A stretch of 64,000 nucleotides of DNA. Source: Kiritimatiellia bacterium (GTDB lineage: Bacteria > Verrucomicrobiota > Kiritimatiellia > RFP12 > UBA1067). The translations under genes were made by a program, and so were the position numbers. The stretch is taken from NCBI GenBank assembly GCA_050949565.1, contig JBMNFY010000008.1, forward strand, positions 128,001 through 192,000. Reading direction: 5' to 3'. This document shows, one piece after another, positions 1-64,000 of the stretch (positions within the stretch are counted from its first letter, which is position 1; every line of letters starts with the position of its first letter). Below the pieces are notes generated by a model, which saw nothing but the letters and a program-made list of their open reading frames with translations, was not told where the DNA came from and did not search any database.

Positions 1-1386
1 GAGTAGACGGTCACCGCCGTGCCGGTAGATATCAGGGTGTTTCCAGAAGACGCTCTCCGCGCGTACCGGACCTTCGGGACAGGGCACCAGCACGTAGAGG
101 TTCTGGCCCTTGTAGGCGCGCCGTACCGAACCCACGTGCAGGTCCATGTTCGCCACCAACCGCTCGCCGGTGTAGTTGCGCAGCAGATCAAGTCCAGCGT
201 AACCAAGCACGAAGACGCGCCCATATTTGGTACGCGCATTGACGTACTCCTCCACCTCCCGGCAGATCTGCTCGCGCGGCACCACCGCAACAGGCGCAGG
301 CGCACTACCCAGCCACAATGTGGTGAGCCAGACAAAAAGGGCCAACGCAACCGCCAAGCGGTAAACCGGTTGCCGCAGGCGCGCCAACACAATCATCAGT
401 ATCGAAAGGAAGCACACGTGAAGCGTAGGTGCGTCCCATCCCAGACCGAAACGCCCCAGCACCTCGGTCGTGCAGACGAGCATCAGAGCGAACGAGATCA
501 GAATGACCGAAGCCGCATGCGGACCGGCGCCGGTCTCGGCACGCTGCGCATCGCACAGCCACGTCAGGAACAGCGCGGGCAGCATCATCGCCCCCGGCAA
601 CAGCATGGCCAGCGAAAAACGGGCAGGGTTCGGCACCAAGACATGCAGCGAGCGCAGGAAAAAGAGCGCGTCGCCCAGAATCAAACGGTTCAGCAACAGC
701 CAGACGCCGGACATGTAGAGCAACGGCAGGCAACCGAGCAAGAACCACGCTTGAACGCGCCGCCGCGACTCGTCATCGCCGCAGGCCGCCAGTGGTATCA
801 GCGCCACAGCGACACACGCAGGCGCGAAAAAGGGAAATCCGCACAGCACAAGAAAGGCACCCGCCGTACCGGCTGCCACCACATCGCGCAAACGGCGGAA
901 GGCAGCCCAGTCGGCCAGCGAAGCCGCCGTCAGCAGGACGAGTCCCATCGTGAGCGGCGTGGTGAACTGCAACGCCTGCGGCTGACGCGCCACGATCATC
1001 ATCGCAGCAATGGCGGCCTGGGCCAGCACAATGCGCCAGCCCGACTGGCCGGTAGCCTTGACCGCCTCACGTACCGCCCAAAACGCGAAGAGCCACGCTA
1101 CAAAAAAGGCCACCCAGCCGGCCAACGGCTCCGACAGGAGCCACGCGAACGGCAGATAAACCAAAACCGGCAACGGGGCCGTCCAGCACGAACCGAAGAG
1201 CGCCTGACGCCCCTGGGTCGTACCCGCAAGCAGTTCACGACAGATGCCGGCCACCTGTGCGCCCGGTTCCCACGCCCCATCGTTCAGGCGCGCGAACGCC
1301 AACAACACGCCAGCCAGCACCACGGGCGTCACGAACCCCGTCAGCATGCGGACCCTGCGGTAACTTGTTCGATCTCCAGATTTCAT
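1..1386 (-). CDS. Multi-pass membrane protein (possible GT-C-like glycosyltransferase or polysaccharide-synthesis partner); 3' end runs off the window
   Basis: Not in the ORF track because it has no stop in the window. Manual translation from ATG 1386 (MKSGDRTSYRRVRMLTGFVTPVVLAGVLLAFARL...) is open to position 1, with ~10 hydrophobic segments and a soluble C-terminal part. Lies directly downstream of a GT2 gene. Confidence 0.75.
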   Translation of the reverse strand, partial: MKSGDRTSYRRVRMLTGFVTPVVLAGVLLAFARLNDGAWEPGAQVAGICRELLAGTTQGRQALFGSCWTAPLPVLVYLPFAWLLSEPLAGWVAFFVAWLFAFWAVREAVKATGQSGWRIVLAQAAIAAMMIVARQPQALQFTTPLTMGLVLLTAASLADWAAFRRLRDVVAAGTAGAFLVLCGFPFFAPACVAVALIPLAACGDDESRRRVQAWFLLGCLPLLYMSGVWLLLNRLILGDALFFLRSLHVLVPNPARFSLAMLLPGAMMLPALFLTWLCDAQRAETGAGPHAASVILISFALMLVCTTEVLGRFGLGWDAPTLHVCFLSILMIVLARLRQPVYRLAVALALFVWLTTLWLGSAPAPVAVVPREQICREVEEYVNARTKYGRVFVLGYAGLDLLRNYTGERLVANMDLHVGSVRRAYKGQNLYVLVPCPEGPVRAESVFWKHPDIYRHGGDRLL

Positions 1387-1394
1387 TCCGATAG

Positions 1395-1430
1395 CCTATT
1401 GCCTACTGCCTATTGCCATTGCCTACTGCT
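1395..1430. repeat. Short heptamer tandem repeat (TGCCTAY-type)
   Basis: gcctatt gcctact gcctatt gccatt gcctact between the two genes. Confidence 0.7.
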
Positions 1431-2880
1431 ACTCACTCGCGCCCTTGACCAACCCGTGCTGCGTTTTCTCCCACACGAACGGATCGTGGAAAAACTGGAA
1501 AAGCGCACGCCAGCCACTATAGCTCATCATCAACCAATAAATCGGCGTCAGCAGCGCCCACCACATGAGGTCGTCATTCTTGCGCTTGCAGCAACCGAGC
1601 AGATTGATGTAGATGAAAACAAAGTTGCCGAGGAAGAGGCAACCCGCACCAGCCGCAAAGATCGGCCCCGGGAACAGGTGCGAGACCCCCTCGGGCCGGA
1701 ACAAGAACCAGACCAGCGCCATCGCCCAGAAAATCGGATTGATCAGCACCGAGAAGGGGCCGCCGCCGATCAGCAACTGATAATGCAGGAAGTTGACGAA
1801 CCCCAGTTCGCGCGCAAGTTTCCACGGTCGGCGCATATGCACGAACCAAGTCTGGATATACCCCTTCTGCCAACGCGTCCGTTGCTTGATCCAGAAGGGC
1901 AACACACTGCACGCCTCCTCCCAAGTCGTGGTTTCCAGCATGCGTGTGGCATATCCGGCGCGCGCCAGCCGCACGCCGAGATCGCAATCCTCGGTAACAT
2001 TGTAGGCATCCCAACCCATCAGGTCGCGCAGAACATCAATCTTAAAGTGATTCGAGGTGCCGCCCAGCGGAATCACGGCCCTCATTGCGGACAGGCCCGG
2101 CAACTGCAAATCAAACCAGGCCGAGTATTCAGCCGTGAACCAGCGTGTCAGCACATTCTGACGCGGATTATAGTAGTTCAGGCGCGACTGCACGCAGACC
2201 ACATTTTCCGGCGATGCCTCGAAGGCCAGCACCGCCTTTTTGAGTTGATCCGTCTCCGGCATATCCTCGGCATCGTAGATCACCAGATATTCACCCTTGG
2301 CCAGATAGAGACCGATGTTGCACGCCTTGGGCTTAGTGCGCGGGAAAGAGGGCGGGATTTTGGTCACCCGAAAACCGGGCGGCATCGTTAACGTACGCGC
2401 GGCGTCGAGCGTGAGATCGTCGTCCTCCTCCAACAGAAACTGCACGTCCTTTTTATCCGCCGGATAGTCCATCGCAATCAGCGCGTTCAACATCTGCTTG
2501 AGGGTTTCCGGTTCCTTGTACATCGGCACCAGAATCGAGTAGATCGGCCACTCGCGCGGCTCGACGCTCGCGATCTCCTCAGGGGAAAAACGCATGATCG
2601 CCGACGGCGAAAGCGAGGCACGGATCACAGCAAACTTATACAGCGTGCTGATCACGTAAAAAAGCGTGCAAAAGCCAATCAGTATCTGCGCGGTCCGCAG
2701 CGGCGCAAAGATAAGCGCCACGACGATCACCAGCACGATCGCGACAATCGCCCGCTTCTGCTGACGCGTCATCGGCTGCGCGGCACTCCACTCCGGGCGA
2801 CGGCGCGCCAATTCAAGCGGATCAATATCCGCGATGTTCTTCACCGCTTCCCCCTTTTGTCGTCCAACACCGGTATCCAT
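1429..2880 (-). CDS. Family 2 glycosyltransferase, membrane-bound (cellulose-synthase-like / NfrB-like)
   Basis: Motifs ILVPMYKE, TKPKACN, YDAED, GGTSNHF, VTEDCDLG, QRTRW (QxxRW); N- and C-terminal TM helices. Confidence 0.9.
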   Translation of the reverse strand: MDTGVGRQKGEAVKNIADIDPLELARRRPEWSAAQPMTRQQKRAIVAIVLVIVVALIFAPLRTAQILIGFCTLFYVISTLYKFAVIRASLSPSAIMRFSPEEIASVEPREWPIYSILVPMYKEPETLKQMLNALIAMDYPADKKDVQFLLEEDDDLTLDAARTLTMPPGFRVTKIPPSFPRTKPKACNIGLYLAKGEYLVIYDAEDMPETDQLKKAVLAFEASPENVVCVQSRLNYYNPRQNVLTRWFTAEYSAWFDLQLPGLSAMRAVIPLGGTSNHFKIDVLRDLMGWDAYNVTEDCDLGVRLARAGYATRMLETTTWEEACSVLPFWIKQRTRWQKGYIQTWFVHMRRPWKLARELGFVNFLHYQLLIGGGPFSVLINPIFWAMALVWFLFRPEGVSHLFPGPIFAAGAGCLFLGNFVFIYINLLGCCKRKNDDLMWWALLTPIYWLMMSYSGWRALFQFFHDPFVWEKTQHGLVKGASE

Positions 2881-2983
2881 TGCTTACGGCCAATCCTCAT
2901 TGACTCATTAAAGATTTGGCGCAAGTGTACCATGTCTGCGCCATTCTGACCAGACGGCAAACTTACTTCAACTTGTTTTCGGG

Positions 2984-4818
2984 CTATGGATGGGGACGGT
3001 CAACACGGCGCCAATCCCCTGCAGGCACGTCGACCCCCTCAAAGACATAAGGGGCCGAACCGTGATTGACCACCACGCGCGTTCCTTGGGAATAGGTCGT
3101 CAGCGAAACCGTCGGAGTCAGCAGACGATGGTCGTCCATCAATGCGAATTGGAGGTCGGCGAGTTTCTCGAACTCGTCGTACCCCTTCTTGATGGCGGCG
3201 ACACCGGCTCGAAGCTCCTCATCGGTCGCACAGGTCAGGTCTTCCTTGCCCATCCAATTTGACTTTCCGGTGAGGAAGTTTGCGTACCACACGAAGAGCG
3301 GGCGCCCGCCGAACTCAATGAACTTGAGCCGCTTGTGCGGCGCCTTGATGGGATAGTTGAGTGTGCCGGTGAAGGGATTCGACAGGATGATGCCGTGGTA
3401 GACCAGTTGGAAGAGTGGCACGTGGCGATCCACCAAAGGCGTCTTCGCGTAATCGTTCGGTTCAAGCGGGAAGAAGTAGACGTACATGCAATAGTCGAGG
3501 TTACCCGCAAAACCGTCAAACGGCCCCTCGCTCTGCGTACCACCCACGGCGTCGCGCGTCACTTCCATCTGTTTCACGTACCAATCTAGGCTCTGGCGCG
3601 GGTTACAAGGATGGCGCGGATCATAGCAGATGCGCGGCTCGAGAATGGAATACACGTCGTGGTAGTGCAGTCCGCGGAAACCGAGATCCTTCATCATCTG
3701 CATGTTCTTGCGGGCGTAACGCTCATAGGCGCGCTGCGGACAGATTCGGAAAGCCTGTCCGCCACCCCAGGCCGTATGACTCGGCTGCAACGAGCCATCC
3801 TTTTCTTTAAGCAGATACTCCTCATCGAAGTCATCGGCAATCATATAGGCGCTAAAGAAGCAGGTATGACAGACGATCTGAAACCCCAGCGCGTTGGCTT
3901 CCGCAATCAGTGCGCGTAGCCTCGCTTCTCCACCCAGAACCGGCTCACCGGAAAGAGCTGCGGGTAGGCGCCGTCGTGCCCGCCCTTGTTCCAGCCCACA
4001 AGGCATATTTCCGCATGGTCGATCCCCTGGCGCTTGAACTCGCGGAGGATGTCGCCGCAGCGATCGAACGTGACAGCGGGATGGACGGGCGGTTCGTTTA
4101 AACGGGTCTGGAACGGTACGGGCGACGGCACCGGCTTCCACGCCTGACGCACGCGCACTTCAATGTTGGTGGCAGCAAGCGCAAGCTCGGGCTGGGACTT
4201 CATCCGTTCAAGAATCGGCTTGCAGGCGCCGCGGGACAACTGCCAATCACGGTACACGCGCGCCATCTGCGGATACTCCGCATCCAATGGCAGGAACGTG
4301 AACGCAATCTCAAAATCCTCATATGGCGCGTCACCTTTCAGGTGGTAGGTCGTATACATCCGGTAGGTGCCCGCCTCGGCCTTCACACGCGTCGAATAAC
4401 GCCATTGCATGGACTTCGCGATGGCGGCGAAAACGCAGGAGGGCGTCTTCATCCCGTAAAAAGGCATGTAGTTCCGGCCCTCAGTGGAGGCCACTTGCCC
4501 GGCTCGTTCGCGGAACGTCCCCAGACGCCCGTCAGGCAGCAAGAAGTATCCCGCATCGCCCTTCTTCGCCGCCGCGAAGTTTGGCCACAGCTCAACCCGC
4601 AAGCATCCCGCACCAATCCGGTCCGCTGGAATCATCAGTGACGCGGTATTGCCGCTGACAACCAACTCGACAATGTTGGTGTCAGCGCGACCGTCCGTGA
4701 AAACACGGACAACCTTCACATGACAGTCATGGGGCACCACCCCGCCGGCCACAAGAACGGCAGGAATAGCACCCAAAAGACAAACGGCCAGAAAACGAAG
4801 TCGGTGAGTTCGACACAT
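2984..4818 (-). pseudogene. Secreted DUF5696-like / GH101-like TIM-barrel glycoside hydrolase, split by a 1-nt frameshift near 3947 (pseudogene or sequencing error)
   Basis: ATG 4818 with GGAGG RBS and signal peptide. The frame reads ...GWNKGGHDGAYPQLFPV and continues in another frame as EPVLGGEARLRALIAEANALGFQIVCH...GFRGLHYHD...QSEG. One extra G in GTG(G)AG would join the two ORFs. Confidence 0.75.
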
Positions 4819-4954
4819 GCTTGAATCCTCCGTTGGGGGAAACGGCACCACTTTACAGCTTGGGAAACCCGATCAAAAACGGGACGTGCGAACGAACCGG
4901 AGTGCGGTGCCGCGCTACGCCCGTCACCGCACCCCTCAAGTGCGCCGATCCATC

Positions 4955-4990
4955 GTTCGGCGTTCGATGTTCAGAGTCCGACGTTCGGCG
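4955..4990. repeat. Heptamer tandem repeat (GTTCRRY-type)
   Basis: gttcggc gttcgat gttcaga gtccgac gttcggc. Confidence 0.65.
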
Positions 4991-4999
4991 CCCCTTCCC

Positions 5000-6328
5000 C
5001 TACCCGTTCAGCGTCCAGCCGGCGCGGTATTCGCGCTTGAGCAACGCATCGGCTTCGGCGCTGTTCGTCACACGGCCGGCCTTGCCGTCATAGTCGAGCT
5101 TCTTACCGACCCGGTAGGCCACCAGACCGAGGCACATCTGTTCGATCATGTCCGCGCTGTATTCGAAGTCGCACGCCGTCTTGAGCGACGGGTTCTTACA
5201 GGCCTTGATCCACTGCTTCTGGAAGTGTCCCACCGGGGGCAGCAACGCCTCTTTGGCGCGCGGTTTGTAATAGGAGAGACTGCCATCCTTGCCCAGCGGG
5301 ATCAGCACACGCGAAGTGAAGTCCGCCACCAAAATGCCTTCGGTGCCCTTGAACATCGCGCCGTGACCGATCTTGTTGATGTCCACGTACGAGCTGGGCG
5401 GATTCGGCATGGCGCCACCCTGATACCACGAGATGCTGATCGGGCCGCGCCAACTGTTGGCGGGATGCTCGAAGCGCATCTCGGCCTTGACCGGCGTCAC
5501 GTCGGGATTGAACGGATCACCCTTGGCTTCAGCGGAAGTCGGTAGACCGCAATCGACCGCATTCCACAGGAGGTCCATCGTGTGGCTGCCCATGTCGCCG
5601 ATCTGACCGGTGCCGAAGTCCCAGTACATGTTCCACTTCAGGCAGTTCGCGCCCGGACCGCCAGCAAAGTACTCGGGGTTGTAGGGATGATCGGTTTTGA
5701 CCGGCCCCAGCCACAAGTCATAATGCAGGCCGGCCGGCGGCGAACCCGCAGCGGGGAGGTAACCGGGTTTGGGAATCTGGCGGTTGCCCCACGCATACGC
5801 ACTCTTCAACTCACCGATCGCGCCGTCGCGCAGCATTTCGGCGATCCGGTTGAAGTTATCGTGCGCATGACGCTGCATGCCGACCTGCGTCGCAAGCTTG
5901 TTCTTCTTGGGCAGCCAGTTGGCGCGAACCACGCGCGCCTCTTCCACGGTGATGCCGAGCGGCTTCTCAAGGTAGACGTGCATATTGCGGTTCAACGCCC
6001 AGTTGGCAATAAAGGCGTGCGTGAAGTCGGTCGTGCAGATGACCACCGCATCAATGTCTTTTTGCTCTAGGCATTTCCGCCAGTCAACGTACGTCTTCGC
6101 CTTCGGAAAACGTTTGACCGCGTCCGCCAGATTACGCTCCCAGCAGTCGCACAGCGCCACGACATTCTCATCCGCGATGGAATCGAAGTGCGCCAGCCCC
6201 CGGCCCCATGTGCCGATCAACGCGATGTTGAGCTTGTTGCTCGCCGCATTCGCGCGCAGTCCACCCGGCAGGAGGATCAACCCCGCGCCAGTCGTGACCG
6301 CCGATTTCAGGAATTCCCTGCGTTTCAT
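5000..6328 (-). CDS. Tat-exported Gfo/Idh/MocA family oxidoreductase
   Basis: MKRREFLK twin-arginine signal; IALIGTWGRG Rossmann motif, HVYLEKP, DLWLGP, IGDMGSH. Confidence 0.9.
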   Translation of the reverse strand: MKRREFLKSAVTTGAGLILLPGGLRANAASNKLNIALIGTWGRGLAHFDSIADENVVALCDCWERNLADAVKRFPKAKTYVDWRKCLEQKDIDAVVICTTDFTHAFIANWALNRNMHVYLEKPLGITVEEARVVRANWLPKKNKLATQVGMQRHAHDNFNRIAEMLRDGAIGELKSAYAWGNRQIPKPGYLPAAGSPPAGLHYDLWLGPVKTDHPYNPEYFAGGPGANCLKWNMYWDFGTGQIGDMGSHTMDLLWNAVDCGLPTSAEAKGDPFNPDVTPVKAEMRFEHPANSWRGPISISWYQGGAMPNPPSSYVDINKIGHGAMFKGTEGILVADFTSRVLIPLGKDGSLSYYKPRAKEALLPPVGHFQKQWIKACKNPSLKTACDFEYSADMIEQMCLGLVAYRVGKKLDYDGKAGRVTNSAEADALLKREYRAGWTLNG

Positions 6329-6366
6329 TCTTTGTCCTTCGTTGTGTTCGTTGTATGAGTGAATGT

Positions 6367-7518
6367 TTACGCCCACGGCACGCGGAACGTAACCTTCGGT
6401 TTTTCACGCCCCCAGCCGGCCCGCAACCGCGCGTCCAGTTCGGACCACGCGGGCACGCCGCTCGTGGCATCGGGCTGTTCAACACTGGCGGAGCCCACCG
6501 CCACGGCCGACCGCACGCACGCGTCGGGATCGAGGCCCATGGCCACACCGGCCAGCAGCCCCGCGACCGTGCAGTCGCCCGACCCGGTCGTGCCTGCCAC
6601 CTTCGCGTCAAAGCAGGGCGCGAAGAATTCGGCTCCCGCCCAACGCCCGCAGGCCGCCTCGTCAAAGCAGCCGCACGCCGCCAGCCGCTGCGTATCGGTC
6701 GTGACGCGCAGGTAAGCGCCTTGATTGCCGAGCTTGAGCATCACCACGGCCACGCCTAGCGACAGCAGTTCACTGGCCAGCGCGCGCACGTCGTCTTCGA
6801 TCAAGCCGCCCATCGGCACGCCTTCAGCCGCCTTGTTCCGCACCACCAATCCGCGCTCGCGGTGCAGCATGAACACGATTTCGTCCAAGCTGGGTGCGAA
6901 GATATCGACCGAAGGCAACGCCTCTTCCAGGATGGCGCGCCAATCCGCCTCGCCCGAGGGCGAGGCAGGATCGGGTAACGCCATGTCCAGCGATGTGGTC
7001 AGGCCACATCCTTTGACCTTCTGGAAGAGGCGCGCCAGCTCATCCTTACGGCTATAGAACGCGCGCATCAGCGGCGGATAGCCAAAGTGGAAGAGTTGCA
7101 TGTCGGCCAGCAGTGACGGCGTCACGTCATCGGCGCCGAAGGTGTCGTTCGCGCCGGGGCAGTGCAGGAAGATACGGTCGATCCCCGGAGGGCTGATCAC
7201 CACCGTGTAGGAGGTGGCGACCGACGGATCCACGATCATCGTTTCGACCAGCGTCTCATCCAGACGCCGGAAGTAATCGCGCACCGCCATGCCGAACGCA
7301 TCGTCCCCGACCTTGCCCATCAGCCGCACCGGCAGCCCCAGACGCTTCAACGCCAGACCGGTATTGGATACCGCCCCGCCGGTCGAGAGCACCGCCGGCC
7401 CCATCTCCACCAACTTGCCGGGCTGCATCACCGCGTCAATCGTCGGTGCGCCGCGCAGGAAGGTCGGGATGATATCGAGGCAGACGTGCCCCGCCGCCAC
7501 AATTTTCAGGCCGCTCAT
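6367..7518 (-). CDS. PfkB family carbohydrate kinase
   Basis: Start trimmed to MSGLKIVAAGHVCLD; GGAVSNTG, GKVGDDAFG, GTTGSGD motifs. Confidence 0.88.
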   Translation of the reverse strand: MSGLKIVAAGHVCLDIIPTFLRGAPTIDAVMQPGKLVEMGPAVLSTGGAVSNTGLALKRLGLPVRLMGKVGDDAFGMAVRDYFRRLDETLVETMIVDPSVATSYTVVISPPGIDRIFLHCPGANDTFGADDVTPSLLADMQLFHFGYPPLMRAFYSRKDELARLFQKVKGCGLTTSLDMALPDPASPSGEADWRAILEEALPSVDIFAPSLDEIVFMLHRERGLVVRNKAAEGVPMGGLIEDDVRALASELLSLGVAVVMLKLGNQGAYLRVTTDTQRLAACGCFDEAACGRWAGAEFFAPCFDAKVAGTTGSGDCTVAGLLAGVAMGLDPDACVRSAVAVGSASVEQPDATSGVPAWSELDARLRAGWGREKPKVTFRVPWA

Positions 7519-7529
7519 CGTGTGAATCC

Positions 7530-8459
7530 TCAGTGCATGTCCACGACCACCTCGCCGATGCCGCTGCGCAGGTAGTTGAACTGGACATTGGGGTGATCCG
7601 CCAACAGCGACATCGGCACGCTGCTGTCCGGAATGCGCTTCGAGATCATCAGCGCGGAGAGCCGGATACCGAACGGGTTGTCGTGGTGACCGGGATGCCA
7701 GATCGAAACCTTGGCCGACTTCCACGTCTCCACCGGACCGACTGTCGACGCGCGCGTCGGCACCAGAGCAACGTTGCCGCCGCCCGAGGTACGCGCGTTC
7801 TGGATGACCGTGACAGGATGCAGATCAACGAGACGCGTGGCGAGCTTGCGATACTCCTCCGGCGACGGCGGCGCATCCGCATAGGCACCTTCGCGCTTGA
7901 CCGGGTCATTGAAGGCCCAGTGCTTGATCTCGCCCTGACCGCCCTGCATCAGCAGACATTTGATTTCGTCGAAGGAGCGGGTGAAGGCCGCAAGATCGCC
8001 GGTCGGGAAGTGCATATTCTCAGCGGGCATGCGCAGCTCCGGCTTGATCCGGTCGAAACACATCTCGCGGTCGCACTTGGAGAAGGAAAGCGGATGATCG
8101 GTCGAGACGATTTTGCCATTTTCGACCCATTCGTCCATCCCCCAGAAATGCGCGTCGCGCAGGTTCAACCCGATCGCGTTCACAATGCGGGCCACCAGCG
8201 GCAAATGCTCAGTCGGGCCGATCGGGCCGCACACGCCGGTCGGATTGTCGGGCGTGGCCTGTTGCCAGGCCTCGATGTACTCTAACGCCTCGGCCGTGTA
8301 AAACTCCTCGACTGTGTCGTAGATGCAGACTTTGAATCCCGGACGCGAAAGCTGCTCAAGATCCTTGGCGGTGAGCGCCGCCGCATCGTTCAGAATCTCG
8401 CTGTCCAATGTCGTGTAGTCCCACCATCCGGGGGCCAGTTTACTGATCGCTCGTGCCAT
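7530..8459 (-). CDS. Glucosamine-6-phosphate isomerase/deaminase (NagB-like) family protein
   Basis: [39 protein letters not shown]. Confidence 0.8.
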
Positions 8460-9267
8460 CTTTCATCTCCTTGTTTGATTGTTTCAAAAAGGGGGCCAAC
8501 GCTGTCTCCAGCGGCGCATAATCGGCTGCGCAGTACCCCATGTGATTGTGCCGACGCCAGCCCTCTGCGAACTCGCAGCCGCCATAGCGGCGACCGACCT
8601 CGCGCGCCGCATCGACCATACTTTCCACATAGGACCCCATGCCTTGCGTTGCGTCCAACCACTCGCGCTGACTGGTGTGGCAAGCCAGCATCTCGCGCCG
8701 CTGCGCCATCACGCTGCCCACGTCGATGCAGAACTCCGGCCTGACCGGCCTGCACAGCATGTCCATCAGGCTGTGCGGCAACGAATGATAGACCGCCACC
8801 GGCTTGTTGGTAGACGGCAACGGCGGATCAGTCACGTAACTGGGCAGGCAGCGGTTGAACGCAGCGGACGCTGCAAGGCGCGACGCATACTCATGGTCTT
8901 CCATGTAATCGTACATCGAAAGTGTCAGCAGGATGTCGGGACAGACCTTGCGGAACACGGCGGAGGCCTTGGCCAGCGAATCGGCATTATAGAAAAGTCC
9001 CACATCGTCGAAGAGCGACGGGTGCCAGATTGCGCCAGCCACGCGCGCCGCGTCCTGCGCCTCCAGCGCCCGCACGCGCGCCGTTTCTTCTTTGTCATAA
9101 ACCTGCGAGCCGTAACAACCGTTGGCCAAGTTGCAGACGTGGATCTCCGCGCCAGCCTGCTTCAACAGAAGCAGCGTTCCACTCATCATGAACTCAATGT
9201 CGTCCGGGTGCGCGGCCATCGCCAGCGCAATCAGGCGTCCCTCCTTAGGGTTCTCGTTCTGTCCCAT
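8440..9267 (-). CDS. PIG-L/LmbE family N-acetyl-sugar deacetylase
   Basis: AHPDDIE zinc motif, [20 protein letters not shown]. Confidence 0.9.
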
Positions 9268-9282
9268 GCCTATCCTATCCTT

Positions 9283-10383
9283 TCATTTCATTGACAATGG
9301 GGTCACAATCACATGTTCCGGTGCCACCCACACCGACGCCTTCTCGCCTTCACGACTGCGCCCGGCCACCGGATTCAGTTCGACCGCAGTCAGCAAGCAG
9401 GGAGCGGCGCCATCGGCCGACGGTACGCCGATCTGATGCTGCGCGACCTCGCCTAAGTACACACTTTCACAAAAATGTCCGCTGAGCAAATTGTCGGACG
9501 ACGCATCCGGCGGCGGACGCAGGCTTAACGCCTCCGGCCGCAGACAAAGCGTCACGCGATCTCCGGCCGACACCCCCTGCGGCGCACTCGCGGCGTGCAA
9601 CGCCCCGATACGCGTGGACACGCGCACCCCGCGCTCCTCCAGCGCCTCGATCTGCCCATCAATAAACGTGCCCTCACCGATGAACCCCGCGACAAAGCGG
9701 CTGACGGGTGCGCGATAGACCTCTTCCGGCGTGCCGGTCTGTTCAATCACGCCGTCGCGCATCACGGCGAGGCGGTCGGCCACTGAGAGCGCCTCTTTCT
9801 GATCGTGCGTGACATAGACTGCAGTGAGGCCCGCCTGCTTGCAGATACGGCGGATCTCCATGCGCATCTCCAGCCGTAGCTTGGCGTCCAGATTCGAAAG
9901 CGGCTCGTCCAACAGCAGACAGCGCGGGCGGATGACCAGCGCACGCGCCAAGGCCACACGCTGCTGCTGGCCGCCGGAAAGCTGATTGGGGCGCGCCTTA
10001 GCGCGGTCCGCCAGATGGACAAGCTCCAGCGCCTCCCCCACCCGCTTGCGCAACTCAGCGCGCGGCACCTTGCGCATCTCAAGCCCGAAGGCCACATTTT
10101 CCTCGATGGTCATGTGCGGCCACAGCGCGTAACTCTGAAACATCATGCCGGTGTCGCGACGGTACGGCGGCAGCGCAGTCACATCCTCATCGCCGATCAG
10201 GATACGGCCGCTCTCCGGACGGTAAAAACCGGCGATACAACGCAACAGCGTGGTCTTGCCGCAACCACTCGGCCCCAGCAGAAAGAAGAGCTCGCCTGCC
10301 CGCACTTCCAGCGACACCTCCTTCAACGCCGTGTAAGCGCCGAACACCTTGACCACGTTTTCAATCGTGACGGAAACCGCCAT
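9283..10383 (-). CDS. ABC transporter ATP-binding subunit (PotA/FbpC/MalK-like, TOBE C-terminus)
   Basis: Walker A GPSGCGKT, LSGGQQQR signature, LLLDEP, VTHDQ. Confidence 0.92.
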   Translation of the reverse strand: MAVSVTIENVVKVFGAYTALKEVSLEVRAGELFFLLGPSGCGKTTLLRCIAGFYRPESGRILIGDEDVTALPPYRRDTGMMFQSYALWPHMTIEENVAFGLEMRKVPRAELRKRVGEALELVHLADRAKARPNQLSGGQQQRVALARALVIRPRCLLLDEPLSNLDAKLRLEMRMEIRRICKQAGLTAVYVTHDQKEALSVADRLAVMRDGVIEQTGTPEEVYRAPVSRFVAGFIGEGTFIDGQIEALEERGVRVSTRIGALHAASAPQGVSAGDRVTLCLRPEALSLRPPPDASSDNLLSGHFCESVYLGEVAQHQIGVPSADGAAPCLLTAVELNPVAGRSREGEKASVWVAPEHVIVTPLSMK

Positions 10384-10557
10384 CCCGCATCATTCCCTTT
10401 CGCACCGGTTGTGCCCCCTCTCTCATTTTGAAGCCAACACAGTCATCTTTGAAGAGTATCGCTAATTACTGGCTGGACCGCAACCAATTTCGATTGCGGT
10501 CTGCCAGCCCTTTCTGTAACGTATTGGCATTTTTCACTGCTGATACGAGGAGATTTC

Positions 10558-11067
10558 ATGAGCGATTTGTGTCCATGCGGCAGCGGCATCGTCTTCGAAT
10601 CCTGTTGCGAACCTTATCTGATCGAGCGGGAAAAACCCGCAACCGCCGCAGCGTTGATGCGTTCGCGTTACAGTGCATATGCACTGGGCGCGGTCGACTA
10701 CTTATACAAAACCTCAGGACCCAAAGTCCGTAAAGAATTTGATGCCGAGAGCAGTCGCAAGTGGGCGGAATCCGCGACATGGACGGGCATTGAGATCCTC
10801 GAAGAGACCGGGGGGAGCGCCACCGATCAAACCGGAGTCGTAGAGTTCATCGCCCACTACTCGGTCAAGGAGTCTGCATTCGACCACCATGAGCGCGCCG
10901 AGTTTGAAAAGATCAATGGCGAGTGGCGTTTCATCGACGGCCACATCTTCGGCCCCACCCCGATCAGACGCGAGGAACCCAAGATCGGGCGCAACGATCC
11001 CTGCCCATGCGGCAGCGGCAAAAAGTTCAAAAAGTGCTGCGCATTGTCGGCACCGGCAGAATCATGA
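10558..11067 (+). CDS. YchJ family protein with N- and C-terminal SEC-C motifs
   Basis: [45 protein letters not shown]. Confidence 0.9.
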
Positions 11068-11759
11068 CCCTCAGCGCGGTCATCTTCGATCTTGATGGCA
11101 CGCTGGTCGATACCGAGTTGCTATGGGCGGAAGCGATGCGCGACTATCTGGCCGACCGCGGATGCATCCGTTCTAAATCCTGGATCCTCGACACCGTTTT
11201 CGGCCGATCTTGGCTCGACATCTATCACTCCATCATTGGCTTGCACCCCGCGCTGGCGCAGGTCTCGCCGCGCGACATGGCCGTCGATCTGCGAGCCTAC
11301 TACATACGGCTGCGAGAACAGGGCGACGGCATCGTGATTGCCTCCTCTGCGCGCCTGCTCAAAGATCTCGCGGCGACCTATCCGGTCATCATCGTGTCCG
11401 GCTCGCCGCGCGCGGACATCGAAGAGGCCGTCCGCCTGCTGGAGGCTGAACCGCATGTGCGGTTTGTGCTCGGCGCGGAGGACTACGCTCCGGGAAAACC
11501 CTCACCCGCAGGTTTTCTGGAGGGCGCGCGCCGCTTGGGCGTGCCTCCGCAAGAGTGCTTGGTTTTCGAAGACTCTGAAGCAGGCGTCGCTGCCGCCTGT
11601 GCCGCTGGCATGCGCTGCGTAGCGCTCGACCGACCCGGCGCGTATCCGCAAGACCTATCAGCGGCCGACTGGGTACTCAGCGACCTCGCGCAGTTTTCCG
11701 TCGATGCCCTTCAGAAACATCTCGCGCTTCAATCAAAAACCACGAAGGCCCGCACATGA
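11064..11759 (+). CDS. HAD family phosphatase (beta-PGM/CbbY-like)
   Basis: Start at the ATGA overlap ([18 protein letters not shown]); [13 protein letters not shown]. Confidence 0.9.
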
Positions 11760-12412
11760 CCCCGTCCGACATCCCCGCCGTCAACCGCAAACTGAAGGAG
11801 GCGTATCACCGTGTCAAGGCACCGATCGTCGATCTGCTGGCGATCCAGACTCGCGATCCGTTCCGCGTCCTGCTGGCCACCATCCTGAGCGCGCGAACCA
11901 AGGACGCCTGTACCGCAGCCGCCTGTGAACGGCTTTTCAAGGTCGTCACCACCCCCGACGACTTGCGCCGCATCAGCCAAGACGAGTTGGAGAAACTCAT
12001 CTACCCGGTCGGCTTCTATCGCAACAAGGCGCAACACCTGAAGGCACTGCCCGACGTTCTGGAGCAAAAATTTGGCGGCGTGCTCCCCGATACGGTCGAG
12101 GAGTTGTGCGAACTACCGGGCGTCGGCCGCAAAACGGCAAATCTCGTGGTGGCGCAGGGCTTTGGCAAGCCTGCCATCTGCGTAGACGTGCATGTTCACC
12201 GGATCACCAATCGTCTGGGACTGGTTCAGACCAAGACCCCGCTCGAGACCGAAATGGCGCTACGGCAGATTCTTCCGACCCGCTACTGGATCACCTGGAA
12301 CTCGTATCTGGTCGCCTTCGGGCAAACACGCTGCACCCCGCGTAACCCCCGCTGTGACGGCTGCCCCATCGCCGCCTACTGCGACGCCCGCGAAACGAAC
12401 GTTGAGCGTTGA
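11756..12412 (+). CDS. nth: Endonuclease III
   Basis: LSARTKD, HhH motif LPGVGRKTAN, VDVHVHR, C-terminal Cx6Cx2Cx5C 4Fe-4S motif. Confidence 0.93.
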   Translation: MTPSDIPAVNRKLKEAYHRVKAPIVDLLAIQTRDPFRVLLATILSARTKDACTAAACERLFKVVTTPDDLRRISQDELEKLIYPVGFYRNKAQHLKALPDVLEQKFGGVLPDTVEELCELPGVGRKTANLVVAQGFGKPAICVDVHVHRITNRLGLVQTKTPLETEMALRQILPTRYWITWNSYLVAFGQTRCTPRNPRCDGCPIAAYCDARETNVER

Positions 12413-12487
12413 GCGGTTCCTCCGGCATTGGAGGGCGAGTGTCCCCACGAGCCGCCTTCCGCGCTGTGCGCGGAGGGAAAGCCAGAT

Positions 12488-12536
12488 GTGGCACGGGCAT
12501 CTTGCCCGTGTTTCATGGGCGGGACGCCCATGCCAC
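12488..12536. repeat. GTGG-type REP doublet (copy 1)
   Basis: GTGGCACGGGCATCTTGCCCGTG-TTT-CATGGGCGGGACGCCCATGCCAC; identical copy at 34180-34228 and a half copy at 35335-35357. Confidence 0.9.
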
Positions 12537-12557
12537 GAGAGGCAAGGGCCTCAACCA

Positions 12558-12872
12558 TCAAAAGAAATCATCATCGGCGTCGGACTCGTCTTCTTCCTCC
12601 TCATCGGCACCGAACGCCATTTCGTCATCGCCCCACAGGTCATCATCCACGTCATCATCCGCGCCGTCGCTGGCAAACAGCCTGCTCCGCAACGCGCCCG
12701 AGCCATGCGCCGCCTCGCAAAACGGGCAGTCAAACTCGTCGCAGGTCACGCAATCCGCGGGTGAAAAGTCACGCGCATCGATTTCGCCGTCGAGCACCAA
12801 CGGACACGACCGCGCGGTCGGCCCCTGCGGTTTTCCACCTTCTGCTTCTCTGCCTTTTTCTACTTTACTCAT
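12558..12872 (-). CDS. Small Cys-rich protein with highly acidic C-terminal tail
   Basis: MSKVEKG...CPLV...CVTCDEFDCPFCE...DDDVDDD...EEEEDESDADDDFF; co-oriented downstream of rnc. Confidence 0.7.
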   Translation of the reverse strand: MSKVEKGREAEGGKPQGPTARSCPLVLDGEIDARDFSPADCVTCDEFDCPFCEAAHGSGALRSRLFASDGADDDVDDDLWGDDEMAFGADEEEEDESDADDDFF

Positions 12873-12925
12873 CGCTGTCACCACCTTCTTGGTCCGCAAT
12901 GCCGCCGCAGTCGCGCGGCCGGCTT

Positions 12926-13660
12926 TTACGGATCATCAATTGCTACACCTTTTTCAACCAACACCTTGAGCAACGCCGCCGCAGCGGCCTTTTCCGCAGC
13001 GCGTTTCGTCTTGCCTTCGCCAAATGCCTGATGACCGCCGTGTACGCGCGCAGCCACGCGATACTCGGGCGCATGCTGCGGCCCCGATGTCTGCACCAAT
13101 TCATACGTGGGCGAGTCCGGCCAAGCATAGTGTTGCGCGACCTCTTGCAACTTGCCTTTTGGGTTATCCCTTTCAGTGTCGATCGGAATATCCTCGCAAC
13201 CGGCCATGACGGTCTCGAAGACCGCTCCGGCGGCCGACAGCCCACCGTCGCACCATGCGGCACCGAACAGCGCCTCCATCGCGTCCGCCAGCGTATTGTC
13301 ATTCTCGCGCCCGCCCGCCGCCGCGTCACCGCGTCCCAGCCGCAACCAATCACCCACGCCGAGCCGACGCGCCATGTCTGCCAGCGCACGCCCGCTCGCC
13401 AGCAGGCTGCGACGAACGGTCAACATGCCCTCGTCCGCATCCGCATACCGCGCGAAAAGCCACTGCGCACACAAGAGCCCAAAGACCGCGTCGCCCAAAA
13501 ACTCCAGCCGCTGATTATCGCGGACTTCAGGCCCGGGGTGATCCGTACGGTAAGACGGCGCCGTCACCGCTGTTTGCAGCCACACCCGATCCTTGAACGC
13601 ATATCCCAGTTTCTGTTCCAACGCGTCCAAAGACGGCTCCACTTCATCCAAAAACGCCAC
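12926..13660 (-). CDS. rnc: Ribonuclease III
   Basis: NQRLEFLGDAV signature, LADAMEALFGA, C-terminal dsRBD (NPKGKLQE...GKTKRAAEKAAA). Confidence 0.95.
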   Translation of the reverse strand: MAFLDEVEPSLDALEQKLGYAFKDRVWLQTAVTAPSYRTDHPGPEVRDNQRLEFLGDAVFGLLCAQWLFARYADADEGMLTVRRSLLASGRALADMARRLGVGDWLRLGRGDAAAGGRENDNTLADAMEALFGAAWCDGGLSAAGAVFETVMAGCEDIPIDTERDNPKGKLQEVAQHYAWPDSPTYELVQTSGPQHAPEYRVAARVHGGHQAFGEGKTKRAAEKAAAAALLKVLVEKGVAIDDP

Positions 13661-13735
13661 ATCGACTCCTCAATACAAAGCACTTGTCCATGGCACGTTA
13701 TTGTGCCCAAAACGGCCGGTCAGTACAAGGCAATC

Positions 13736-13777
13736 CCTTATTGCGACCGCCCAGTGGTCGCAATGATGAGTGTAAAA
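13736..13777. repeat. Palindromic repeat ATTGCGACC-RCCCAGT-GGTCGCAAT plus conserved tail
   Basis: 42-bp unit also at 38287-38328 with 2 mismatches; a third, inverted variant is interrupted by the IS at 13821-13836 / 15294-15306. Confidence 0.88.
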
Positions 13778-13934
13778 ACGGGCGGGGCGCGGCTACGTGG
13801 TACAAGGTTTTAACCTCGTCTTTGTGACCACTGGGTCGCGGTCCGTCAAATAGAAAAGACACCGTAGGTTTTTTTGAGGCGGTGACGATCCGTCAAATAC
13901 TGGACACCGAGGGGGTCAAGGGACGAGGGGCTGG

Positions 13935-15194
13935 TCAACGGCGTGAAGGGTGGCCGAGTTCCGCGCCCTGTCCCGCCGGTATTCCGGCGGGACAGGGCGC
14001 GGAACCCGGGGTGGTCATCCCTTGCGCTTCGCGTTTGGCGAGCTTGTTCTGCTTGCGCAGGATCAGCGCGTATCGGCGGCGGATGTCCTCAAGGAGGCGG
14101 ATCGGATTGGTCTTTTCGCGGAGCGCGGTAAGACGCCGGATCACGGCGGGGTCCGCGTATCCCGACGCAATCACCCTGTCGAGGGGCGTGGCGGGCTTGT
14201 CGTAACGCTTGGAGAAGCCGTGCGAGTCCGGCCTTTTGGTTTTGGAGATGAGCCGCTTGCAGGGGCGGAAGAGGTTGTTGTACAGCGATATCTTCGCGCA
14301 CAGGACGTCCATGTCCTTCTTGAGCTCGATGCGGTCGATGCGCTCGTAGCCGAAATACTCGCGGACGACGGAGGCGTTCTTCTGCTCCACGCGGGCGTTG
14401 TCGTTCTTGTTCCCGGGGCGGGAACGGGTGAAGGCGAGGGGGCGGGGGCGGTCCCGCGCGTAGCCGAGCACGTGGGCGTTGAGGAACTCCAGCCCGCTGT
14501 CCGAGTGCATGGCCGTGAGCGGGAACGGGAACGCGGCCTCGGCGTCGGCGAGGCCTTCCTTGGTCGCGGCCGCGCCGCGGTTCCAGACGCAGCGCAGCTC
14601 CGTCCACTGCGTCAGGCGGTCCGTGAGCGTGAGGATCCAGAAGAAGTTGCCGCTCATGTCGCCCCCGCAGAGCGCGACCGTGTCGACCTGCGTGTCGCCG
14701 GGGGCGGCGGGCGGCAGCGCCTCGCCCGGGACGCAGGGGACGCTCGACGCCAGCGCGTTCGCCCCGCTGCGGCGGTTGCGGCGGCGCGGGGCCTCGCGCG
14801 GGTGCTTGCGGAGGATGCGCTCCATCGTCGACGCGCTCATGCGCAGAACCTGCGCCGCGGCCGCCTCGTCGACATGCTCGAGCTCGCGCAGCGCGGCCAT
14901 CTGGCGGTCCGCCACGGTCACAAGGTACTGGGGCGTCATGCGTCCCGAGGCGCGCCAGAGACGCAGGAACAGGGCTTCCGCCCCGGGCGTGTACGTCTTC
15001 CCGCGCCCGGCGTGATCGCGGTACTTCCGGTTGCCGGTCAGCAGCCGGATGGCGTATTTGCGCTCGGCCCCCGTGACCTGGCAGAAGTCGTCGATCGCGG
15101 CACTCTTGGCCTTCTTGCTCTTCAGTTTTGAATAGGCGCGACGCTTCGCGCCGACGTATTCCATCGTGGCTTTCCGTGACATCTCGTTTCTCAT
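13935..15194 (-). CDS. DDE transposase with integrase (rve) core
   Basis: N-terminal KSAAIDDFCQVTGAERKYAIRLL helix-turn-helix; catalytic QVD, HSDSGLEFLN, NDNARVEQKN; start could be 15194 or 15182. Confidence 0.92.
   Translation of the reverse strand: MRNEMSRKATMEYVGAKRRAYSKLKSKKAKSAAIDDFCQVTGAERKYAIRLLTGNRKYRDHAGRGKTYTPGAEALFLRLWRASGRMTPQYLVTVADRQMAALRELEHVDEAAAAQVLRMSASTMERILRKHPREAPRRRNRRSGANALASSVPCVPGEALPPAAPGDTQVDTVALCGGDMSGNFFWILTLTDRLTQWTELRCVWNRGAAATKEGLADAEAAFPFPLTAMHSDSGLEFLNAHVLGYARDRPRPLAFTRSRPGNKNDNARVEQKNASVVREYFGYERIDRIELKKDMDVLCAKISLYNNLFRPCKRLISKTKRPDSHGFSKRYDKPATPLDRVIASGYADPAVIRRLTALREKTNPIRLLEDIRRRYALILRKQNKLAKREAQGMTTPGSAPCPAGIPAGQGAELGHPSRR
13958..14005. other. Perfect 22-bp hairpin inside the 3' end of the transposase gene
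   Basis: GTTCCGCGCCCTGTCCCGCCGG-TATT-CCGGCGGGACAGGGCGCGGAAC. Confidence 0.9.
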
Positions 15195-15319
15195 GCGAGC
15201 CGATTCTAGCACGGTGTCCAGTATTTGACGGATGCGCTTGATTTCCGGACACCGCGATTTTGGCTACGGTGTCCATGACTATGACATACCGCGGGGTGGT
15301 CACAAAAACACATCGAAGC

Positions 15320-15348
15320 TTGACGATACCCCCTGAATCCGAGACAAT
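15320..15348 (+). promoter_or_regulatory. Putative sigma70 promoter of the tetR-rlmN-recD2 operon
   Basis: TTGACG-17 bp-GACAAT about 40 bp upstream of the ATG. Confidence 0.55.
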
Positions 15349-15389
15349 GAAACTTTGCACTTAAGGACTCTTTTCGGGAGCAGAAGCAG

Positions 15390-16022
15390 ATGGGTATCGT
15401 CATCGACCATGAGGCGCGCAAGCGCGTCATCATCGAAAAATCAGTCAAACTCTTTGCGGAGCAAGGGTATGACGGCGTCACCTATCAAAAAATCGCGGAC
15501 CGCTGCGCCATCGCCCGTACGACCCTCTACAAGTATTTCCGGAACAAGCGCGAAATCTTTAACACGGCAATCTGGGAAGTCTCCCACCTGCTGGTCGACC
15601 GCTTCGACGAGATCCTCTCCTCCAAAACCAGCGCACTCGCCCGGCTCGAACGCATCATGGTAGCTGTGGTCCAACTCCTGTTTGAGCAACGTGTCATGTT
15701 GACGGTCATCCTTGATTACATGTTGGCATCGCAACGTGCCGGACATGACTTGTCGCGAAACATCCGCAGCCACACCATCGGCCTACGACGCATCATGCAC
15801 AGCCTGATCACTGAAGGTGTCCGTCGCGGCGAACTACGCAAGCTCAGCCCCGGCCTCACGACCAACTTGGTGTACGCCCAACTGGAGGCGACCGTCCTAC
15901 GATTGACCGTCAGCCAGAATGCCGATTATGATCGGATTATCTCAATGTTCCAACAGACCATCGAAGCCCTTAAGGCACCGGGCGCGCATAACGCGAAAAG
16001 CAACCGCAGTAAAGTATCATGA
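15390..16022 (+). CDS. TetR/AcrR family transcriptional regulator
   Basis: LFAEQGYDGVTYQKIADRCAIARTTLYKYFRNKREI helix-turn-helix. Confidence 0.92.
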   Translation: MGIVIDHEARKRVIIEKSVKLFAEQGYDGVTYQKIADRCAIARTTLYKYFRNKREIFNTAIWEVSHLLVDRFDEILSSKTSALARLERIMVAVVQLLFEQRVMLTVILDYMLASQRAGHDLSRNIRSHTIGLRRIMHSLITEGVRRGELRKLSPGLTTNLVYAQLEATVLRLTVSQNADYDRIISMFQQTIEALKAPGAHNAKSNRSKVS

Positions 16023-16495
16023 CCCGTCGTATCCAAACAACCGTTGCGCTCTGCGCCGTATGCGCGGGATGCGTGTTCGCTGCCGACAGCGATGAGACGA
16101 CGTACTCGTCGCGCGCCTACGCACCACGCAAATCCGGTAACGCCAAAACCTACCAGGCATCGACGTACAAATCCGCACGTGCGCCGCATACAGTCGGTAA
16201 GTCGCTGACAACATCCCCCTCAAAACGCCGGTGGAACCCATTCCGTCGCAACAAAACGCTTGAGGATGCGCCGCGCACCGAGGCACCAAAACGTATTGAG
16301 GAAACGCCGTACCAGCAACAGAAGCACATCGCCGTCTCGACCCTCAAACCCGATCCCAACGCCGTTCAGGAGCGCAAGCCGTTTGTCGCGTCTGAAAAAG
16401 ACGTGCCCAATGCCGGTTTCACGCCGGCTGAAAAATCCGGCTGGAAAAACCCAATGCTCAAGCCGCGGCAAGGCATCAAGGACACCGCCGAGTGA
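16019..16495 (+). CDS. Hypothetical secreted basic protein
   Basis: Signal-peptide-like N-terminus; overlaps both neighbours (ATGA, GTGA). Confidence 0.7.
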   Translation: MTRRIQTTVALCAVCAGCVFAADSDETTYSSRAYAPRKSGNAKTYQASTYKSARAPHTVGKSLTTSPSKRRWNPFRRNKTLEDAPRTEAPKRIEETPYQQQKHIAVSTLKPDPNAVQERKPFVASEKDVPNAGFTPAEKSGWKNPMLKPRQGIKDTAE

Positions 16496-17604
16496 ATGCA
16501 ACGCCCCATCCCTCCGCCTGGGGTTTGCTGCCCGAAGAATGGAAGCCGCTGTGCAAGGAACTGGGGTTGCCATCTTTCCGCGCCACACAGATCGTCACCG
16601 GGCTCTACCAAACCTTTGCCCTCTCGTGGAACGACATCACCACGCTACCGGTCGAGTTGCGTGAGCAACTCAGCCAAACCATCGATCTGACCCCGCTTGA
16701 GATCGCGCACATCCAGCACGCCGGCGATGATGTCCGCAAGCTGCTCCTGCGCTGTCAGGACGGCGCGTGCATCGAGACGGTCATGATCCCCTCCAAAGGC
16801 CGTCTCACGCAATGTATCTCCTCGCAAGTCGGCTGCAACTTCCGCTGTGCGTTTTGCGCCAGCGGACAGCGCGGGTGCGTCCGCAGCCTGACCGCTGGCG
16901 AGATCGTCGGTCAAGTGATGGCCGCCTGCCAGCTCATGCGCGCCGACCAGCAGGCCGCTGGCGTCCCCGCGACCGGCGGCACCCCATCCCGTACCCCCGG
17001 CGCGAAGCCCACCCTGCCGCGTCCCGGCAACATCGTCGTCATGGGCATGGGCGAGCCGTTTGACAACTACGACAACGTCCTGCGCGCCTTGCGCATTCTC
17101 AACGACCAGAAGGGCATCAACATCGGCGCGCGCCATATCACGATCAGCACCTGCGGCGTTGTGCCGGGCATCCAGCGCCTGGCCGAAGAGGGTGTCCAGT
17201 TCGAGTTGTCGGTCTCGCTGCACGCGCCGAACGACGAACTGCGCAACCAGTTGATGCCAGTAAACCGGCGCTGGCCCGTGGCGGAACTGATCGCAACCTG
17301 CCGCGATTATTTTGAAAAGACCGGACGCATCGTCACCTTTGAGTACACGCTGGTCAAAGACTTCAACGACCGTCTGCAACACGCCGACGCCCTCATCCGC
17401 CTGTTGCGCGGCATGCCTTGTAAAGTCAACCTCATCCCGCTCAGTCCGGTCGATGGCTTTGACGGCACGCCGCCCCTCGAACGAGACAGCCTCGCTTTTC
17501 TCGATCGGTTGCTCAAAGCCAAACTCGCCACCACGCTGCGGAAATCACGCGGCAAAGAGGTGGACGCCGCCTGCGGGCAGCTTCGCTTACGAACCCTCAC
17601 ATGA
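16492..17604 (+). CDS. rlmN: 23S rRNA m2A2503 methyltransferase RlmN (radical SAM)
   Basis: CISSQVGCNFRCAFCASG, VVMGMGEP, SLHAPND, VNLIP, AACGQL. Confidence 0.95.
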   Translation: MNATPHPSAWGLLPEEWKPLCKELGLPSFRATQIVTGLYQTFALSWNDITTLPVELREQLSQTIDLTPLEIAHIQHAGDDVRKLLLRCQDGACIETVMIPSKGRLTQCISSQVGCNFRCAFCASGQRGCVRSLTAGEIVGQVMAACQLMRADQQAAGVPATGGTPSRTPGAKPTLPRPGNIVVMGMGEPFDNYDNVLRALRILNDQKGINIGARHITISTCGVVPGIQRLAEEGVQFELSVSLHAPNDELRNQLMPVNRRWPVAELIATCRDYFEKTGRIVTFEYTLVKDFNDRLQHADALIRLLRGMPCKVNLIPLSPVDGFDGTPPLERDSLAFLDRLLKAKLATTLRKSRGKEVDAACGQLRLRTLT

Positions 17605-19817
17605 ACGCGAACCCACAGCACAACGAATCCCAAGCGGTGAATGCCGACGCCCCGTCGCTCGAAACCGTTACCGGCAGTGTAGAGTCGATCGTCTTCAGAA
17701 ACGACGAGACCGGCTACACCGTCTGCTCGGTGAAGACGCAGGGCGACGGCGACCGCCAGTACGACGCCGTCGTGACCGTTGTGGGCTCCTGTGCGGCCAT
17801 CTGGGAAGGCGAGGAGATCCACGCGGAAGGCGAGTGGGTGCGCCACCCGTCGCACGGCCAACAGTTTCAGGCGAAGACCATCACCTGCATCACGCCGACC
17901 TCGACCGAAGGAATACGGCGCTATCTGGCCAGCGGTATGATTAAAGGCATCGGCCCCAAATTCGCGCAGCGCATTGTCGACCACTTCGGCGAGCGCACAC
18001 TGGAAGTGATCGATAAAGAGTCCGGTCGCCTGCGCGAGGTCGAGGGCATCGGCGAAAGACGCCGCAAGCTCATCAAAGAGTCGTGGACCGAACAGCGCGA
18101 CGTGCGCGAGATCATGATTTTTCTCCAGTCGCACGGTATCGGTACCGCCAAGGCATCGCGCATCTACCGGCAATACGGCGCCGACGCGATTGCCATCGTC
18201 AAGCGCAACCCCTACCGTCTCTGCGAAGATGTGTGGGGCATCGGCTTCAAGACTGCCGATGCCATCGCGCTCAGCGTAGGCATCCCGCACGATTCCGAGG
18301 TCCGCGCACGCGCCGGTCTGATCTATACCTTGCAGACCGAATCCGATGAAGGTCACTGCTTCACCCCCGAGCCCGATCTGTTGCTGCACGCGCAGGCGTT
18401 GCTCGACATCACCGTCGAGATCCTGGGCGACGCACTGAGCAAAGAGTTCGAGAAGGGCACGCTCGTCAAAGAAGAGGATCGCATCTATCTGCGCGACCTG
18501 TTCCGCGCCGAAACGCGTGTCGCGGCCAGCCTGACCCGTCTGCTCGACGCCCCGCAGCCGTTCGCGCCGATCGATGCCACCGTCGCTATTCCATGGGCCG
18601 AACGCAAGATGGGGTTGAATCTCGCCCCGTTGCAGCGCGAAGCCCTGCGCAACGCCGTCACATCGAAAGTCTCGATCATCACCGGCGGCCCCGGCGTCGG
18701 CAAAACCACAATCATCCGCGCGCTGACCGAAATCTTCGGTGCGCGCAAAATGGACATCCGGCTCGCCGCTCCGACCGGGCGCGCTGCGAAACGCATGTCC
18801 GAAGCGACCGGCCGCGAAGCCCAAACCATCCATCGTTTGCTCAAGTTCAACCCGAGTGTCGGCGGCTTTGAATTCAACATCGACAATCCGCTGGGCGGCG
18901 ATTGCTTCATCTTGGACGAGACCTCGATGATCGACATCCGGCTCATGGATCAGTTTCTACAGGCCCTGCCCGACTCCGCCACGCTGATCTTAGTCGGCGA
19001 CACCGACCAGCTTCCGAGCGTCGGCCCCGGCAATGTCCTGCGTGACCTGATCGCCTCCGGTCAAATCCCCTGCTGCCGGCTCGACACCATCTTCCGCCAG
19101 GACACCTCTGGGCTGATCGTGCGCAACGCCCACCATGTCAACCACGGCGAACCGTTCGAAACGCACACCGGCGACAGCGACTTCTACTTTGTGGAAACCG
19201 GCGATCCCGAAAGGATCATCGCGCGGACAGTCGAGCTGATGACCAACCGTATCCCCGTGAAATTCAAGCTCGATCCGCTCGCTGACGTACAAGTGCTGAC
19301 GCCCATGCGTCGCAACCTGCTGGGCACCGAAAATTTAAACAGCGTGATCCAGACCGCGCTCAATCCGTCAGGCCCCTCACTGGTACGCGGCTGCACACAC
19401 TTCCGGGTCAATGACCGCGTCATGCAGTTGCGCAACAACTACGACAAAGAGGTCTTCAATGGCGACATCGGCTTCATCAAACAGGTAGATGCAGAAGACC
19501 GCGCGCTGATCGTTTTGTTTGATGGGCGGCCCGTTCGTTACGCGCAGAGCGAACTCGACGAGCTGGTGCTGGCCTACGCCTGCTCGATCCACAAATCCCA
19601 AGGCAGCGAATATCCCGCCGTGATCGTGCTGCTCCACACGCAGCACTTCAAGCTGCTTCAGCGGAACCTGCTCTACACCGCCATCACACGCGGCAAGCGG
19701 CTGGTCATGGTGGTCGGCTCCTCCCGCGCCGTAAACATCGCGATCAAAGCCAACCAAGTCCGCGAGCGGCGCACCTCGCTACGCGAGCGGCTGCGGGGCG
19801 CGATTCAACGGGGTTGA
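17601..19817 (+). CDS. recD2: ATP-dependent RecD-like helicase RecD2
   Basis: N-terminal OB-like region, IKGIGPK HhH, GGPGVGKTT, APTGRAAKR, DETSM, QLPSVGPG, HKSQGSEY, LYTAITR. Confidence 0.94.
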   Translation: MNANPQHNESQAVNADAPSLETVTGSVESIVFRNDETGYTVCSVKTQGDGDRQYDAVVTVVGSCAAIWEGEEIHAEGEWVRHPSHGQQFQAKTITCITPTSTEGIRRYLASGMIKGIGPKFAQRIVDHFGERTLEVIDKESGRLREVEGIGERRRKLIKESWTEQRDVREIMIFLQSHGIGTAKASRIYRQYGADAIAIVKRNPYRLCEDVWGIGFKTADAIALSVGIPHDSEVRARAGLIYTLQTESDEGHCFTPEPDLLLHAQALLDITVEILGDALSKEFEKGTLVKEEDRIYLRDLFRAETRVAASLTRLLDAPQPFAPIDATVAIPWAERKMGLNLAPLQREALRNAVTSKVSIITGGPGVGKTTIIRALTEIFGARKMDIRLAAPTGRAAKRMSEATGREAQTIHRLLKFNPSVGGFEFNIDNPLGGDCFILDETSMIDIRLMDQFLQALPDSATLILVGDTDQLPSVGPGNVLRDLIASGQIPCCRLDTIFRQDTSGLIVRNAHHVNHGEPFETHTGDSDFYFVETGDPERIIARTVELMTNRIPVKFKLDPLADVQVLTPMRRNLLGTENLNSVIQTALNPSGPSLVRGCTHFRVNDRVMQLRNNYDKEVFNGDIGFIKQVDAEDRALIVLFDGRPVRYAQSELDELVLAYACSIHKSQGSEYPAVIVLLHTQHFKLLQRNLLYTAITRGKRLVMVVGSSRAVNIAIKANQVRERRTSLRERLRGAIQRG

Positions 19818-19834
19818 ATCGCGTTCCGCAGCCG

Positions 19835-19953
19835 AAGGAGAATTTAGGATTTAGGAGTTAGGAGTTTTTTACTTCAGAGTTCGACGTTCAGCGTTCAGCG
19901 TTCTGAGTTGAAAAACTTTTAACGTTCAACTTTCAACTTTTAACGCTCAAGTT
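19835..19953. repeat. Composite heptamer repeat block (TTTAGGA)n-(TTCAGCG)n-(AACTTTC)n
   Basis: Inverted related copies at 24961-25066 and 41310-41375; TTTAGGA sub-block also at 22721-22758, 26579-26610 and 26845-26875. Confidence 0.85.
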
Positions 19954-20003
19954 ATGGCAAGGATTGAGGAGTTGTATTTTCAGGGTTCAGGCGTTTTTTG
20001 GTA

Positions 20004-21170
20004 TCACCGATTGCCTTTCGCGCGGTTGTGAGTCTTACATAGCATCTGGCAGTTTTTGATGTTTGTCCCACCGCCCTTGCTCCACGCAGTCACATGGTCG
20101 GCGTCCATTTCCGCCAGTTTCCAGATTTTATGTTTATTGGCCTCAGGCCCCGAGGCGCAAAGCGGACAGTTCGAGACGCCTTTCGCCTGCGCTTTTTTTG
20201 TTTGCACCGTATAGACGGTTCGCTTTGTCGCCTCGTCAAAAACGCGGACATCTAACAAATTCGGAGATTGCGAGCCGCCAAGGACGTACTCAAAAATGCC
20301 CTTTTTGTTTCTCACATAAGGATCGGCGTACAGTGCTTGAACTTTGGTTGACACCTCAGCAGGGTTGTATGCCGTCGTATGATACGTTTCGTAAAGACGC
20401 CCCCATTCAAGCCCGCACATCTCGTTTTCAACATCAATAAAGACGCTAGACACCCAGTCGATCACGCTGTTGAAGTAATTCTTAAGCTCGTTGATATTGT
20501 CGTCTTTGCGGTGACGGCTCATGTAATCAGCAATCTTGCCCTTGCTTACCCAGTCCAGAGCCCGTTCCAGAAAGTCCTGCCGATTGGCGCTCCCCTTTAC
20601 ATACGCGCTCCATTTCTGGATATTCGCGTTCTGGCTGTTACTGAACTCGGCCTTTGCCAGCGTTACGAACGGACCGGAATAGAATGCGTTCAAGCGCTCC
20701 TGCGGATTTATTTCCACACCTGCGGTATTGATCGTCTCAAACCACTCCTTGATTTCTGTTTCAACCCCTTCGCACACGTAAATCAATAACGTTGAGTCAA
20801 GAATGATGGCGCGCTGGTCAGCGGGCAAACTGTCGAAATACTTCGGATTGCCATTATCCATGATGGAAAATTTGTTCGTCACAAACCGTCCGATGCTGGT
20901 GATCCGTTGTTGCCCGTCTAAAACCTCAAACTTGTTTTCATCGACCTTGTTGAAGTAGATCAACCCCAGCGGATATTTCTTGAGCAGCGACGAAATGACC
21001 GCCTGCTCTTTTTTCCCGCCGGCATCCGCATAGATGTAGTTGCGCTGGTACTCCGGCTGAATAGTCAACTTGCCGCCCAGCCCAAAGAGCCCTTTGCCCT
21101 CCAATTCGTTGTACACAAACCCGTCGCAGATTTCGGCGACGGTCAGGTCTTTAATCAGATGTGTCTTCAC
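20004..21170 (-). CDS. DUF262 (ParB/GmrS-like) plus C-terminal HNH endonuclease
   Basis: GTG start ([11 protein letters not shown]); [20 protein letters not shown] motifs of DUF262; CPLC...[12 protein letters not shown]...[15 protein letters not shown]. Confidence 0.9.
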
Positions 21171-22356
21171 TTGTCTTCTTTCTCGCCGACTTAACGCGGC
21201 GGTGGCGGATAACAATGCGCTTATACATCCGCTTGCGATTGACTATTGGGCCGTTCCATAGAACCGGTTTACCCACGCTGCTGACCTCATAGCTATGTTT
21301 TGCCCCCAAATCTTCCGCATGAGTGCCTCCCTCAAAGCAACCAACTATTTCAAACTGTTCCGGATTGTACTTGTCAAGGAACGTGATGGGAACACCCATC
21401 GCCCCATCGTAGTCGCTGGGAATCGCATCGGTGAACGGCACCTCGATCGCGTCATAATTGTCGTATCGCTCGTACTCCGTCTTACCCTTGATCGCCTTGT
21501 GCTTGCTGAACTTCAAGTTTTCAGCCATGGTCATCAGGGGCAACTTCTGATGACGACGACCATGATCCAAGTTTGTGAACCAAACCGAGGTAGATCGGCC
21601 CATTATTTTACCGTTGACGATCCTGTAGTTACTCCCCTTCTTGCCCACATTTACCATCACTTTCGCCACTTCTTCTGGCACCTCGAAAAGCATATCCACG
21701 CCCATGGGCGTCACTCCCAACCACATGCTGTTGTCCTTGATAAGAGGGAAAATCTCCTTGTAAGTGATCGCGTTCTTGTTTCCGATGATCAGAAACTTCT
21801 TCCCGTGTTCCACGAGTTGGGTGACGTACTCACGGAAAAGGGAAAAGGGCGGGTTGGTGACAACGATGTCCGCTTCTTTCAGGAACTCGACGCACTCGGC
21901 GCTACGGAAGTCACCTCCGCCGTTCAGGGGCACCCGCGCCGCCTTGTTGCGCTTGAGAAAGAGTTGTACGTCGTCGATGTTCGTTGCGCCGTCGCCGTCT
22001 TCGTCCTTCACATGGTCGAGCGTCACAGCCAGCGCTTTAGGTTTCTTGCGTTTGTCGTTGCCTTCAAAGTACTCTGGGAAAAGCGTCCCCTGCCCGGCGA
22101 TGGGTGAGCCGTCGTAGCTGGTGCTGATGAGCCGCTTGAGTCCGAGCGCGTTAAACTTGACAGCGAAATATTTGAAGAAATTGCTTTCAAAGGGATCGTC
22201 GCAATTGCAGTAGACAACCTTATCGCGAAAAGTATCGGGATCGAACTCCAGATAGGCCTCGACCTCCTTTTGGATGTCAACGTACTGGGTATAAAACTCG
22301 TCCTGCTTGGCTTTCTTCGCAGCGCCCAGACTTTGATTCAGCGAGTTTTTCTTCAT
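21151..22356 (-). CDS. EcoRI-family adenine-specific DNA methyltransferase
   Basis: [16 protein letters not shown] (as in the M.EcoRI N-terminus), [48 protein letters not shown]. Confidence 0.93.
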
Positions 22357-22385
22357 GCTATGCAATGCTCTTTGCGCGATCCCAT

Positions 22386-22477
22386 TAAAAAAGCGGGCGC
22401 CTTGGCAACCCCATCACAGTGGTCGTGAGTACGATAACATTCCTAACCTTGCCTTAGCAAGTCTGGGGCCACCCGCT
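22386..22477 (-). ncRNA. Candidate structured cis-regulatory leader RNA of the methyltransferase
   Basis: Minus strand: closing stem AGCGGGUG/CGCCCGCU followed by U6; inner stem GCCCCA/UGGGGU; hairpins CUUGC-UAAG-GCAAG and UCAC-GACCACU-GUGA; ends 30 nt before the ATG. Confidence 0.55.
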
Positions 22478-22542
22478 GCAAACGGCATCAACAAAGTAGG
22501 GACAAACAAAAGACGACAACCAAAATTGTGTCCCAGCCAAGT

Positions 22543-22632
22543 GCCCCTTCAGGGCACGCTGGCGCGGGGCAACGGTACCCAGGGCTGTACTTCGCTTGCC
22601 CTGGGCTAAGGTGAAGCCGCCCCTTCGGGGCT
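22543..22632. repeat. REP-like multi-hairpin element (GCCCCTTCAGGGC...CCCAGGGC..GCCCTGGG...GCCCCTTCGGGGC)
   Basis: Three short palindromes in an intergenic region. Confidence 0.65.
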
Positions 22633-22639
22633 ACCCCAA

Positions 22640-22758
22640 AAAACCTCTGCGTCTCTGCGCCTCTGCGTTAAAAAATCCCGAGCAGCGCCCCCAAAAAATC
22701 TGTGTCATCTGTGGATGAGAAAAAAACTCCTAACTCCTAAATCCTAAATCCTAAATTC
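22640..22758. repeat. Modular simple-repeat array (CTCTGCGY x3, linker, ATCTGTG x2, CCTAAAT xn)
   Basis: Read directly; the linker CCGAGCAGCGCC is shared with 24001-24135 and 35540-35557. Confidence 0.75.
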
Positions 22759-22816
22759 CCCTCTCGTCCAAGGTGTGTTATCATTCGGCTTTCTCAGTTA
22801 AAAAGGATCAACACAT

Positions 22817-23917
22817 ATGGCTCTCGGTGTAGGCATCGTCGGTCTTCCCAATGTCGGCAAATCTACGCTCTTTAATGCATTGACCCACGCGCAAAACGCG
22901 GAGGCGGCCAATTATCCGTTTTGCACGATCGAACCCAACAAGGCGACCGTCGCCATGAACGACGTCCGTCTGGATGCGCTGGCTGCAATCGCCAAACCCG
23001 CCCAGATTGTGAAGGCGACGGTCGATTTCATTGACATCGCCGGACTGGTGCGTGGCGCCAGTGCAGGCGAGGGGCTGGGCAATAAGTTTCTGGCTAACAT
23101 CCGTGAGACAGACGCCGTCCTGCAGGTGGTGCGGTGCTTCGCCGATGACGACATCGTGCATGTCGAGGGCGGTATCGACCCGGTGCGCGACATCGAAATC
23201 ATCGAAACCGAACTGGTGCTCGCCGATATGCAGTCGCTGGAAAAACGCATCGACCGTATCTCGCGCCAAGCCCGCGCCGACAAGGAGCTTCGCAAGGAGC
23301 TTGAGGCCATGGAGCACCTTATGAAACACCTCAATGGCGGTCATCCGGTGCGGACCTTTCCGCGTACCAAAGATGATGCTCTGGACACCACGCTGATCGA
23401 ACTCCAGTTCCTGACCGACAAGCCGGTTATCTACTGCGCCAACGTGAGCGAAGACGAGCTTGACGGCACTAGCGATCAGGTCGCCCGTGTCAAGGCGTAT
23501 GCGGAGGAAAAAGGATGTGATGTCGTCGTGATCTCTGCCAAGATCGAAGCCGAACTGGCGGGTTTGACCGACGCTGAACGTGATGATTTCTTGGCATCAT
23601 ACGGCTTGCAGGAGAGCGGACTCGACCAGACGATTCGCATGGCGCACCACACGCTGGGGCTCGCAAGCTACTTCACGGCCGGCCCCAAAGAGGTACGGGC
23701 GTGGACGTTCCACCGGGGGTGGACCGCCCCGCAATGCGCGGGTGTCATCCACACCGATTTCGAACGCGGGTTCATCCGTGCCGAAGTGATTGCCTTTGAA
23801 GACTACGTGCGGCTGAACGGTGAAGCCGGCGCGAAAGCCGCCGGCCTCATGCGTGTCGAAGGCAAGGAGTACGTCGTGCAGGACGGCGATGTCATGCACT
23901 TTTTGTTCAACGTCTAG
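22817..23917 (+). CDS. ychF: Redox-regulated ATPase YchF (Obg family)
   Basis: GIVGLPNVGKSTLFNALT, ANYPFCTIEPN, DIAGLV, GEGLGNKFL, IHTDFERGFIRAE, EGKEYVVQDGDV. Confidence 0.97.
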   Translation: MALGVGIVGLPNVGKSTLFNALTHAQNAEAANYPFCTIEPNKATVAMNDVRLDALAAIAKPAQIVKATVDFIDIAGLVRGASAGEGLGNKFLANIRETDAVLQVVRCFADDDIVHVEGGIDPVRDIEIIETELVLADMQSLEKRIDRISRQARADKELRKELEAMEHLMKHLNGGHPVRTFPRTKDDALDTTLIELQFLTDKPVIYCANVSEDELDGTSDQVARVKAYAEEKGCDVVVISAKIEAELAGLTDAERDDFLASYGLQESGLDQTIRMAHHTLGLASYFTAGPKEVRAWTFHRGWTAPQCAGVIHTDFERGFIRAEVIAFEDYVRLNGEAGAKAAGLMRVEGKEYVVQDGDVMHFLFNV

Positions 23918-23943
23918 CGCGGGCGCAGCCCGCAAAAAACCGA

Positions 23944-24162
23944 ACCATGAAACACATGAAACTTCATGAAAATCAGGGATCCGGCGCTTGGCGGTTCCAA
24001 AAAGCCGAGCCCTGCCTTTCCGTGTGTTCAGTGCATTCCATGGTTAAACAAAGCCGAGCACTGCCACCCCAAAAAACCTCTGTGCTCTCTGTGTTCTCTG
24101 TGGTTAAACAAACCCGAGCCATGCCCCCAAAAAAACTTCGTGCCCTTCGTGTCTTCGTGTGA
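23944..24162. repeat. Array of nonamer-triplet modules separated by an AAA(G/C)CCGAGC linker
   Basis: Modules (CATGAAA..)x3, (TTCCGTG..)x3, (CTCTGTG..)x3, (CTTCGTG..)x3; linker at 24001, 24050 and 24110. Confidence 0.8.
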
Positions 24163-24181
24163 GAAACAAGAGGAACCACCC

Positions 24182-24952
24182 TTGCGCATTGCGTTTTTAG
24201 ATTCCGGTATCGGCGGACTCACGGTGTTGCGACAGGCACTCACCGTGCTGCCGACCGATCAGTTCGTCTATTACGCCGACACGCTGAATGCGCCGTACGG
24301 GGTCAAGCCCAAGACCGAGGTCTTTGCACACGTACTCGCAGCCGCCGACTTTCTCGCGAGCTTACAGATCGACGCGCTGGTCCTTGCCTGCAACACCGCG
24401 ACGGCGGTTGCGGTCCAAACGCTGCGCGAGCGCTATCCATTCCCGGTGATCGGCATGGAGCCCGCCGTCAAACCCGCGCTCATGCAGGGCATGGGCAAGG
24501 TCATGGTGTTCGCCACCTCGCTGACACTGCGGGAGAGCAAGCTCGAAGCGCTCATCAGCAACCTAGGGCAGAGCCACCGGGTTGAGTGCCGCGCGCTGGA
24601 TCGGCTGGTTCGGTTCGCCGAGGCTTTCGATTTCACTTCACGCGCCGTCAGCGACTACCTCGCCGACCGTCTGGCTGATATACGCTGGAGCGAATATGAG
24701 TCGGCCGTGCTGGGCTGCACCCATTTCCTGTTTTACCGCGACCTGATCCAAGAGTGTACAGGGCCGGACATCCGGTTGATCGACGGCAATCAAGGGACCG
24801 TGAGCCAGTTGGCGCGTGTGCTCGAACCACTGCGCGCGCAGGCGACTGCCCCGGTTCACGACGCCGCGCCGCGCGTTACGTTTTACGCATCGGGGCATAA
24901 AGAAACACCAGCACGCGTCGAACGCATGCTGGCGCTTCTCTCAGCGCCGTAA
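24182..24952 (+). CDS. murI: Glutamate racemase
   Basis: TTG start after GAGGA; DSGIGGLTV, APYG, ACNTAT, GMEPAVKPA, VLGCTH. Confidence 0.95.
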   Translation: MRIAFLDSGIGGLTVLRQALTVLPTDQFVYYADTLNAPYGVKPKTEVFAHVLAAADFLASLQIDALVLACNTATAVAVQTLRERYPFPVIGMEPAVKPALMQGMGKVMVFATSLTLRESKLEALISNLGQSHRVECRALDRLVRFAEAFDFTSRAVSDYLADRLADIRWSEYESAVLGCTHFLFYRDLIQECTGPDIRLIDGNQGTVSQLARVLEPLRAQATAPVHDAAPRVTFYASGHKETPARVERMLALLSAP

Positions 24953-24960
24953 CTCTCAAC

Positions 24961-25066
24961 ACTTGAACGTTGAAAGTTGGCGTTAAAAGTTAAATGTGTT
25001 TTTAACTCAGAACGCCGAACGCCGAACTCTGAAGTAAAAAACTCCTAAATCCCAAATCCTAAATCC
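24961..25066. repeat. Composite heptamer repeat block (inverted relative to 19835-19953)
   Basis: Reverse complement matches ggatttagga...ttttttacttcagagttcg.cgttc.gcgttctgagtt.aaaa. Confidence 0.85.
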
Positions 25067-25081
25067 GAGGGGAGGCTCCGC

Positions 25082-26461
25082 CTACCCAAGGTACGCGCCT
25101 TGCTCGCGCAGGACCTTCTGGATATCGGCCGCCGGCAGGTCACGCGGACGAACCCCGCCCTTGGCCGCAAGCGCTGCCGCGACGCCGGCCGCCTGACCGG
25201 TCACCACGCACACCGGGATCAAGCGCACGCGATCGATCAAATCCGGCGCGCACGAAATGCAGCGGCCGGCCACGAGCACGTTGTCAACGCTCTTTGGTAA
25301 CAGCGAGCCATACGGTATCTGAAACTCCGGCAGACGCAGTCCGTCATGTCCGGACACTGCCACCGTATCCGGATAGGTCGCGCGTTCCACGGCCCCCTTC
25401 TTGTCGATACGCACCACACCGTTCAGCAGGCGCGTAGCGCGAACGCCAAGTTGCGACGTCGTCTGCGCCAGATAGACCTCTTCATAGCCCGGAGTCTTGC
25501 GGATACGCTGCGTATAGTTCCAAGCCGATTTACGGTGCATCATCTCGGCCTGGGTCATATCGCGAATGTCGAGGCCATTGCCCCTGTTGCCCAGACTGTT
25601 CACCCAGCGCACCGATTTGAGAGGCTCACGTCCGCCGATATTCAGCCGCGTGTTTTCCGGTGCTTTCGATTTGTCAATGCGGTCGGTATTACCAAGGCGA
25701 TGCACGAAGCCCAGCGCATGCGAGATCTGGGTATAACTCTCTCCGGCCTGGAAGAAGACATCGCCATCACCCGATGCGTCTACCACCACTTTAGCCAGCA
25801 CGGCCTGACGCCCCTGCTTGCTCTCGAAAACCACCCCCTGCACGCTCTGGCCGTTCTGGATCACGTCTACCCCCCACGCATGGAAGAAAACATCGACCTT
25901 CGCTTCCTGAACCATCTCGTCCATCAGCACTTTAGCGGCCTCGGGATCCGCAGTCGGTTGCCCGATGTTTGGCTCCAACTTGGTGATCGCGCCCTCGCCC
26001 ATGGCTTCCAAGCGACGCATAAACTCCTCGCAGACACCGCGCGTCACCAGCTTAAACTGGCCGTTCTCTTTGACGCCCGTCCCGATGATAATCAAGACCA
26101 TGCCGTTGGTGAAAAGACCGCCCAGACTGCCGTAGCGCTCGATCAAGGCCACCTTGGCCCCGGCCCGCGATGCCGCTACCGCTGCACCGAAACCAGCCGG
26201 ACCACCCCCGACCACCACGACATCCGCCGTGTGAAAGATCGGCAATTCACGCGCTGGCTGGATGACCTTGCCGCCCTCCAGCCGCGCTGAAGGCACGTCC
26301 TGCATCGAGGGCTCCACCACGCGGATATTCCGCGCGAATCCCGCGTATGCGGGATCGCCGTCCGTCTCATCGGCAAAACCGCGTCCCGTCAACATGCCGA
26401 GCCCCGCCGCTGTACCGCCCAAACCCAACCGCTTGACCATATCTCTGCGTGTGATACTCAT
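25082..26461 (-). CDS. Tat-exported FAD-dependent oxidoreductase (FAD_oxidored/PF12831-like)
   Basis: ITRRDMVK twin-arginine signal; DVVVVGGGPAG, DASGDGD, IPYGSLLP, AGRCIS, TGQAAG. Confidence 0.88.
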   Translation of the reverse strand: MSITRRDMVKRLGLGGTAAGLGMLTGRGFADETDGDPAYAGFARNIRVVEPSMQDVPSARLEGGKVIQPARELPIFHTADVVVVGGGPAGFGAAVAASRAGAKVALIERYGSLGGLFTNGMVLIIIGTGVKENGQFKLVTRGVCEEFMRRLEAMGEGAITKLEPNIGQPTADPEAAKVLMDEMVQEAKVDVFFHAWGVDVIQNGQSVQGVVFESKQGRQAVLAKVVVDASGDGDVFFQAGESYTQISHALGFVHRLGNTDRIDKSKAPENTRLNIGGREPLKSVRWVNSLGNRGNGLDIRDMTQAEMMHRKSAWNYTQRIRKTPGYEEVYLAQTTSQLGVRATRLLNGVVRIDKKGAVERATYPDTVAVSGHDGLRLPEFQIPYGSLLPKSVDNVLVAGRCISCAPDLIDRVRLIPVCVVTGQAAGVAAALAAKGGVRPRDLPAADIQKVLREQGAYLG

Positions 26462-26528
26462 CGTGCACTAGCCTCCATGAAAAGCGTTAATAGACGCCTC
26501 CCAGTGTAGCGAACCTTGCACGCATCGG

Positions 26529-26578
26529 CAAGCGCGGCGGGTGCGTTGAAACGCATTTCAACGCACCTGCCGCGCTTG
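26529..26578. other. Long near-perfect hairpin (23-bp stem)
   Basis: CAAGCGCGGCGGGTGCGTTGAAA-CGCA-TTTCAACGCACCTGCCGCGCTTG. Confidence 0.8.
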
Positions 26579-26875
26579 AAGGAGAATTTAGGATTTAGGA
26601 GTTAGGAGTTTTGCTTGAGAGTTAAACGTCGAGTGCCGGAGGTTGAATGTTTTGTGCCGCGCGCAAGTCTGACGAAAGGATCTGGAGTGCGGCGGCAAGC
26701 GGTATTCCGCGCGACGCCGCTTTTTGAGCAGGAGTTCGGTGGCAGGGCTGCGCGCAAAAGCGGTGCCGCGACCCGCGCACAGCGCGGCTCTTGTCACCGC
26801 ACTCCAAAATTTTTACCCCAGAACGAGCGTCTGCTCGTCCTTAACTTCCTAAATCCTAAATCCTAAATTCTCCTT
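26579..26875. repeat. MITE-like composite: 22-bp terminal inverted heptamer repeats enclosing a TGGAGTGCGG...CCGCACTCCA REP doublet
   Basis: AAGGAGAATTTAGGATTTAGGA (26579-26600) / TCCTAAATCCTAAATTCTCCTT (26854-26875); inner inverted pair at 26683-26806. Confidence 0.7.
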
Positions 26876-28745
26876 TCCGAAACGCTTCCCACGCGGTCTC
26901 GAACCAGAAATCAGCGGAGGGTAACGGCCGGCACGCGCGCCAGCGGTGTTGGCAAGTGTGTCTCGATCCACAGCGGGTTTCCAACACCTGTGCGCGAAAA
27001 GCAGGATCTTCAGGAATCACCGCACCCTGTTCGTCCACCACCAGCGACGAGCCTCGGCTGCCCACGCCCGAACGGACGCTGTACGCCAGCGCCGAAAGAT
27101 ACACCGCATGCGCCGTGCAGAGCTGACGGTTTTCAAACGCCCTGATCCGTTCCGCCGGACGTTCCGCCCGACATCCCTCGCGTTCAAGCCGCCGCACCTG
27201 CGCCCGCGCCGCCGCAACCGCCCGCTCCAACGCCGCCGCTTGGCGCAAGTGCGCGCCATACCGGCTCATGCGCTGTTGAAACTCGTTTCGACATGCGCGC
27301 CACGTCCACTGCGATTGACGGCAACGTGCATCGTAGTCGCGATCCGCGTCGTACACGGACGCCAACGCCGCCTCGAAGGATTCGTCGCTCAGCGTCGAGG
27401 CGGCATAACGCGCAGCGATAAACGCTGCCGCCCGCATCGCGCCCACCTGTCCCGCATTGAGCGCCGAGCCACCCGGACGTCCCACGCCGTGCGAGCCGTT
27501 GACTTCGCCCACCGGGAAAAGATGCGTCAGATTGATCGACTCCCACCAGAGCGATGCTGCCAGCCCGCCGTTGTTGTGCTGTGCGCAGAGCGCGATCTCC
27601 AGCGGCTGCTCAGCCAACTCCACCCCGTGCTCGCCATAGAAGGCGACCGCGCCCGGATTCAATTTTTGCAGGCGGGCGAACGGCGTGCGTCCCGTAGCGC
27701 CTGAACGCGCCAGATAGCTACGTGCCTCTTCAGACAACGCGTCGAATTGAAAACCGGCGGGATTACGGCGGAAGTCAAGGAACACGCGACGCCCCTTGAC
27801 TTCGCGCTCGTCATAGACCAGTCGGTCGATCCGCGACGAGCCCGTCTCTGCCCGGCGCGCATCGAAAGGCCATTGATATCCCTTCAGGAATAACAGGCTA
27901 TACATCTGCGCCGGATCAGCACCCGCGTCCAACAGAAATTCACGCTCATCGGAATGGCCATCTGCATCCGTCGAGATCAGGCGCGGCACCACCTGCATGT
28001 AGCTCCCCGACACATTCCAGCGCGGACGTATCGAAGCCAGACCGTACTGGGAATCGGGCAGGTTACGCGCCGCCGCGCCCGCACGGAAAGCCAGCCCGAT
28101 GCCGCCCAGATGACAGGCGGGATAAACGCTGGCCGCATACAACCCACCGAAACCGCCGACCGCGAACACCACATTCTCGGCGCGGTAGGCACGCCAGGCA
28201 CCGGAAGCGTCCAAAGCCAGCGCCCCGCAGACACGCCGCCGCGCACCCGATCCGCTCACCAACAGCGATGTCACTGAGCACCGCTCATGAATCGGTACGT
28301 CCAAGCGCCGCACCTCGCGCAGCAGTGCCACGCACATATCGCGCGATGTATAGGGCCCGGTCGATGTGGCGCGTCGCGCCGGATCGTGATCGGTCTTGTA
28401 CCCTGGAAACTGGCCGTAGGCGTCATGCGGAAACGGCACACCGAGCGCCACCAGATGCGCAAAGGCATGCACCGAGCCAGCCGCTTCAGCCACGGCGAGA
28501 TCGCCGTGCATGCCGCCCGTAGCCGACAAGGCAGTCGCCATCGCGAAAATGGAGTCCGGCTCCGCGCCGCACAACCCGAGCTTGTAGTAAGTCTGCTTAT
28601 CGCTGCCGGTATTGATCGACGTGCTTTTGCGCACCCCTTCCGTAACGATCAACGTATCGATCCCGCGACGGCGGAGTTGCACAGCGGCCTGAAGTCCCGC
28701 CGCCCCCGAACCAATCACCAGCGTATGGCAGCACGTCGTTTTCAT
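26856..28745 (-). CDS. FAD-binding protein, SdhA/FrdA/NadB flavoprotein superfamily
   Basis: LVIGSGAAG, GSDKQTYYK, GYKTDHD, QHNNGG, PVGEVNGSHG, GGSALN, SRGS. Confidence 0.85.
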   Translation of the reverse strand: MKTTCCHTLVIGSGAAGLQAAVQLRRRGIDTLIVTEGVRKSTSINTGSDKQTYYKLGLCGAEPDSIFAMATALSATGGMHGDLAVAEAAGSVHAFAHLVALGVPFPHDAYGQFPGYKTDHDPARRATSTGPYTSRDMCVALLREVRRLDVPIHERCSVTSLLVSGSGARRRVCGALALDASGAWRAYRAENVVFAVGGFGGLYAASVYPACHLGGIGLAFRAGAAARNLPDSQYGLASIRPRWNVSGSYMQVVPRLISTDADGHSDEREFLLDAGADPAQMYSLLFLKGYQWPFDARRAETGSSRIDRLVYDEREVKGRRVFLDFRRNPAGFQFDALSEEARSYLARSGATGRTPFARLQKLNPGAVAFYGEHGVELAEQPLEIALCAQHNNGGLAASLWWESINLTHLFPVGEVNGSHGVGRPGGSALNAGQVGAMRAAAFIAARYAASTLSDESFEAALASVYDADRDYDARCRQSQWTWRACRNEFQQRMSRYGAHLRQAAALERAVAAARAQVRRLEREGCRAERPAERIRAFENRQLCTAHAVYLSALAYSVRSGVGSRGSSLVVDEQGAVIPEDPAFRAQVLETRCGSRHTCQHRWRACRPLPSADFWFETAWEAFRKGEFRI

Positions 28746-28755
28746 GACGGTTCAC

Positions 28756-29529
28756 TCACAGCCGCTGCACAGAGAGTCCCCCGTCCACATGCACAATTTG
28801 GCCGGTTGAATATAGGAAATCCCCGCGTGCCAGCGACGCAACGGCGCGTCCCACATCTTCAGGTTCGCCCCAGCGTTTCTGAATCAACAAATCGCTGTCC
28901 GCGATGAGCGCGTCGTACTTGTCCTGAACCGGCCCCGTCATATCACTGCGGATAATCCCGGGGCGCACCTCGTACACCGTCACGCCCTCCTGTCCTAACC
29001 GACTCGCAAACAGGCGCGTCATCATGGTCACGCCAGCTTTGGCGACGCAATACTCGCCGCGTGAAACTGAAGCCACCTCCGCCGACACCGAACCGATGTT
29101 GACGATGCATCCGCAGAACGCGGCGTCTGCGCGGCGTTGTTCAACCATCCAGCGCGCCGCCGCCTGTGTCAGGAAGTAAGGACCTTGCAGGTTGATCCGC
29201 ATCACACGTTCGAAGCTCTCTTCAGTCGCTTCGAGCAGGTCCGCGCGCACGCGCGGTGCAACGCCGGCATTGTTGACCAGCACATGGAGCGCGCCGAAAC
29301 GTGCGCGCACCGCCTCCAGCAGCCGCAACCGGTCGGCCGTCTGCGAGACGTCGGCTTGGATGTAGCAAATCTCGCCGCCGCACTGTTGCAGCGTCTCAAG
29401 TTGCGGAGCGGCCGCCTCGGCAGAGCGCGTGCCGCACACCGCCAGCGCATATCCCTCACGCGCCAACGCCTCAGAAATACCCAAGCCGATACCGCGCGCT
29501 CCGCCGGTCACGAGTGCAACACGCTCCAT
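28756..29529 (-). CDS. Short-chain dehydrogenase/reductase (3-ketoacyl-ACP reductase-like)
   Basis: ALVTGGARGIG, VNNAG, YCVAK (YxxxK), VDGG. Confidence 0.92.
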   Translation of the reverse strand: MERVALVTGGARGIGLGISEALAREGYALAVCGTRSAEAAAPQLETLQQCGGEICYIQADVSQTADRLRLLEAVRARFGALHVLVNNAGVAPRVRADLLEATEESFERVMRINLQGPYFLTQAAARWMVEQRRADAAFCGCIVNIGSVSAEVASVSRGEYCVAKAGVTMMTRLFASRLGQEGVTVYEVRPGIIRSDMTGPVQDKYDALIADSDLLIQKRWGEPEDVGRAVASLARGDFLYSTGQIVHVDGGLSVQRL

Positions 29530-29543
29530 GCGCAAGCCTCCTT

Positions 29544-32030
29544 TTAGCATTTGATGTGCGACAGATCGATAGGCGATACATGCCAGATGTCGCGTGCGTA
29601 TTCACGGATCGTGCGGTCCGAAGAGAACCTCCCCGCGCGCGCCACGTTGATCAGGGCCTTGCGGTCCCATGCCAAAGGATCGCGGTAGAGGGCATCGACC
29701 CGATCTTGCGTCTCCATGTAGTTGCGCAGATCCGCGAGCAGCATGTAGTGATCATTGAAGTCCAACAGCGACTGCACGATCGGATCCAGCAGGCCCGGCG
29801 TGAGCAGACAGAAAACGTTACGCCGGATCATGTCGATCGCCAAGCGGATCTCCGGATCCGTGTGGTAGATATGGCGTGCCGAATAGGTCGGACGCATGGC
29901 CCGGACTTCCTCCGTACGCAACCCGAAGATGAACATGTTCTCGTCGCCCACCTCCTCATTGATCTCGACGTTGGCACCGTCGAACGTACCGAGTGTCAGC
30001 GCGCCGTTCAGCATCATCTTCATGTTGCCAGTGCCCGAGGCCTCGTTGCCGGCCAGTGAGATCTGCTCGCTGACATTCGAGGCCGGGATGATCCGCTCAG
30101 CCAACGAAACGCGGTAGTCGGGCAGAAAGACCACGCGAAGTTTGTCTTGGATGCGCGGATTGTTGTTGACCACATCCGCGACACCGTGGATCAACCGGAT
30201 GATCAACTTCGCCATCGCGTAACCGGGCGCGGCCTTGGCGGCGAAAATGAAGGTACGTGGCAGCATGTCGTATGACGGATCGGCTACCAGGCGGTTGTAG
30301 AGCACGATGATATAGAGCGTCAACAGCAACTGACGCTTGTATTCATGCAGACGCTTGACCAGCACGTCGAAGATCGAATCCGGCGAGACCGTGACCCCAA
30401 CCAATGAGTGGATGTGCTCGGCCATGCGCACTTTGTTCTCCTGCTTGACCTTGCGAAAACGCTTGAGGAACGCCTTGTCGTCCAGAAATTCCTCCAGTTT
30501 CCGCAACTGCTCAAGATCGGTGACCCATCCATCGCCGATCGCCTCCGTAATCAAATCCGCCAGTCCCGGATTGGCCTTCAGCAGCCAACGCCGCGGCGTG
30601 ATCCCATTCGTCTTGTTCGAGAAATGGGAGGGGTACATTTCGTAAAAATCCTTGAAGAGCGTTTTCTTCAAGATCTCAGTGTGAAGCTTCGCGACACCGT
30701 TGACAGCACTAGAGCCAACGATCGCGAGATTCGACATGCGCACCGACCTCTCGCCATGTTCGTCGATCAAGCTCATGCGCGCGAGACGCGCCTCGTCGCC
30801 CGGCCACATCGCCGCCACCTGACACAAGAAGCGACCATTGATCTCAAAGATGATCTGCATGTGGCGCGGCAACAGCCGCTCCATCATTGACACACTCCAA
30901 CGCTCCAGCGCCTCGGGCAGGACGGTGTGGTTCGTGTAGCCCGTGCTCGCCCGCGTGATGGACCAGGCCGTGTCCCAATCTATTCCCTCGCGATCCACCA
31001 AGATCCGCATCAACTCGGGGATCACCAGCGCCGGGTGCGTTTCATTGAGATGGATAAATGCTTTCGAGGGCAACGTCGTCCAGTCGTTATTGCGTAAGCG
31101 GAAGCGGCGCAGGATATCCTGCAACGAGCAGGCAACATAGAAGTACTGCTGCCGCAAACGCAGTTCCTTACCCGCCAGAACGTTATCGTTCGGATAGAGA
31201 ACCTTGGTCAGGTTTTCGGCCAGCACCTTGTTCTCCACTGCGGCGACGTACGACCCTTGGTTGAAGTCATCAAGATGAAACTCGTCGTCAGCTTTGGCCG
31301 ACCAGAGGCGCAGGACATTCACAGCCTCGCTGTAGCCCACGATAGGCATATCGTACGGCATGCCCATCACTTTTTCCGTGTCCACCCAGCGCCACTCGGC
31401 ATCCCCGTTACTACCGCTAATACACTCAACGTGCCCGCCAAAATGGACGACCTGCGTGTGCTCAGGCCGGGAGATCTCCCACGGTGTACCGTCCTTCAGC
31501 CAGTGATCCGGCTCCTCTACCTGATGCCCATCGACGATGCGCTGCTTAAAAATCCCGTAATCATAACGCAGCCCGTAGCCCATCGCAGCCAGATTCAGCG
31601 TGGAAAGCGAATCGAGAAAACACGCGGCCAACCGTCCCAAGCCACCATTCCCCAGGCCGGCATCCACCTCGTACTCACGTAGTGAATTCCAGTCGATCCC
31701 CGCGTCCTTCATCGCCTTGTCGCACAACGCATCCATTCGCATGTTGATGACGTTGTTGCCGAGCAGTCGGCCGATCAGAAACTCAAGCGAGAGGTAGTAG
31801 ACATACTTTACGTTCTGGGTGCGATAGGTCTCACGGGTCTCAATCCAACGTTCAACCAAGCGATCACGCACAGTGTAGGCAAACGCGTGGTAGAGATCCC
31901 GCGGTGTCGCAATGTCCAGTGTACTTGCTTGTGTATACCGCAAATGCCGCGCAAAATCCGCCTTGATCCCCTCGACACTCATCTCCGCGAGGCAGGTGTT
32001 GTTCCGCTTGCACGTTTTCTTCGATTCCAT
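29544..32030 (-). CDS. glgP: Glycogen/alpha-glucan phosphorylase
   Basis: LGNGGLGRLAACFLDS, VLYPND, TNHTVLPEALE, TNGITPRRW, KRLHEYKRQ, EASGTGNMK (PLP lysine), FSSDRTI. Confidence 0.96.
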   Translation of the reverse strand: MESKKTCKRNNTCLAEMSVEGIKADFARHLRYTQASTLDIATPRDLYHAFAYTVRDRLVERWIETRETYRTQNVKYVYYLSLEFLIGRLLGNNVINMRMDALCDKAMKDAGIDWNSLREYEVDAGLGNGGLGRLAACFLDSLSTLNLAAMGYGLRYDYGIFKQRIVDGHQVEEPDHWLKDGTPWEISRPEHTQVVHFGGHVECISGSNGDAEWRWVDTEKVMGMPYDMPIVGYSEAVNVLRLWSAKADDEFHLDDFNQGSYVAAVENKVLAENLTKVLYPNDNVLAGKELRLRQQYFYVACSLQDILRRFRLRNNDWTTLPSKAFIHLNETHPALVIPELMRILVDREGIDWDTAWSITRASTGYTNHTVLPEALERWSVSMMERLLPRHMQIIFEINGRFLCQVAAMWPGDEARLARMSLIDEHGERSVRMSNLAIVGSSAVNGVAKLHTEILKKTLFKDFYEMYPSHFSNKTNGITPRRWLLKANPGLADLITEAIGDGWVTDLEQLRKLEEFLDDKAFLKRFRKVKQENKVRMAEHIHSLVGVTVSPDSIFDVLVKRLHEYKRQLLLTLYIIVLYNRLVADPSYDMLPRTFIFAAKAAPGYAMAKLIIRLIHGVADVVNNNPRIQDKLRVVFLPDYRVSLAERIIPASNVSEQISLAGNEASGTGNMKMMLNGALTLGTFDGANVEINEEVGDENMFIFGLRTEEVRAMRPTYSARHIYHTDPEIRLAIDMIRRNVFCLLTPGLLDPIVQSLLDFNDHYMLLADLRNYMETQDRVDALYRDPLAWDRKALINVARAGRFSSDRTIREYARDIWHVSPIDLSHIKC

Positions 32031-32145
32031 ACTACTCCTTCATTGCAATTCCAACGGAAGGCCACAGTATGCCAAAAATACGGCCGCAGGTCACGCCGGT
32101 TGAGTATCTATTTTTTTAGGGCGCGCGTTGCCACTTCGGCGCTCT

Positions 32146-32176
32146 CCCGTCCTGTGGGCGGCGTTCACGCCGCCGA
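32146..32176. repeat. GTGG-type REP (GTGGGCGGCGTTYACGCCGCC)
   Basis: Second copy at 38336-38366 with 2 mismatches. Confidence 0.8.
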
Positions 32177-32202
32177 GGCAAATGACACTTGCCCCGCCCC
32201 TC

Positions 32203-34125
32203 TTACTTCTCGCCGCGCTGCCCGACGCCGCGCTGCATCTGCGCCTGTAACGCAGGCAGGTGGGTCTCGAACACGCCGCGCGGCGTAGTGCCGTGGCGCG
32301 TGCAGAGCGCGGCTGACATGCCGACCACCTCGCCCATCATACCGCCCGTACGCATCACGCGCACCGAGCCGAGCGCCACATGGGTGACGCTGATGTTGCG
32401 CCCCGCCATAAACAGATTGTCCAGCGAGCGGCTGTAGAGGCAGCGATACGGAATGGCGTACGGCTTGATGTTCCGGGTTTTGGAGATGGCACGGAACTCC
32501 TGCCCGGGGAAGTGGCGGCTGTTCTCCGGATGCGGATAGTGAAGATCAATCCCCCACGTCGTGGTGACACAGGCATCGGGATATGCTTTTCTGTCCTCAA
32601 GGTCCTGCTGCCGCAGGATCACATCGCCCAACAGCCGACGGCTCTCGCGCTTGCCGCCGATATAGGCCACCCACACCAGGCGGCGGTTCGCGAACGCCGC
32701 GCGTTTCTCGCTCCGGTTTTTGATGAATGCCCAGTTGCCGAAAGTGGCGCGCAACGCATGGTCGCGAATCTGCTCAATTTCCGTTACCGAACTCATGGTC
32801 AGGCCCGCCTCCCAATCCCAGTCGCCGCGCGTGAGCGGCTGCGCTGTCTCGGACGTGAAGGCCAGCGTCCACGGACACTCTGGGAACGGGACCGGCTCCG
32901 ATGTCATTTCAGAGTACCACTGCACCGAAACCCCCATCATCAGACGGTCGGTCTCTTCAGGTGCCAGCGACTCGCCGGTCTCGCCTTTGGATTCGCGTCC
33001 CTCGCGAAAGTCGGCGCCGGCCAAGAACCCCACGCACCCATCGCCGGTACAATCAGCAAAGAGCGCACCACGGAAACGCTTGTCGCGTCCGGTGACAATG
33101 TCGCGCCCAATCACCGCCGTAATGCGCTTTCCCTCTTTCTCAACCGCTATCACGCGGGTATTCAAAACAAGGACAAGGTTGGTCTCAGCGGTCACCACTC
33201 GCAGTTTCTGCTCGTCTTCATAGTTGCTCGCAGGCCCCGCATTGTGAATCTTTTTCTCCGGATGCTGTTTGATTACCGCGAGCACCTCTTGACTGCGCGG
33301 CAGATCGGGCTGGCGTTTAGCATCGTACAGATTCCAATGGCCAATCGGACCGATCTCGTCAACCAGATCACCGAGCCGCGGATAAGGCTCTTGGTGAATC
33401 TGTCCCGAAAGCCCCACACGCACCTCGGAGCTGTTGTTGCCGCCGAGCACCGGACGATCCTGAATCAGCGCAACCTTACACCCGAGCCGTGCCGCGCTGA
33501 CCGCCGCGCAACAACCGGCCATGCCGCCGCCGACTACCACCAGATCGTAGTTCCCTGCATCGTCGGGCGACTCGGGCAACGCCAGCAGCCGACGGCGCAA
33601 CGCCGCCAGTTCCGGTCCGCTGTCCGGCGGGCGGAACTCAGGATCCGTCGCGAGCAGGATCGCATCGCAGCGACCGTTGAAACCGGTCAGGTCGCGTAAC
33701 GCGATCGAGACCAGTCCAGCCCGCAGATCCACCATCCCACCGTCCTGCCAATGCCACGCCGCTCCCTGCGTGCCGAAGAGCGGTTCAAGCGGCCGATCGT
33801 TGATGAGCACCTTGAACTTTCCCGGCGCACCCGGCGCTTGCCACGTCGCCACCCAGTCCCGCGTCCGAACCCAAACGCGGTACCGACCGGCTTCGGGCAC
33901 GGCGACACGCGTGACGGCATCCGCCACCGGCACACCGAGCCCGTGCGCCATCAGGTAAGGCGACCCCATTTGATCCATCGACTGCTGGTCAATCACCCAA
34001 CCGCCGGTTGAATCAAAACCCTCGGCCTCCACCAGCACCGTAGCGGCATGCAGGACCGCCGCGTATCCGGCGAGCAAAATCCCCATGGCAACTTGATGAC
34101 ATCTATTCGCACGCCTCGATTTCAT
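32203..34125 (-). CDS. Secreted FAD-dependent oxidoreductase with N-terminal carbohydrate-binding-like domain
   Basis: Signal peptide; VEAEGF..GGW domain; DLVVVGGGMAG, GGNNSSE, DCTGDG, KRESRRLLGD, AGRNIS. Confidence 0.87.
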   Translation of the reverse strand: MKSRRANRCHQVAMGILLAGYAAVLHAATVLVEAEGFDSTGGWVIDQQSMDQMGSPYLMAHGLGVPVADAVTRVAVPEAGRYRVWVRTRDWVATWQAPGAPGKFKVLINDRPLEPLFGTQGAAWHWQDGGMVDLRAGLVSIALRDLTGFNGRCDAILLATDPEFRPPDSGPELAALRRRLLALPESPDDAGNYDLVVVGGGMAGCCAAVSAARLGCKVALIQDRPVLGGNNSSEVRVGLSGQIHQEPYPRLGDLVDEIGPIGHWNLYDAKRQPDLPRSQEVLAVIKQHPEKKIHNAGPASNYEDEQKLRVVTAETNLVLVLNTRVIAVEKEGKRITAVIGRDIVTGRDKRFRGALFADCTGDGCVGFLAGADFREGRESKGETGESLAPEETDRLMMGVSVQWYSEMTSEPVPFPECPWTLAFTSETAQPLTRGDWDWEAGLTMSSVTEIEQIRDHALRATFGNWAFIKNRSEKRAAFANRRLVWVAYIGGKRESRRLLGDVILRQQDLEDRKAYPDACVTTTWGIDLHYPHPENSRHFPGQEFRAISKTRNIKPYAIPYRCLYSRSLDNLFMAGRNISVTHVALGSVRVMRTGGMMGEVVGMSAALCTRHGTTPRGVFETHLPALQAQMQRGVGQRGEK

Positions 34126-34179
34126 CCTAACCATCCTTCCTCTTCTTTAAGGCTCTTGAAAAGCCCCTTGCTTGCAGGT

Positions 34180-34228
34180 GTGGCACGGGCATCTTGCCCG
34201 TGTTTCATGGGCGGGACGCCCATGCCAC
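34180..34228. repeat. GTGG-type REP doublet (copy 2)
   Basis: Identical to 12488-12536. Confidence 0.9.
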
Positions 34229-34291
34229 GGGGGACAAGAGTCTCCTTTACTTAACACGCTCACGCTTCGCCATCCGCCGTATTGGCCACCC

Positions 34292-35233
34292 CTACGGCAT
34301 CCGCTTCACTTCGATGTCATACCGCACGGTAAGCGTCGCGCCAGCCTCCAATCCTAAAGGTTCGTGAAAAGCCAGCGACGGACCAACCAGAAAATAACCG
34401 CGCCCCTTGTGCGCTTTGAGATCATGCCGTGCGAACCAAGGCGTCGGATAGCGCGGATTGCCGCCGCGATCGCGGATCACGATCCGCGCACGAGCGCCGG
34501 ACTTCGCCGCCACAGCTATGACCTCCATCCGCTCACTCGATTCGCCGCAGGCCTGAACATCGGCCTTACCTTCAGCATTCGCATAGCGGCAGGCAAGCGC
34601 GTCAACATCGGGGAAGCGCCACATCAACCCCGCATAACCGCCACTGGCCCAATTGCCATCCTTGCCACGTTTGGCGGGCGTACAGGCAAACTCCACCGCT
34701 CCGCCCTGCGCCGTGAATGCGCTCTCCCACGCGATGGTATAGTCGCCGTTGAGCGCTGTGGTCACTTGCACCGTACGCGTTTCGCGCACGAGTTCGCGCC
34801 CGTCCCCCAGATAGGCCAGCGTCGCCTCGATCATCACCTGCTTGTCGGGCGATGGCGTGATCCGCTGCGCCACCACGCGTGTGACGGCGTTGGAGGTGGG
34901 CTCCCAAAAGTTATATCCGTTGATCAATTTCCACGAAAACCACAAGCCCAGATGCCACGCATGATCCGGCGGACGGAAAGCGGTCAATGCCTCGCCCGTA
35001 CCAGGCAACGCCAGCGGATGAAAGTAGGGTTTACCCTCACGGCCCTGCGGCACATAAGTCCAGCACAGCGTCTGACCGACGACCATAGAGACCGCACCGC
35101 TCGCGGCATCCGTTTCCAACCTGCGTGCATCCGCGACCGGCTCACCTACGGACTGCACGGCAAGACACCCCGCCAATGCCACAACCGCCCACGTCCGGAA
35201 TCTGTTCTTGTTCTTAATCAACTCCCTCTTCAC
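34292..35233 (-). CDS. Secreted PmoA-like / DUF6807 family protein
   Basis: Start trimmed (about GTG 35233) because the longer ORF reads through repeats; KPYFHPL, PPDHAWHLGLWFSW, NFWE, YAGL. Confidence 0.8.
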   Translation of the reverse strand: MKRELIKNKNRFRTWAVVALAGCLAVQSVGEPVADARRLETDAASGAVSMVVGQTLCWTYVPQGREGKPYFHPLALPGTGEALTAFRPPDHAWHLGLWFSWKLINGYNFWEPTSNAVTRVVAQRITPSPDKQVMIEATLAYLGDGRELVRETRTVQVTTALNGDYTIAWESAFTAQGGAVEFACTPAKRGKDGNWASGGYAGLMWRFPDVDALACRYANAEGKADVQACGESSERMEVIAVAAKSGARARIVIRDRGGNPRYPTPWFARHDLKAHKGRGYFLVGPSLAFHEPLGLEAGATLTVRYDIEVKRMP

Positions 35234-35334
35234 GACACCGCATCCCTTTCTCAGCGTTGTCTTCAGTGTATCCGCTTCTCGTTGGGAAGACAAGTGGTCT
35301 AAATACCTGTCCTTAGTTGCAGATGCCGAGCTGT

Positions 35335-35560
35335 GTGGCACGGGCATCTTGCCCGTGTGGCGGCGTGAAACACCGCCCGGACGAGCAACGCTCGTCCCTC
35401 CCGGCGCTGCGCGGGGCGGGTACAAGCCCGGCGCGGAGCGGCACCCGCGGTACCCGTAGTGTCGGCAGGATCGGCAGTGCCGGGGAGCCCCGCGCACAGC
35501 GCGGCCGCGCCCCCTAAAACCTCTGCGTCTCTGCGTTAAATAAAGCCGAGCAGCGCCGCG
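35335..35560. repeat. Cluster of REP fragments and simple-repeat modules
   Basis: Half REP at 35335-35357, GACGAGC..GCTCGTC hairpin, CCCGCGCACAGCGCGGC (also at 26772), CTCTGCGT x2 plus CCGAGCAGCGCC linker. Confidence 0.7.
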
Positions 35561-35589
35561 ACAAACTCACGACCTAAAGAGCAACTGCT

Positions 35590-38265
35590 CTACTGCACGC
35601 GAAGCTGCGTTCCTGGCGGGGGGATAGGTGGCGGATTGCCGATGCCGGTGAGCGTCACATCATCCACATACCAGCCGACACTGGACGTGCTCGCATCGGT
35701 GCCCAGACGCCACCTGATGCGCAACGAGTGACCGGCATACTTTGCGGTATTCGTCAGATTCACCACCACTTTGACAAACCCCGAACTGGTCCCCGTCCAC
35801 GCCCGGCGTATGCCCAGCGGATTGTTTCCTACTAGCGAAGTCGTATAATCGCCATATGCAAAAGAGGCACCGGAACCGTAGTCAGTCACGTTAAACCAAT
35901 CGCCGTCGTCCAGCGAAAACTCCAGCACGCCACCGTCCGCCTTTCTCTCGAACGTATAGTCATGCCAGAACGAAAGGCTCAGGTTCTGCGCCGCAGCCGG
36001 GATCGCAATCGGCGGCGAGACCGCACTGGTGTCGGAGTACGTCGCCACCGCAGGCGAGTATAGAGAGCGTGTCGGCGAAACCGCCTTATCGGTGCTCAGA
36101 GCCCACTGGCTTGAGCCGACATCAGATGAGAACGTCCAGCCTTTGGCAACAATGTCGTTGGTCTCGAACGGTTCATACCAGAGCGTTTCAGGCACTGCGA
36201 ACGCATTCCACAGCACAGCCCGCTGTCCGTCCGGATTGGTAACCGTCATACGCCACCAGCCACCGGCCATGCCGGTTGTATCAATCTTCGCGATGGCGCT
36301 GTCGCCCAGTGCCTCAACCTGGCTGCCCGGCACCTCGTCCGCCCCCTGCTTCAGGCTTACCTTGGCCCCCAACATCAAGTGTTCACCACTCAGGGTGAAG
36401 TCGAGCACGCCGACACCGGTGAACGGCGACGATGCAGTCAACACCGGCGCAGGCGCGCGCTGGTCTGGCGCGACACCGCTCAGGATCAGCGAGAAGGGCT
36501 GGTTACCGCCGGTCAGCGTACCCGCAAAGGTTACGCGCGCCGTGTATTCGCCGCTGACGGCAGGCGCGGCAATCAGCACCTGCTCCACGTTGTCCGTCGT
36601 GTTTGAGCCGACAGTCGCGGCGTACGCACACGACTCCAAGCTCCAGTCGCCCACGAACGGCATGACCCACGGCTGATGGACGACAGCATCAAGCCCGATC
36701 ACGCGCAGGTCGAGGTTGTTGACCAAGCGACTCGTCCGGTCATCGTGTCCGCTGGTGGCGGTTCCGGCCGGATCGGTCCAGCAGAGCGTCGCTTTGATGG
36801 GGCTTGCGCCATCCCACGTAAAGGGCACATCAACCTGCGTGCGCGTGGCCGTCACCCGATTCTCCACCACATGCCGGGTGCCGGCGTTGGCGCGATAGGC
36901 AGCCAACAGGTCGGCCGCCGCCTGTACATTGATCAGGCCCCATCCATATTCGTAGTCCGGTCCCGCCCGCCCCAGATCGTCCGCCGTGTGGATCAGCAAC
37001 GCCTTCAACGTGCTGGCGCGCATCACCTGATTGGTGAAGAGTGTGTGAAACAGATGCACCAGCAACTGCGCCGAACCCGCCGCGCTCGGCGTGGCCATGC
37101 TGGTGCCGTACATCGATTTGTAGGACGCGTCATCCGTATTCGAAGTCGACCATAGATAGTAGCCATTGGCCGTCACATCGGGTTTGATGCGTCCGTCGTC
37201 GGTCGGCCCCCAGGATGAAAAGCTGGTCATCCCCGCGTAGCCCAGATTCCGTACCCCGCCGCTGACCGCGCCACGCAGCGCACCAACAGTCAGGACGTTC
37301 TTGCCGAGGCCATCATAACTCAGCGTGTCGTAGCCGTTTTTGTAAACCTTGTCACCGGGCGGATGCAGCGCCGGATCGTAAGCCACCGATGCGCCTCCGG
37401 GAATGAGCGCCACGCTGTCGCCCTGTTTGGGATTGTCGAGACGGTCATTGCCAGCCGCCCAGAAGATCAGGTAGTACGGCAGCGAATAGGCCAACGTGTC
37501 GATGTCGCGCGCATAGGCGTTGTACTGGCCGAAGTGATCCTCGTATCCAGCCGCGTCCATGCCTGTGCCATACCAGGTATAGGCCGGCGACTGGGTGTAA
37601 GCCCATCCCGCATACATGCCGTAGCTATGGCTGGAGATATTGATCATGCCGGCCTCGCCGGGTACTGCGGCACCTCGTTCGGCCATCTCGCTGACGTCGT
37701 CGGTCCAGTCGTAGCTGTCTACGCGCACAGCCGGCGCCATGCCTTTGGCCGCAGCATCGATTCCGGCGGCGCAGATCGTGCCCACCACGTGCGAGGCGTG
37801 GTCGGAGGAGGCGCTGGCCCCGTCCATCGAGGTGACGCGTCCGCCATACTCCCGATGTGTCGTGCGGGCTGAACTGGCATCCCACACCCCCACAGTCCCG
37901 CCCTCACCGTTGACGCCGTAAGGCGCAACCCACAGCAGGTTCGCCCCGGACGAAATTCCAGCGTTAGCGTTACAGGTGGTACGGTAGAGCGGCCGTTCGC
38001 CGTCAAAGTCCATCAGTTCGAACGCGCCGCCGCCGGGCTTCTCCCCCTTGATCGGCAAGCCGCGCTGCTTCGCGCGCGCCCAAGCCGCCTCGCGCCGTGT
38101 GCGCGCGGCTTCGGCCTGCGTGGTCACCGTACGCCGACGCACCTCAGGATCGCGCCATACCGCAGGCGCGTTGACCACATCGGCGGCACCCTGCCGCGTC
38201 TGCGGCCAGACGGCAAACGCCCATGCCGCCATCGCTGTCATAACGATCACAGCACGTTTTTTCAT
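35590..38265 (-). CDS. Secreted subtilisin-like S8 serine peptidase with C-terminal beta-sandwich domains
   Basis: Signal peptide MKKRAVIV...; triad GVWD, HASHVVGTI, GTSMATP; AAGND oxyanion; GRIKPD; ends PPPGTQLRVQ. Confidence 0.92.
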   Translation of the reverse strand: MKKRAVIVMTAMAAWAFAVWPQTRQGAADVVNAPAVWRDPEVRRRTVTTQAEAARTRREAAWARAKQRGLPIKGEKPGGGAFELMDFDGERPLYRTTCNANAGISSGANLLWVAPYGVNGEGGTVGVWDASSARTTHREYGGRVTSMDGASASSDHASHVVGTICAAGIDAAAKGMAPAVRVDSYDWTDDVSEMAERGAAVPGEAGMINISSHSYGMYAGWAYTQSPAYTWYGTGMDAAGYEDHFGQYNAYARDIDTLAYSLPYYLIFWAAGNDRLDNPKQGDSVALIPGGASVAYDPALHPPGDKVYKNGYDTLSYDGLGKNVLTVGALRGAVSGGVRNLGYAGMTSFSSWGPTDDGRIKPDVTANGYYLWSTSNTDDASYKSMYGTSMATPSAAGSAQLLVHLFHTLFTNQVMRASTLKALLIHTADDLGRAGPDYEYGWGLINVQAAADLLAAYRANAGTRHVVENRVTATRTQVDVPFTWDGASPIKATLCWTDPAGTATSGHDDRTSRLVNNLDLRVIGLDAVVHQPWVMPFVGDWSLESCAYAATVGSNTTDNVEQVLIAAPAVSGEYTARVTFAGTLTGGNQPFSLILSGVAPDQRAPAPVLTASSPFTGVGVLDFTLSGEHLMLGAKVSLKQGADEVPGSQVEALGDSAIAKIDTTGMAGGWWRMTVTNPDGQRAVLWNAFAVPETLWYEPFETNDIVAKGWTFSSDVGSSQWALSTDKAVSPTRSLYSPAVATYSDTSAVSPPIAIPAAAQNLSLSFWHDYTFERKADGGVLEFSLDDGDWFNVTDYGSGASFAYGDYTTSLVGNNPLGIRRAWTGTSSGFVKVVVNLTNTAKYAGHSLRIRWRLGTDASTSSVGWYVDDVTLTGIGNPPPIPPPGTQLRVQ

Positions 38266-38286
38266 GCGTTTGCCGTCCGTCGCCCG

Positions 38287-38328
38287 CCTTATTGCGACCA
38301 CCCAGTGGTCGCAATGTTGAGTGTAAAA
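38287..38328. repeat. Palindromic repeat ATTGCGACCAC-CCA-GTGGTCGCAAT plus tail (intact member of the IS-target family)
   Basis: Matches 13736-13777. Confidence 0.88.
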
Positions 38329-38335
38329 TGCGCAC

Positions 38336-38366
38336 CCCGTTCTGTGGGCGGCGTTTACGCCGCCGA
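38336..38366. repeat. GTGG-type REP (copy 2 of 32146-32176)
   Basis: Immediately downstream of the ppdK stop. Confidence 0.8.
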
Positions 38367-38368
38367 CC

Positions 38369-41236
38369 TTAGCCCCGCAACGCCGCCTGCGCCGCAGCCA
38401 GCCGCGCGATCGGCACGCGGTAAGGCGAGCAGCTCACGTAGTCGAAGCCGAGCTTGTAGCAGAAGGCCACCGTCTTCGGGTCGCCGCCATGCTCACCGCA
38501 CACCCCGACCTTCAGCTTGGGCTTCACGCCGCGGGCGTAGTTCATGGCAATCTCGATCATGCGGCCCACACCCTCCATGTCCAGCACCTGGAAGGGGTCG
38601 TAGTCGTAGAAGCCGCGCGACACATAATCGCCCAGGAACTTGCCGGCGTCATCGCGCGAGAAGCCGCAGGTCATCTGCGTCAGGTCGTTCGTGCCGAACG
38701 AGAAGAAGTCGGCCTCGGCCGCGATCTGATCGGCGGTGATCGCCGCGCGCGGCACCTCGATCATCGTGCCGACCGTGATCTGCAGCTTGACCTTCTTGGC
38801 CTTCTCGACCTCCGCCACCGTCTTGAGGATCAGCTCCTTCTGGGCGACCAGCTCTTTGACGTTGCCCACCAGCGGCACCATGATCTCAGGCCGCGACCCC
38901 TTGACCGCAGCGGCGGCCTCGCAAATCGCGCGCACCTGCATCTCGGTCACCTCGGGATAGCTGATGCCCAAGCGGCAGCCACGGTGGCCCAGCATCGGGT
39001 TGGTCTCGTGCAGTGACTCCACGACCTCTTGGATGTGCGCCACATCGACCCCCATGACCTTCGCCATCTCAGCCTGTCCGGCGGCATCCTGCGGCAGGAA
39101 CTCATGCAGCGGCGGATCCAGCAACCGCACCGTGCAGGGCCGCCCCTTGAGTGCCTTGAACATGCCGATGAAGTCCTTGCGCTGCAACGGCAACAGCTCT
39201 TTCAGCGCCTGATTGTACTGCTTGAGCGGCGCGGCCAATTCGCTTTCGAGACGAGCGCGCTCCTCGACGTCGGTGTCCGCGCAAGCGGCAATCGCCTGAC
39301 GCAGATTCTTGACGGTCTCCGCCACGAGAATCATGCGGCGGAAACTGGTGACGCGGTCACCCTCGAAGAACATGTGCTCGGTACGGCAGAGGCCGATACC
39401 CTCAGCGCCGAACGAGACCGCCCTGGCGGTGTCGTGCGGGGTGTCCGCATTGGTGCGTACGCCCATCTTGCGGTACTTGTCGGCCAGCGCCATGATTGTG
39501 GCGAAGGGGCCGGTCAGCTTCGGCGCCTGCGTCTCAATCTGACCCTCGTACACCGCGCCGGTCGATCCATTGAGCGAAATCCAGTCGCCCTCCTTCAGCA
39601 CCAGCTTACCGCAGGAGATCGTCTTCCTGTCATAGCTGATGTGAAGCTCACCACACCCTGAAACGCAGCACTTGCCCATACCGCGCGCGACCACCGCCGC
39701 GTGCGAGGTCATGCCGCCGCGCGCCGTCAGGATGCCGACCGCCACATTCATGCCGCCGATATCCTCGGGGCTGGTCTCGATGCGGCAGAGAATGACCTTC
39801 TTGCCATCCTTGGCCCACTGCTCGGCCGTGGCCGCGTTGAAAACGATCTGGCCGGTGGCCGCGCCCGGCGAAGCCGGCAGACCGACCGTAATCCGCTTGG
39901 CCTTGGCCTCGGCGGCCTTGACGAAAACCGGATGCAGCAACTGATCAAGCTGCGCAGGCTCGACGCGCATCACTGCGGTCTTCTCGTCGATGAGCTTCTC
40001 CTTGATAAGGTCCGTCGCGATCTTGACCGCCGCCGCCGCCGTACGCTTGCCGTTACGGGTCTGCAACATGTAGAGCGTGCCATCCTCAATCGTGAACTCG
40101 AGATCCTGCATATCGCGGTAGTGACGCTCAAGCTTGACACGAATCGCGTCGAGCTGCTTGAAGACTTTGGGCATGACCTCCTCCAGCGACGGATACTGCG
40201 CCTTGCGCACCGCCTCGGTGATCGAACGTGCCTTGGCCCACTCGCGCGAACCCTTGATCGTGATCTGCTGCGGCGTGCGGATACCCGCCACCACGTCTTC
40301 GCCCTGCGCGTTAATCAGGTATTCACCGTAGAAATACTTGTGCTCACCGGTTGACGGATCGCGGGTGAAGGCCACACCGGTCGCCGAATTGTCGCCGGAG
40401 TTGCCGAACACCATCGCCTGAACGTTTACCGCCGTGCCCAGCAGGCCGCGGATATCGTTCAACTCGCGGTACTTGATGGCGCGCGGGTTGTTCCACGACC
40501 CGAAGACCGCACTTATGCTGAGCGTAAGCTGCTCCATCGCGTCAGCCGGGAAATCGCACCCCTTGGTCTTCTTGACCATCTTGCGGTAGCGGGACACCAC
40601 CTCTTGCAGGTCTTCCGCCATCAACTCAGAGTCCAGCTTATATCCCTTGGCGCGCTTCACCGCTTCCAACTCAAGCTCGAACTGGTGGTGGTCAACACCC
40701 AGCACCACGTTGCCGAACATCTGGATGAAGCGGCGATAGGAGTCCCACACGAAACGGGGATTGTTGGTGCGGGCGATCATCGCCTCGACCGTATCGGGAT
40801 TCAGGCCGAGGTTCAAAACGGTGTCCATCATACCGGGCATCGAGGCCGCGGCACCGGAGCGCACCGAGACCAACAGCGGATTCGGGCCTTTGCCGAACGT
40901 CTTGCCCGTCGCCTTTTCCAGACACTTGAGCGCGGCCTGCACCTCAGCGCGGATCAAATCGTGCAGCGCCTTCTCGCCGATCTCATAGTACTTGGCGCAC
41001 GCTTCCGTCGTGATGGTAAATCCTGGGGGAACTGGCAAGCCGAGTCCGGCCATGTCGGCAAGGTTTGCGCCCTTGCCCCCGAGCAACGTCCGCATCGTGA
41101 CATCGCCCTCAGACTGATCCGCACCAAAGAAATAGACGTACTTCGCCCGCTTCGTTTTCGACGCCGCCTTAGCCTTTGCAGGGGCAGCCTTTTTCACAGT
41201 TTTCTTCACAGGTTTCCTCACAGGTTTTGCACACAT
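38369..41236 (-). CDS. ppdK: Pyruvate, phosphate dikinase
   Basis: LLGGKGANL, PLLVSVRSG, SMPGMMDT, GGMTSHAAVVAR (phospho-His), GIGLCRTEHM, FSFGTNDLTQ, CGEHGG. Confidence 0.97.
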   Translation of the reverse strand: MCAKPVRKPVKKTVKKAAPAKAKAASKTKRAKYVYFFGADQSEGDVTMRTLLGGKGANLADMAGLGLPVPPGFTITTEACAKYYEIGEKALHDLIRAEVQAALKCLEKATGKTFGKGPNPLLVSVRSGAAASMPGMMDTVLNLGLNPDTVEAMIARTNNPRFVWDSYRRFIQMFGNVVLGVDHHQFELELEAVKRAKGYKLDSELMAEDLQEVVSRYRKMVKKTKGCDFPADAMEQLTLSISAVFGSWNNPRAIKYRELNDIRGLLGTAVNVQAMVFGNSGDNSATGVAFTRDPSTGEHKYFYGEYLINAQGEDVVAGIRTPQQITIKGSREWAKARSITEAVRKAQYPSLEEVMPKVFKQLDAIRVKLERHYRDMQDLEFTIEDGTLYMLQTRNGKRTAAAAVKIATDLIKEKLIDEKTAVMRVEPAQLDQLLHPVFVKAAEAKAKRITVGLPASPGAATGQIVFNAATAEQWAKDGKKVILCRIETSPEDIGGMNVAVGILTARGGMTSHAAVVARGMGKCCVSGCGELHISYDRKTISCGKLVLKEGDWISLNGSTGAVYEGQIETQAPKLTGPFATIMALADKYRKMGVRTNADTPHDTARAVSFGAEGIGLCRTEHMFFEGDRVTSFRRMILVAETVKNLRQAIAACADTDVEERARLESELAAPLKQYNQALKELLPLQRKDFIGMFKALKGRPCTVRLLDPPLHEFLPQDAAGQAEMAKVMGVDVAHIQEVVESLHETNPMLGHRGCRLGISYPEVTEMQVRAICEAAAAVKGSRPEIMVPLVGNVKELVAQKELILKTVAEVEKAKKVKLQITVGTMIEVPRAAITADQIAAEADFFSFGTNDLTQMTCGFSRDDAGKFLGDYVSRGFYDYDPFQVLDMEGVGRMIEIAMNYARGVKPKLKVGVCGEHGGDPKTVAFCYKLGFDYVSCSPYRVPIARLAAAQAALRG

Positions 41237-41267
41237 AACTTCACTTCCTCTGTTAGCAACGCGGGGA

Positions 41268-41295
41268 AGTATAGCAAAGCCCTCCCGTGAGTCAA
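41268..41295 (-). promoter_or_regulatory. Putative sigma70 promoter of ppdK
   Basis: Minus strand TTGACT-16 bp-TATACT with TGn extension. Confidence 0.6.
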
Positions 41296-41309
41296 ATCCC
41301 TCAGTCCTT

Positions 41310-41375
41310 AGAGCGTTAAACGTTTTAACTCAGAACGCTGAACGTCGAACTCTGAACTCCGAAGTGGAAAAATCC
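41310..41375. repeat. Partial copy of the composite heptamer block
   Basis: ttttaactcagaacgctgaacgtcgaactctgaa matches 25000-25034. Confidence 0.75.
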
Positions 41376-41500
41376 TTGCCTATAACTTACACGATCAAGG
41401 TTGTCCTCATTTATATTCCCGTGCGAAGCGCGGGCGGCGGGCTAACCGGTTACCAAAAAAGCGCTTTTCGCCATTCGCTATTCCCCCGCTTTGTGCGATA

Positions 41501-42079
41501 ATGGCGACCGGAGTTTGCATGAATAAGACCACGCCATCCTTTGTGCGGAACGGGTACTGCGTCTCTTGCGACAGGGCTGCGGAGCGCCGGGCGATCACTT
41601 GCCCCTACTGCGGTGAGCAGGTCTGGCACCCCAGGGCCTGGCATGTGACGCGCTGGTGCGTGCTGCTGGCACCTGCGGTGTTGGTGTCGATCGCAGTGGC
41701 TTGGCTCACGGCGTCGCCCGGCTGGCACGCGATCTTCCATCACCTGCGCTCAGCGCCGCTGATCGCGGCTTGGCTCGCGGCGAGCGGTTTGGGTTTGCTC
41801 GTGCTGCCCGCCGATACGGACAGCAGTGCCGCAGGCGCGAAAGCCGACCTGCGCCGTCTACAACTGGAGGCCATTCTCGGCGGCATCGCACAGGCTTTGT
41901 CCGCCGTAATCGGGACCGCCCTACTTGCTGCCATCCCGCGTCTCTCTCTGCCCGTCCTGTTGGTCGGCTTCGCGCTTTTGACCTGTGCCGTGCTCCTACC
42001 ACGTTTTTTCCGCATTCCGTGGTGTCGGCTTGCCGCCGCTGCGGCATTGGCGATCGCCGCAGCCATCAGTATACTTTAG
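41501..42079 (+). CDS. Hypothetical membrane protein with N-terminal zinc ribbon
   Basis: CVSC...CPYC followed by ~5 hydrophobic segments; start may be 41519. Confidence 0.7.
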   Translation: MATGVCMNKTTPSFVRNGYCVSCDRAAERRAITCPYCGEQVWHPRAWHVTRWCVLLAPAVLVSIAVAWLTASPGWHAIFHHLRSAPLIAAWLAASGLGLLVLPADTDSSAAGAKADLRRLQLEAILGGIAQALSAVIGTALLAAIPRLSLPVLLVGFALLTCAVLLPRFFRIPWCRLAAAAALAIAAAISIL

Positions 42080-42210
42080 TACACAGTCGGTTTTTTATTC
42101 AAAAAAGACCCAATAACAACTCATAACATGTTGTAAGTCTTTGATTATCAACAAGATAGAAGACGGAAAAACGAGGTGAAAAAAATAGTAAAAAAATTAA
42201 ATTATGCCTA

Positions 42211-42240
42211 TTGACAAAACAGGGGTGCATCACGTATTAT
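42211..42240 (+). promoter_or_regulatory. Strong sigma70 promoter with A-rich UP element
   Basis: TTGACA-18 bp-TATTAT preceded by A-tracts at 42179-42203. Confidence 0.75.
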
Positions 42241-42247
42241 ACACCCC

Positions 42248-42406
42248 GTTCAAACGACCTCCCCCAGGTTGATGAACAGCGTAGCCAGCGCGACACATTC
42301 CCCCGTGATTGCGCATACAGGTTTCCCCCCTGTAAGGTTACGCAAAATTATATATGTCCTCCCTGGCGGCGGGTAAGAGCTTAAGCTTTTATCCGCCGTT
42401 TTTTTT
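42248..42406 (+). ncRNA. Candidate small RNA with C-rich hairpin loops
   Basis: Lies between a promoter and an intrinsic terminator with no credible ORF; three hairpins with (U)CCCC(C) loops, two enclosed by GCGUAGCC/GGUUACGC. Confidence 0.7.
42365..42406 (+). terminator. Rho-independent terminator
   Basis: GGCGGCGGGTAAGAGC-TTAA-GCTTTTATCCGCCGTT followed by a T-tract. Confidence 0.8.
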
Positions 42407-43301
42407 ACCGCCAACGCTTGTGCGCCCAGAGATACTGTTCGGGATAGCGGCGGATCACGGCTTCGAGACGCCGGTTGATCTCGGCAAGCAGATCGGCGAC
42501 GTCGCGCTCTTTATCGCCTGTCGGCGTGAAGCGGATCGGATCGTCCGTAACCATGCGGTAATGGAAGGCGCTATCGCGGATGAATGCGCCGGCCAAGATC
42601 GGGGCACCGGTCTTCAGGTGCAAGCGCGCAGGCGAGGTGTGCGTGGATGCGGGACGTCCCATAAAGTCAACGATCACACCCTGCTTTCTACCGGCGTGCT
42701 GATCCATCACCAGCGTCATCGCCGCGCCGGTCTCCTTCCACTGGCGCAGCACGCTGGGCGCAAACCCCTGCTTCTTGGGAATGATCGTGATCGCGCCGCG
42801 GAAGTGATGTTTTTTCAGGAAGCGCTCGACAAGGGGGTTGTTCATCTTGCGCGCCACGGCGATCATCGGACGGGTGAAGGAGATGATCGTCACAGCCGCC
42901 TCCCATACGCCGTGGTGGCCGGAGAGGATCATGACCGGCATATCCGGCCGCTCCAGCAACAACTCGAAGGTTTCGGCGGGACCGTCGAAGACGATGTGCT
43001 CGCGCCAATTCTCCGCCGTCACTACCTGTCCCACCTTGAGTGCCTCCATGAGGTGGCCGGCCAGATGGCCGAAGGCGCGACGCGCGATGCGGTCCGCCTC
43101 CGCCGGATCATCTGTGATGCTGGCGCACAGGATATTGTCCACTGCGATGCGGCGACGCTCACGGAACAGCGGATAGACAAGCGATGCCGCGCCAGCACCG
43201 AGGGCATAGGCGCGGCGCGCCGGCACCAGCCGATAGAGCAGCGAGGCCAGCCATAGGGCAAGGTACTCCAGAAACCAAAGAAGCTGACGAAAAACCTTCA
43301 T
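42405..43301 (-). CDS. Lipid A biosynthesis acyltransferase (LpxL/HtrB family)
   Basis: SGHHGVWE, VMDQHAG, DFMGRPA, YPEQYLWAHKRWR. Confidence 0.9.
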   Translation of the reverse strand: MKVFRQLLWFLEYLALWLASLLYRLVPARRAYALGAGAASLVYPLFRERRRIAVDNILCASITDDPAEADRIARRAFGHLAGHLMEALKVGQVVTAENWREHIVFDGPAETFELLLERPDMPVMILSGHHGVWEAAVTIISFTRPMIAVARKMNNPLVERFLKKHHFRGAITIIPKKQGFAPSVLRQWKETGAAMTLVMDQHAGRKQGVIVDFMGRPASTHTSPARLHLKTGAPILAGAFIRDSAFHYRMVTDDPIRFTPTGDKERDVADLLAEINRRLEAVIRRYPEQYLWAHKRWR

Positions 43302-43310
43302 GCGTCGAGA

Positions 43311-46300
43311 TTATTTGGAAAATTCTGCCGACAATTCGGCGACCAGCGGTTTCAGGCGACGCCGGATGTGATACGGCAACAGGTCTTCGTCATCCAGCAG
43401 GTCGGAGACCAGCATGGCCGCCTGATCCAGTTTCCTTTGGCGCATCAACAGATTGATCCAAGTCAAGCGCACGTCAAGATCATCCGGCAAGCTATCCATC
43501 ACAGGGGCCAGAGCACGTGATGCCTCGTCCAGCCGACCGGTCGCGATCAGTAGGCGGGCCAGAGTATGCAAGGTGAAGAGGCGCTGCCCGTCCATGTCCA
43601 GCGACCGGCGGAGGAATTTTTCCGCCTGCTCCATCTCGCCGCGTTCGAACAGCACCGCGCCGAGGCCCGCATACGCCGGCGCGTTGCGCTCCTTTTCAAG
43701 ACTGCGCTTGAAGAGGTCCTCGGCCAAGTCCAACTCGCCGCGACGCAGACGGACCGAGCCCCACAGGTAGTTGGCAAACGCGTGTTCCGGATTGAGGCGC
43801 AAGACCTCTTTGGCGTCCTCTTCAGAAAAGGCCGGCACATCAAGCACGTCGTCGAGGCGTAGCAGGTCTTCGCGCACTTGATGCAGATGGCGGTTCAGCG
43901 CCAACGCACGCAGGAAACTGCTACGCGCGAGCGGATAGTCCTGTGGACCGTTGTTCCTCAGGATGTAACCGCGCACCATGTGCATCAGATAGTGCTCGCG
44001 CTTGCTCGCCGCGCTACGGAGCGCGGGAAAGACGCGGCTCTCCAACTCCGGATATTCGCCGGCTTGCAGCAGGATTTCGGCCAGCAGGCCCCACAGGCGG
44101 ATGTCGCCCGGACGGGAGGGGATCACCTTGTTAAGGAGTTCGCGCGCCTCATCATTTTTGCCGTCCAAGATCAGCAGTGCCGCCTCGTGCCAGACCAACT
44201 CCTCTTCCGGCACCTTGTTCTCTTTGGCCAGATCCATCCAGAGGCCCGCTTCCGGCAGGTCGCGCCGTTCGATCGCGATACGTGCCTTGTTGATCAGCGC
44301 AAAGGAGTCGCGGTCATCCAAGTCCAGCAGCAGATTGAGATGGCGCTCGGCGTCATCAAACTCATTCGCGTCGATCTGCCGTGTGATAGTCTGGACCAGC
44401 TCGCGCTTCCTGTCGCGCATGGCAGTCATCGGGTCGGTCCGGAAGCCTTTAGCGGTTGCCCACTGATGCCGTTGCCCCGCCCCCCTATCCCAGATGTTTT
44501 TGCGGACATAACCCAGAACATCCTGATTGAGCAGTGTGCCGTCGCGTTCTTGCAGCGACGTAACAGTCAGCGCGAAGGTGTCCTCATTCCGCTGCATCAA
44601 GCGAAGTTGCGTTTCGATCTCGCCTTGCGCCTCCGTACCGCCCTCTTTGTTAGTAGCTAGCTCATAACGATTCAGGACCACACTGAGGTTGTCCGGCGCC
44701 CTGTTCGACACATGCTCCAGCAGTGCGGCGGCCTCCGCCACCCGTCCTTTCGCCACCAGCAGAACGGCCAGTTCATTCCCCATTCGGGCGATTTGACCGT
44801 TCAATCCTTTCCGCACATAGGCGTAGTACCGGATGGTATCGGGGGTCTTTGGGTTCACCAGCGGGGCCATCGCCTCACCAAACGCGTAATACTGGGTGAG
44901 CAACGCGGCCGTATCCACACCCGTATCGCGCGGTGCCCCGCTTAGGAAGAAACCGGTCGGCAGCGCCAGAAAACCATTGTCACGCCACAGTTCGGGCGAG
45001 TCAAAGAGCACGACCCGCTTAAAGGCGTTGGTGTCGTGCCTGAACCACTCGCGCAAAAATGCGGCGGTCGATAGGTCGGCGGCGTTGATCAACCGATAAC
45101 GGCTCGTTGCAAACGACGGATCTGTACGGAGCGCCGTTTCCAGATTCTGTTTAGATCTCGCGCCTTGCGCGTCGTCGGTTGCAAGAAAAGTCAACTGTCG
45201 ACCGTCACGATGTGCGCGCACCATGAGGTGGTGCTTCAGCAACCTCATGTTGACGATCCAGTCGCGCCCGTCCAACTCACGGTAGATCTCATCGATCACA
45301 CGGTCGGCGAACGTTCCTTCATCGGGATCGATATCGGAGTAACTAAAGAAGGGCACCAAAAGCGCCAGCGCCAGCAACGGCCAGCAGAGCACCGCACCGA
45401 TCCGGCAGACGAGTGGATTGTCACGGTATTCGTAATAGTCGAGCTCTTCTTCGATCTTCTCCTCAAAGATCTCCCGCATCAAGAACCAGGAGGCCACCAG
45501 CATACCGATAAACAATGCGATGATCACATGCTGGTAGACGGGGATTTTCGAAGTGAGGCGCGCGACCCCCCAGATCGAAGTGTCAAGGTGAACCCAGTTC
45601 AGCATCCGGCCCAGCCAGGTCATCTCCCCGTCAGCTCCGCGCGCAACACTCAGGTTGAGCAGGGTCGGCAACAATGGCACGACGAGCGCGAGTTGCGTCA
45701 AAAGAAGAAACGGAGTCCGACGCTTGAAGGCATGCGAAAAGATGAAGAAGGAGATTGAGGCCGGGAACAGGAATTGTACAAAGACGTAACTCCATCCGAA
45801 ACTGGGAATCCAGCGGATCAGTTCGCGCTTCATTGTCTCCAGAAACACCCGCAGAATCGGGCGCGGAGCCGGAACCGGAATGGCCGCGCACACCTCGGCT
45901 GTCTGCCACAACACATACAGCGCCAACAACAACCCAACAAATCCCGTCAACACCACAAAAAGCACCCTGTAGGTCGTGGCGTGTCCGTTCAGAATGATGC
46001 TGCGCAGGAGAATCACACCGCCGATCGGCATCAAAAGCAGAAAGATCGGCGACTCCACGCTACACGCGCCCAGCAGCAGCACACTTACGAAAAGTGAGAC
46101 TTGGTTACCTCGCTGGTCATAAGAGATGATCAGGTTGATGATGAGAAAAATCAGCAACAAGTCAAACGCATACGGATAGAGGCGAGTCGCAACCAACCAG
46201 AACGGCGCACAGAACGCCAGCACACTGGCCGCTCCCAACCCGCCCAGCACGGCGGCGTAGGCCACACGTCGATTGTGCGCCTGGACTGAAGCCGGGATGG

Positions 46301-46763
46301 AGAGCGTACCGTCGGCATTGGTCGCGAACCCGTCCTGACCGCGCAACGGGATGTCGGCGTCGTCTGCGTCATCATCCGTTCCGCGCAGGCGCGGCGGCAT
46401 CGCCGCCATCGCGCCACCGGGATTTTCACAGGCGAATATGAACACCAGCCGCGCTACCAACAGATAGAAGAGCGACACCGCCAAGCCGCCGCAAATCGCG
46501 CAAAACAGATTCAGCCGGGTCGGCAAGTCCGCAAAGCTCAACCCCGCCACCCAACGCGCGGCCAGTGCGAACAACGGATAGGCAAGGTCGTCCTGCGGAC
46601 ACAGTCCCGCCGCCGCCGTGGTCAATGTCGCGGAAACTCCCGGATAGACATGCGTAAACAGCGTCAAACGATATACGATCAGCGGCACTACCGCCGTGAA
46701 GGGGATAAAGAAGCGGATCAAACGCCACGGAGTCGAAAAAAATGTCCGGCGCAGAAAACCCAT
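43311..46763 (-). CDS. Polytopic membrane protein (DUF2723/TMEM260-like N-terminus) with C-terminal TPR repeats
   Basis: YRLTL...YPLF...RLNLFCAICG pattern, ~10 TM segments, then TPR helices (LRLNPEHAFANYLWG, NAPAYAGLG). Confidence 0.75.
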   Translation of the reverse strand: MGFLRRTFFSTPWRLIRFFIPFTAVVPLIVYRLTLFTHVYPGVSATLTTAAAGLCPQDDLAYPLFALAARWVAGLSFADLPTRLNLFCAICGGLAVSLFYLLVARLVFIFACENPGGAMAAMPPRLRGTDDDADDADIPLRGQDGFATNADGTLSIPASVQAHNRRVAYAAVLGGLGAASVLAFCAPFWLVATRLYPYAFDLLLIFLIINLIISYDQRGNQVSLFVSVLLLGACSVESPIFLLLMPIGGVILLRSIILNGHATTYRVLFVVLTGFVGLLLALYVLWQTAEVCAAIPVPAPRPILRVFLETMKRELIRWIPSFGWSYVFVQFLFPASISFFIFSHAFKRRTPFLLLTQLALVVPLLPTLLNLSVARGADGEMTWLGRMLNWVHLDTSIWGVARLTSKIPVYQHVIIALFIGMLVASWFLMREIFEEKIEEELDYYEYRDNPLVCRIGAVLCWPLLALALLVPFFSYSDIDPDEGTFADRVIDEIYRELDGRDWIVNMRLLKHHLMVRAHRDGRQLTFLATDDAQGARSKQNLETALRTDPSFATSRYRLINAADLSTAAFLREWFRHDTNAFKRVVLFDSPELWRDNGFLALPTGFFLSGAPRDTGVDTAALLTQYYAFGEAMAPLVNPKTPDTIRYYAYVRKGLNGQIARMGNELAVLLVAKGRVAEAAALLEHVSNRAPDNLSVVLNRYELATNKEGGTEAQGEIETQLRLMQRNEDTFALTVTSLQERDGTLLNQDVLGYVRKNIWDRGAGQRHQWATAKGFRTDPMTAMRDRKRELVQTITRQIDANEFDDAERHLNLLLDLDDRDSFALINKARIAIERRDLPEAGLWMDLAKENKVPEEELVWHEAALLILDGKNDEARELLNKVIPSRPGDIRLWGLLAEILLQAGEYPELESRVFPALRSAASKREHYLMHMVRGYILRNNGPQDYPLARSSFLRALALNRHLHQVREDLLRLDDVLDVPAFSEEDAKEVLRLNPEHAFANYLWGSVRLRRGELDLAEDLFKRSLEKERNAPAYAGLGAVLFERGEMEQAEKFLRRSLDMDGQRLFTLHTLARLLIATGRLDEASRALAPVMDSLPDDLDVRLTWINLLMRQRKLDQAAMLVSDLLDDEDLLPYHIRRRLKPLVAELSAEFSK

Positions 46764-46777
46764 TGAGGCACCTCACT

Positions 46778-48952
46778 TTACTTTCGCGCACGGCGGCGCC
46801 AAGCGCGGTCGCCATAAACACCGGCCTTGGAGCTGTCGAACGGAATGAAGCCCGCAGCCAACGCGGGCGACTCCGGCCGCAAGCGGAAATCACGCGCGGC
46901 CGCATCCACAAACAGGGGATCAACCACCTGCCCGTCCGTATCGCGGCCCTCGGCCTGCCACTGCGCCAACGTTTTGCCGTTGAAATCGACCGGCCCGTTA
47001 GCGCACCACCACAAATTGCGCCGCCACTCAACACGCGCCTTCTCCGTGCCGCGGTAGCGCGGCGTCCCCAGCGCTTGACCGGGCTGCGCCCAATAGATGA
47101 TGTTCCCCTCGATCACGGCAGAGCGGTGCGGCTCGGCGCGCGTGATCGCCACCTGGTATTGGCGGCTGTATGCGAGGATGTTGTTGCGCACAATGTTGTC
47201 GCGTCCGTAATGCTGATGGAACGAGCTGTCCTTGGTGTCGTAGACGAGATTGTTTTCAAACACAATCCCCTCCGACCCTTCGTCAGGATACAAGCCCCAG
47301 CCGCCGTAGGTGTAGGAATCGACATTGAAGATCACGTTGTTACAAACCCGCGTGCCGAACGAAGTACCCAGCGTGTAGACGCCGCCCATGTCGCCCAGCG
47401 CACCCTGCCCGATGGTATGGATGCGGTTGTAGGCGATCAGATTGCGCTGCGCCACACTGCCCCGATAGCCCCACACCCAGCCGACTGACACGCCAGTGTA
47501 GTAGTGGTCGCCGATCTCATTGTGTGTGACGCGGTTGTCCGACGCATGGCCGATCCAGACCGCCGTAGCACTGGCGTGAAAGCGCCCGCCGTGCGTGATG
47601 ATGCAGTTGTCGATCTCGTTGAAGGCTGTGCTGTACGGGCCGAATGTCGTTACAACCGTATTGCTGGCGATGCTCGCTCCCTTGCCGCCCGGATCGCCGA
47701 TGCGGACGCCGCCCGCGCCGAGGTCCGTCAGCGCACAGCGGATCACGCGGTTACTGATGCACCCCGCGCGGAACCAGATGCCGTACTCGCCGGTGTGCGC
47801 CACGTCGCACGCTTCGAAGGTCACAGCGTGCGCGCCGTCGGCCATCACCGCAGCCTCGGTGCGCGCCGCAGCCTGCATGGGTTCGAACTGTGTGGGCCCC
47901 GGACGGTCAATTGCGCCGAGCACCTCGGGCGCGATCATAGCACCCCTGACCTGATCCGCACGGCGCGGCGAATCGGTGTAGTGAAAGGCGATTGAACGGA
48001 ACTGGACATGCCGCACAATCTGGGTGGTGGCGGGATCGCCCTGAATCGCGACCAGCGTCTGCAAGCCGGGATAAGGCGCGAAAACCTCGGCACCACGCCA
48101 ACGTCCGGGCAGGCGTTCGCCTTTGCGCGGCCGATAGAGGATCGTGCCCGCACAACCGTCATAAAACCACTCGCCCGGCGCATCAAAGGCCGATCGCACA
48201 TTCTCGACGTAATAAAGCGAATTGGTACGCCAAGGATTCCACGGCTTCCAGCGCCCGCCCTGCGTGCGCAGCGTGCCGCTGGCAGCATCGAAACCGAGGA
48301 TCATGCGGCGTGTCGTGTCCCAGTTGTGATGCACCACCACCTGCGCATAGCGCCAAGCCCCGGCGGGCTCTCCGGCCAGCAACGCCAGATCGCCACCACG
48401 GGCGGTCAGTTCCGCAACTGCATACTCCACTCGCGGCTGTTCGTTGGTGCGCATCGTTTGTTTGACCGCCTGCGGGGTCAAAAAGCCCTCGTTCGGATGA
48501 CGCGCACGCACCGCACGCTGGCCGTTGACATACAGGCTCTCGAAATAAGCGCGTGTGCCATCGGGAAGGTACGGAATCGGTGCCTCCCAGAGTCCCTCCT
48601 CCGTCACGCGCCAGCCTTCGATGCGCAGCGCGCCCATCACCCGTGTCGCGGTGCCCTCGCCCTGATAGATGACCGGCGCGCCTTCGCGCCCCGAATCTTC
48701 CGGCAGCAGCACGAACGGCTCGGAGAGCAGATAATCGCCCGCCGCCACCCGCACCGTCCATGCCTCATCGCACCCCGCCTGACGCGCGGCGCGGATCGCG
48801 TTACGCGCCTGAGTCAGTGACACAAACGGGCGGCTGCGCGAGCCATCGGCCACCGCATCCGTCAGCCGTCCCGACGGCGCCACGAAAAGCTCACCAGCAC
48901 TGACACCGCCTACGGTGCAGAGCAACAGTATTACCATCACGCCAATCCGCAT
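46778..48952 (-). CDS. Secreted right-handed beta-helix protein (GH141-like polysaccharide-degrading enzyme)
   Basis: Start trimmed to [12 protein letters not shown]; LFVAPSG...[51 protein letters not shown]. Confidence 0.85.
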
Positions 48953-48959
48953 ACACACC

Positions 48960-49790
48960 TCACCGCAACGCGGCCACATCGCACTTGTCCATGTCGTCAA
49001 ACTCTTGATTCTCGCCGCCCATTGCCCACACGAATGCGTAAGAGCCGGTGCCGGCGCCGCAATGCACCGACCACGCGGGCGAGAGCACCACCTGCTTTTC
49101 TTGCACCGCCACATGACGCGTCTCGTCCGGCTCGCCCAAGAAGTGCATCACAAGGCCGTTTTCAGGCAGATCGAAGTAGCAATAGACCTCCGTGCGGCGG
49201 GTATGCGTGTGCGGCGGAAACGAATTCCAAACACTGCCCTCATGAAGCTCCGTGAACCCCATCACCAACTGACAGCTCCTGATAAAGCCCGGACGGATGA
49301 ACTGGTGGATCGTGCGGCGGTTCGATTCCGCCAACGAGCCCAGCTCGATATGGTTGGCATCCTTGAGGGCCGCTTTGGTTGTGGGATAGTCGGTGTGGGC
49401 CGGATAGGACACCAGATAAAACTGCGCGGGAGCTGCCGGATTGTCGCTGGCGCAGAGAATACCGCGGCTACCGCGACGGATGTAGAGACACTCGCGGTTT
49501 CCCATGTCATGGGTCGTGCCATCGACCACGATACTGCCGGCACCGCCCAGGTTGATGATACCCACCTCCCGACGTTCACAAAAATACGCGCAGGCCATCT
49601 CGCGGCTGCCCTTGAGTTCCAGCGGCTCCTCCAAAGGCACAATCCCGCCGACCACCGCGCGATCCACGTTGGTATAGACCAGATTTGCCTTGCCTTGCTG
49701 AAAAAGGTTCTCAATCACAAAACGGTCCCGCAACTCCTGCGTGGTCATCCTGCGAATCGAAAACCGATCGGAAGTCTCGATCATGTGCAT
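48960..49790 (-). CDS. kduI: 5-dehydro-4-deoxy-D-glucuronate isomerase
   Basis: [52 protein letters not shown]. Confidence 0.95.
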
Positions 49791-50012
49791 ATACTCTCCT
49801 TACCGTCGCCAATGATTGAACGCCGTCATCGTATCAACATCCCGCCCATAAACCAAGAGAGAAGAATAACGAAAGACCTGAAACCCTAACTCCGTCTTGC
49901 GGGTTCGGTCTGATTAGCCTATAGTTTAAACCATCAGGGGGAATCATTCGGCAAGGGTACGCATGTCCGCGTGCCGGCCGGCCGAGGCCCCTTCACATAA
50001 AGGAGCCTTGTG

Positions 50013-51020
50013 ATGAACGTACCGACTCCCGAGAAGTTGGAACGAATTGCTGTCGCTTACGCCGCCATTAAGAGTGAGATCAGCAGGGTGATCGTCGGAC
50101 AGGATGCCGTGATTCATCAGATATTGACGGCGTTGCTCTCGCGCGGACACTGCCTACTGTTGGGCGTGCCGGGATTGGCCAAGACGTTGATCGTCCGCAG
50201 TCTAGGCGAGGCGTTGGACCTCAGTTTCAACCGCGTACAGTTCACCCCCGACCTCATGCCCTCCGATATCACCGGCACCGAGATCCTCGACGAGGAATCG
50301 GGCAGCACGCGCCGCTCGTTGCGCTTTGTGCCCGGTCCCATCTTCACTAACCTATTGCTGGCCGATGAAATCAACCGCACGCCGCCCAAGACACAGGCCG
50401 CGCTGCTCGAAGCGATGCAGGAGAACGTCGTCACTACCGGCGGCCGCTCCATCCCGCTCCCGCAGCCCTTCTTTGTGCTGGCCACTCAGAACCCGATTGA
50501 GCAGGAAGGCACCTACCCGTTGCCCGAAGCACAGCTCGACCGTTTTATGTTCCTGATCCGAATGGACTATCCGGAACGCGCCGAAGAGATGCAGATCCTC
50601 CGTCAGACAACGATAAACCGCGACATCAACCTAACGCGCCGGGTCGACGGCGCGACGCTGCTCGACTTGCAACGCTGTGTGCGCGACATCCCGGTCAGCG
50701 AGCATGTGCTGGGATACTGCATTGATCTGGTACGCAACACGCGTCCGGCGGAGGCCACGGCCCCCGACTTTGTGCGCGCCAACCTAGCCTACGGTGCCGG
50801 TCCGCGCGCGGGGCAGTACCTTGTCCTTGCAGCCAAGGCGACCGCCGCGCTCGAAGGCCGTCTCAACGTCTGCTGCGCTGACGTGCGACGTAACGCGCAC
50901 GCCGTGCTGGGCCACCGGATCGCCTGTAATTTCCACGCCACCGGCGAGGGCATCGACGCCACGCAGATCATCGATCGTCTGCTGCAGCACGTCCCCGAGC
51001 CCAACAGTGCCGGCGTGTAA
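50013..51020 (+). CDS. MoxR family AAA+ ATPase
   Basis: [60 protein letters not shown]. Confidence 0.95.
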
Positions 51021-51032
51021 GCCGACGGAAGG

Positions 51033-52010
51033 ATGCGGATGAACATGTCCACCGCAGACAGACACGCCAATAATCGACAGGACCCACTGCGCCAGACCGG
51101 CGCTCAGGGCCTCCGTGCCGCGCACTCGTCCCGGCTGCTCTCGCCCCGCATGCTCGACAGCCTCAAAAACCTCGAACTGGTCGCCCGCGCCATGGTGGAG
51201 GGTTCCCTCACGGGCCTGCACCGCTCCCCCTACCACGGTTTCTCCTCCGAGTTTTCTGAATACCGTAAGTACTGCCCCGGCGATGCCGTCAAACATGTGG
51301 ACTGGGTGGCCTACGCCAAGACCGACCGCTACTATGTCAAACAGTACGAGGACGAAACCAACACGCGCGCCTACATCGTGCTCGACCGCTCGGGATCCAT
51401 GGCGCTGGGCGCAGCGAAGAACCACAAATTCAACTACGCCTGTTACCTCGCGGCGGCCTTTCTCTATCTCATGCAGCGCCAAAAGGATGCGGTCGGTTTG
51501 TTCACTTACACCGACCGCATCGAGTCCTATTACCCCGCCAAAACATCGCGGATGCACATGCTGAGTCTGTTGGCGCACCTCGAAAGCCTCGTCCCCACAG
51601 GCCGCTCACAGGCCGCTCCCTGCTTTCACCGTATCGCCGAAGAGGTCCACCGGCGTTCGATCGTGCTGATCTTTTCCGACTTTCTTGATCCAGATCCCGA
51701 TTTCATCGCGAGTCTGCGGCACTTCCAGCATAAAGGCTGCGAGGTGTTGCTGTTTCAAGTGTTGGACCCGCTAGAGACCACCTTCCCCTTTCGCGGCTTG
51801 ATCGAATTTCGCGATTTAGAAACCGGCGAGTGCATGGAGATCGAAAGCGAAGACTGCCGCCCCCTCTACTTGGAAGCGTTTAATCGCGCTCAGCAGAGCT
51901 TGCGCCGCAACAGTGCCCGCATGAACATGACGTTCGAAACCCTGAGCACCGGCACACCGTTCGACAGAGCGCTGCTCGCCTATTTTCACAAACGGGAACG
52001 ACTTTTCTGA
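51033..52010 (+). CDS. DUF58 domain protein (MoxR partner)
   Basis: GLHRSPYHGFSSEFSEYRKY.PGD, DW...AK, LDRSGSM, FSDF. Confidence 0.92.
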   Translation: MRMNMSTADRHANNRQDPLRQTGAQGLRAAHSSRLLSPRMLDSLKNLELVARAMVEGSLTGLHRSPYHGFSSEFSEYRKYCPGDAVKHVDWVAYAKTDRYYVKQYEDETNTRAYIVLDRSGSMALGAAKNHKFNYACYLAAAFLYLMQRQKDAVGLFTYTDRIESYYPAKTSRMHMLSLLAHLESLVPTGRSQAAPCFHRIAEEVHRRSIVLIFSDFLDPDPDFIASLRHFQHKGCEVLLFQVLDPLETTFPFRGLIEFRDLETGECMEIESEDCRPLYLEAFNRAQQSLRRNSARMNMTFETLSTGTPFDRALLAYFHKRERLF

Positions 52011-54031
52011 TGCATGTGGGCCATCCACTTTTTCTATGGGGACTTTTAGCAGTCCCGCTTCCCATCCTGCTCCACCTCTTCTTCAGGCGGCGCAGGGCCA
52101 ACATCGAATTTTCGACGCTCCAGTTCTTCCAGCAGCAAAAACGCTACCTGGCCCACCGTCGGCGTGTGCGTGAGTGGCTGCTCCTGCTGGTTCGCACCCT
52201 GAGCATTCTCGTCCTGACGCTGGCCCTGGCCGGCATCACGCTGCAACGCTTCTCGCCCGCACTCGCCGCGCGCACCGCAGTGGCGATCGTGCTCGACGAC
52301 ACCCTCTCCATGGATCGCAAGCTAGGCGCCGGCATGACTGCCTTCGCCCTCGCCGCGCAGAAGGCTGATGAAATCCTGAACACTCTATCGGAAGGCGATG
52401 CGGCGGCGCTGACCTTGGTCTCCGGACGTACGGGCATCGCCCTGACACGCAAGCGACAGGCCGTGCGCCGCGTTCTCGAAGAACTCCGCGTGACCGGTGC
52501 CTCCGGTTCTTTCGCCGCCGCGCTGCAACGCGCACAACAAGACCTGACGGCTGGCGGCATCCAAAACCGTGAGATCTACGTGATCTCAGATTTTCAAAGC
52601 AACCAAGCGCCCTCCGCCCCGATTGAACTCGAACAGACCAAGGGGTTGCGTCTTTATCTGGTGCCGCTCAGTGGCCCCTCCGACAATCTTTCCATTCCGC
52701 GTCTGGCGCTCTCGACACGCCCGCAGATGGTCAACAAGCCGCTTGTCATTCCCTATGAAATCGCCAACCATGGCGAACACAGTCGCGATACGGAAGTCAG
52801 TCTGGTGATCGGCACGGAAACCATCCGCAGTGACGCGCTTCATATCCCCGCCAGCGATCGCGCCACCGGACGTTTTGAATATGTGCCGCCGCACGCTGGC
52901 GTGGTCAATGGCGCCGTGCGCATCGCCGACTCGTCGCTCGCGCTTGACAACACACACTGGTTCACGCTCAACGTGAGCGAGAATATCCGTGCCCTGCTGA
53001 TCGAGGCCGACCTCCTGAGCCGCGTCCGCCCCTTCCACTTCCTCTCTTTGGCGCTTGATCCCTCGGGCGGCCAGGCGGTGAATGGTATTCTCGCCGAGCA
53101 GGGTTTTCTCAATGAATTGCAACCCCGCGAATTGGAGCGGCACCATGTCGCGGTGTTTGCCAACCCACCGCCCTTCAACGCGCAGGCCGCCGTCCTGCTG
53201 ACGCGCTACCTCGAAGGCGGCGGCAGTGTACTGGTGTTCGCCGGCGGCGACGTAGGGCCTGACACCTTTGCCGCTTTTCAAAACGAGGCGCTGCGCAAAC
53301 TGTTCGGCGCGCGCGACCCAAGCTCGCGCACCGACATGACCTTCAAGGACGCACTGGCCGGACTCAACGATCTGCTCCAGATGGACCTTGTCACTTGGCA
53401 ACGCCTGAATACCCTCTCGCCTGCCCCCTCCGCTACCGTGCTGGCTGAGTGTCGCGGTATGCCCATGATTGTTGAGCAGCCGGTGGGTGCCGGCCGTCTG
53501 ATCGCCTGCGCTTTTTCCGTGCGCCGCGACACCAGCAACTGGCCGGAGTTGAAATCCTTCCCGATCGCCATGATCCATCTGATGACGCATGCCGCCCATG
53601 AGTCGCAACAACATGCGAACATCGCTTGCGGTCAGACCGTGCGCCTCACCGCGCTTGATGCTGACGATACCGTCCTCGCCTGTAGTTATCATGACGGTGC
53701 ACAGGTCGAGCGCCCTGTGCAAGATGGCGCGGCCAGCCTCAGTGAAACGTGGCAACCCGGCATCATCACCGCCGAACGGGCCACGCCGCGCTCGCTGGCG
53801 GTCAACACGGTCGCTTCTGAAAGCGAGTTGGCGTGCTGGTCGTCCGGCAAGCTCAGCGCGCTGGCATCGATCAAAGCACATGTCCTCAAGGCGGACGCCG
53901 CCATCGATACGCAAATCCGCGCTGCACGCCGAGGCAGCGACCTCTCCGGCATCCTGCTGGTGCTGCTCCTTTTCCTGCTCACAGCCGAAGCCCTGCTCGG
54001 CAACGCCTATCTTTCAAACCGTCGATCATGA
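52010..54031 (+). CDS. BatA N-terminal plus VWA domain membrane protein
   Basis: LAVPLPILLHL BatA motif, LDDTLSM MIDAS-like motif, VISDFQ, C-terminal TM. Confidence 0.88.
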   Translation: MHVGHPLFLWGLLAVPLPILLHLFFRRRRANIEFSTLQFFQQQKRYLAHRRRVREWLLLLVRTLSILVLTLALAGITLQRFSPALAARTAVAIVLDDTLSMDRKLGAGMTAFALAAQKADEILNTLSEGDAAALTLVSGRTGIALTRKRQAVRRVLEELRVTGASGSFAAALQRAQQDLTAGGIQNREIYVISDFQSNQAPSAPIELEQTKGLRLYLVPLSGPSDNLSIPRLALSTRPQMVNKPLVIPYEIANHGEHSRDTEVSLVIGTETIRSDALHIPASDRATGRFEYVPPHAGVVNGAVRIADSSLALDNTHWFTLNVSENIRALLIEADLLSRVRPFHFLSLALDPSGGQAVNGILAEQGFLNELQPRELERHHVAVFANPPPFNAQAAVLLTRYLEGGGSVLVFAGGDVGPDTFAAFQNEALRKLFGARDPSSRTDMTFKDALAGLNDLLQMDLVTWQRLNTLSPAPSATVLAECRGMPMIVEQPVGAGRLIACAFSVRRDTSNWPELKSFPIAMIHLMTHAAHESQQHANIACGQTVRLTALDADDTVLACSYHDGAQVERPVQDGAASLSETWQPGIITAERATPRSLAVNTVASESELACWSSGKLSALASIKAHVLKADAAIDTQIRAARRGSDLSGILLVLLLFLLTAEALLGNAYLSNRRS

Positions 54032-56187
54032 CCTTTTATCCACTCATCCCGCTCTGGACGTTCGCGCTCCTGCTACCGCTGGTAGCGGTTGCCACCTTCT
54101 ATGCGTTCAAGTACCGCAACCCCGCCGTAACGGCGTCGCGCCACCGCCTGTTGGTGGCGTTGCGCGTGGCCAGCCTTATACTGGTGGTGTTCATGCTGCT
54201 CTGTCCGGGCCAGATGATCGAAGAGCGCAATCTAGAAAAGTCGCAGATCGTTTTTCTGGTCGACCGTTCCGCTTCGATGGGCACACGTGACCTGCCGCAT
54301 GGCGAAACGCGCCTGTCACGCGCCGCCGCCTTCCTACGCGACACGCCGCTGCGCCGCCTCTCCGACTACCCCCGCGCGTTATATGCGTTTCATCACGACA
54401 CCGAACAGATCGAGTCACCCGATGCTTTGTCAGACCTGACTCCTGAAGGCGGCACCGACCTGCGCCAAGCGATTGACCGCGTTGATAAAGACATCGGACT
54501 CGCGCGCGTGGCGGCGCTGGTTTTGGTGAGCGACGGCATCGACCACTCCGGCTTCAAGGGCAGCGACCTGACAGTCCCGGTCATGAGCGTGCAGGTCGGC
54601 ACCGATTTGGCCGACGTGCAGGATCTCGGCATTGAATCGTTCGCTTGTCCAGACACACTCTACGAAGGGGAAACGCTCACGCTGGCGGTTCCCGTAATGC
54701 TGAGCGGATACCCCCTCGAACAACGTGCGGCGTTCCGTGTCTTTGCCGACGATGTCCCGATCCACAACGCCACACTCACGCTGGCCAGCGGTCGGCTGCA
54801 CACCGAACCGGTCTCCGTCACGTTTTCCAAAACCGGCATCCACACGCTGCGGATTGAATGCGACAGTCTGCCGGGCGAGGCGACGCTCCTCAACAACCGA
54901 CGTGAATTTGCCATCGAAGTCGTGACCGCCAAAAGCGAGATCGTCGCCTATTTCCCGCTGCTGAACAACAGCTTCCGCCCGTTGCTGCGAGAGTTCACCA
55001 AAGATGAATCCGACGCCTTCACAGCCGTCTACCGGGTCTCGGAGGGCGTGTTCCGTCTCCAAGGCCGCAAGCCCAACCCCGCTTTTCAAAACGGCCTGCC
55101 GGCCAGTGCCGACGCGCTCAAAACGGTCACCTGCCTGATCCTCGGCGCACACAACGGCGACCTCCTGACACCCGCCGAAGCGCTCGTCTTGGAGCACTAT
55201 GTGAATCAGGGCGGCTCGTTGGTCTGCCTCGCCGGCAGTGATGCCTTCGGCCGTCTGCCGACCGGCTCCCCGCTGCTTCGCCTCTTGCCGGTTGTGACGC
55301 TTGAGCAGTCGTTCCAAGAAGGCACGTTCCGTGTTGTGCCCGACCCCGCCGCGCATGGCGCGCTGGCCGATCAAGTCCGCGCGATCATCAGCGACAACGG
55401 CGATGCGGCGAACTTCACGCTCAACGGCCTTAATTTGGTCAAGGACGTTAAGGCCGGTGCTCGGGTTGAACTGTGGGCGGAAAGCGACGCGCGCCAGCCG
55501 TTGCTCGTATGGCACACCTACGGACGCGGCAAGGTGATCGCGCTCTTGAGCAACGCCTTTCACCTTTGGGGCGAGCCCGACCGACGCGAAGACAACTACG
55601 GGCGTTTCTGGCGTCAGCTTGCAGCCTTCGCCAGCCGCACGGCGGACGATGCCGATCTTTTGAAGGTGACGCTCAGCAAACGCGAACTCGCGGCAGGCGA
55701 GAGCGTGACCGTCACAGCCGAGGCCCGCCACCCCGACGGCAATGAAGCCGCATTGAGCGTCAAGGCTGATCTCTTCGCTATGGGCCGCGACACGCCGGAA
55801 GCGAGCCGGACGCTTGATCGTCGCACGGGACACTTCGCGGCGGAACTGCCCGGATTGCAGCCCGGCCGCTATGTGTTGCGTGTCACGTCAGCCGATGGTC
55901 AAACGGTGATCCGCACCCGTTACGCCTTCTTGTTGGTCGGCGATGTGTTGTCGGAACAGATGCACCTGCGCTCAGAGCGCGAACGCCTACTCAGCTTCAG
56001 CAGCGAACGCCACCTGTTCACGCCTGCGGACGGTGCCGCACTTGAAGAGCGGTTGATCGATGCCGTCCGCAAGAATGTGGTCCAGCGCGAACGTTTCCTG
56101 ATCTACGAGACACCGCTCTTTTTTGTGGCGCTGCTCCTCCTGCTGTTGAGCGAATGGCTGCTGCGCCGCCGCTTCAACCTCTTCTAA
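54028..56187 (+). CDS. VWA plus class I glutamine-amidotransferase-like membrane protein
   Basis: Start at the ATGA overlap (MTFYPLIP); VDRSASM, VSDG, GRGKV, FWRQL, C-terminal EWLLRRR. Confidence 0.85.
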   Translation: MTFYPLIPLWTFALLLPLVAVATFYAFKYRNPAVTASRHRLLVALRVASLILVVFMLLCPGQMIEERNLEKSQIVFLVDRSASMGTRDLPHGETRLSRAAAFLRDTPLRRLSDYPRALYAFHHDTEQIESPDALSDLTPEGGTDLRQAIDRVDKDIGLARVAALVLVSDGIDHSGFKGSDLTVPVMSVQVGTDLADVQDLGIESFACPDTLYEGETLTLAVPVMLSGYPLEQRAAFRVFADDVPIHNATLTLASGRLHTEPVSVTFSKTGIHTLRIECDSLPGEATLLNNRREFAIEVVTAKSEIVAYFPLLNNSFRPLLREFTKDESDAFTAVYRVSEGVFRLQGRKPNPAFQNGLPASADALKTVTCLILGAHNGDLLTPAEALVLEHYVNQGGSLVCLAGSDAFGRLPTGSPLLRLLPVVTLEQSFQEGTFRVVPDPAAHGALADQVRAIISDNGDAANFTLNGLNLVKDVKAGARVELWAESDARQPLLVWHTYGRGKVIALLSNAFHLWGEPDRREDNYGRFWRQLAAFASRTADDADLLKVTLSKRELAAGESVTVTAEARHPDGNEAALSVKADLFAMGRDTPEASRTLDRRTGHFAAELPGLQPGRYVLRVTSADGQTVIRTRYAFLLVGDVLSEQMHLRSERERLLSFSSERHLFTPADGAALEERLIDAVRKNVVQRERFLIYETPLFFVALLLLLLSEWLLRRRFNLF

Positions 56188-56194
56188 CCTCGAA

Positions 56195-57652
56195 CTAAAC
56201 CTTCTCCGGCACTTCAAAGCCTTTGCGGTATGTGCGTCCGAGATAGCGGTTGGCCTCGTCGGCGAAGTCGCCGGTGAAGCGTTCCGCCGCCGGGTCGAAG
56301 CGCAGATACGGCCCGAGCGCGGGCGGGGTCTTGCGGAGATCGATCCCGTTGGCTTCGAGATGGACGTGCATCCGCTCCCATGCCTTGAGAAAGTCGCCGT
56401 TGAAGGCGAGACGCTCGCGGATCTGTTCCGGCGCGGCCCCTTTTCCGAGGCGGTGCGCGATGTTGCCCAGATGCACCAGGCTCGTCGATATGTGGGCTTC
56501 GGAAATATCGTAATACGGCATGCCCGGTTTGCCGCGAACGGCATCGAAGAAAGCTGAGCGCACCGACCGCAATGCCGGCTTGAACTCCTTGACCAACTTG
56601 CCGTCTTTATCGTAGGCCTTGTTGCCGACCGTGTAGCCGTTTTCGCACTGAACGGAGGTCGTGTATGACTGGCCGTGGAGCGCGTCCATGTCCTGCTGTC
56701 CCCACGCGCCGTTTTTCTGGAGGCGGCTCTCGCGCGGCAACGCCCGCATCTCGTAGATGATCGGCAACGGCTCGTAATCGAAGAACGTGATCTGCGTGTT
56801 GGGCGTTGCGCCGTCATCGTCATAGCCGAAGCGACCGCCGACGCTCAGCACGCCTTTCGGCATGCCCTGCCCCGCGACCTCGCGCGCGCCATCCAAAAGG
56901 TGGATGCCCCAGTTACCGAGTTCACCATTGCCGGTGTCCCAATCCCAGTGCCAGTCGTAGTGCAGATTCTGGCGCATGAGCGGCTTCATCGGCGCCGGAC
57001 CGCACCAGAGGTTGTAGTCGAGCGTCGAGGGGATCGGCGTCGGGGCAGACACTTTGCCGATACTCGTCCGCGCACCGTAACGCACCGCATGGATGTAGAG
57101 CGGCTTGCCGAGGTTGCCGTCGATGGCAAAACGCGCGGCTTCGCGGAAACCGGCCATTGAGCGGGTCATCGTGGACGAGTAGACCACGCGGTTGTAGGCG
57201 CGGGCGGCCTCGACCATTTTGCGTCCCTCGAACAGATTGTGGCTGACCGGCTTCTGGACAAAGACATGCTTGCCGGCCTGAGCGGCGTGGATACACACCA
57301 GCGCGTGCCAGTGGTTCGGCGTGGTGACCCAGACCGCATCGATATCCTTGCGTTCCAGCAGTTTCCGGTAGTCGGCAAAGGTCTCGGGCTTCTCGTTGTG
57401 TTTGGCGCACTCGTCGAGCGCATAACCGAGATTGACGGAATCGACATCGCAGATCGCCGCGATCCGGACCCCCGGCACGGTGCGGCAGGCGCGCATGTCG
57501 TTACGCCCCATGCCGCCGATCTTGACTTTCGATCCCATGCCGACGATCGCCAGCCGGATAGCATCATTCGCACCCTGCGCACGAAGGCGCGTAGCGGCGG
57601 ACAGAAACGTTGCCGCACCAACACCCACTCTCAAAAAGTTCCGACGATTCAT
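56195..57652 (-). CDS. Tat-exported Gfo/Idh/MocA family oxidoreductase
   Basis: MNRRNFLR twin-arginine signal; TTPNHWH, GKHVFVQKP, LWCGPAP, GNGELGNWGIH. Confidence 0.9.
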   Translation of the reverse strand: MNRRNFLRVGVGAATFLSAATRLRAQGANDAIRLAIVGMGSKVKIGGMGRNDMRACRTVPGVRIAAICDVDSVNLGYALDECAKHNEKPETFADYRKLLERKDIDAVWVTTPNHWHALVCIHAAQAGKHVFVQKPVSHNLFEGRKMVEAARAYNRVVYSSTMTRSMAGFREAARFAIDGNLGKPLYIHAVRYGARTSIGKVSAPTPIPSTLDYNLWCGPAPMKPLMRQNLHYDWHWDWDTGNGELGNWGIHLLDGAREVAGQGMPKGVLSVGGRFGYDDDGATPNTQITFFDYEPLPIIYEMRALPRESRLQKNGAWGQQDMDALHGQSYTTSVQCENGYTVGNKAYDKDGKLVKEFKPALRSVRSAFFDAVRGKPGMPYYDISEAHISTSLVHLGNIAHRLGKGAAPEQIRERLAFNGDFLKAWERMHVHLEANGIDLRKTPPALGPYLRFDPAAERFTGDFADEANRYLGRTYRKGFEVPEKV

Positions 57653-57862
57653 ATCCCCTCCCATGATCCGGGTCTGCAACTTGCCACCCGATATTCGGGA
57701 TCGTAGTCAATCCGTGCCGTGAAGTCAACAACCACCCGACTGCGACCGCGAAACGTAAAATGACCATTTCGATTTTACAAGGATACCGAAATGGAATATC
57801 CTGTTCGTAGTTTCGATTGTGATTGGCCTCTATCCACCCACAGATCTCCGAGGTATCCTGTT

Positions 57863-60800
57863 ATGCAAGCGAAATGTATGCTTCACAAACGGATCATACG
57901 CAACCTCATCGGCTGGAGCCTCTGCAGCTTTGCTTGGATCTCCTCGGTCGGAGCACAAAAAGCCGCCGACCAAGTAGAAGTCGTCCCCTTATTGTCTGCG
58001 GCGGAACAGGCAGCAGCCGATGAGTTCCTCGCAAACATGAGAAAAACGCCATCGGGCAGTACCTGTGGGAAAACCGGCGGGACATGCGCAACGAACTTGT
58101 CCGCCGCCATGTGACCTATTTTCATGCCCGAGGGGCTGACATTGAGGCGAACCCGAACAACGTCGGCAACACCCCGCTCCATTGGGCGACGATCAGCAAC
58201 GGAGGCGTCGAAATCGTCAAGCTCCTCGTTTCCTTGGGAGCGAAAGTCAATGCAAGAAACAACAATCGATTTACGCCGCTCCATTTTGCGGCGGGGAAGG
58301 ATAGTGACGGTGAGACCGTCAGATTCCTCGTCTCCCAAGGAGCCGATGTCGACGCGAAGAGTAGATATGGCGACACCCCGCTCATTTATCTGATGCGATG
58401 GCGGGACAAGGGCTCAAAAAAAAGCGCTGAAATCGCCGGGTTCCTCATGGACAACGGAGCGGATGTCAACACGAAGGACACCTACGGATTGACGCCGCTC
58501 CATGAGGCGCTGGAGAAAGGGAAAGACCTCGAAACCGTCAAACTCCTCATTTCAAAGGGGGCGAACATCCACGCGAAGGACCGATACCGCCAGACTCCGC
58601 TCTGTAAGACGGCGGAAGAGGGCGGAAATATCGAGATCATCAAGTACCTTGTGTCCCAAGGCGCGGATGTCAATGCGCGCGAAGATGGCGATCCTACTCC
58701 GCTCTGCTATGCGGCATGGAAGAATACGAATCTCGAATTCATCAAATGCCTCGTGTCCCTTGGCGGGGACATTCATGCGAAGGACGACCGCGGCACAACC
58801 CCGCTGCATTTTGCAGCGCAACGCAATCCCAACCTTGATGTCGTCAAGTATTTCGTCTCCCTCGGATTGGACATTCACGCGAAGACCGATATCAGCGGCG
58901 GCGGCACTCCGCTCCATTACGCCGTGGGCAACGACAAAGCTGTCGAACTCATCGACTACCTCGTTTCTTTGGGTGCGGACATCCGTGCGGTCAACAAGGA
59001 CGGCGACTCCCTGCTCCATCAAGCGGCAGGATACAGCAGAAAGGTCGAGGTCTTGAAGCATCTTGTTGCACTCGGACTGGATATCCACGCAAAGAACAAC
59101 GACGGAAGACGCCCGATCCATTATGCGGCGAAAAACCCGAACCTTGACATGATCACCTATCTCGTCTCCATCGGGGCGGATATCCATGCGAAGACCGAAA
59201 AAGGCGACCGTTACGTCCTTGTAGCGGGGCAGACTCCGCTTCATTTCGCCGCACAGAATAAGAACCTCGAAGTCACAAAGTACCTTGTCTCCCTTGGGGC
59301 AGATGTCCAGGCGAAGGACGGCAAAGGCCAGACCCCGTTCGATCTTGCGGTGGCGCGCAACGACAACGCCAAAGTGGTCGAGTACCTCGCGTCCTTCGGG
59401 GAAGACGTCCACACGAAAGACAAAGACGGCCACACCCTGCTCCACCGGGCCGCCGGAAACGGCAACCTCGCGATTGTCGAACGTCTCGTCGCAAAAGGGG
59501 CCGCCGTAAACGAGAAAGCGAACAACGGCGAGACCCCGCTCCATGTCGCGGCGCGGCGGGGAAACGGCGAGATCGTCGAGTTTCTTTTGTGCGAAGGGGC
59601 GGACGTTGATGCGAAAGACAACGGCGGCGCAACGCCGCTCCATTCGGCGGCATGGGGGAGGTGTTGTAGCGATGACATCGACACCATCCGTTGCCTTGTT
59701 GCCTACGAGGCGGATGTCAATGCGAAGGACAAGGTTGGCGAGACCCCGCTCTGGAAAGTGGCGATGTGGGAGAACCTTAAAGCCGTCAAACACCTCGTCT
59801 CGCACGGAGCGGAAGTCAATGTGACCAACGCCTGGAGGACACTGCTCCATGAGACGGTGAGGTCGGAGAGGCGCTTGGATGTCTTCAAGTATTTCGTCGA
59901 GCGCGGCGGGGCGGATCTCAACATCAGAGACGCAGAAGGAAACTCCTTGCTCCATGCGGCGGCATGGGAAAACGAGAAAACGGACATTGTTGAATACCTT
60001 TTGATCAAAGGGCTGGAACTCAACGCGAAAAACAAACGCGGGGTTGCCCCGCTCCATCTGGCGGCGATGAACAAAAAGGGCTGTGCAATCGTCCGCTTCC
60101 TGGTTGCAAAAGGAGCCGATGTCAACGCACGAAGCGAAGGCGACATGGGGTTGCTCCATTTGGCTGCGTATTACAACGCGGGCATCGACACCTTCACATA
60201 CATCATGTCCCTCGGGCTGAATGTGAACGCGAAAGACGGAAACGACTGCACGCCGCTTTACTATGCGGCGGGGTGGGACAAAAACCCCGAAGTCACCCGA
60301 CTCCTTGTCGCCAAGGGGGCGGATGTCTATGCGAGGAACCGGAGCGGCGAGTCACCGATCGACGTTGCAAAACGCATGGGAAACACGGATGTCGTCGCGT
60401 ATCTTGCGGATCGGTTTGCCATCGATCAAACGAAAGCCGATGCGCTGATCGAAAAACACGGGAAAGCCGCTCTTGCGCATTACCTGCAAGGGAGCACCGT
60501 CGACGCGCGCGAAAAGGCGCTGACCCTCGATTACGTCCGGTATTTCGTTTCCAAAGGCTCAGATGTCAATGCGAAGACCGATGACGGACAGACCCCGCTC
60601 CATCATGCGAGGGACGCCTTTGTTGTCCGTTTCCTCATTCTCAAGGGAGCCGATGTCCACGCGCAAGACAACAACGGCAACACCCCGCTACACCGGGCGG
60701 CGGAACGCGGAAACGCCGATATCGTCAAACGCCTCGTTGGAAAGGGCGCCGATCTCAAGGCGAAAAACAAACAGGGCGAGACACCGCCTGACATCGCCAA

Positions 60801-61767
60801 GAAAACAGGGAACGCGGAGATGGTCGCGTATTTCGCAAACTTGTTTACCGTAGACCGGGCTAAGGCCGACAAATTGATCGCAGAACACGGTAAGGCCGCA
60901 CTCCTGCATCTGGGCGGAATACTGGACGAAAACGCATCGGGTGCCCTCGTCCTCGACACGGTTAAGTATCTCGTTGAAAAAGGAGCCGACGTCAATGCGA
61001 AGAACAACGACGGAGGAGGAACGCCGCTGTTCTATGCGGCATTCAACAAGAACGTCGATGTTATCCAATACCTCGTTTCCCAAGGGGCCGATATCCATGC
61101 GAAGGCCGACGACGGACGGACCCCGCTCCATGCGGCGGCGTATAACAAGGATGTCGAAGTCGCCCGGTTCCTTGTCTCACACGGAGCGGATATCCATGCG
61201 AAGTGCAAATGGGGCGTCACCCCGCTCATTTCCGCCGCCGGGAATTGGGACAATTTGGACGTTGTGAAGTTCCTTATTGAGCAAGGTGCTGACATCCACG
61301 CGGAAAGCACGTTAGGCAGAACGCCGCTCCATGAGGCGTGTACGGTTGAAACCGCCGCTTTCCTGGTTTCCAAAGGAGCCGACGTTACCGCGAAAGCCAA
61401 GCACGGAACGACGCCGCTCCATACGGCGCGAACCCTCTCAGTCGCGCAATACTTTGTCTCCTTGGGTGCAGACGTGCGGGCCAAGAACGATAGCGGCTAT
61501 ACCCCGCTCCACCTGGGAGGCGCCCATGACCTTGAACTTGCCAAATACTACGTTTCCTTGGGGGCGGATGTGAACGCGAAAGACAACAGAGGCCAAACCC
61601 CGCTCCACAACGCGGCGTTCGTGAACCATGACGCCGAAATCGTCAAATATCTTGTGTCGGCCGGGGCTGATGCCCATGCGAAAGACGAAGAGGGAAACAC
61701 GCCGCTTGACATCGCGAAGTTACGCGGAAGTCCGGCTGCTGTAAAGATTCTCTCAAATCTCAAATAA
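57863..61767 (+). CDS. Large secreted ankyrin-repeat protein (~30 repeats); signal-peptide segment separated by a 1-nt frameshift at ~58033-58035
   Basis: Repeated G.TPLH.AA...LV..GADVNAKD units in 58084-61767; upstream frame 57863-58035 encodes a signal peptide and joins if GCAAACAT is read as GCAAAACAT. Confidence 0.88.
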
Positions 61768-61902
61768 TGGGCTTATTAGTGCCTTACGGCTCAACAAGCA
61801 CGATAAAAAACAAGTTGTTCCCTCACACGAAGGCACAAAGGGCACTAAAGTTTTTGGGGGTAGCGCACTCCCAGACAAACTCATGCACTAACGGACTCTC
61901 CT

Positions 61903-63999
61903 TTATTCGCCCTCCGCATTCTCAACGACCACACGGAAGAAGCCGCAGGGTGCATCCGCCGGGTACGGCACGACGGCCGTGGTCACGGTGAGTCCGGTCG
62001 CGCCTTCAATCGCGGTCCACTGCGGATGGGTCAGGCTACGCGTGAACTCGACACGTACCGGGCGTTCACTGGGCGTCCACGAGAGCGTGACCAGATTGTT
62101 GGCGCCCATCTGTATGCTGGTGACCGTGACCGGCGCAGGCGGCTCTGGCAGCTCCGGCGTCTGCAACTCGCCGTATACGAACGCGGCGGTCGACCACGGC
62201 GACGGCTCACTCCAAATGTCCAGAGCGCATACGCGCCAGTAGTAACGCGCGTTCAACACCAGCGCATCATAACCGGGCAACGTTTTCATCTGCGCCAGAA
62301 GCGTACTGGGTTGCGGCGCGATTACCGCCGTCACCAAAATGTTGGTGAAGGTCTCGTCTGATGCAATCTGAAGTTGATAGCCGGTGATGGCGTCTCCAGG
62401 GTCGCTGTCTTCGCTGGCGAACCAGATGAAATAGCCGTTGGCATCGGGCATCGTGGCACCAGCGTAGGGCGAGATGATCTCCGGCGCTGTCGGCGCATGG
62501 TTGACAAGGTTCACGACGAACGTGGCCGTCGCGCTCCACGGGCCGATGTTCTCGTTGTTGTCCGTGGCACGGCAGCGCCACCAGACCTGCGCACCGTCGG
62601 GAAGGTCAGCGTCGATCTGCCAAGAGGTCGTCCCAGTGCCGCCGGCGATGGCCGGCGTCTGCGCCACAAGCGCTTCGGCACTCATCACGGCGTTGGTGTA
62701 GACCTCGAAGCGGTAGGTCAACAGGTCGCTCTGGTTGTCCACGGCGTTCTCGACAACGAGTGCCGGGCGCAACATCGTGACGGTCGCGCCATCGGCTGGC
62801 GTGAGCGGGACGGGCGCACCGGGTGCCGCACCGCCGATGCCGAATGCGTCGATGTAGAACTGGCTGTCGAGATCGTAACGATGCGCATAACTCGACACAG
62901 CGATCCGGACACCTGCGGTACGGTAGTCAGCCGGCACGGCATACTGGAAGCGGCCCCAGGTATCGGCGACATTGAGAGCACCGGAGAGGTCGTGCCAGTT
63001 GACGCCGCCGTCCTTTGAGAGTCTGACGTTGAGATGTCCATAGTTATTGTAGCCGCGCCAGCCACGGGCGTAGAGCGTGACCATGGCGTCATCCATGCCG
63101 CTGAGATCGAGTTCGCCGCCGTAGACCAGCCACGAGTCGGTGTAACCCTGGACCGTGCTATGGACGTGGTCGAGGACGCAAGCACCGCCTTCGTAGGGCG
63201 TGACGGCGGAGACAGCCCAACCGCCGTTGATCCAAGTATCCAGGCCGTTTTCAAAGCGTTCGTGCAAGGAGGATGCAACCGGAAGCGGCGTGTGTTCGCG
63301 TATGGCGACGTTGTCGATGGCCCAGCCGTCATCGGTCACACTCCCGTCCGTGCCTAAGCGGAAGCGGATGTAGACGGTGTGGCGTCCCTTCCAGCGCGAG
63401 AGGTCGATCTGCTGCTCGCACCAATCGGCGCGGGTGCCGCGGGTGCTGTAGACGGTGAACCATTCGACCGAACCGACGTTGTTGTTGTCGGCCGCGCCGA
63501 TCTGAACATAGGCGTTGTCGCCCGTGGGCGGTAGGGCGTGGCGATCCGTGAAGACGAGTACGGGCCATGTCGCCGCGCTCAAGTCCGCAGCGGTCTGCGC
63601 CCATGTGTCACTGTAGTTAGCGTAGTCGCCGGGCGAATCGGTCAGCGCGGGGGTGCCGTTCACACCTGCGCCGTCCTGAATGCCCCATGTGCCGGAGAAG
63701 GTCCACGCAGGATCCACGCCGGAACCGAAGTCGTCCGTCCATCCGAGCGGAACGCCCAGTGTCTGCGCGGAGGCCTCGTTGGAAGGCGTACCGGTGTCGG
63801 ATGTGTTGTATACATAGACCTTGTAGAAGTAGCGTATGCGCGCCGAAAGCGCGGTATCGGTAAAGTTGGTCACGTCGGGATCGGTGATGGTCGCGACAAG
63901 CGTATGCGTTTCGTCGACATTCTGCGCGGTGTGGCGGAAGACCTTGTAACACTGGAAGTCGCCACCTGCGTAGGGCGACCAGGCGAGCGACAGACCGCT
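61903..63999 (-). CDS. C-terminal part of a large extracellular multidomain protein (FN3-like and beta-sandwich domains); 5' end outside the window
   Basis: Frame open to the window edge (SGLSLAWSPY...YKVFR...FTDT...YKVY FN3 pattern); GWAIDNV, YYWRV motifs; C-terminal LSW..VEF..SL..W..FFRV domain. Confidence 0.85.
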   Translation of the reverse strand, partial: SGLSLAWSPYAGGDFQCYKVFRHTAQNVDETHTLVATITDPDVTNFTDTALSARIRYFYKVYVYNTSDTGTPSNEASAQTLGVPLGWTDDFGSGVDPAWTFSGTWGIQDGAGVNGTPALTDSPGDYANYSDTWAQTAADLSAATWPVLVFTDRHALPPTGDNAYVQIGAADNNNVGSVEWFTVYSTRGTRADWCEQQIDLSRWKGRHTVYIRFRLGTDGSVTDDGWAIDNVAIREHTPLPVASSLHERFENGLDTWINGGWAVSAVTPYEGGACVLDHVHSTVQGYTDSWLVYGGELDLSGMDDAMVTLYARGWRGYNNYGHLNVRLSKDGGVNWHDLSGALNVADTWGRFQYAVPADYRTAGVRIAVSSYAHRYDLDSQFYIDAFGIGGAAPGAPVPLTPADGATVTMLRPALVVENAVDNQSDLLTYRFEVYTNAVMSAEALVAQTPAIAGGTGTTSWQIDADLPDGAQVWWRCRATDNNENIGPWSATATFVVNLVNHAPTAPEIISPYAGATMPDANGYFIWFASEDSDPGDAITGYQLQIASDETFTNILVTAVIAPQPSTLLAQMKTLPGYDALVLNARYYWRVCALDIWSEPSPWSTAAFVYGELQTPELPEPPAPVTVTSIQMGANNLVTLSWTPSERPVRVEFTRSLTHPQWTAIEGATGLTVTTAVVPYPADAPCGFFRVVVENAEGE

Positions 64000-64000
64000 G

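What the first reader, a model, noticed from the sequence alone, without database searches (positions are those of the whole stretch)
13821..15306. DDE insertion sequence inserted at the apex of a dispersed palindromic repeat, suggesting hairpin-targeted transposition
Seen: removing 13837-15293 and one GGGT copy restores a perfect hairpin, TTTGTGACCAC-TGG-GTGGTCACAAA. Intact relatives occur at 38291-38315 (reverse complement TTGCGACCAC-TGG-GTGGTCGCAA) and 13740-13764; the two substitutions relative to the restored site are compensatory. Established: REP targeting is known for IS1397 (IS3 family) and IS621/ISPpu10 (IS110 family). Inference: this rve-type, ISLbi1-like transposase targets a repeat family or cruciform as a safe harbour, which I am not aware of being described for this group. 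The split hairpin arms also mimic TGT...ACA ends and would mislead automated end-calling.
Basis: partly seen in the sequence, partly recalled or inferred. Interest (0 to 1): 0.8.

Follow-up and report, generated by a model that had tools for sequence, protein, structure and literature searches.

The report
Ordinary insertion sequence splitting a REP hairpin
A 1.46-kb jumping gene has landed in the loop of a small palindromic repeat, but its eight sister copies in the same genome mostly sit in ordinary non-palindromic DNA, so this looks like an occasional hit and not a hairpin-homing mechanism.

Summary
Window 13837-15293 is a 1457-bp insertion sequence (IS) with a 4-bp duplication (GGGT, 13833-13836 and 15294-15297). 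It splits a perfect 11-bp-stem, 3-nt-loop hairpin. Nine full copies in the genome share the ends CGCGG...CCGCG and have different flanks, so the hairpin arms belong to the target, not to the element. The transposase is a distant ISLbi1/ISNCY relative (29% identity, E 3e-43).

The hairpin belongs to a REP-like family of 71 further loci, and RAYT-like genes are present.

Hairpin targeting is not the rule:
- 1 of 9 copies lies in this repeat family.
- 2 of 9 lie at the apex of any strong palindrome; 7 of 9 do not.
- In relatives with a duplication, 0 of 4 (G027) and 0 of 1 (L007) sites are at a hairpin. One site (L059) touches a 7-bp-stem hairpin.
- 2 of 9 exceeds a uniform null (P about 0.004 to 0.05, criteria chosen post hoc).

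Dispersed repeats fill 38-55% of non-ORF DNA, so landing in repeats is expected. No empty site was found. Verdict: an ordinary, recently active IS, with at most a weak structural bias.

The parts
13837..15293 (-). Insertion sequence, 1457 bp, ISLbi1/ISNCY-like; strand given for its transposase gene
   Evidence: Boundaries come from 9 full copies at 96.6-100% identity with unrelated flanks. Copies differ from this one by 2-10 substitutions.
13935..15212 (-). Transposase ORF, 425 aa from the GTG start (an ATG lies at 15194); DDE candidates D177, D238, E276
   Evidence: ORF list. Pfam rve E 1.4e-3, below cut-off. NCBIfam IS481 25 bits, below cut-off. 29% identity to the ISLbi1 transposase over 354 aa, E 3e-43, with QVD/QID, HSD/LSD and VEQKN/IEQKN aligned. 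Weak match to foamy-virus integrase cores.
13833..13836 (.). Left copy of the target-site duplication GGGT
   Evidence: 4-bp (once 5-bp) duplications flank 6 of 9 copies.
15294..15297 (.). Right copy of the target-site duplication GGGT
13806..13836 (+). Left half of the split REP-like repeat, type B: conserved 17-nt leader, 5' arm, loop
   Evidence: The same 37 nt recur at 89-97% at many intact loci.
15294..15308 (+). Right half of the split type-B repeat: 3' arm and A-run
   Evidence: inverted pair I4.
13742..13762 (-). Type-A REP-like core with one arm mismatch; partner of the split type-B unit in an A(-)...B(+) doublet
   Evidence: 12 neighbouring pairs of cores less than 300 nt apart lie elsewhere in the genome, most of them A(-)...B(+).
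13837..13867 (+). Left terminal inverted repeat (CGCGGT..GTCA, 8-9 nt, GACACCGTAG)
   Evidence: Read. Constant in all copies. The CGCGGT..GTCA end is shared by the 43%-identity relatives in G027.
15264..15293 (-). Right terminal inverted repeat (imperfect; spacer 1 nt shorter than on the left)
13888..13909 (+). Subterminal repeat, left; a second copy of the end motif and a likely second transposase-binding site (inferred)
   Evidence: Perfect 22-nt inverted pair I2 and direct repeat D4.
15212..15233 (-). Subterminal repeat, right
   Evidence: Pair I2.
13954..14009 (.). Internal hairpin with 26-nt arms, inside the 3' end of the transposase ORF; role unknown
   Evidence: Pair I1, 96% complementary. 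Only sub-threshold miRNA-model hits in Rfam. One arm is deleted in the C7 copy.
38293..38313 (-). Intact type-A REP-like core in the same window
   Evidence: Exact match.
12926..13660 (-). RNase III gene, left neighbour
   Evidence: Pfam Ribonuclease_3 and dsrm.
15390..16022 (+). TetR-family regulator gene, right neighbour
   Evidence: Pfam TetR_N, 55.5 bits.

Best explanation
This is a recently active 1457-bp DDE insertion sequence of the ISLbi1 (ISNCY) lineage in a Kiritimatiellae genome. It carries two end-motif copies at each terminus. It makes staggered cuts 4 bp apart (sometimes 5 bp) and has little target-sequence specificity.

One of its nine copies happened to integrate in the loop of a REP-like hairpin between the RNase III and tetR genes, duplicating GGGT. 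Copies survive mainly in intergenic DNA, which in this genome is largely dispersed repeats. Finding copies in repeats, sometimes palindromic ones, therefore follows from where insertions are tolerated and does not require hairpin recognition.

Shown: the boundaries, the duplication, the repeat family, and the spread of the other sites. Inferred: the cut geometry, binding at the end motifs, and the filter by selection.
For: - Ends are constant and flanks vary in 9 of 9 copies.
- Duplications: GGGT, TCTTG, CCCC, ATAT, GATT, GATT, with no shared motif; 3 of 9 copies have none.
- Relatives give TGAG, TCAC, TAGG, ATGAT (G027), GTAGG (L007) and GGAG (L059).
- Only 1 of 9 copies is in the REP-like family. 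7 of 9 reconstructed sites have no hairpin with a stem of 7 bp or more around the duplication.
- G027 gives 0 of 4 and L007 0 of 1 at hairpins.
- No REP half was seen, by eye, next to the IS ends of the 22 metagenome or MAG loci printed.
- Most sites are intergenic: no stop-to-stop frame of 80 codons or more crosses the junction in c1 and c2, and only 84-92-codon frames cross in c7, c8 and c9.
- 38% of non-ORF bases have 5 or more other copies in the genome, and 55% have at least one. Five of nine copies in or beside repeats is therefore expected.
- Tobes and Pareja found 107 of 981 mobile elements (11%) touching REPs. They treated ratios above 45% as association (passages of PMC1525189). This element scores 1 of 9.
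- ISLbi1 itself inserted into three coding regions (passage of PMC2229662).
Against: - Two of nine copies sit within about 2 nt of the axis of strong palindromes that are unrelated in sequence (11-bp stem with 3-nt loop; 14-bp stem with 15-nt loop).
- Apex positions make up 0.24% of the genome and 1.0% of my non-ORF set. That gives P(2 or more of 9) of 2e-4 and 3.6e-3. With stems of 7 bp or more the values are 0.013 and 0.049.
- My ORF mask is over-inclusive: only 24 of 71 REP cores fall outside it. A conservative bound is therefore P of about 0.02-0.05.
- A metagenomic relative (L059) is at the loop/stem junction of a 7-bp-stem hairpin.
- Copies c7 and c8 lie in the 5' arms of 5-bp and 7-bp stems.
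- These criteria were set after seeing the data, and n is small.
Confidence: 0.7

Rival explanations
1. The transposase has a real but partial structural bias. Like other integrase-fold enzymes that favour distorted or bendable target DNA, it inserts more readily at extruded hairpins or cruciform tips, whatever their sequence, while still using ordinary DNA most of the time.
For: Two of nine copies lie at the apexes of two unrelated palindromes, within about 2 nt of the axis. P is 0.004 under a non-ORF uniform null and 0.02-0.05 under a conservative bound. L059 is at a 7-bp-stem hairpin.
Against: 7 of 9 copies here, 0 of 4 in G027 and 0 of 1 in L007 are not at hairpins. The test criteria were chosen post hoc. 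Palindromic repeats are over-represented in exactly the DNA where insertions are tolerated. There is no experimental evidence and no empty site.
Confidence: 0.22
2. The element is a dedicated REP-targeting IS, in the manner of IS1397 or IS621, that recognises the TGYGACCAC-TGG-GTGGTCRCA unit.
For: One copy sits in that unit, close to its axis, with the repeat otherwise intact.
Against: Only 1 of 9 copies is in the family, although 71 other units are available. None of the metagenome or MAG flanks printed shows a REP half. The 1 of 9 ratio is far below the 45% threshold and the 4/4 to 10/10 ratios of accepted REP-targeters (passages of PMC1525189).
Confidence: 0.03
3. The palindrome arms are the true inverted ends of a longer element (TGT...ACA) and the repeat elsewhere is a solo end or MITE of that element.
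For: The arms form a 14-nt inverted pair, 93% complementary, around the element (I4).
Against: None of the other 8 copies carries these arms; similarity stops at CGCGG/CCGCG. The arms occur joined, as a 25-nt hairpin, at 71 loci without the element.
Confidence: 0.01

Closest known systems
ISLbi1 of Leptospira biflexa (ISNCY family, ISLbi1 group)
   Same: Single-ORF element of about 1.4-1.5 kb. The transposases align over 354 aa at 29% identity (E 3e-43) with the three acidic residues in register. Both carry short motifs repeated near each end (for ISLbi1, here). ISLbi1 shows no hairpin preference in print: three insertions into coding regions (passage of PMC2229662).
   Different: Only 29% identity, and a different phylum (Kiritimatiellae; label from the 88%-identity MAG locus L031). 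The end sequences are unrelated. The duplication here is 4 bp, sometimes 5 bp; I recall 5 bp for the group from ISfinder, which I could not check.
REP-targeting insertion sequences: IS1397/ISKpn1/ISPsy8 (IS3), IS621/ISPpu9/ISPpu10/ISPa11 (IS110), ISRm22 (IS4)
   Same: An IS interrupts a REP-type palindrome in intergenic DNA; IS1397 also goes into the loop (recalled).
   Different: Those elements have 4/4 to 10/10 copies in REPs (Table 2 passage of PMC1525189). This one has 1 of 9. IS110-type elements use a DEDD recombinase guided by RNA (abstracts listed), not a DDE transposase with inverted repeats and duplications.
Incidental IS-REP contacts (for example IS1 6/101, IS2 2/37, IS4 3/11 in Shigella; 11% of 981 mobile elements overall)
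   Same: A low ratio of copies touching REPs, with no evidence of specificity. The 1 of 9 here falls in this class (table passages of PMC1525189).
   Different: A different IS family and phylum. Here a second copy sits in another palindrome, which keeps a weak bias possible.
REP/RAYT systems and REPIN doublets of Proteobacteria
   Same: The target is a 21-25-nt palindrome at 71 further loci, often as inverted doublets. A Y1 (HUH) transposase-like gene is flanked by units in inverted orientation.
   Different: The RAYT-like proteins score below the curated cut-offs (32 and 49 bits against 80). They are 313-396 aa with a shared C-terminal extension. The phylum is one where I know of no description (recalled, not searched).

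Membership tests
ISNCY family, ISLbi1 group | Transposase homologous to the ISLbi1 transposase | tested here: met
   blastp against the protein annotated 'ISNCY-like element ISLbi1 family transposase' in NC_010844.1: 29% identity over 354 aa, E 3e-43. About 32% identity to 'ISNCY family transposase' genes of rhizobial plasmids.
ISNCY family, ISLbi1 group | DDE catalytic triad on an integrase-like (rve) core | tested here: inconclusive
   D177, D238 and E276 align with D/D/E of ISLbi1, and D238 and E276 align with a foamy-virus integrase core (E 0.07). Pfam rve scores only 19 bits against a cut-off of 32.6. No structure was predicted.
   1457 bp, one ORF, imperfect terminal repeats of about 30 bp. 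The duplication is 4 bp in 5 copies and 5 bp in 1 copy here. In relatives it is 4 bp in 3 sites and 5 bp in 2. The group's reference values are recalled, not checked.
REP-targeting IS (association as defined by Tobes and Pareja 2006) | More than 45% of at least 4 copies inserted in REP units | tested here: not met
   1 of 9 copies is in the REP-like family and 2 of 9 are in any strong palindrome. The threshold comes from the Table 2 passage of PMC1525189.
REP-targeting IS | Constant position and orientation of insertion within the repeat unit | not testable with these tools
   Only one insertion lies in this repeat family.
REP/RAYT system (for the target repeat) | Short imperfect palindrome, many dispersed copies, mostly extragenic | tested here: met
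   71 loci within 3 mismatches, plus the split one. Units lie in the gaps of a sugar-transferase gene cluster. My crude ORF mask places only 24 of 71 outside long open frames, because the mask is over-inclusive in this 60% G+C genome.
REP/RAYT system (for the target repeat) | A RAYT (Y1 HUH transposase) gene flanked by REPs in inverted orientation | tested here: inconclusive
   The ORF at C20:21950-22891 has a type-B unit directly upstream and a type-A unit over its 3' end, in inverted orientation. It carries HLH and Y..DN motifs. NF047646 scores 32 bits and, for the C9 paralogue, 49 bits, against a cut-off of 80. Pfam Y1_Tnp scores 20 bits against a cut-off of 23.

The most novel reading that the evidence does not exclude
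The ISLbi1-group DDE transposase has a structure-based bias for the tips of extruded hairpins or cruciforms, independent of sequence. That would explain why two unrelated palindromes were each hit within about 2 nt of their axes. It would add an integrase-fold IS lineage and the PVC superphylum to the list of palindrome-seeking elements.
Probability: 0.2. Interest if true: 0.45.

Novelty: new member of a known kind. Interest (0 to 1): 0.2.

Why it matters
As it stands this is a routine annotation result. It describes a new, recently active ISLbi1-like IS in Kiritimatiellae, with defined ends and duplication, sitting once in a REP-like hairpin.

The practical value is a caution. The split arms of a target palindrome imitate TGT...ACA ends and can mislead end-calling, and a single tidy case is not evidence of targeting.

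If the weak bias for hairpin tips proved real, it would be a modest extension of a known theme. REP targeting is already documented in five IS families (passage of PMC1525189). The REP/RAYT-like system of this genome may be the more useful by-product.

Tried and rejected
- Empty site in sister genomes. Searching the genus with both flanks showed that the closest genome (G004, 97% and 94% identity) has RNase III and tetR on different contigs, with no repeat upstream of tetR. The other four with a tetR match also lack it. No pre-insertion allele was found.
- Public runs. Contigs of 4 runs (X9, X10, X11, X13) were laid on 13300-15800. No contig joined across the element, and pieces stop at 13836/13837 and 15293/15294, as expected at a multi-copy repeat. 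Two contigs (records 7 and 31) run 14-15 letters beyond 15294 that were not printed, so they decide nothing. This is no evidence for or against an empty site.
- Metagenome and MAG copies. Most short contigs show no duplication. They may be chimeric across the repeat or recombinant, so they were used only as half-sites. Of the full-length loci printed, only L059 (GGAG) and perhaps L058 (GGG) show a duplication.
- Conserved-end scan in 21 more distant loci. Only L007 gave both ends.
- Target consensus. Aligning the duplication-bearing sites by eye gave no shared motif.
- Recombination as the cause of the three copies without duplications. Exchanging flanks among c4, c5, c6 and the fragment restored no duplication. 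However, contig L065 joins the left flank of c6 to the flank of the fragment at C8:244885, so rearrangement or mis-assembly occurs.
- Rfam on 13000-16000: only sub-threshold miRNA-model hits on the internal hairpin.
- Literature. 'ISLbi1' gave 3 papers, and 'ISNCY' + 'target site' + 'palindromic' gave 6 papers. By their listings and the one passage read, none reports hairpin or REP targeting for this group. Supplements were not consulted.
- Not used: structure prediction, complex prediction, the two large protein searches, the ESM atlas.

Full report
WHAT IS THERE.
Reading 13600-15500 shows, left to right:
- the end of an RNase III gene (12926-13660, minus strand; Pfam);
- a palindromic unit at 13742-13762;
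- a conserved leader and the arm TTTGTGACCAC (13821-13831), then T and GGGT (13833-13836);
- a 1457-bp element (13837-15293);
- GGGT again (15294-15297), overlapping the arm GTGGTCACAAA (15296-15306);
- a TetR-family gene (15390-16022).

THE ELEMENT AND ITS ENDS.
BLAST of 13800-15330 against the laid genome (4.66 Mb, 21 contigs) finds 9 full-length copies and one 204-bp right-end fragment. Similarity begins at CGCGG (CACGG once, TGCGG once) and ends at CCGCG in every copy. The flanks are unrelated to one another. The palindrome arms are therefore target DNA, not element ends.

Copies differ from the window copy by 2-10 substitutions. Six of nine keep the full 442-codon open frame, two share a 1-nt deletion, and one has a 47-bp deletion. 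The family has therefore expanded recently.

Each end carries an imperfect terminal inverted repeat of about 30 bp, plus a second copy of the motif about 50 bp inside. The inner copies form a perfect 22-nt inverted pair, 13888-13909 and 15212-15233. A hairpin with 26-nt arms lies in the 3' end of the transposase frame (13954-14009).

THE TRANSPOSASE.
The 425-aa ORF (13935-15212, minus strand) scores only weakly with Pfam rve (19 bits, below cut-off) and with NCBIfam IS481 (25 bits, below cut-off).
- tblastn against plasmids gives about 32% identity to genes annotated 'ISNCY family transposase'. It also gives 28% identity to the gene annotated 'ISNCY-like element ISLbi1 family transposase' on L. 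biflexa p74.
- Local blastp against that protein gives 29% identity over 354 aa, E 3e-43. D177, D238 and E276 lie in conserved QVD, HSD and VEQKN blocks.
- D238 and E276 also align with foamy-virus integrase cores (E 0.07).
The label 'rve-type, ISLbi1-like' is supported as distant homology.

An 88%-identity copy lies in a MAG labelled Kiritimatiellae. In 60 relatives the best matches are 47% identity or less, and the same-genus MAGs hold only fragments. Those MAGs have 220-860 contigs, where multi-copy elements rarely assemble.

THE TARGET REPEAT.
The pattern TGYGACCAC-TGG-GTGGTCRCA, allowing up to 3 mismatches, occurs at 71 genomic loci besides the split one.
- Two flavours exist. Type A is the C-G variant with leader TTTTACACTCATCAT and tail ATAA. 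Type B is the T-A variant with leader GGTTTTAACCTCGTCTT and tail AAAA.
- The covarying pair is kept in 68 of 71 loci (48 C-G, 20 T-A).
- The middle of the loop is the most variable position (TGG 39, TGA 13, TGC 5, others 14).
- Units often form A(-)...B(+) doublets 80-180 bp apart. Twelve neighbouring pairs lie less than 300 nt apart, and the window's pair is one more.
- On contig C20 the units occupy the gaps of a sugar-transferase gene cluster.
- One ORF there (C20:21950-22891, 313 aa) starts just after a type-B unit and ends in a type-A unit of opposite orientation. It has HLH and Y..DN motifs. It matches Y1_Tnp and the NCBIfam REP-associated tyrosine transposase model, below cut-off.
- A 396-aa paralogue on C9 scores 49 bits and is 35% identical to it over about 290 aa.
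The target is thus best called a REP-like repeat with candidate RAYT genes. Matches to the repeat occur in all six same-genus genomes.

IS INSERTION HAIRPIN-TARGETED?
The nine sites were reconstructed and folded as DNA.
- c1 (the window copy): apex of the 11-bp-stem, 3-nt-loop hairpin. The duplication covers loop positions 2-3 and the first two stem bases.
- c2 (C8:270570): duplication TCTTG in the 15-nt loop of an unrelated 14-bp-stem palindrome built from TTAGGA-type repeats.
- c7 and c8: in the 5' arms of weak 5-bp and 7-bp stems.
- c3, c4, c5, c6, c9: no relevant structure.
Duplications are GGGT, TCTTG, CCCC, ATAT, GATT and GATT, and three copies have none.

Related elements give the following.
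- The four 43%-identity copies in the complete genome G027 have the same CGCGGT..GTCA ends and duplications TGAG, TCAC, TAGG and ATGAT. None is at a hairpin.
- L007 has GTAGG at a non-palindromic site.
- L059 has GGAG at the loop/stem junction of a 7-bp-stem hairpin.
- None of the metagenome or MAG flanks printed shows a half of the REP unit (by eye).

NULL EXPECTATION.
I defined apex positions as perfect stem of 9 bp or more, loop of 3-16 nt, loop plus or minus 2 nt.
- Apex positions cover 0.24% of the genome and 1.03% of DNA outside any 150-codon open frame.
- Two of nine then gives P = 2e-4 (whole genome) and 3.6e-3 (non-ORF).
- With stems of 7 bp or more the values are 0.013 and 0.049; with stems of 11 bp or more, 2e-5 and 7e-4.
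- The mask is over-inclusive: only 24 of 71 REP cores fall outside it. If all apex positions lay in 274-466 kb of intergenic DNA, P would be about 0.02-0.05.
- The criteria were chosen after the two cases were seen.

Five of nine copies lie in or beside dispersed repeats. However, 38% of non-ORF bases have five or more other copies and 55% have at least one, so that association needs no targeting.

COMPARISON WITH WHAT IS KNOWN.
Passages of Tobes and Pareja 2006 (PMC1525189) state the following.
- REP targeting extends to the IS3, IS110, IS4, IS256 and IS5 families.
- Accepted cases have 4/4 to 10/10 copies in REPs.
- 107 of 981 mobile elements (11%) touch REPs.
- Low ratios such as IS1 6/101 are common.
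The present 1 of 9 belongs with the low ratios. A passage of the L. biflexa genome paper (PMC2229662) reports three ISLbi1 insertions into coding regions. Searches for 'ISLbi1' (3 papers) and for 'ISNCY' + 'target site' + 'palindromic' (6 papers) listed nothing on hairpin targeting in this group.

EMPTY SITE.
None was found, either in sister genomes or in contigs of four public runs.

VERDICT.
The element is a new member of the ISLbi1/ISNCY lineage with defined ends and a 4-bp duplication. The hairpin is a REP-like unit.

The mechanistic inference of hairpin-targeted transposition into a safe harbour is not supported as the element's rule. A weak preference for hairpin tips remains possible (about 0.2) and can be tested with an unselected insertion library.

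I give 0.7 to the ordinary reading: low-specificity insertion, survival in repeat-rich intergenic DNA, and one chance hit on a REP loop.

Noticed in passing
G000 genome-wide; window 13742-13762, 13806-13836 with 15294-15308, and 38293-38313; L082 (C20:18000-37500): A REP-like system in a Kiritimatiellae genome. It has 71 palindromic units in two covarying flavours, frequent A(-)...B(+) doublets, and units in the intergenic gaps of a polysaccharide gene cluster. Type-B units are often followed by a half-repeat, a Shine-Dalgarno-like AAGGAG and a start codon.
   Followed up: partly
L082 3951-4892 (C20:21950-22891) and L083 500-1690 (C9:27999-29189): Two RAYT-like Y1 (HUH) proteins of 313 and 396 aa, 35% identical to each other. 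They share a C-terminal extension of about 150 aa that is absent from the 146-position NCBIfam RAYT model. Both score below the curated cut-offs. The C20 gene is bracketed by inverted REP-like units.
   Followed up: partly
G000, 68 loci; for example C7:109270 and C17:1713363 next to IS copies c9 and c5: A second abundant repeat class ends in the motif CCCCCTGTCACYAACCGATTA, with several different upstream bodies and variable DNA after it. It often lies shortly upstream of genes. IS copies c5 and c9 and metagenome locus L067 lie in it or at its edge, at three different positions. Its nature (MITE end, promoter module) is unknown.
   Followed up: partly
G000, 256 hits; C8:270420-272176 around IS copy c2: TTAGGATTTAGGAG-type short repeats occur in tandem runs, and in at least 7 intact convergent pairs that form long hairpins. 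One more such pair is the target of IS copy c2.
   Followed up: partly
window 13954-14009: A hairpin with 26-nt arms (96% complementary) lies inside the 3' end of the transposase frame. No T-run follows it on either strand. One arm is removed by a 47-bp deletion in the C7 copy (equivalent to 13947-13993), which still has an open frame.
   Followed up: partly
window 13909 joined to 15106 (run X9): One low-depth contig (5.8) skips 1196 bp of the element's interior. This may be an internally deleted, MITE-like derivative in the population.
   Followed up: no
IS copies c4 (C17:48360-49815), c5 (C17:1713363-1714819), c6 (C17:1948928-1950384): Three of nine copies lack a target duplication. Metagenome contig L065 joins the left flank of c6 to the flank of the right-end fragment at C8:244885-245088. 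This points to recombination between copies, or to chimeric assembly.
   Followed up: partly
window 13743 onward and 15294-15308, compared with L034 and L044 (G004): Synteny breaks exactly at the REP doublet. In the closest sister genome, RNase III and tetR lie on different contigs with other neighbours, and homology to the window starts only at about 15309-15310.
   Followed up: partly
L085 (G027:C1:3237346-3241461), target of relative copy c: The target of one distant relative shares the 11-mer CACTGGGTGGT with the window's REP apex. Its duplication (TCAC) lies 5 nt to the left of the corresponding GGGT, so the match gives no consistent recognition register and may be chance.
   Followed up: no
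C7:110720 onward, right of IS copy c9: Another multi-copy element (13 loci, 99-100% identical over about 127 nt) starts about 21-24 bp from the end of IS copy c9. Other IS families in this genome were not examined for REP association.
   Followed up: no

Follow-up and report, generated by a model that had tools for sequence, protein, structure and literature searches.

The window analysed here is a 64,000-nt stretch of DNA from a Kiritimatiellia bacterium, and all locus coordinates are positions in it. At 42211-42407 on the plus strand it encodes a small RNA gene made up of a sigma-70-type promoter, a structured transcript of ~160 nt and an intrinsic terminator. The RNA is a family found across many genera, and its fold has strong covariation support. 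Gene, strand, fold, conservation and the conservation of the C-rich motifs are established. Beyond them, base pairing to mRNAs, their repression and the choice of targets are inferred: with a probability of about 0.55, the RNA works without a chaperone and uses several seeds to repress mRNAs whose ribosome-binding sites (RBSs) are G-rich, its putative targets, in the manner of sX13 or RsaE.

Gene organization and promoter

The RNA gene lies between convergent genes, a 192-aa ORF (41501-42079, +) and a lipid A biosynthesis acyltransferase gene of the LpxL family (lpxL; 42405-43301, −; PF03279, E 8e-35), a context gene outside the RNA whose end abuts the T-run of the terminator. These flanks, the promoter and the terminator had all been described in a sequence-only reading of the locus, and each was found where that reading had placed it. 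The promoter TTGACA-18-TATTAT (42211-42240, +) scores 11/12, with the −35 hexamer TTGACA at 42211-42216 and the −10 hexamer TATTAT at 42235-42240 separated by an 18-nt spacer. Upstream of the −35 hexamer, an A/T-rich, UP-element-like tract can be read from the sequence (42179-42210, +), and A- or T-runs occupy the equivalent place in the homologous loci examined. Promoter conservation is high: of 34 loci, 33 have TTGACN-N16-19-TANNNT ahead of the RNA, with 2-6 nt between its end and the start of the model in 32 of these. The transcript would begin near 42247/42248 and end near 42404-42407, giving a predicted length of ~158-161 nt.

An inverted repeat, GGGGTGCAT...ATACACCCC (42222-42247, no strand assigned), which was called as a minus-strand hairpin, brackets the −10 hexamer. 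Half-sites like it (GGTGCRT / AYRCACC) are visible by inspection in most homologous loci, and the repeat is a candidate operator.

Across the family, most loci have lpxL downstream of the RNA, though some lack it; it and a TPR gene are the only widely recurring neighbours. With its own promoter and Rho-independent terminator, unattached to a downstream gene, and with a conserved unpaired seed region, the RNA has attributes expected of a trans-encoded base-pairing sRNA. The claim of an independent plus-strand RNA gene is thus borne out by a conserved promoter and terminator of its own.

Fold and covariation

The fold proposed in the sequence-only reading is identical to the minimum free energy (MFE) fold of 42245-42408 (+). 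Its energy of −67 kcal/mol compares with −36.3 ± 3.6 kcal/mol for 200 dinucleotide shuffles (z −8.5), and 0 of the 200 are as stable. In this plus-strand MFE fold, the 5' stem-loop SL1 (42248-42277) bears an apical CCCCC loop (42261-42265, within CCUCCCCCAGG) and is followed by a three-way junction (42279-42343) closed by GCGUAGCC/GGUUACGC. The junction contains hairpin a (42288-42314), with the loop AUUCCCCC at 42297-42304, and hairpin b (42316-42334), with the loop UUUCCCC at 42322-42328. An AU-rich single-stranded linker (42344-42364, +) includes an unpaired CCUCCC at 42358-42363 and ends in the invariant UAUAUGUCCUCCCUG (42351-42365). The intrinsic terminator with its U-tract (42365-42407, +) closes the transcript, a 16-bp hairpin at 42365-42400 being followed by the T-run. 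The linker and the C-rich motifs are unpaired in both the MFE and the centroid folds, and the three C-rich loops and CCUCCC that had been pointed out earlier are all in place and conserved.

Two alignments support this fold, one of 25 sequences (A1) and one of 54 distinct metagenome-contig sequences (A3). In A1, the share of paired cells is 92.4%, falling to 36-46% when the pairing is slid; 32 of 50 pairs are compensatory, and none of 500 shuffles does as well. In A3, the corresponding values are 96.4%, 36-44% and 37 of 50, and within helices 1-5 compensatory change extends to 33 of 34 pairs. Each of these helices contributes: compensatory pairs number 6/11 in A1 and 11/11 in A3 for helix 1 (SL1), 7/8 and 8/8 for helices 2 and 3 (junction closure), 7/9 and 8/9 for helix 4 (hairpin a), and 4/6 and 6/6 for helix 5 (hairpin b). 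Helix 6, the terminator, is 99.5% paired in A1, and its outer 8 pairs are nearly unvarying while the other helices vary. The full terminator is present in every homologue.

The most conserved letters of the RNA are its unpaired C-rich motifs. UAUAUGUCCUCCCUG is invariant in 25/25 sequences of A1 and in all 33 distinct genome-derived homologues, and in the host genome it is unique at up to one mismatch. Besides it, 2-3 C-rich loops are kept, so that 33/33 distinct homologues retain 2-4 C-rich motifs. Of the 54 distinct A3 sequences, 53 have a C-rich hairpin-a loop, about 43 a C-rich hairpin-b loop and about 35 a C-rich SL1 loop. In the hairpin-a loop, CCCC is invariant in A1, and UUCCCCC is nearly invariant in the family. 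About 40 nt, including a 15-nt linker segment and both outer arms of the terminator stem, among them the arm GGCGGCGG, are frozen despite the covariation of the other helices.

A separate observation concerns the extent of this freezing. The 15-nt linker and the eight outer base pairs of the terminator exceed the needs of a seed, and they would also suit a protein-binding site.

Distribution and apparent abundance

The sequence-only reading had called the RNA an orphan, and this proved wrong. Of the 36 genomes sampled from the same family, 26 carry a homologue, as do 4 of the 33 sampled from a second family of the order, and the RNA is present on 62 of 64 metagenome contigs bearing the core 20-mer. 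Outside the order, the samples of the class and the phylum gave no match. One blastn hit in another family (28 nt, E 0.0013) was set aside as chance; the covariance model recovered 0/1 there. The host genome contains no paralogue detectable by BLAST, the covariance model or a 15-mer core, and, as a check on mobile origin, no viral contigs with the core 20-mer were found. Anaerobic digesters and comparable habitats commonly harbour the host organisms. The more than 75 distinct sequences, the well-defined boundaries and the testable seed make this a clean, covariation-supported RNA family fit for an Rfam entry.

Evidence on expression comes from contigs assembled from four metatranscriptome runs (X1, X2, X3 and X5), which carry no strand or ends. 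Short contigs of run X1 that lie entirely within 42280-42360 reach a word depth of 2,800-5,500, against 25-52 for contigs that cover the flanks, the depths being sums over related organisms. Runs X2, X3 and X5 gave flat, low-depth contigs crossing the locus, which are uninformative on expression. These unstranded contigs of a single metatranscriptome hint at high RNA abundance. The shares of words from the locus in the RNA runs may also derive from the flanking genes.

Known RNA families and RNA-binding proteins

An Rfam 15 scan of the whole window returned no gathering-level match within 42179-42406, and scanning the locus permissively (E up to 10) gave no usable match to a housekeeping RNA or any other family. 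The hits of this second scan were a minus-strand ylbH leader (16.5 bits, gathering score 50; E 0.32) and a snoRNA match outside the RNA (E 5.9). An identity as 6S RNA was rejected: a match to RF00013 lies elsewhere in the genome (contig C10, 123957-124133; 66.6 bits, above the cut-off), and the fold is without the long irregular hairpin with a central bubble of the 6S type. A CsrA sponge of the CsrB/RsmZ type was likewise rejected, as the plus-strand loops read CCCCC, not GGA, and the 92%-complete genome has no match to PF02599. Searches of openly available literature found no paper on a Kiritimatiellia small RNA or on this RNA itself, nor one that ties CCUCCC to a bacterial sRNA.

Searches of the same 92%-complete host genome found neither a gene for Hfq, ProQ or CsrA nor the Jag_N domain of KhpB, and a KhpA-type KH domain reached only 19-20 bits, under the 32.1-bit cut-off. 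Because no Hfq gene was found, the RNA is presumed to be Hfq-independent. This presumption and its several unpaired C-runs place it among the C-rich-loop or UCCC-class sRNAs, which are a functional kind and no homology family.

Ribosome-binding sites and candidate targets

The 3' tail of the host 16S rRNA is GGAUCACCUCCUUUCU, and therefore Shine-Dalgarno (SD)-led initiation is in use. The UCCUCCC of the RNA shares a CCUCC core with the anti-SD of this tail. In crude, home-made gene calls (2,764 genes, with start sites biased to SD-like starts), ~58% of translation initiation regions (TIRs) contain a 4-mer SD core, 2.5% contain GGGAGG and 4.6% contain GGGGG. Since the longer G-rich motifs are confined to a few percent of TIRs, the C-rich motifs of the RNA could single out a subset of mRNAs.

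Regions from −40 to +20 were ranked by duplex energy with a 24-nt seed region and the three loops. The top predicted targets encode an S49/SppA-like peptidase, an OmpH/Skp-like chaperone, an HTH regulator and an unannotated 666-aa secreted protein, followed by FtsW/RodA and a GFO/IDH/MocA oxidoreductase. The best predicted duplex, −25.3 kcal/mol, spans the SD and AUG of the S49/SppA-like gene, and 10 of 45 shuffled 24-nt seeds equal or beat it. Sites at or below −20 kcal/mol number 11, against a shuffle mean of 11.3. Envelope-gene targets would be tempting beside lpxL, and they are discounted as evidence because shuffled seeds do equally well.

Conservation of the predicted pairings is narrow. 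That with the OmpH/Skp-like gene, the second best, is kept only in the host and one other genome (G000 and G004), the two closest genomes, and the extended SppA-like pairing only within the genus. A G-run at the TIR is found for the SppA-like gene in 15 of 22 sRNA-bearing genomes versus 5 of 22 for Skp, a small sample of related genomes from which rows with an alignment starting past residue 12 were excluded. This conservation makes the SppA-like gene a candidate target, as a lead only.

Proposed function and alternatives

In the repressor reading, the strong sigma-70-type promoter of the free-standing gene would drive synthesis of a stable, trans-acting sRNA from the plus strand, displaying up to four unpaired C-rich patches. 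Needing neither Hfq nor ProQ nor CsrA, these patches would pair with G-rich RBSs (GGGAGG or GGGGG) in a subset of the mRNAs, and the pairing would block 30S binding and so lower translation. The main seed would be the linear CCUCCC, with the loops as accessory or alternative seeds.

In a second, rather unlikely reading, the RNA is a sponge or scaffold for a protein. Here the C-rich loops would be arrayed on the junction, and the linker-terminator module would be a putative docking site for an RNA-binding protein. This protein could be a C-rich-RNA binder, ribosomal protein S1 or an RNase, and the RNA would either titrate it or be guided by it. With its motifs repeated on a rigid scaffold that covariation supports, the RNA has a layout like that of CsrB/RsmZ-type sponges, the ~40 nt stay unvarying though compensatory changes there should leave termination unaffected, and target prediction gave no convincing mRNA. 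However, neither Hfq, ProQ, CsrA nor Jag_N was found and the KH domain scored under its cut-off, the CCUCC core common to the frozen motif and the 16S anti-SD is directly explained by pairing, and multi-target sRNAs usually have frozen seeds.

A bolder reading, also rather unlikely, starts from a lineage in which no Hfq, ProQ, CsrA or KhpB was found. The RNA would act as a decoy of the anti-SD tail, with the invariant UCCUCCC and 2-3 C5 loops on the three-way junction competing with 30S subunits for the few percent of mRNAs that have G-run RBSs, and the linker-terminator module would be a putative protein handle. If this were true, a single abundant RNA would control how strongly a whole group of messages is translated, perhaps those for envelope biogenesis.

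Improbable is a role as an RNA sponge or unspecific decoy, whose patches would absorb a G-rich sRNA or fragment, or would mimic the 16S 3' tail and compete for SDs globally. The CCUCC shared with that tail and the very high apparent depth in run X1 are consistent with it, and a precedent exists in RosA, reported to be a sponge RNA for the C-rich sRNA RoxS (PMC8216469). Against it, a host-genome search for long complements of the seed (9-mer seeds) found only the gene's own antisense, and, with extended G-runs in few TIRs, the action would still be selective.

That the functional transcript is instead the minus strand, as an lpxL 3' UTR or a CsrB-like RNA with GGGGGA loops, is very improbable. 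The minus strand does outfold its own shuffles (z −3.5), it carries the weak ylbH-leader match, and lpxL terminates right at the T-run. Yet among 1,650 paired cells there are 186 G-U against 24 A-C, and G-U pairs would become mismatches on the minus strand; from these counts the plus strand is concluded to be the functional one. The terminator also holds fixed G-U pairs that are compatible with the plus strand only, the conserved −35 and −10 hexamers and the U-tract point the same way, and the RNA sequence persists in loci lacking lpxL. The ylbH score is far under its gathering score, and no CsrA gene was found in the host genome. The CsrB-like minus-strand alternative, which the sequence-only reading had itself raised against its proposal, is contradicted by this evidence.

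Hardly credible at all is a cis-acting leader or riboswitch, or an RNA that codes for a small protein: a co-directional gene, thiamine pyrophosphokinase-like by eye, follows the terminator in three loci (L019, L021 and L023) and the invariant stretch includes an AUG, but the next gene is convergent in most loci, a complete terminator intervenes in every homologue, the AUG has no SD upstream, and single-base indels among homologues disrupt reading frames. The earlier statement that the locus has no ORF holds in the sense that no ORF keeps its frame or start through the 75 distinct homologues, and fails in the literal sense, as mechanical ORFs overlap the locus.

Comparison with known systems

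CsrB, RsmY and RsmZ carry a GGA motif on the transcribed strand and require CsrA/RsmA. Like them, the Kiritimatiellia RNA repeats a short motif in several loops of a single small RNA; unlike them, its transcribed strand shows C-runs, and no CsrA gene was found. In the alphaproteobacterial cuckoo/CcsR RNAs, loops rich in C and U pair with G-rich segments of mRNAs. Helicobacter pylori HPnc5490 (RepG) likewise pairs a C/U-rich loop with G-rich stretches of mRNA (PMC3771888). HPnc5490 and cuckoo/CcsR are single-loop or tandem-repeat RNAs of other phyla, and no homology was detected.

A closer likeness is seen to RsaE. Its unpaired UCCC binds SD regions and blocks formation of the initiation complex, and most Rsa RNAs carry this motif (PMC2790875). 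As in RsaE/RoxS, the Staphylococcus aureus Rsa RNAs and RNAIII, the unpaired C-rich motifs of the Kiritimatiellia RNA are found where conservation is highest and occur in several copies. It also shares with RsaE-class RNAs a 5' hairpin and a terminator, together with Hfq independence, here deduced from gene absence (PMC2790875). The RsaE/UCCC class, however, is confined to Firmicutes and has another architecture, and covariance models gave no match to the Kiritimatiellia RNA.

sX13 of Xanthomonas campestris pv. vesicatoria is an abundant, trans-encoded RNA with stable stems and apical 4C/5C loops (PMC3771888). It has three C-rich loops, acts independently of Hfq and represses mRNAs with G-rich motifs near the start codon, and such motifs occupy the RBS position in ~5% of its host's genes (PMC3771888), a share similar to the 2.5-4.6% of TIRs with GGGAGG or GGGGG here. 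sX13 has 115 nt in three serial hairpins, whereas the Kiritimatiellia RNA has ~160 nt, a three-way junction and a linear invariant CCUCCC. The two come from different phyla, and no homology of sequence or structure was detected (no sX13 match among the Rfam hits at E up to 10, an sX13 model in that Rfam copy being assumed). If the proposed mechanism is true, the Kiritimatiellia RNA would represent an independent invention of the C-rich-loop/G-rich-RBS design known from Firmicutes, Xanthomonas and Helicobacter. The design would then have arisen in a genome without a detected Hfq, ProQ or CsrA gene, which would bear on post-transcriptional control in the PVC group.

Locus, promoter and fold

The C-rich RNA gene of about 160 nt lies in an AT-rich island (42179-42407) between a plus-strand ORF of 192 aa (41501-42079), which weakly matches a zinc ribbon, and a convergent minus-strand lipid A acyltransferase gene of LpxL type (PF03279, E 8e-35; 42405-43301), in the setting described by the sequence-only reading. 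A promoter scan recovered TTGACA-18-TATTAT at 42211-42240 (plus strand, 11/12 matches), ahead of which, upstream of 42211, an A/T-rich tract is visible on inspection. The intrinsic terminator returned by a terminator scan is a 16-bp hairpin (42365-42400, plus strand) followed by a T-run. Minimum free energy (MFE) folding of plus-strand 42245-42408 reproduced exactly the structure drawn earlier: the 5' hairpin SL1 with loop CCCCC (42248-42277), a three-way junction (42279-42343) whose two arms, hairpins a and b, have AUUCCCCC and UUUCCCC as their respective loops, a single-stranded AU-rich linker with CCUCCC (42358-42363) at its end, and the terminator. At -67 kcal/mol, against -36.3 +/- 3.6 in shuffles (z -8.5; 0/200 as good), this fold makes up 34% of the plus-strand ensemble; the minus strand has a z of -3.5.

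A regular-expression search placed TTGACN-N16-19-TANNNT upstream of the RNA in 33 of 34 homologous loci, the match ending 2-6 nt ahead of the model start in 32 of those. Locus L013 is cut by a contig end, and its promoter is absent from the record because adapter-like sequence occupies the contig start (G026:C708, positions 1-54), which resembles a sequencing-library transposase adapter more than genome sequence. At L050 the expression took a site farther upstream; by eye, TTGACT-18-TAATGT stands at the place equivalent to that in L024. An inverted repeat, GGGGTGCAT ... ATACACCCC (42222-42247), flanks the -10 hexamer, and half-sites resembling these (GGTGCRT / AYRCACC) are seen in most of the homologous promoters (loci L001-L057), some as perfect 9-bp palindromes (L025). 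As a candidate operator, the repeat could bind a dimeric repressor; the terminator scan also scored it as a terminator-like minus-strand hairpin.

Convergent lpxL is the next gene downstream in most loci, followed by a TPR protein gene, and the remaining loci have other neighbours. At L019, L021 and L023, from three genera, a co-directional gene takes the place of lpxL; judged by eye, its product is presumably a thiamine pyrophosphokinase-like protein.

Covariation among homologues, which had been proposed as a check, bears the fold out. When the MFE structure predicted for the window sequence was imposed on a 25-sequence alignment, standard pairs filled 92.4% of 1,204 cells, against 36-46% when partners were slid by 1-3 columns; both sides had changed in 32 of 50 pairs, and 0/500 column shuffles matched any of five measures. 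RNAalifold, unaided, recovered the junction stem, hairpin a and the terminator. An independent metagenome set of 54 distinct rows, biased towards the model to which it was aligned, was 96.4% paired, against 36-44% when slid, with compensatory changes in 37 of 50 pairs, including 33 of 34 in helices 1-5. Judged by sequence comparison, the fold is real.

Conserved motifs and proposed function

Conservation is highest outside the helices. All 25 aligned sequences carry an unchanged UAUAUGUCCUCCCUG (42351-42365), which is also present in all 33 distinct genome-derived homologues, and each of these homologues retains 2-4 C-rich motifs; the CCCC of hairpin a is likewise invariant in the alignment. 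In the metagenome set, where contig selection itself fixed the 20-mer, a C-rich loop is kept by hairpin a in 53/54 rows, by hairpin b in ~43/54 and by SL1 in ~35/54. Since the 16S rRNA ends in GGAUCACCUCCUUUCU, the anti-Shine-Dalgarno (SD) core is common to the invariant UCCUCCC and the 16S tail.

The most likely function, to which we give a probability of roughly 55%, is to base-pair with G-rich ribosome-binding sites and repress translation; it is rated likeliest because the anatomy is that of C-rich, SD-targeting sRNAs. The conserved unpaired seed and the C-rich apical loops would pair with such sites, and translation would be repressed there in a genome without detected Hfq. Among 2,759 translation-initiation regions (crude gene calls with SD-biased start choice, so that the shares are rough), 58% have a 4-mer SD core, 13.9% GGAGG, 2.5% GGGAGG, 11.9% GGGG and 4.6% GGGGG. 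Two predicted 1,282-aa genes in these calls, ~7 kb apart in the source genome (C17:1940866 and C17:1947812, minus strand), probably represent a recent duplication or repeat, as their initiation regions are identical.

The best predicted duplex (-25.3 kcal/mol) extends over ~17 bp in an S49/SppA-like gene, taking in both SD and AUG, and the second (-23.2 kcal/mol) involves an OmpH/Skp-like gene; shuffled seeds did equally well in 10/45 trials. Predicted Skp pairing is restricted to two genomes. A G-run at the SD of the SppA-like gene occurs in 15/22 sRNA-bearing genomes (Skp, 5/22) and in 1/4 genomes without detected RNA. The SppA-like gene is thus a lead as a putative target, weakened by genome relatedness and small numbers.

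In the terminator stem the eight outermost pairs are near-frozen, while the other helices covary freely at equal divergence, and termination alone does not readily explain this. A protein-binding scaffold would account for a frozen linker-terminator module, but it lacks a candidate partner and is doubtful: Hfq, CsrA, ProQ and Jag_N (KhpB) had no match in the 92%-complete source genome (4.66 Mb, 21 contigs, GC 60%), and a KhpA-type KH domain gave sub-threshold matches only. That the transcript acts as an RNA sponge or as a global anti-SD decoy is improbable.

Strand and identity

The helices of the 33 genome-derived homologues contain 186 G-U against 24 A-C cells, counts that would swap on the minus strand; the promoter lies upstream on the plus strand, and a U-tract follows the hairpin on that strand only. 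From these sequence features the transcribed strand is plus. A minus-strand or CsrB-like transcript, raised earlier as the contrary case, is contradicted by all three and very improbable. A leader or small protein can be practically dismissed, as the next gene is convergent in most loci and neighbours vary elsewhere, and no ORF is conserved among 75 sequences, in agreement with the sequence-only reading: starts and frames vary, single-base indels fall within the RNA, and in 58/75 no closed plus-strand ORF reaches 30 codons.

An Rfam scan found no family at threshold on the RNA; the sole permissive match, a ylbH leader, is on the wrong strand (16.5 bits against 50), and the genome's 6S RNA sits on a different contig. 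The sole gathering-level match in the window is an Acido-Lenti-1 RNA motif (RF01687) at 22578-22632 (plus strand; 37.6 bits against 37, E 6e-5).

Distribution

The RNA is single-copy in its own genome (BLAST, 232-nt query), yet not the orphan it had been called. BLAST matches occur in 28/61 genomes including the source, with 26/36 in its family (f1) and elsewhere one weak 28-nt match. A covariance model built from the 25 aligned sequences finds it in 17/151 genomes sampled across the order (f1, 12/52; a second family, f11, 4/33; other families, 0/65). In the class sample and in the phylum sample it matches 3/151 genomes each, the same three in both and all from the order. The core 20-mer is on 64 metagenome contigs and no viral contig; the model detects the RNA on 62/64, full length on 59. 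Altogether, 75 distinct sequences exceed 140 nt.

Several f1 genera are without the RNA in the sample (g3, g6, g7, g10, g14, g16, g17, g20; by the model 0/8 in g16 and 0/27 in g20). Because their Skp-like proteins are much more distant (<=40% identity against 58-95%), the RNA marks an f1 sub-clade and not patchy loss. These genera mostly have no close S49/SppA-like gene at E 1e-20, their Skp-like proteins are 29-40% identical, and most of their genomes are small (mostly ~1.4-3.5 Mb), so that f1 may contain a deep split or may have undergone genome reduction in part.

Expression

Fifteen RNA-labelled runs among 23 listed contain part of a 1.8-kb stretch, possibly owing to flanking genes. Four metatranscriptome runs from four studies were examined as contigs, which give no strand, ends or reliable levels and in which depths of related organisms sum. 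X1 holds 32-56-nt contigs at 42280-42360 with word depths of 2,800-5,500 (flank-covering contigs, 25.5 and 51.6), and adapter letters adjoin matches at 42275/42278 and 42348-42354, pointing to many short junction-domain inserts. The run hints at high RNA abundance in that one sample. X2, X3 and X5 gave only flat contigs across the locus (depth 3-18). The deep contigs and adapter junctions of X1 span 42273-42360, the junction domain and part of the linker, without SL1 or the terminator among the matches listed; such coverage may reflect a stable processing product or an artefact of assembly.

Comparison with known small RNAs

The kind of RNA is already known and the family is new: no Rfam model matches, no describing paper was found in the literature searched, and no sRNA described in the phylum was found. 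Its anatomy, with a 5' hairpin, an unpaired seed, C-rich apical loops and a strong terminator, is like that of C-rich SD-targeting sRNAs. In sX13, three C-rich loops act without Hfq to repress mRNAs whose G-rich motifs lie near the start (PMC3771888). RsaE pairs with the SD through an unpaired UCCC, a motif common to most Rsa RNAs, and blocks formation of the initiation complex (PMC2790875).
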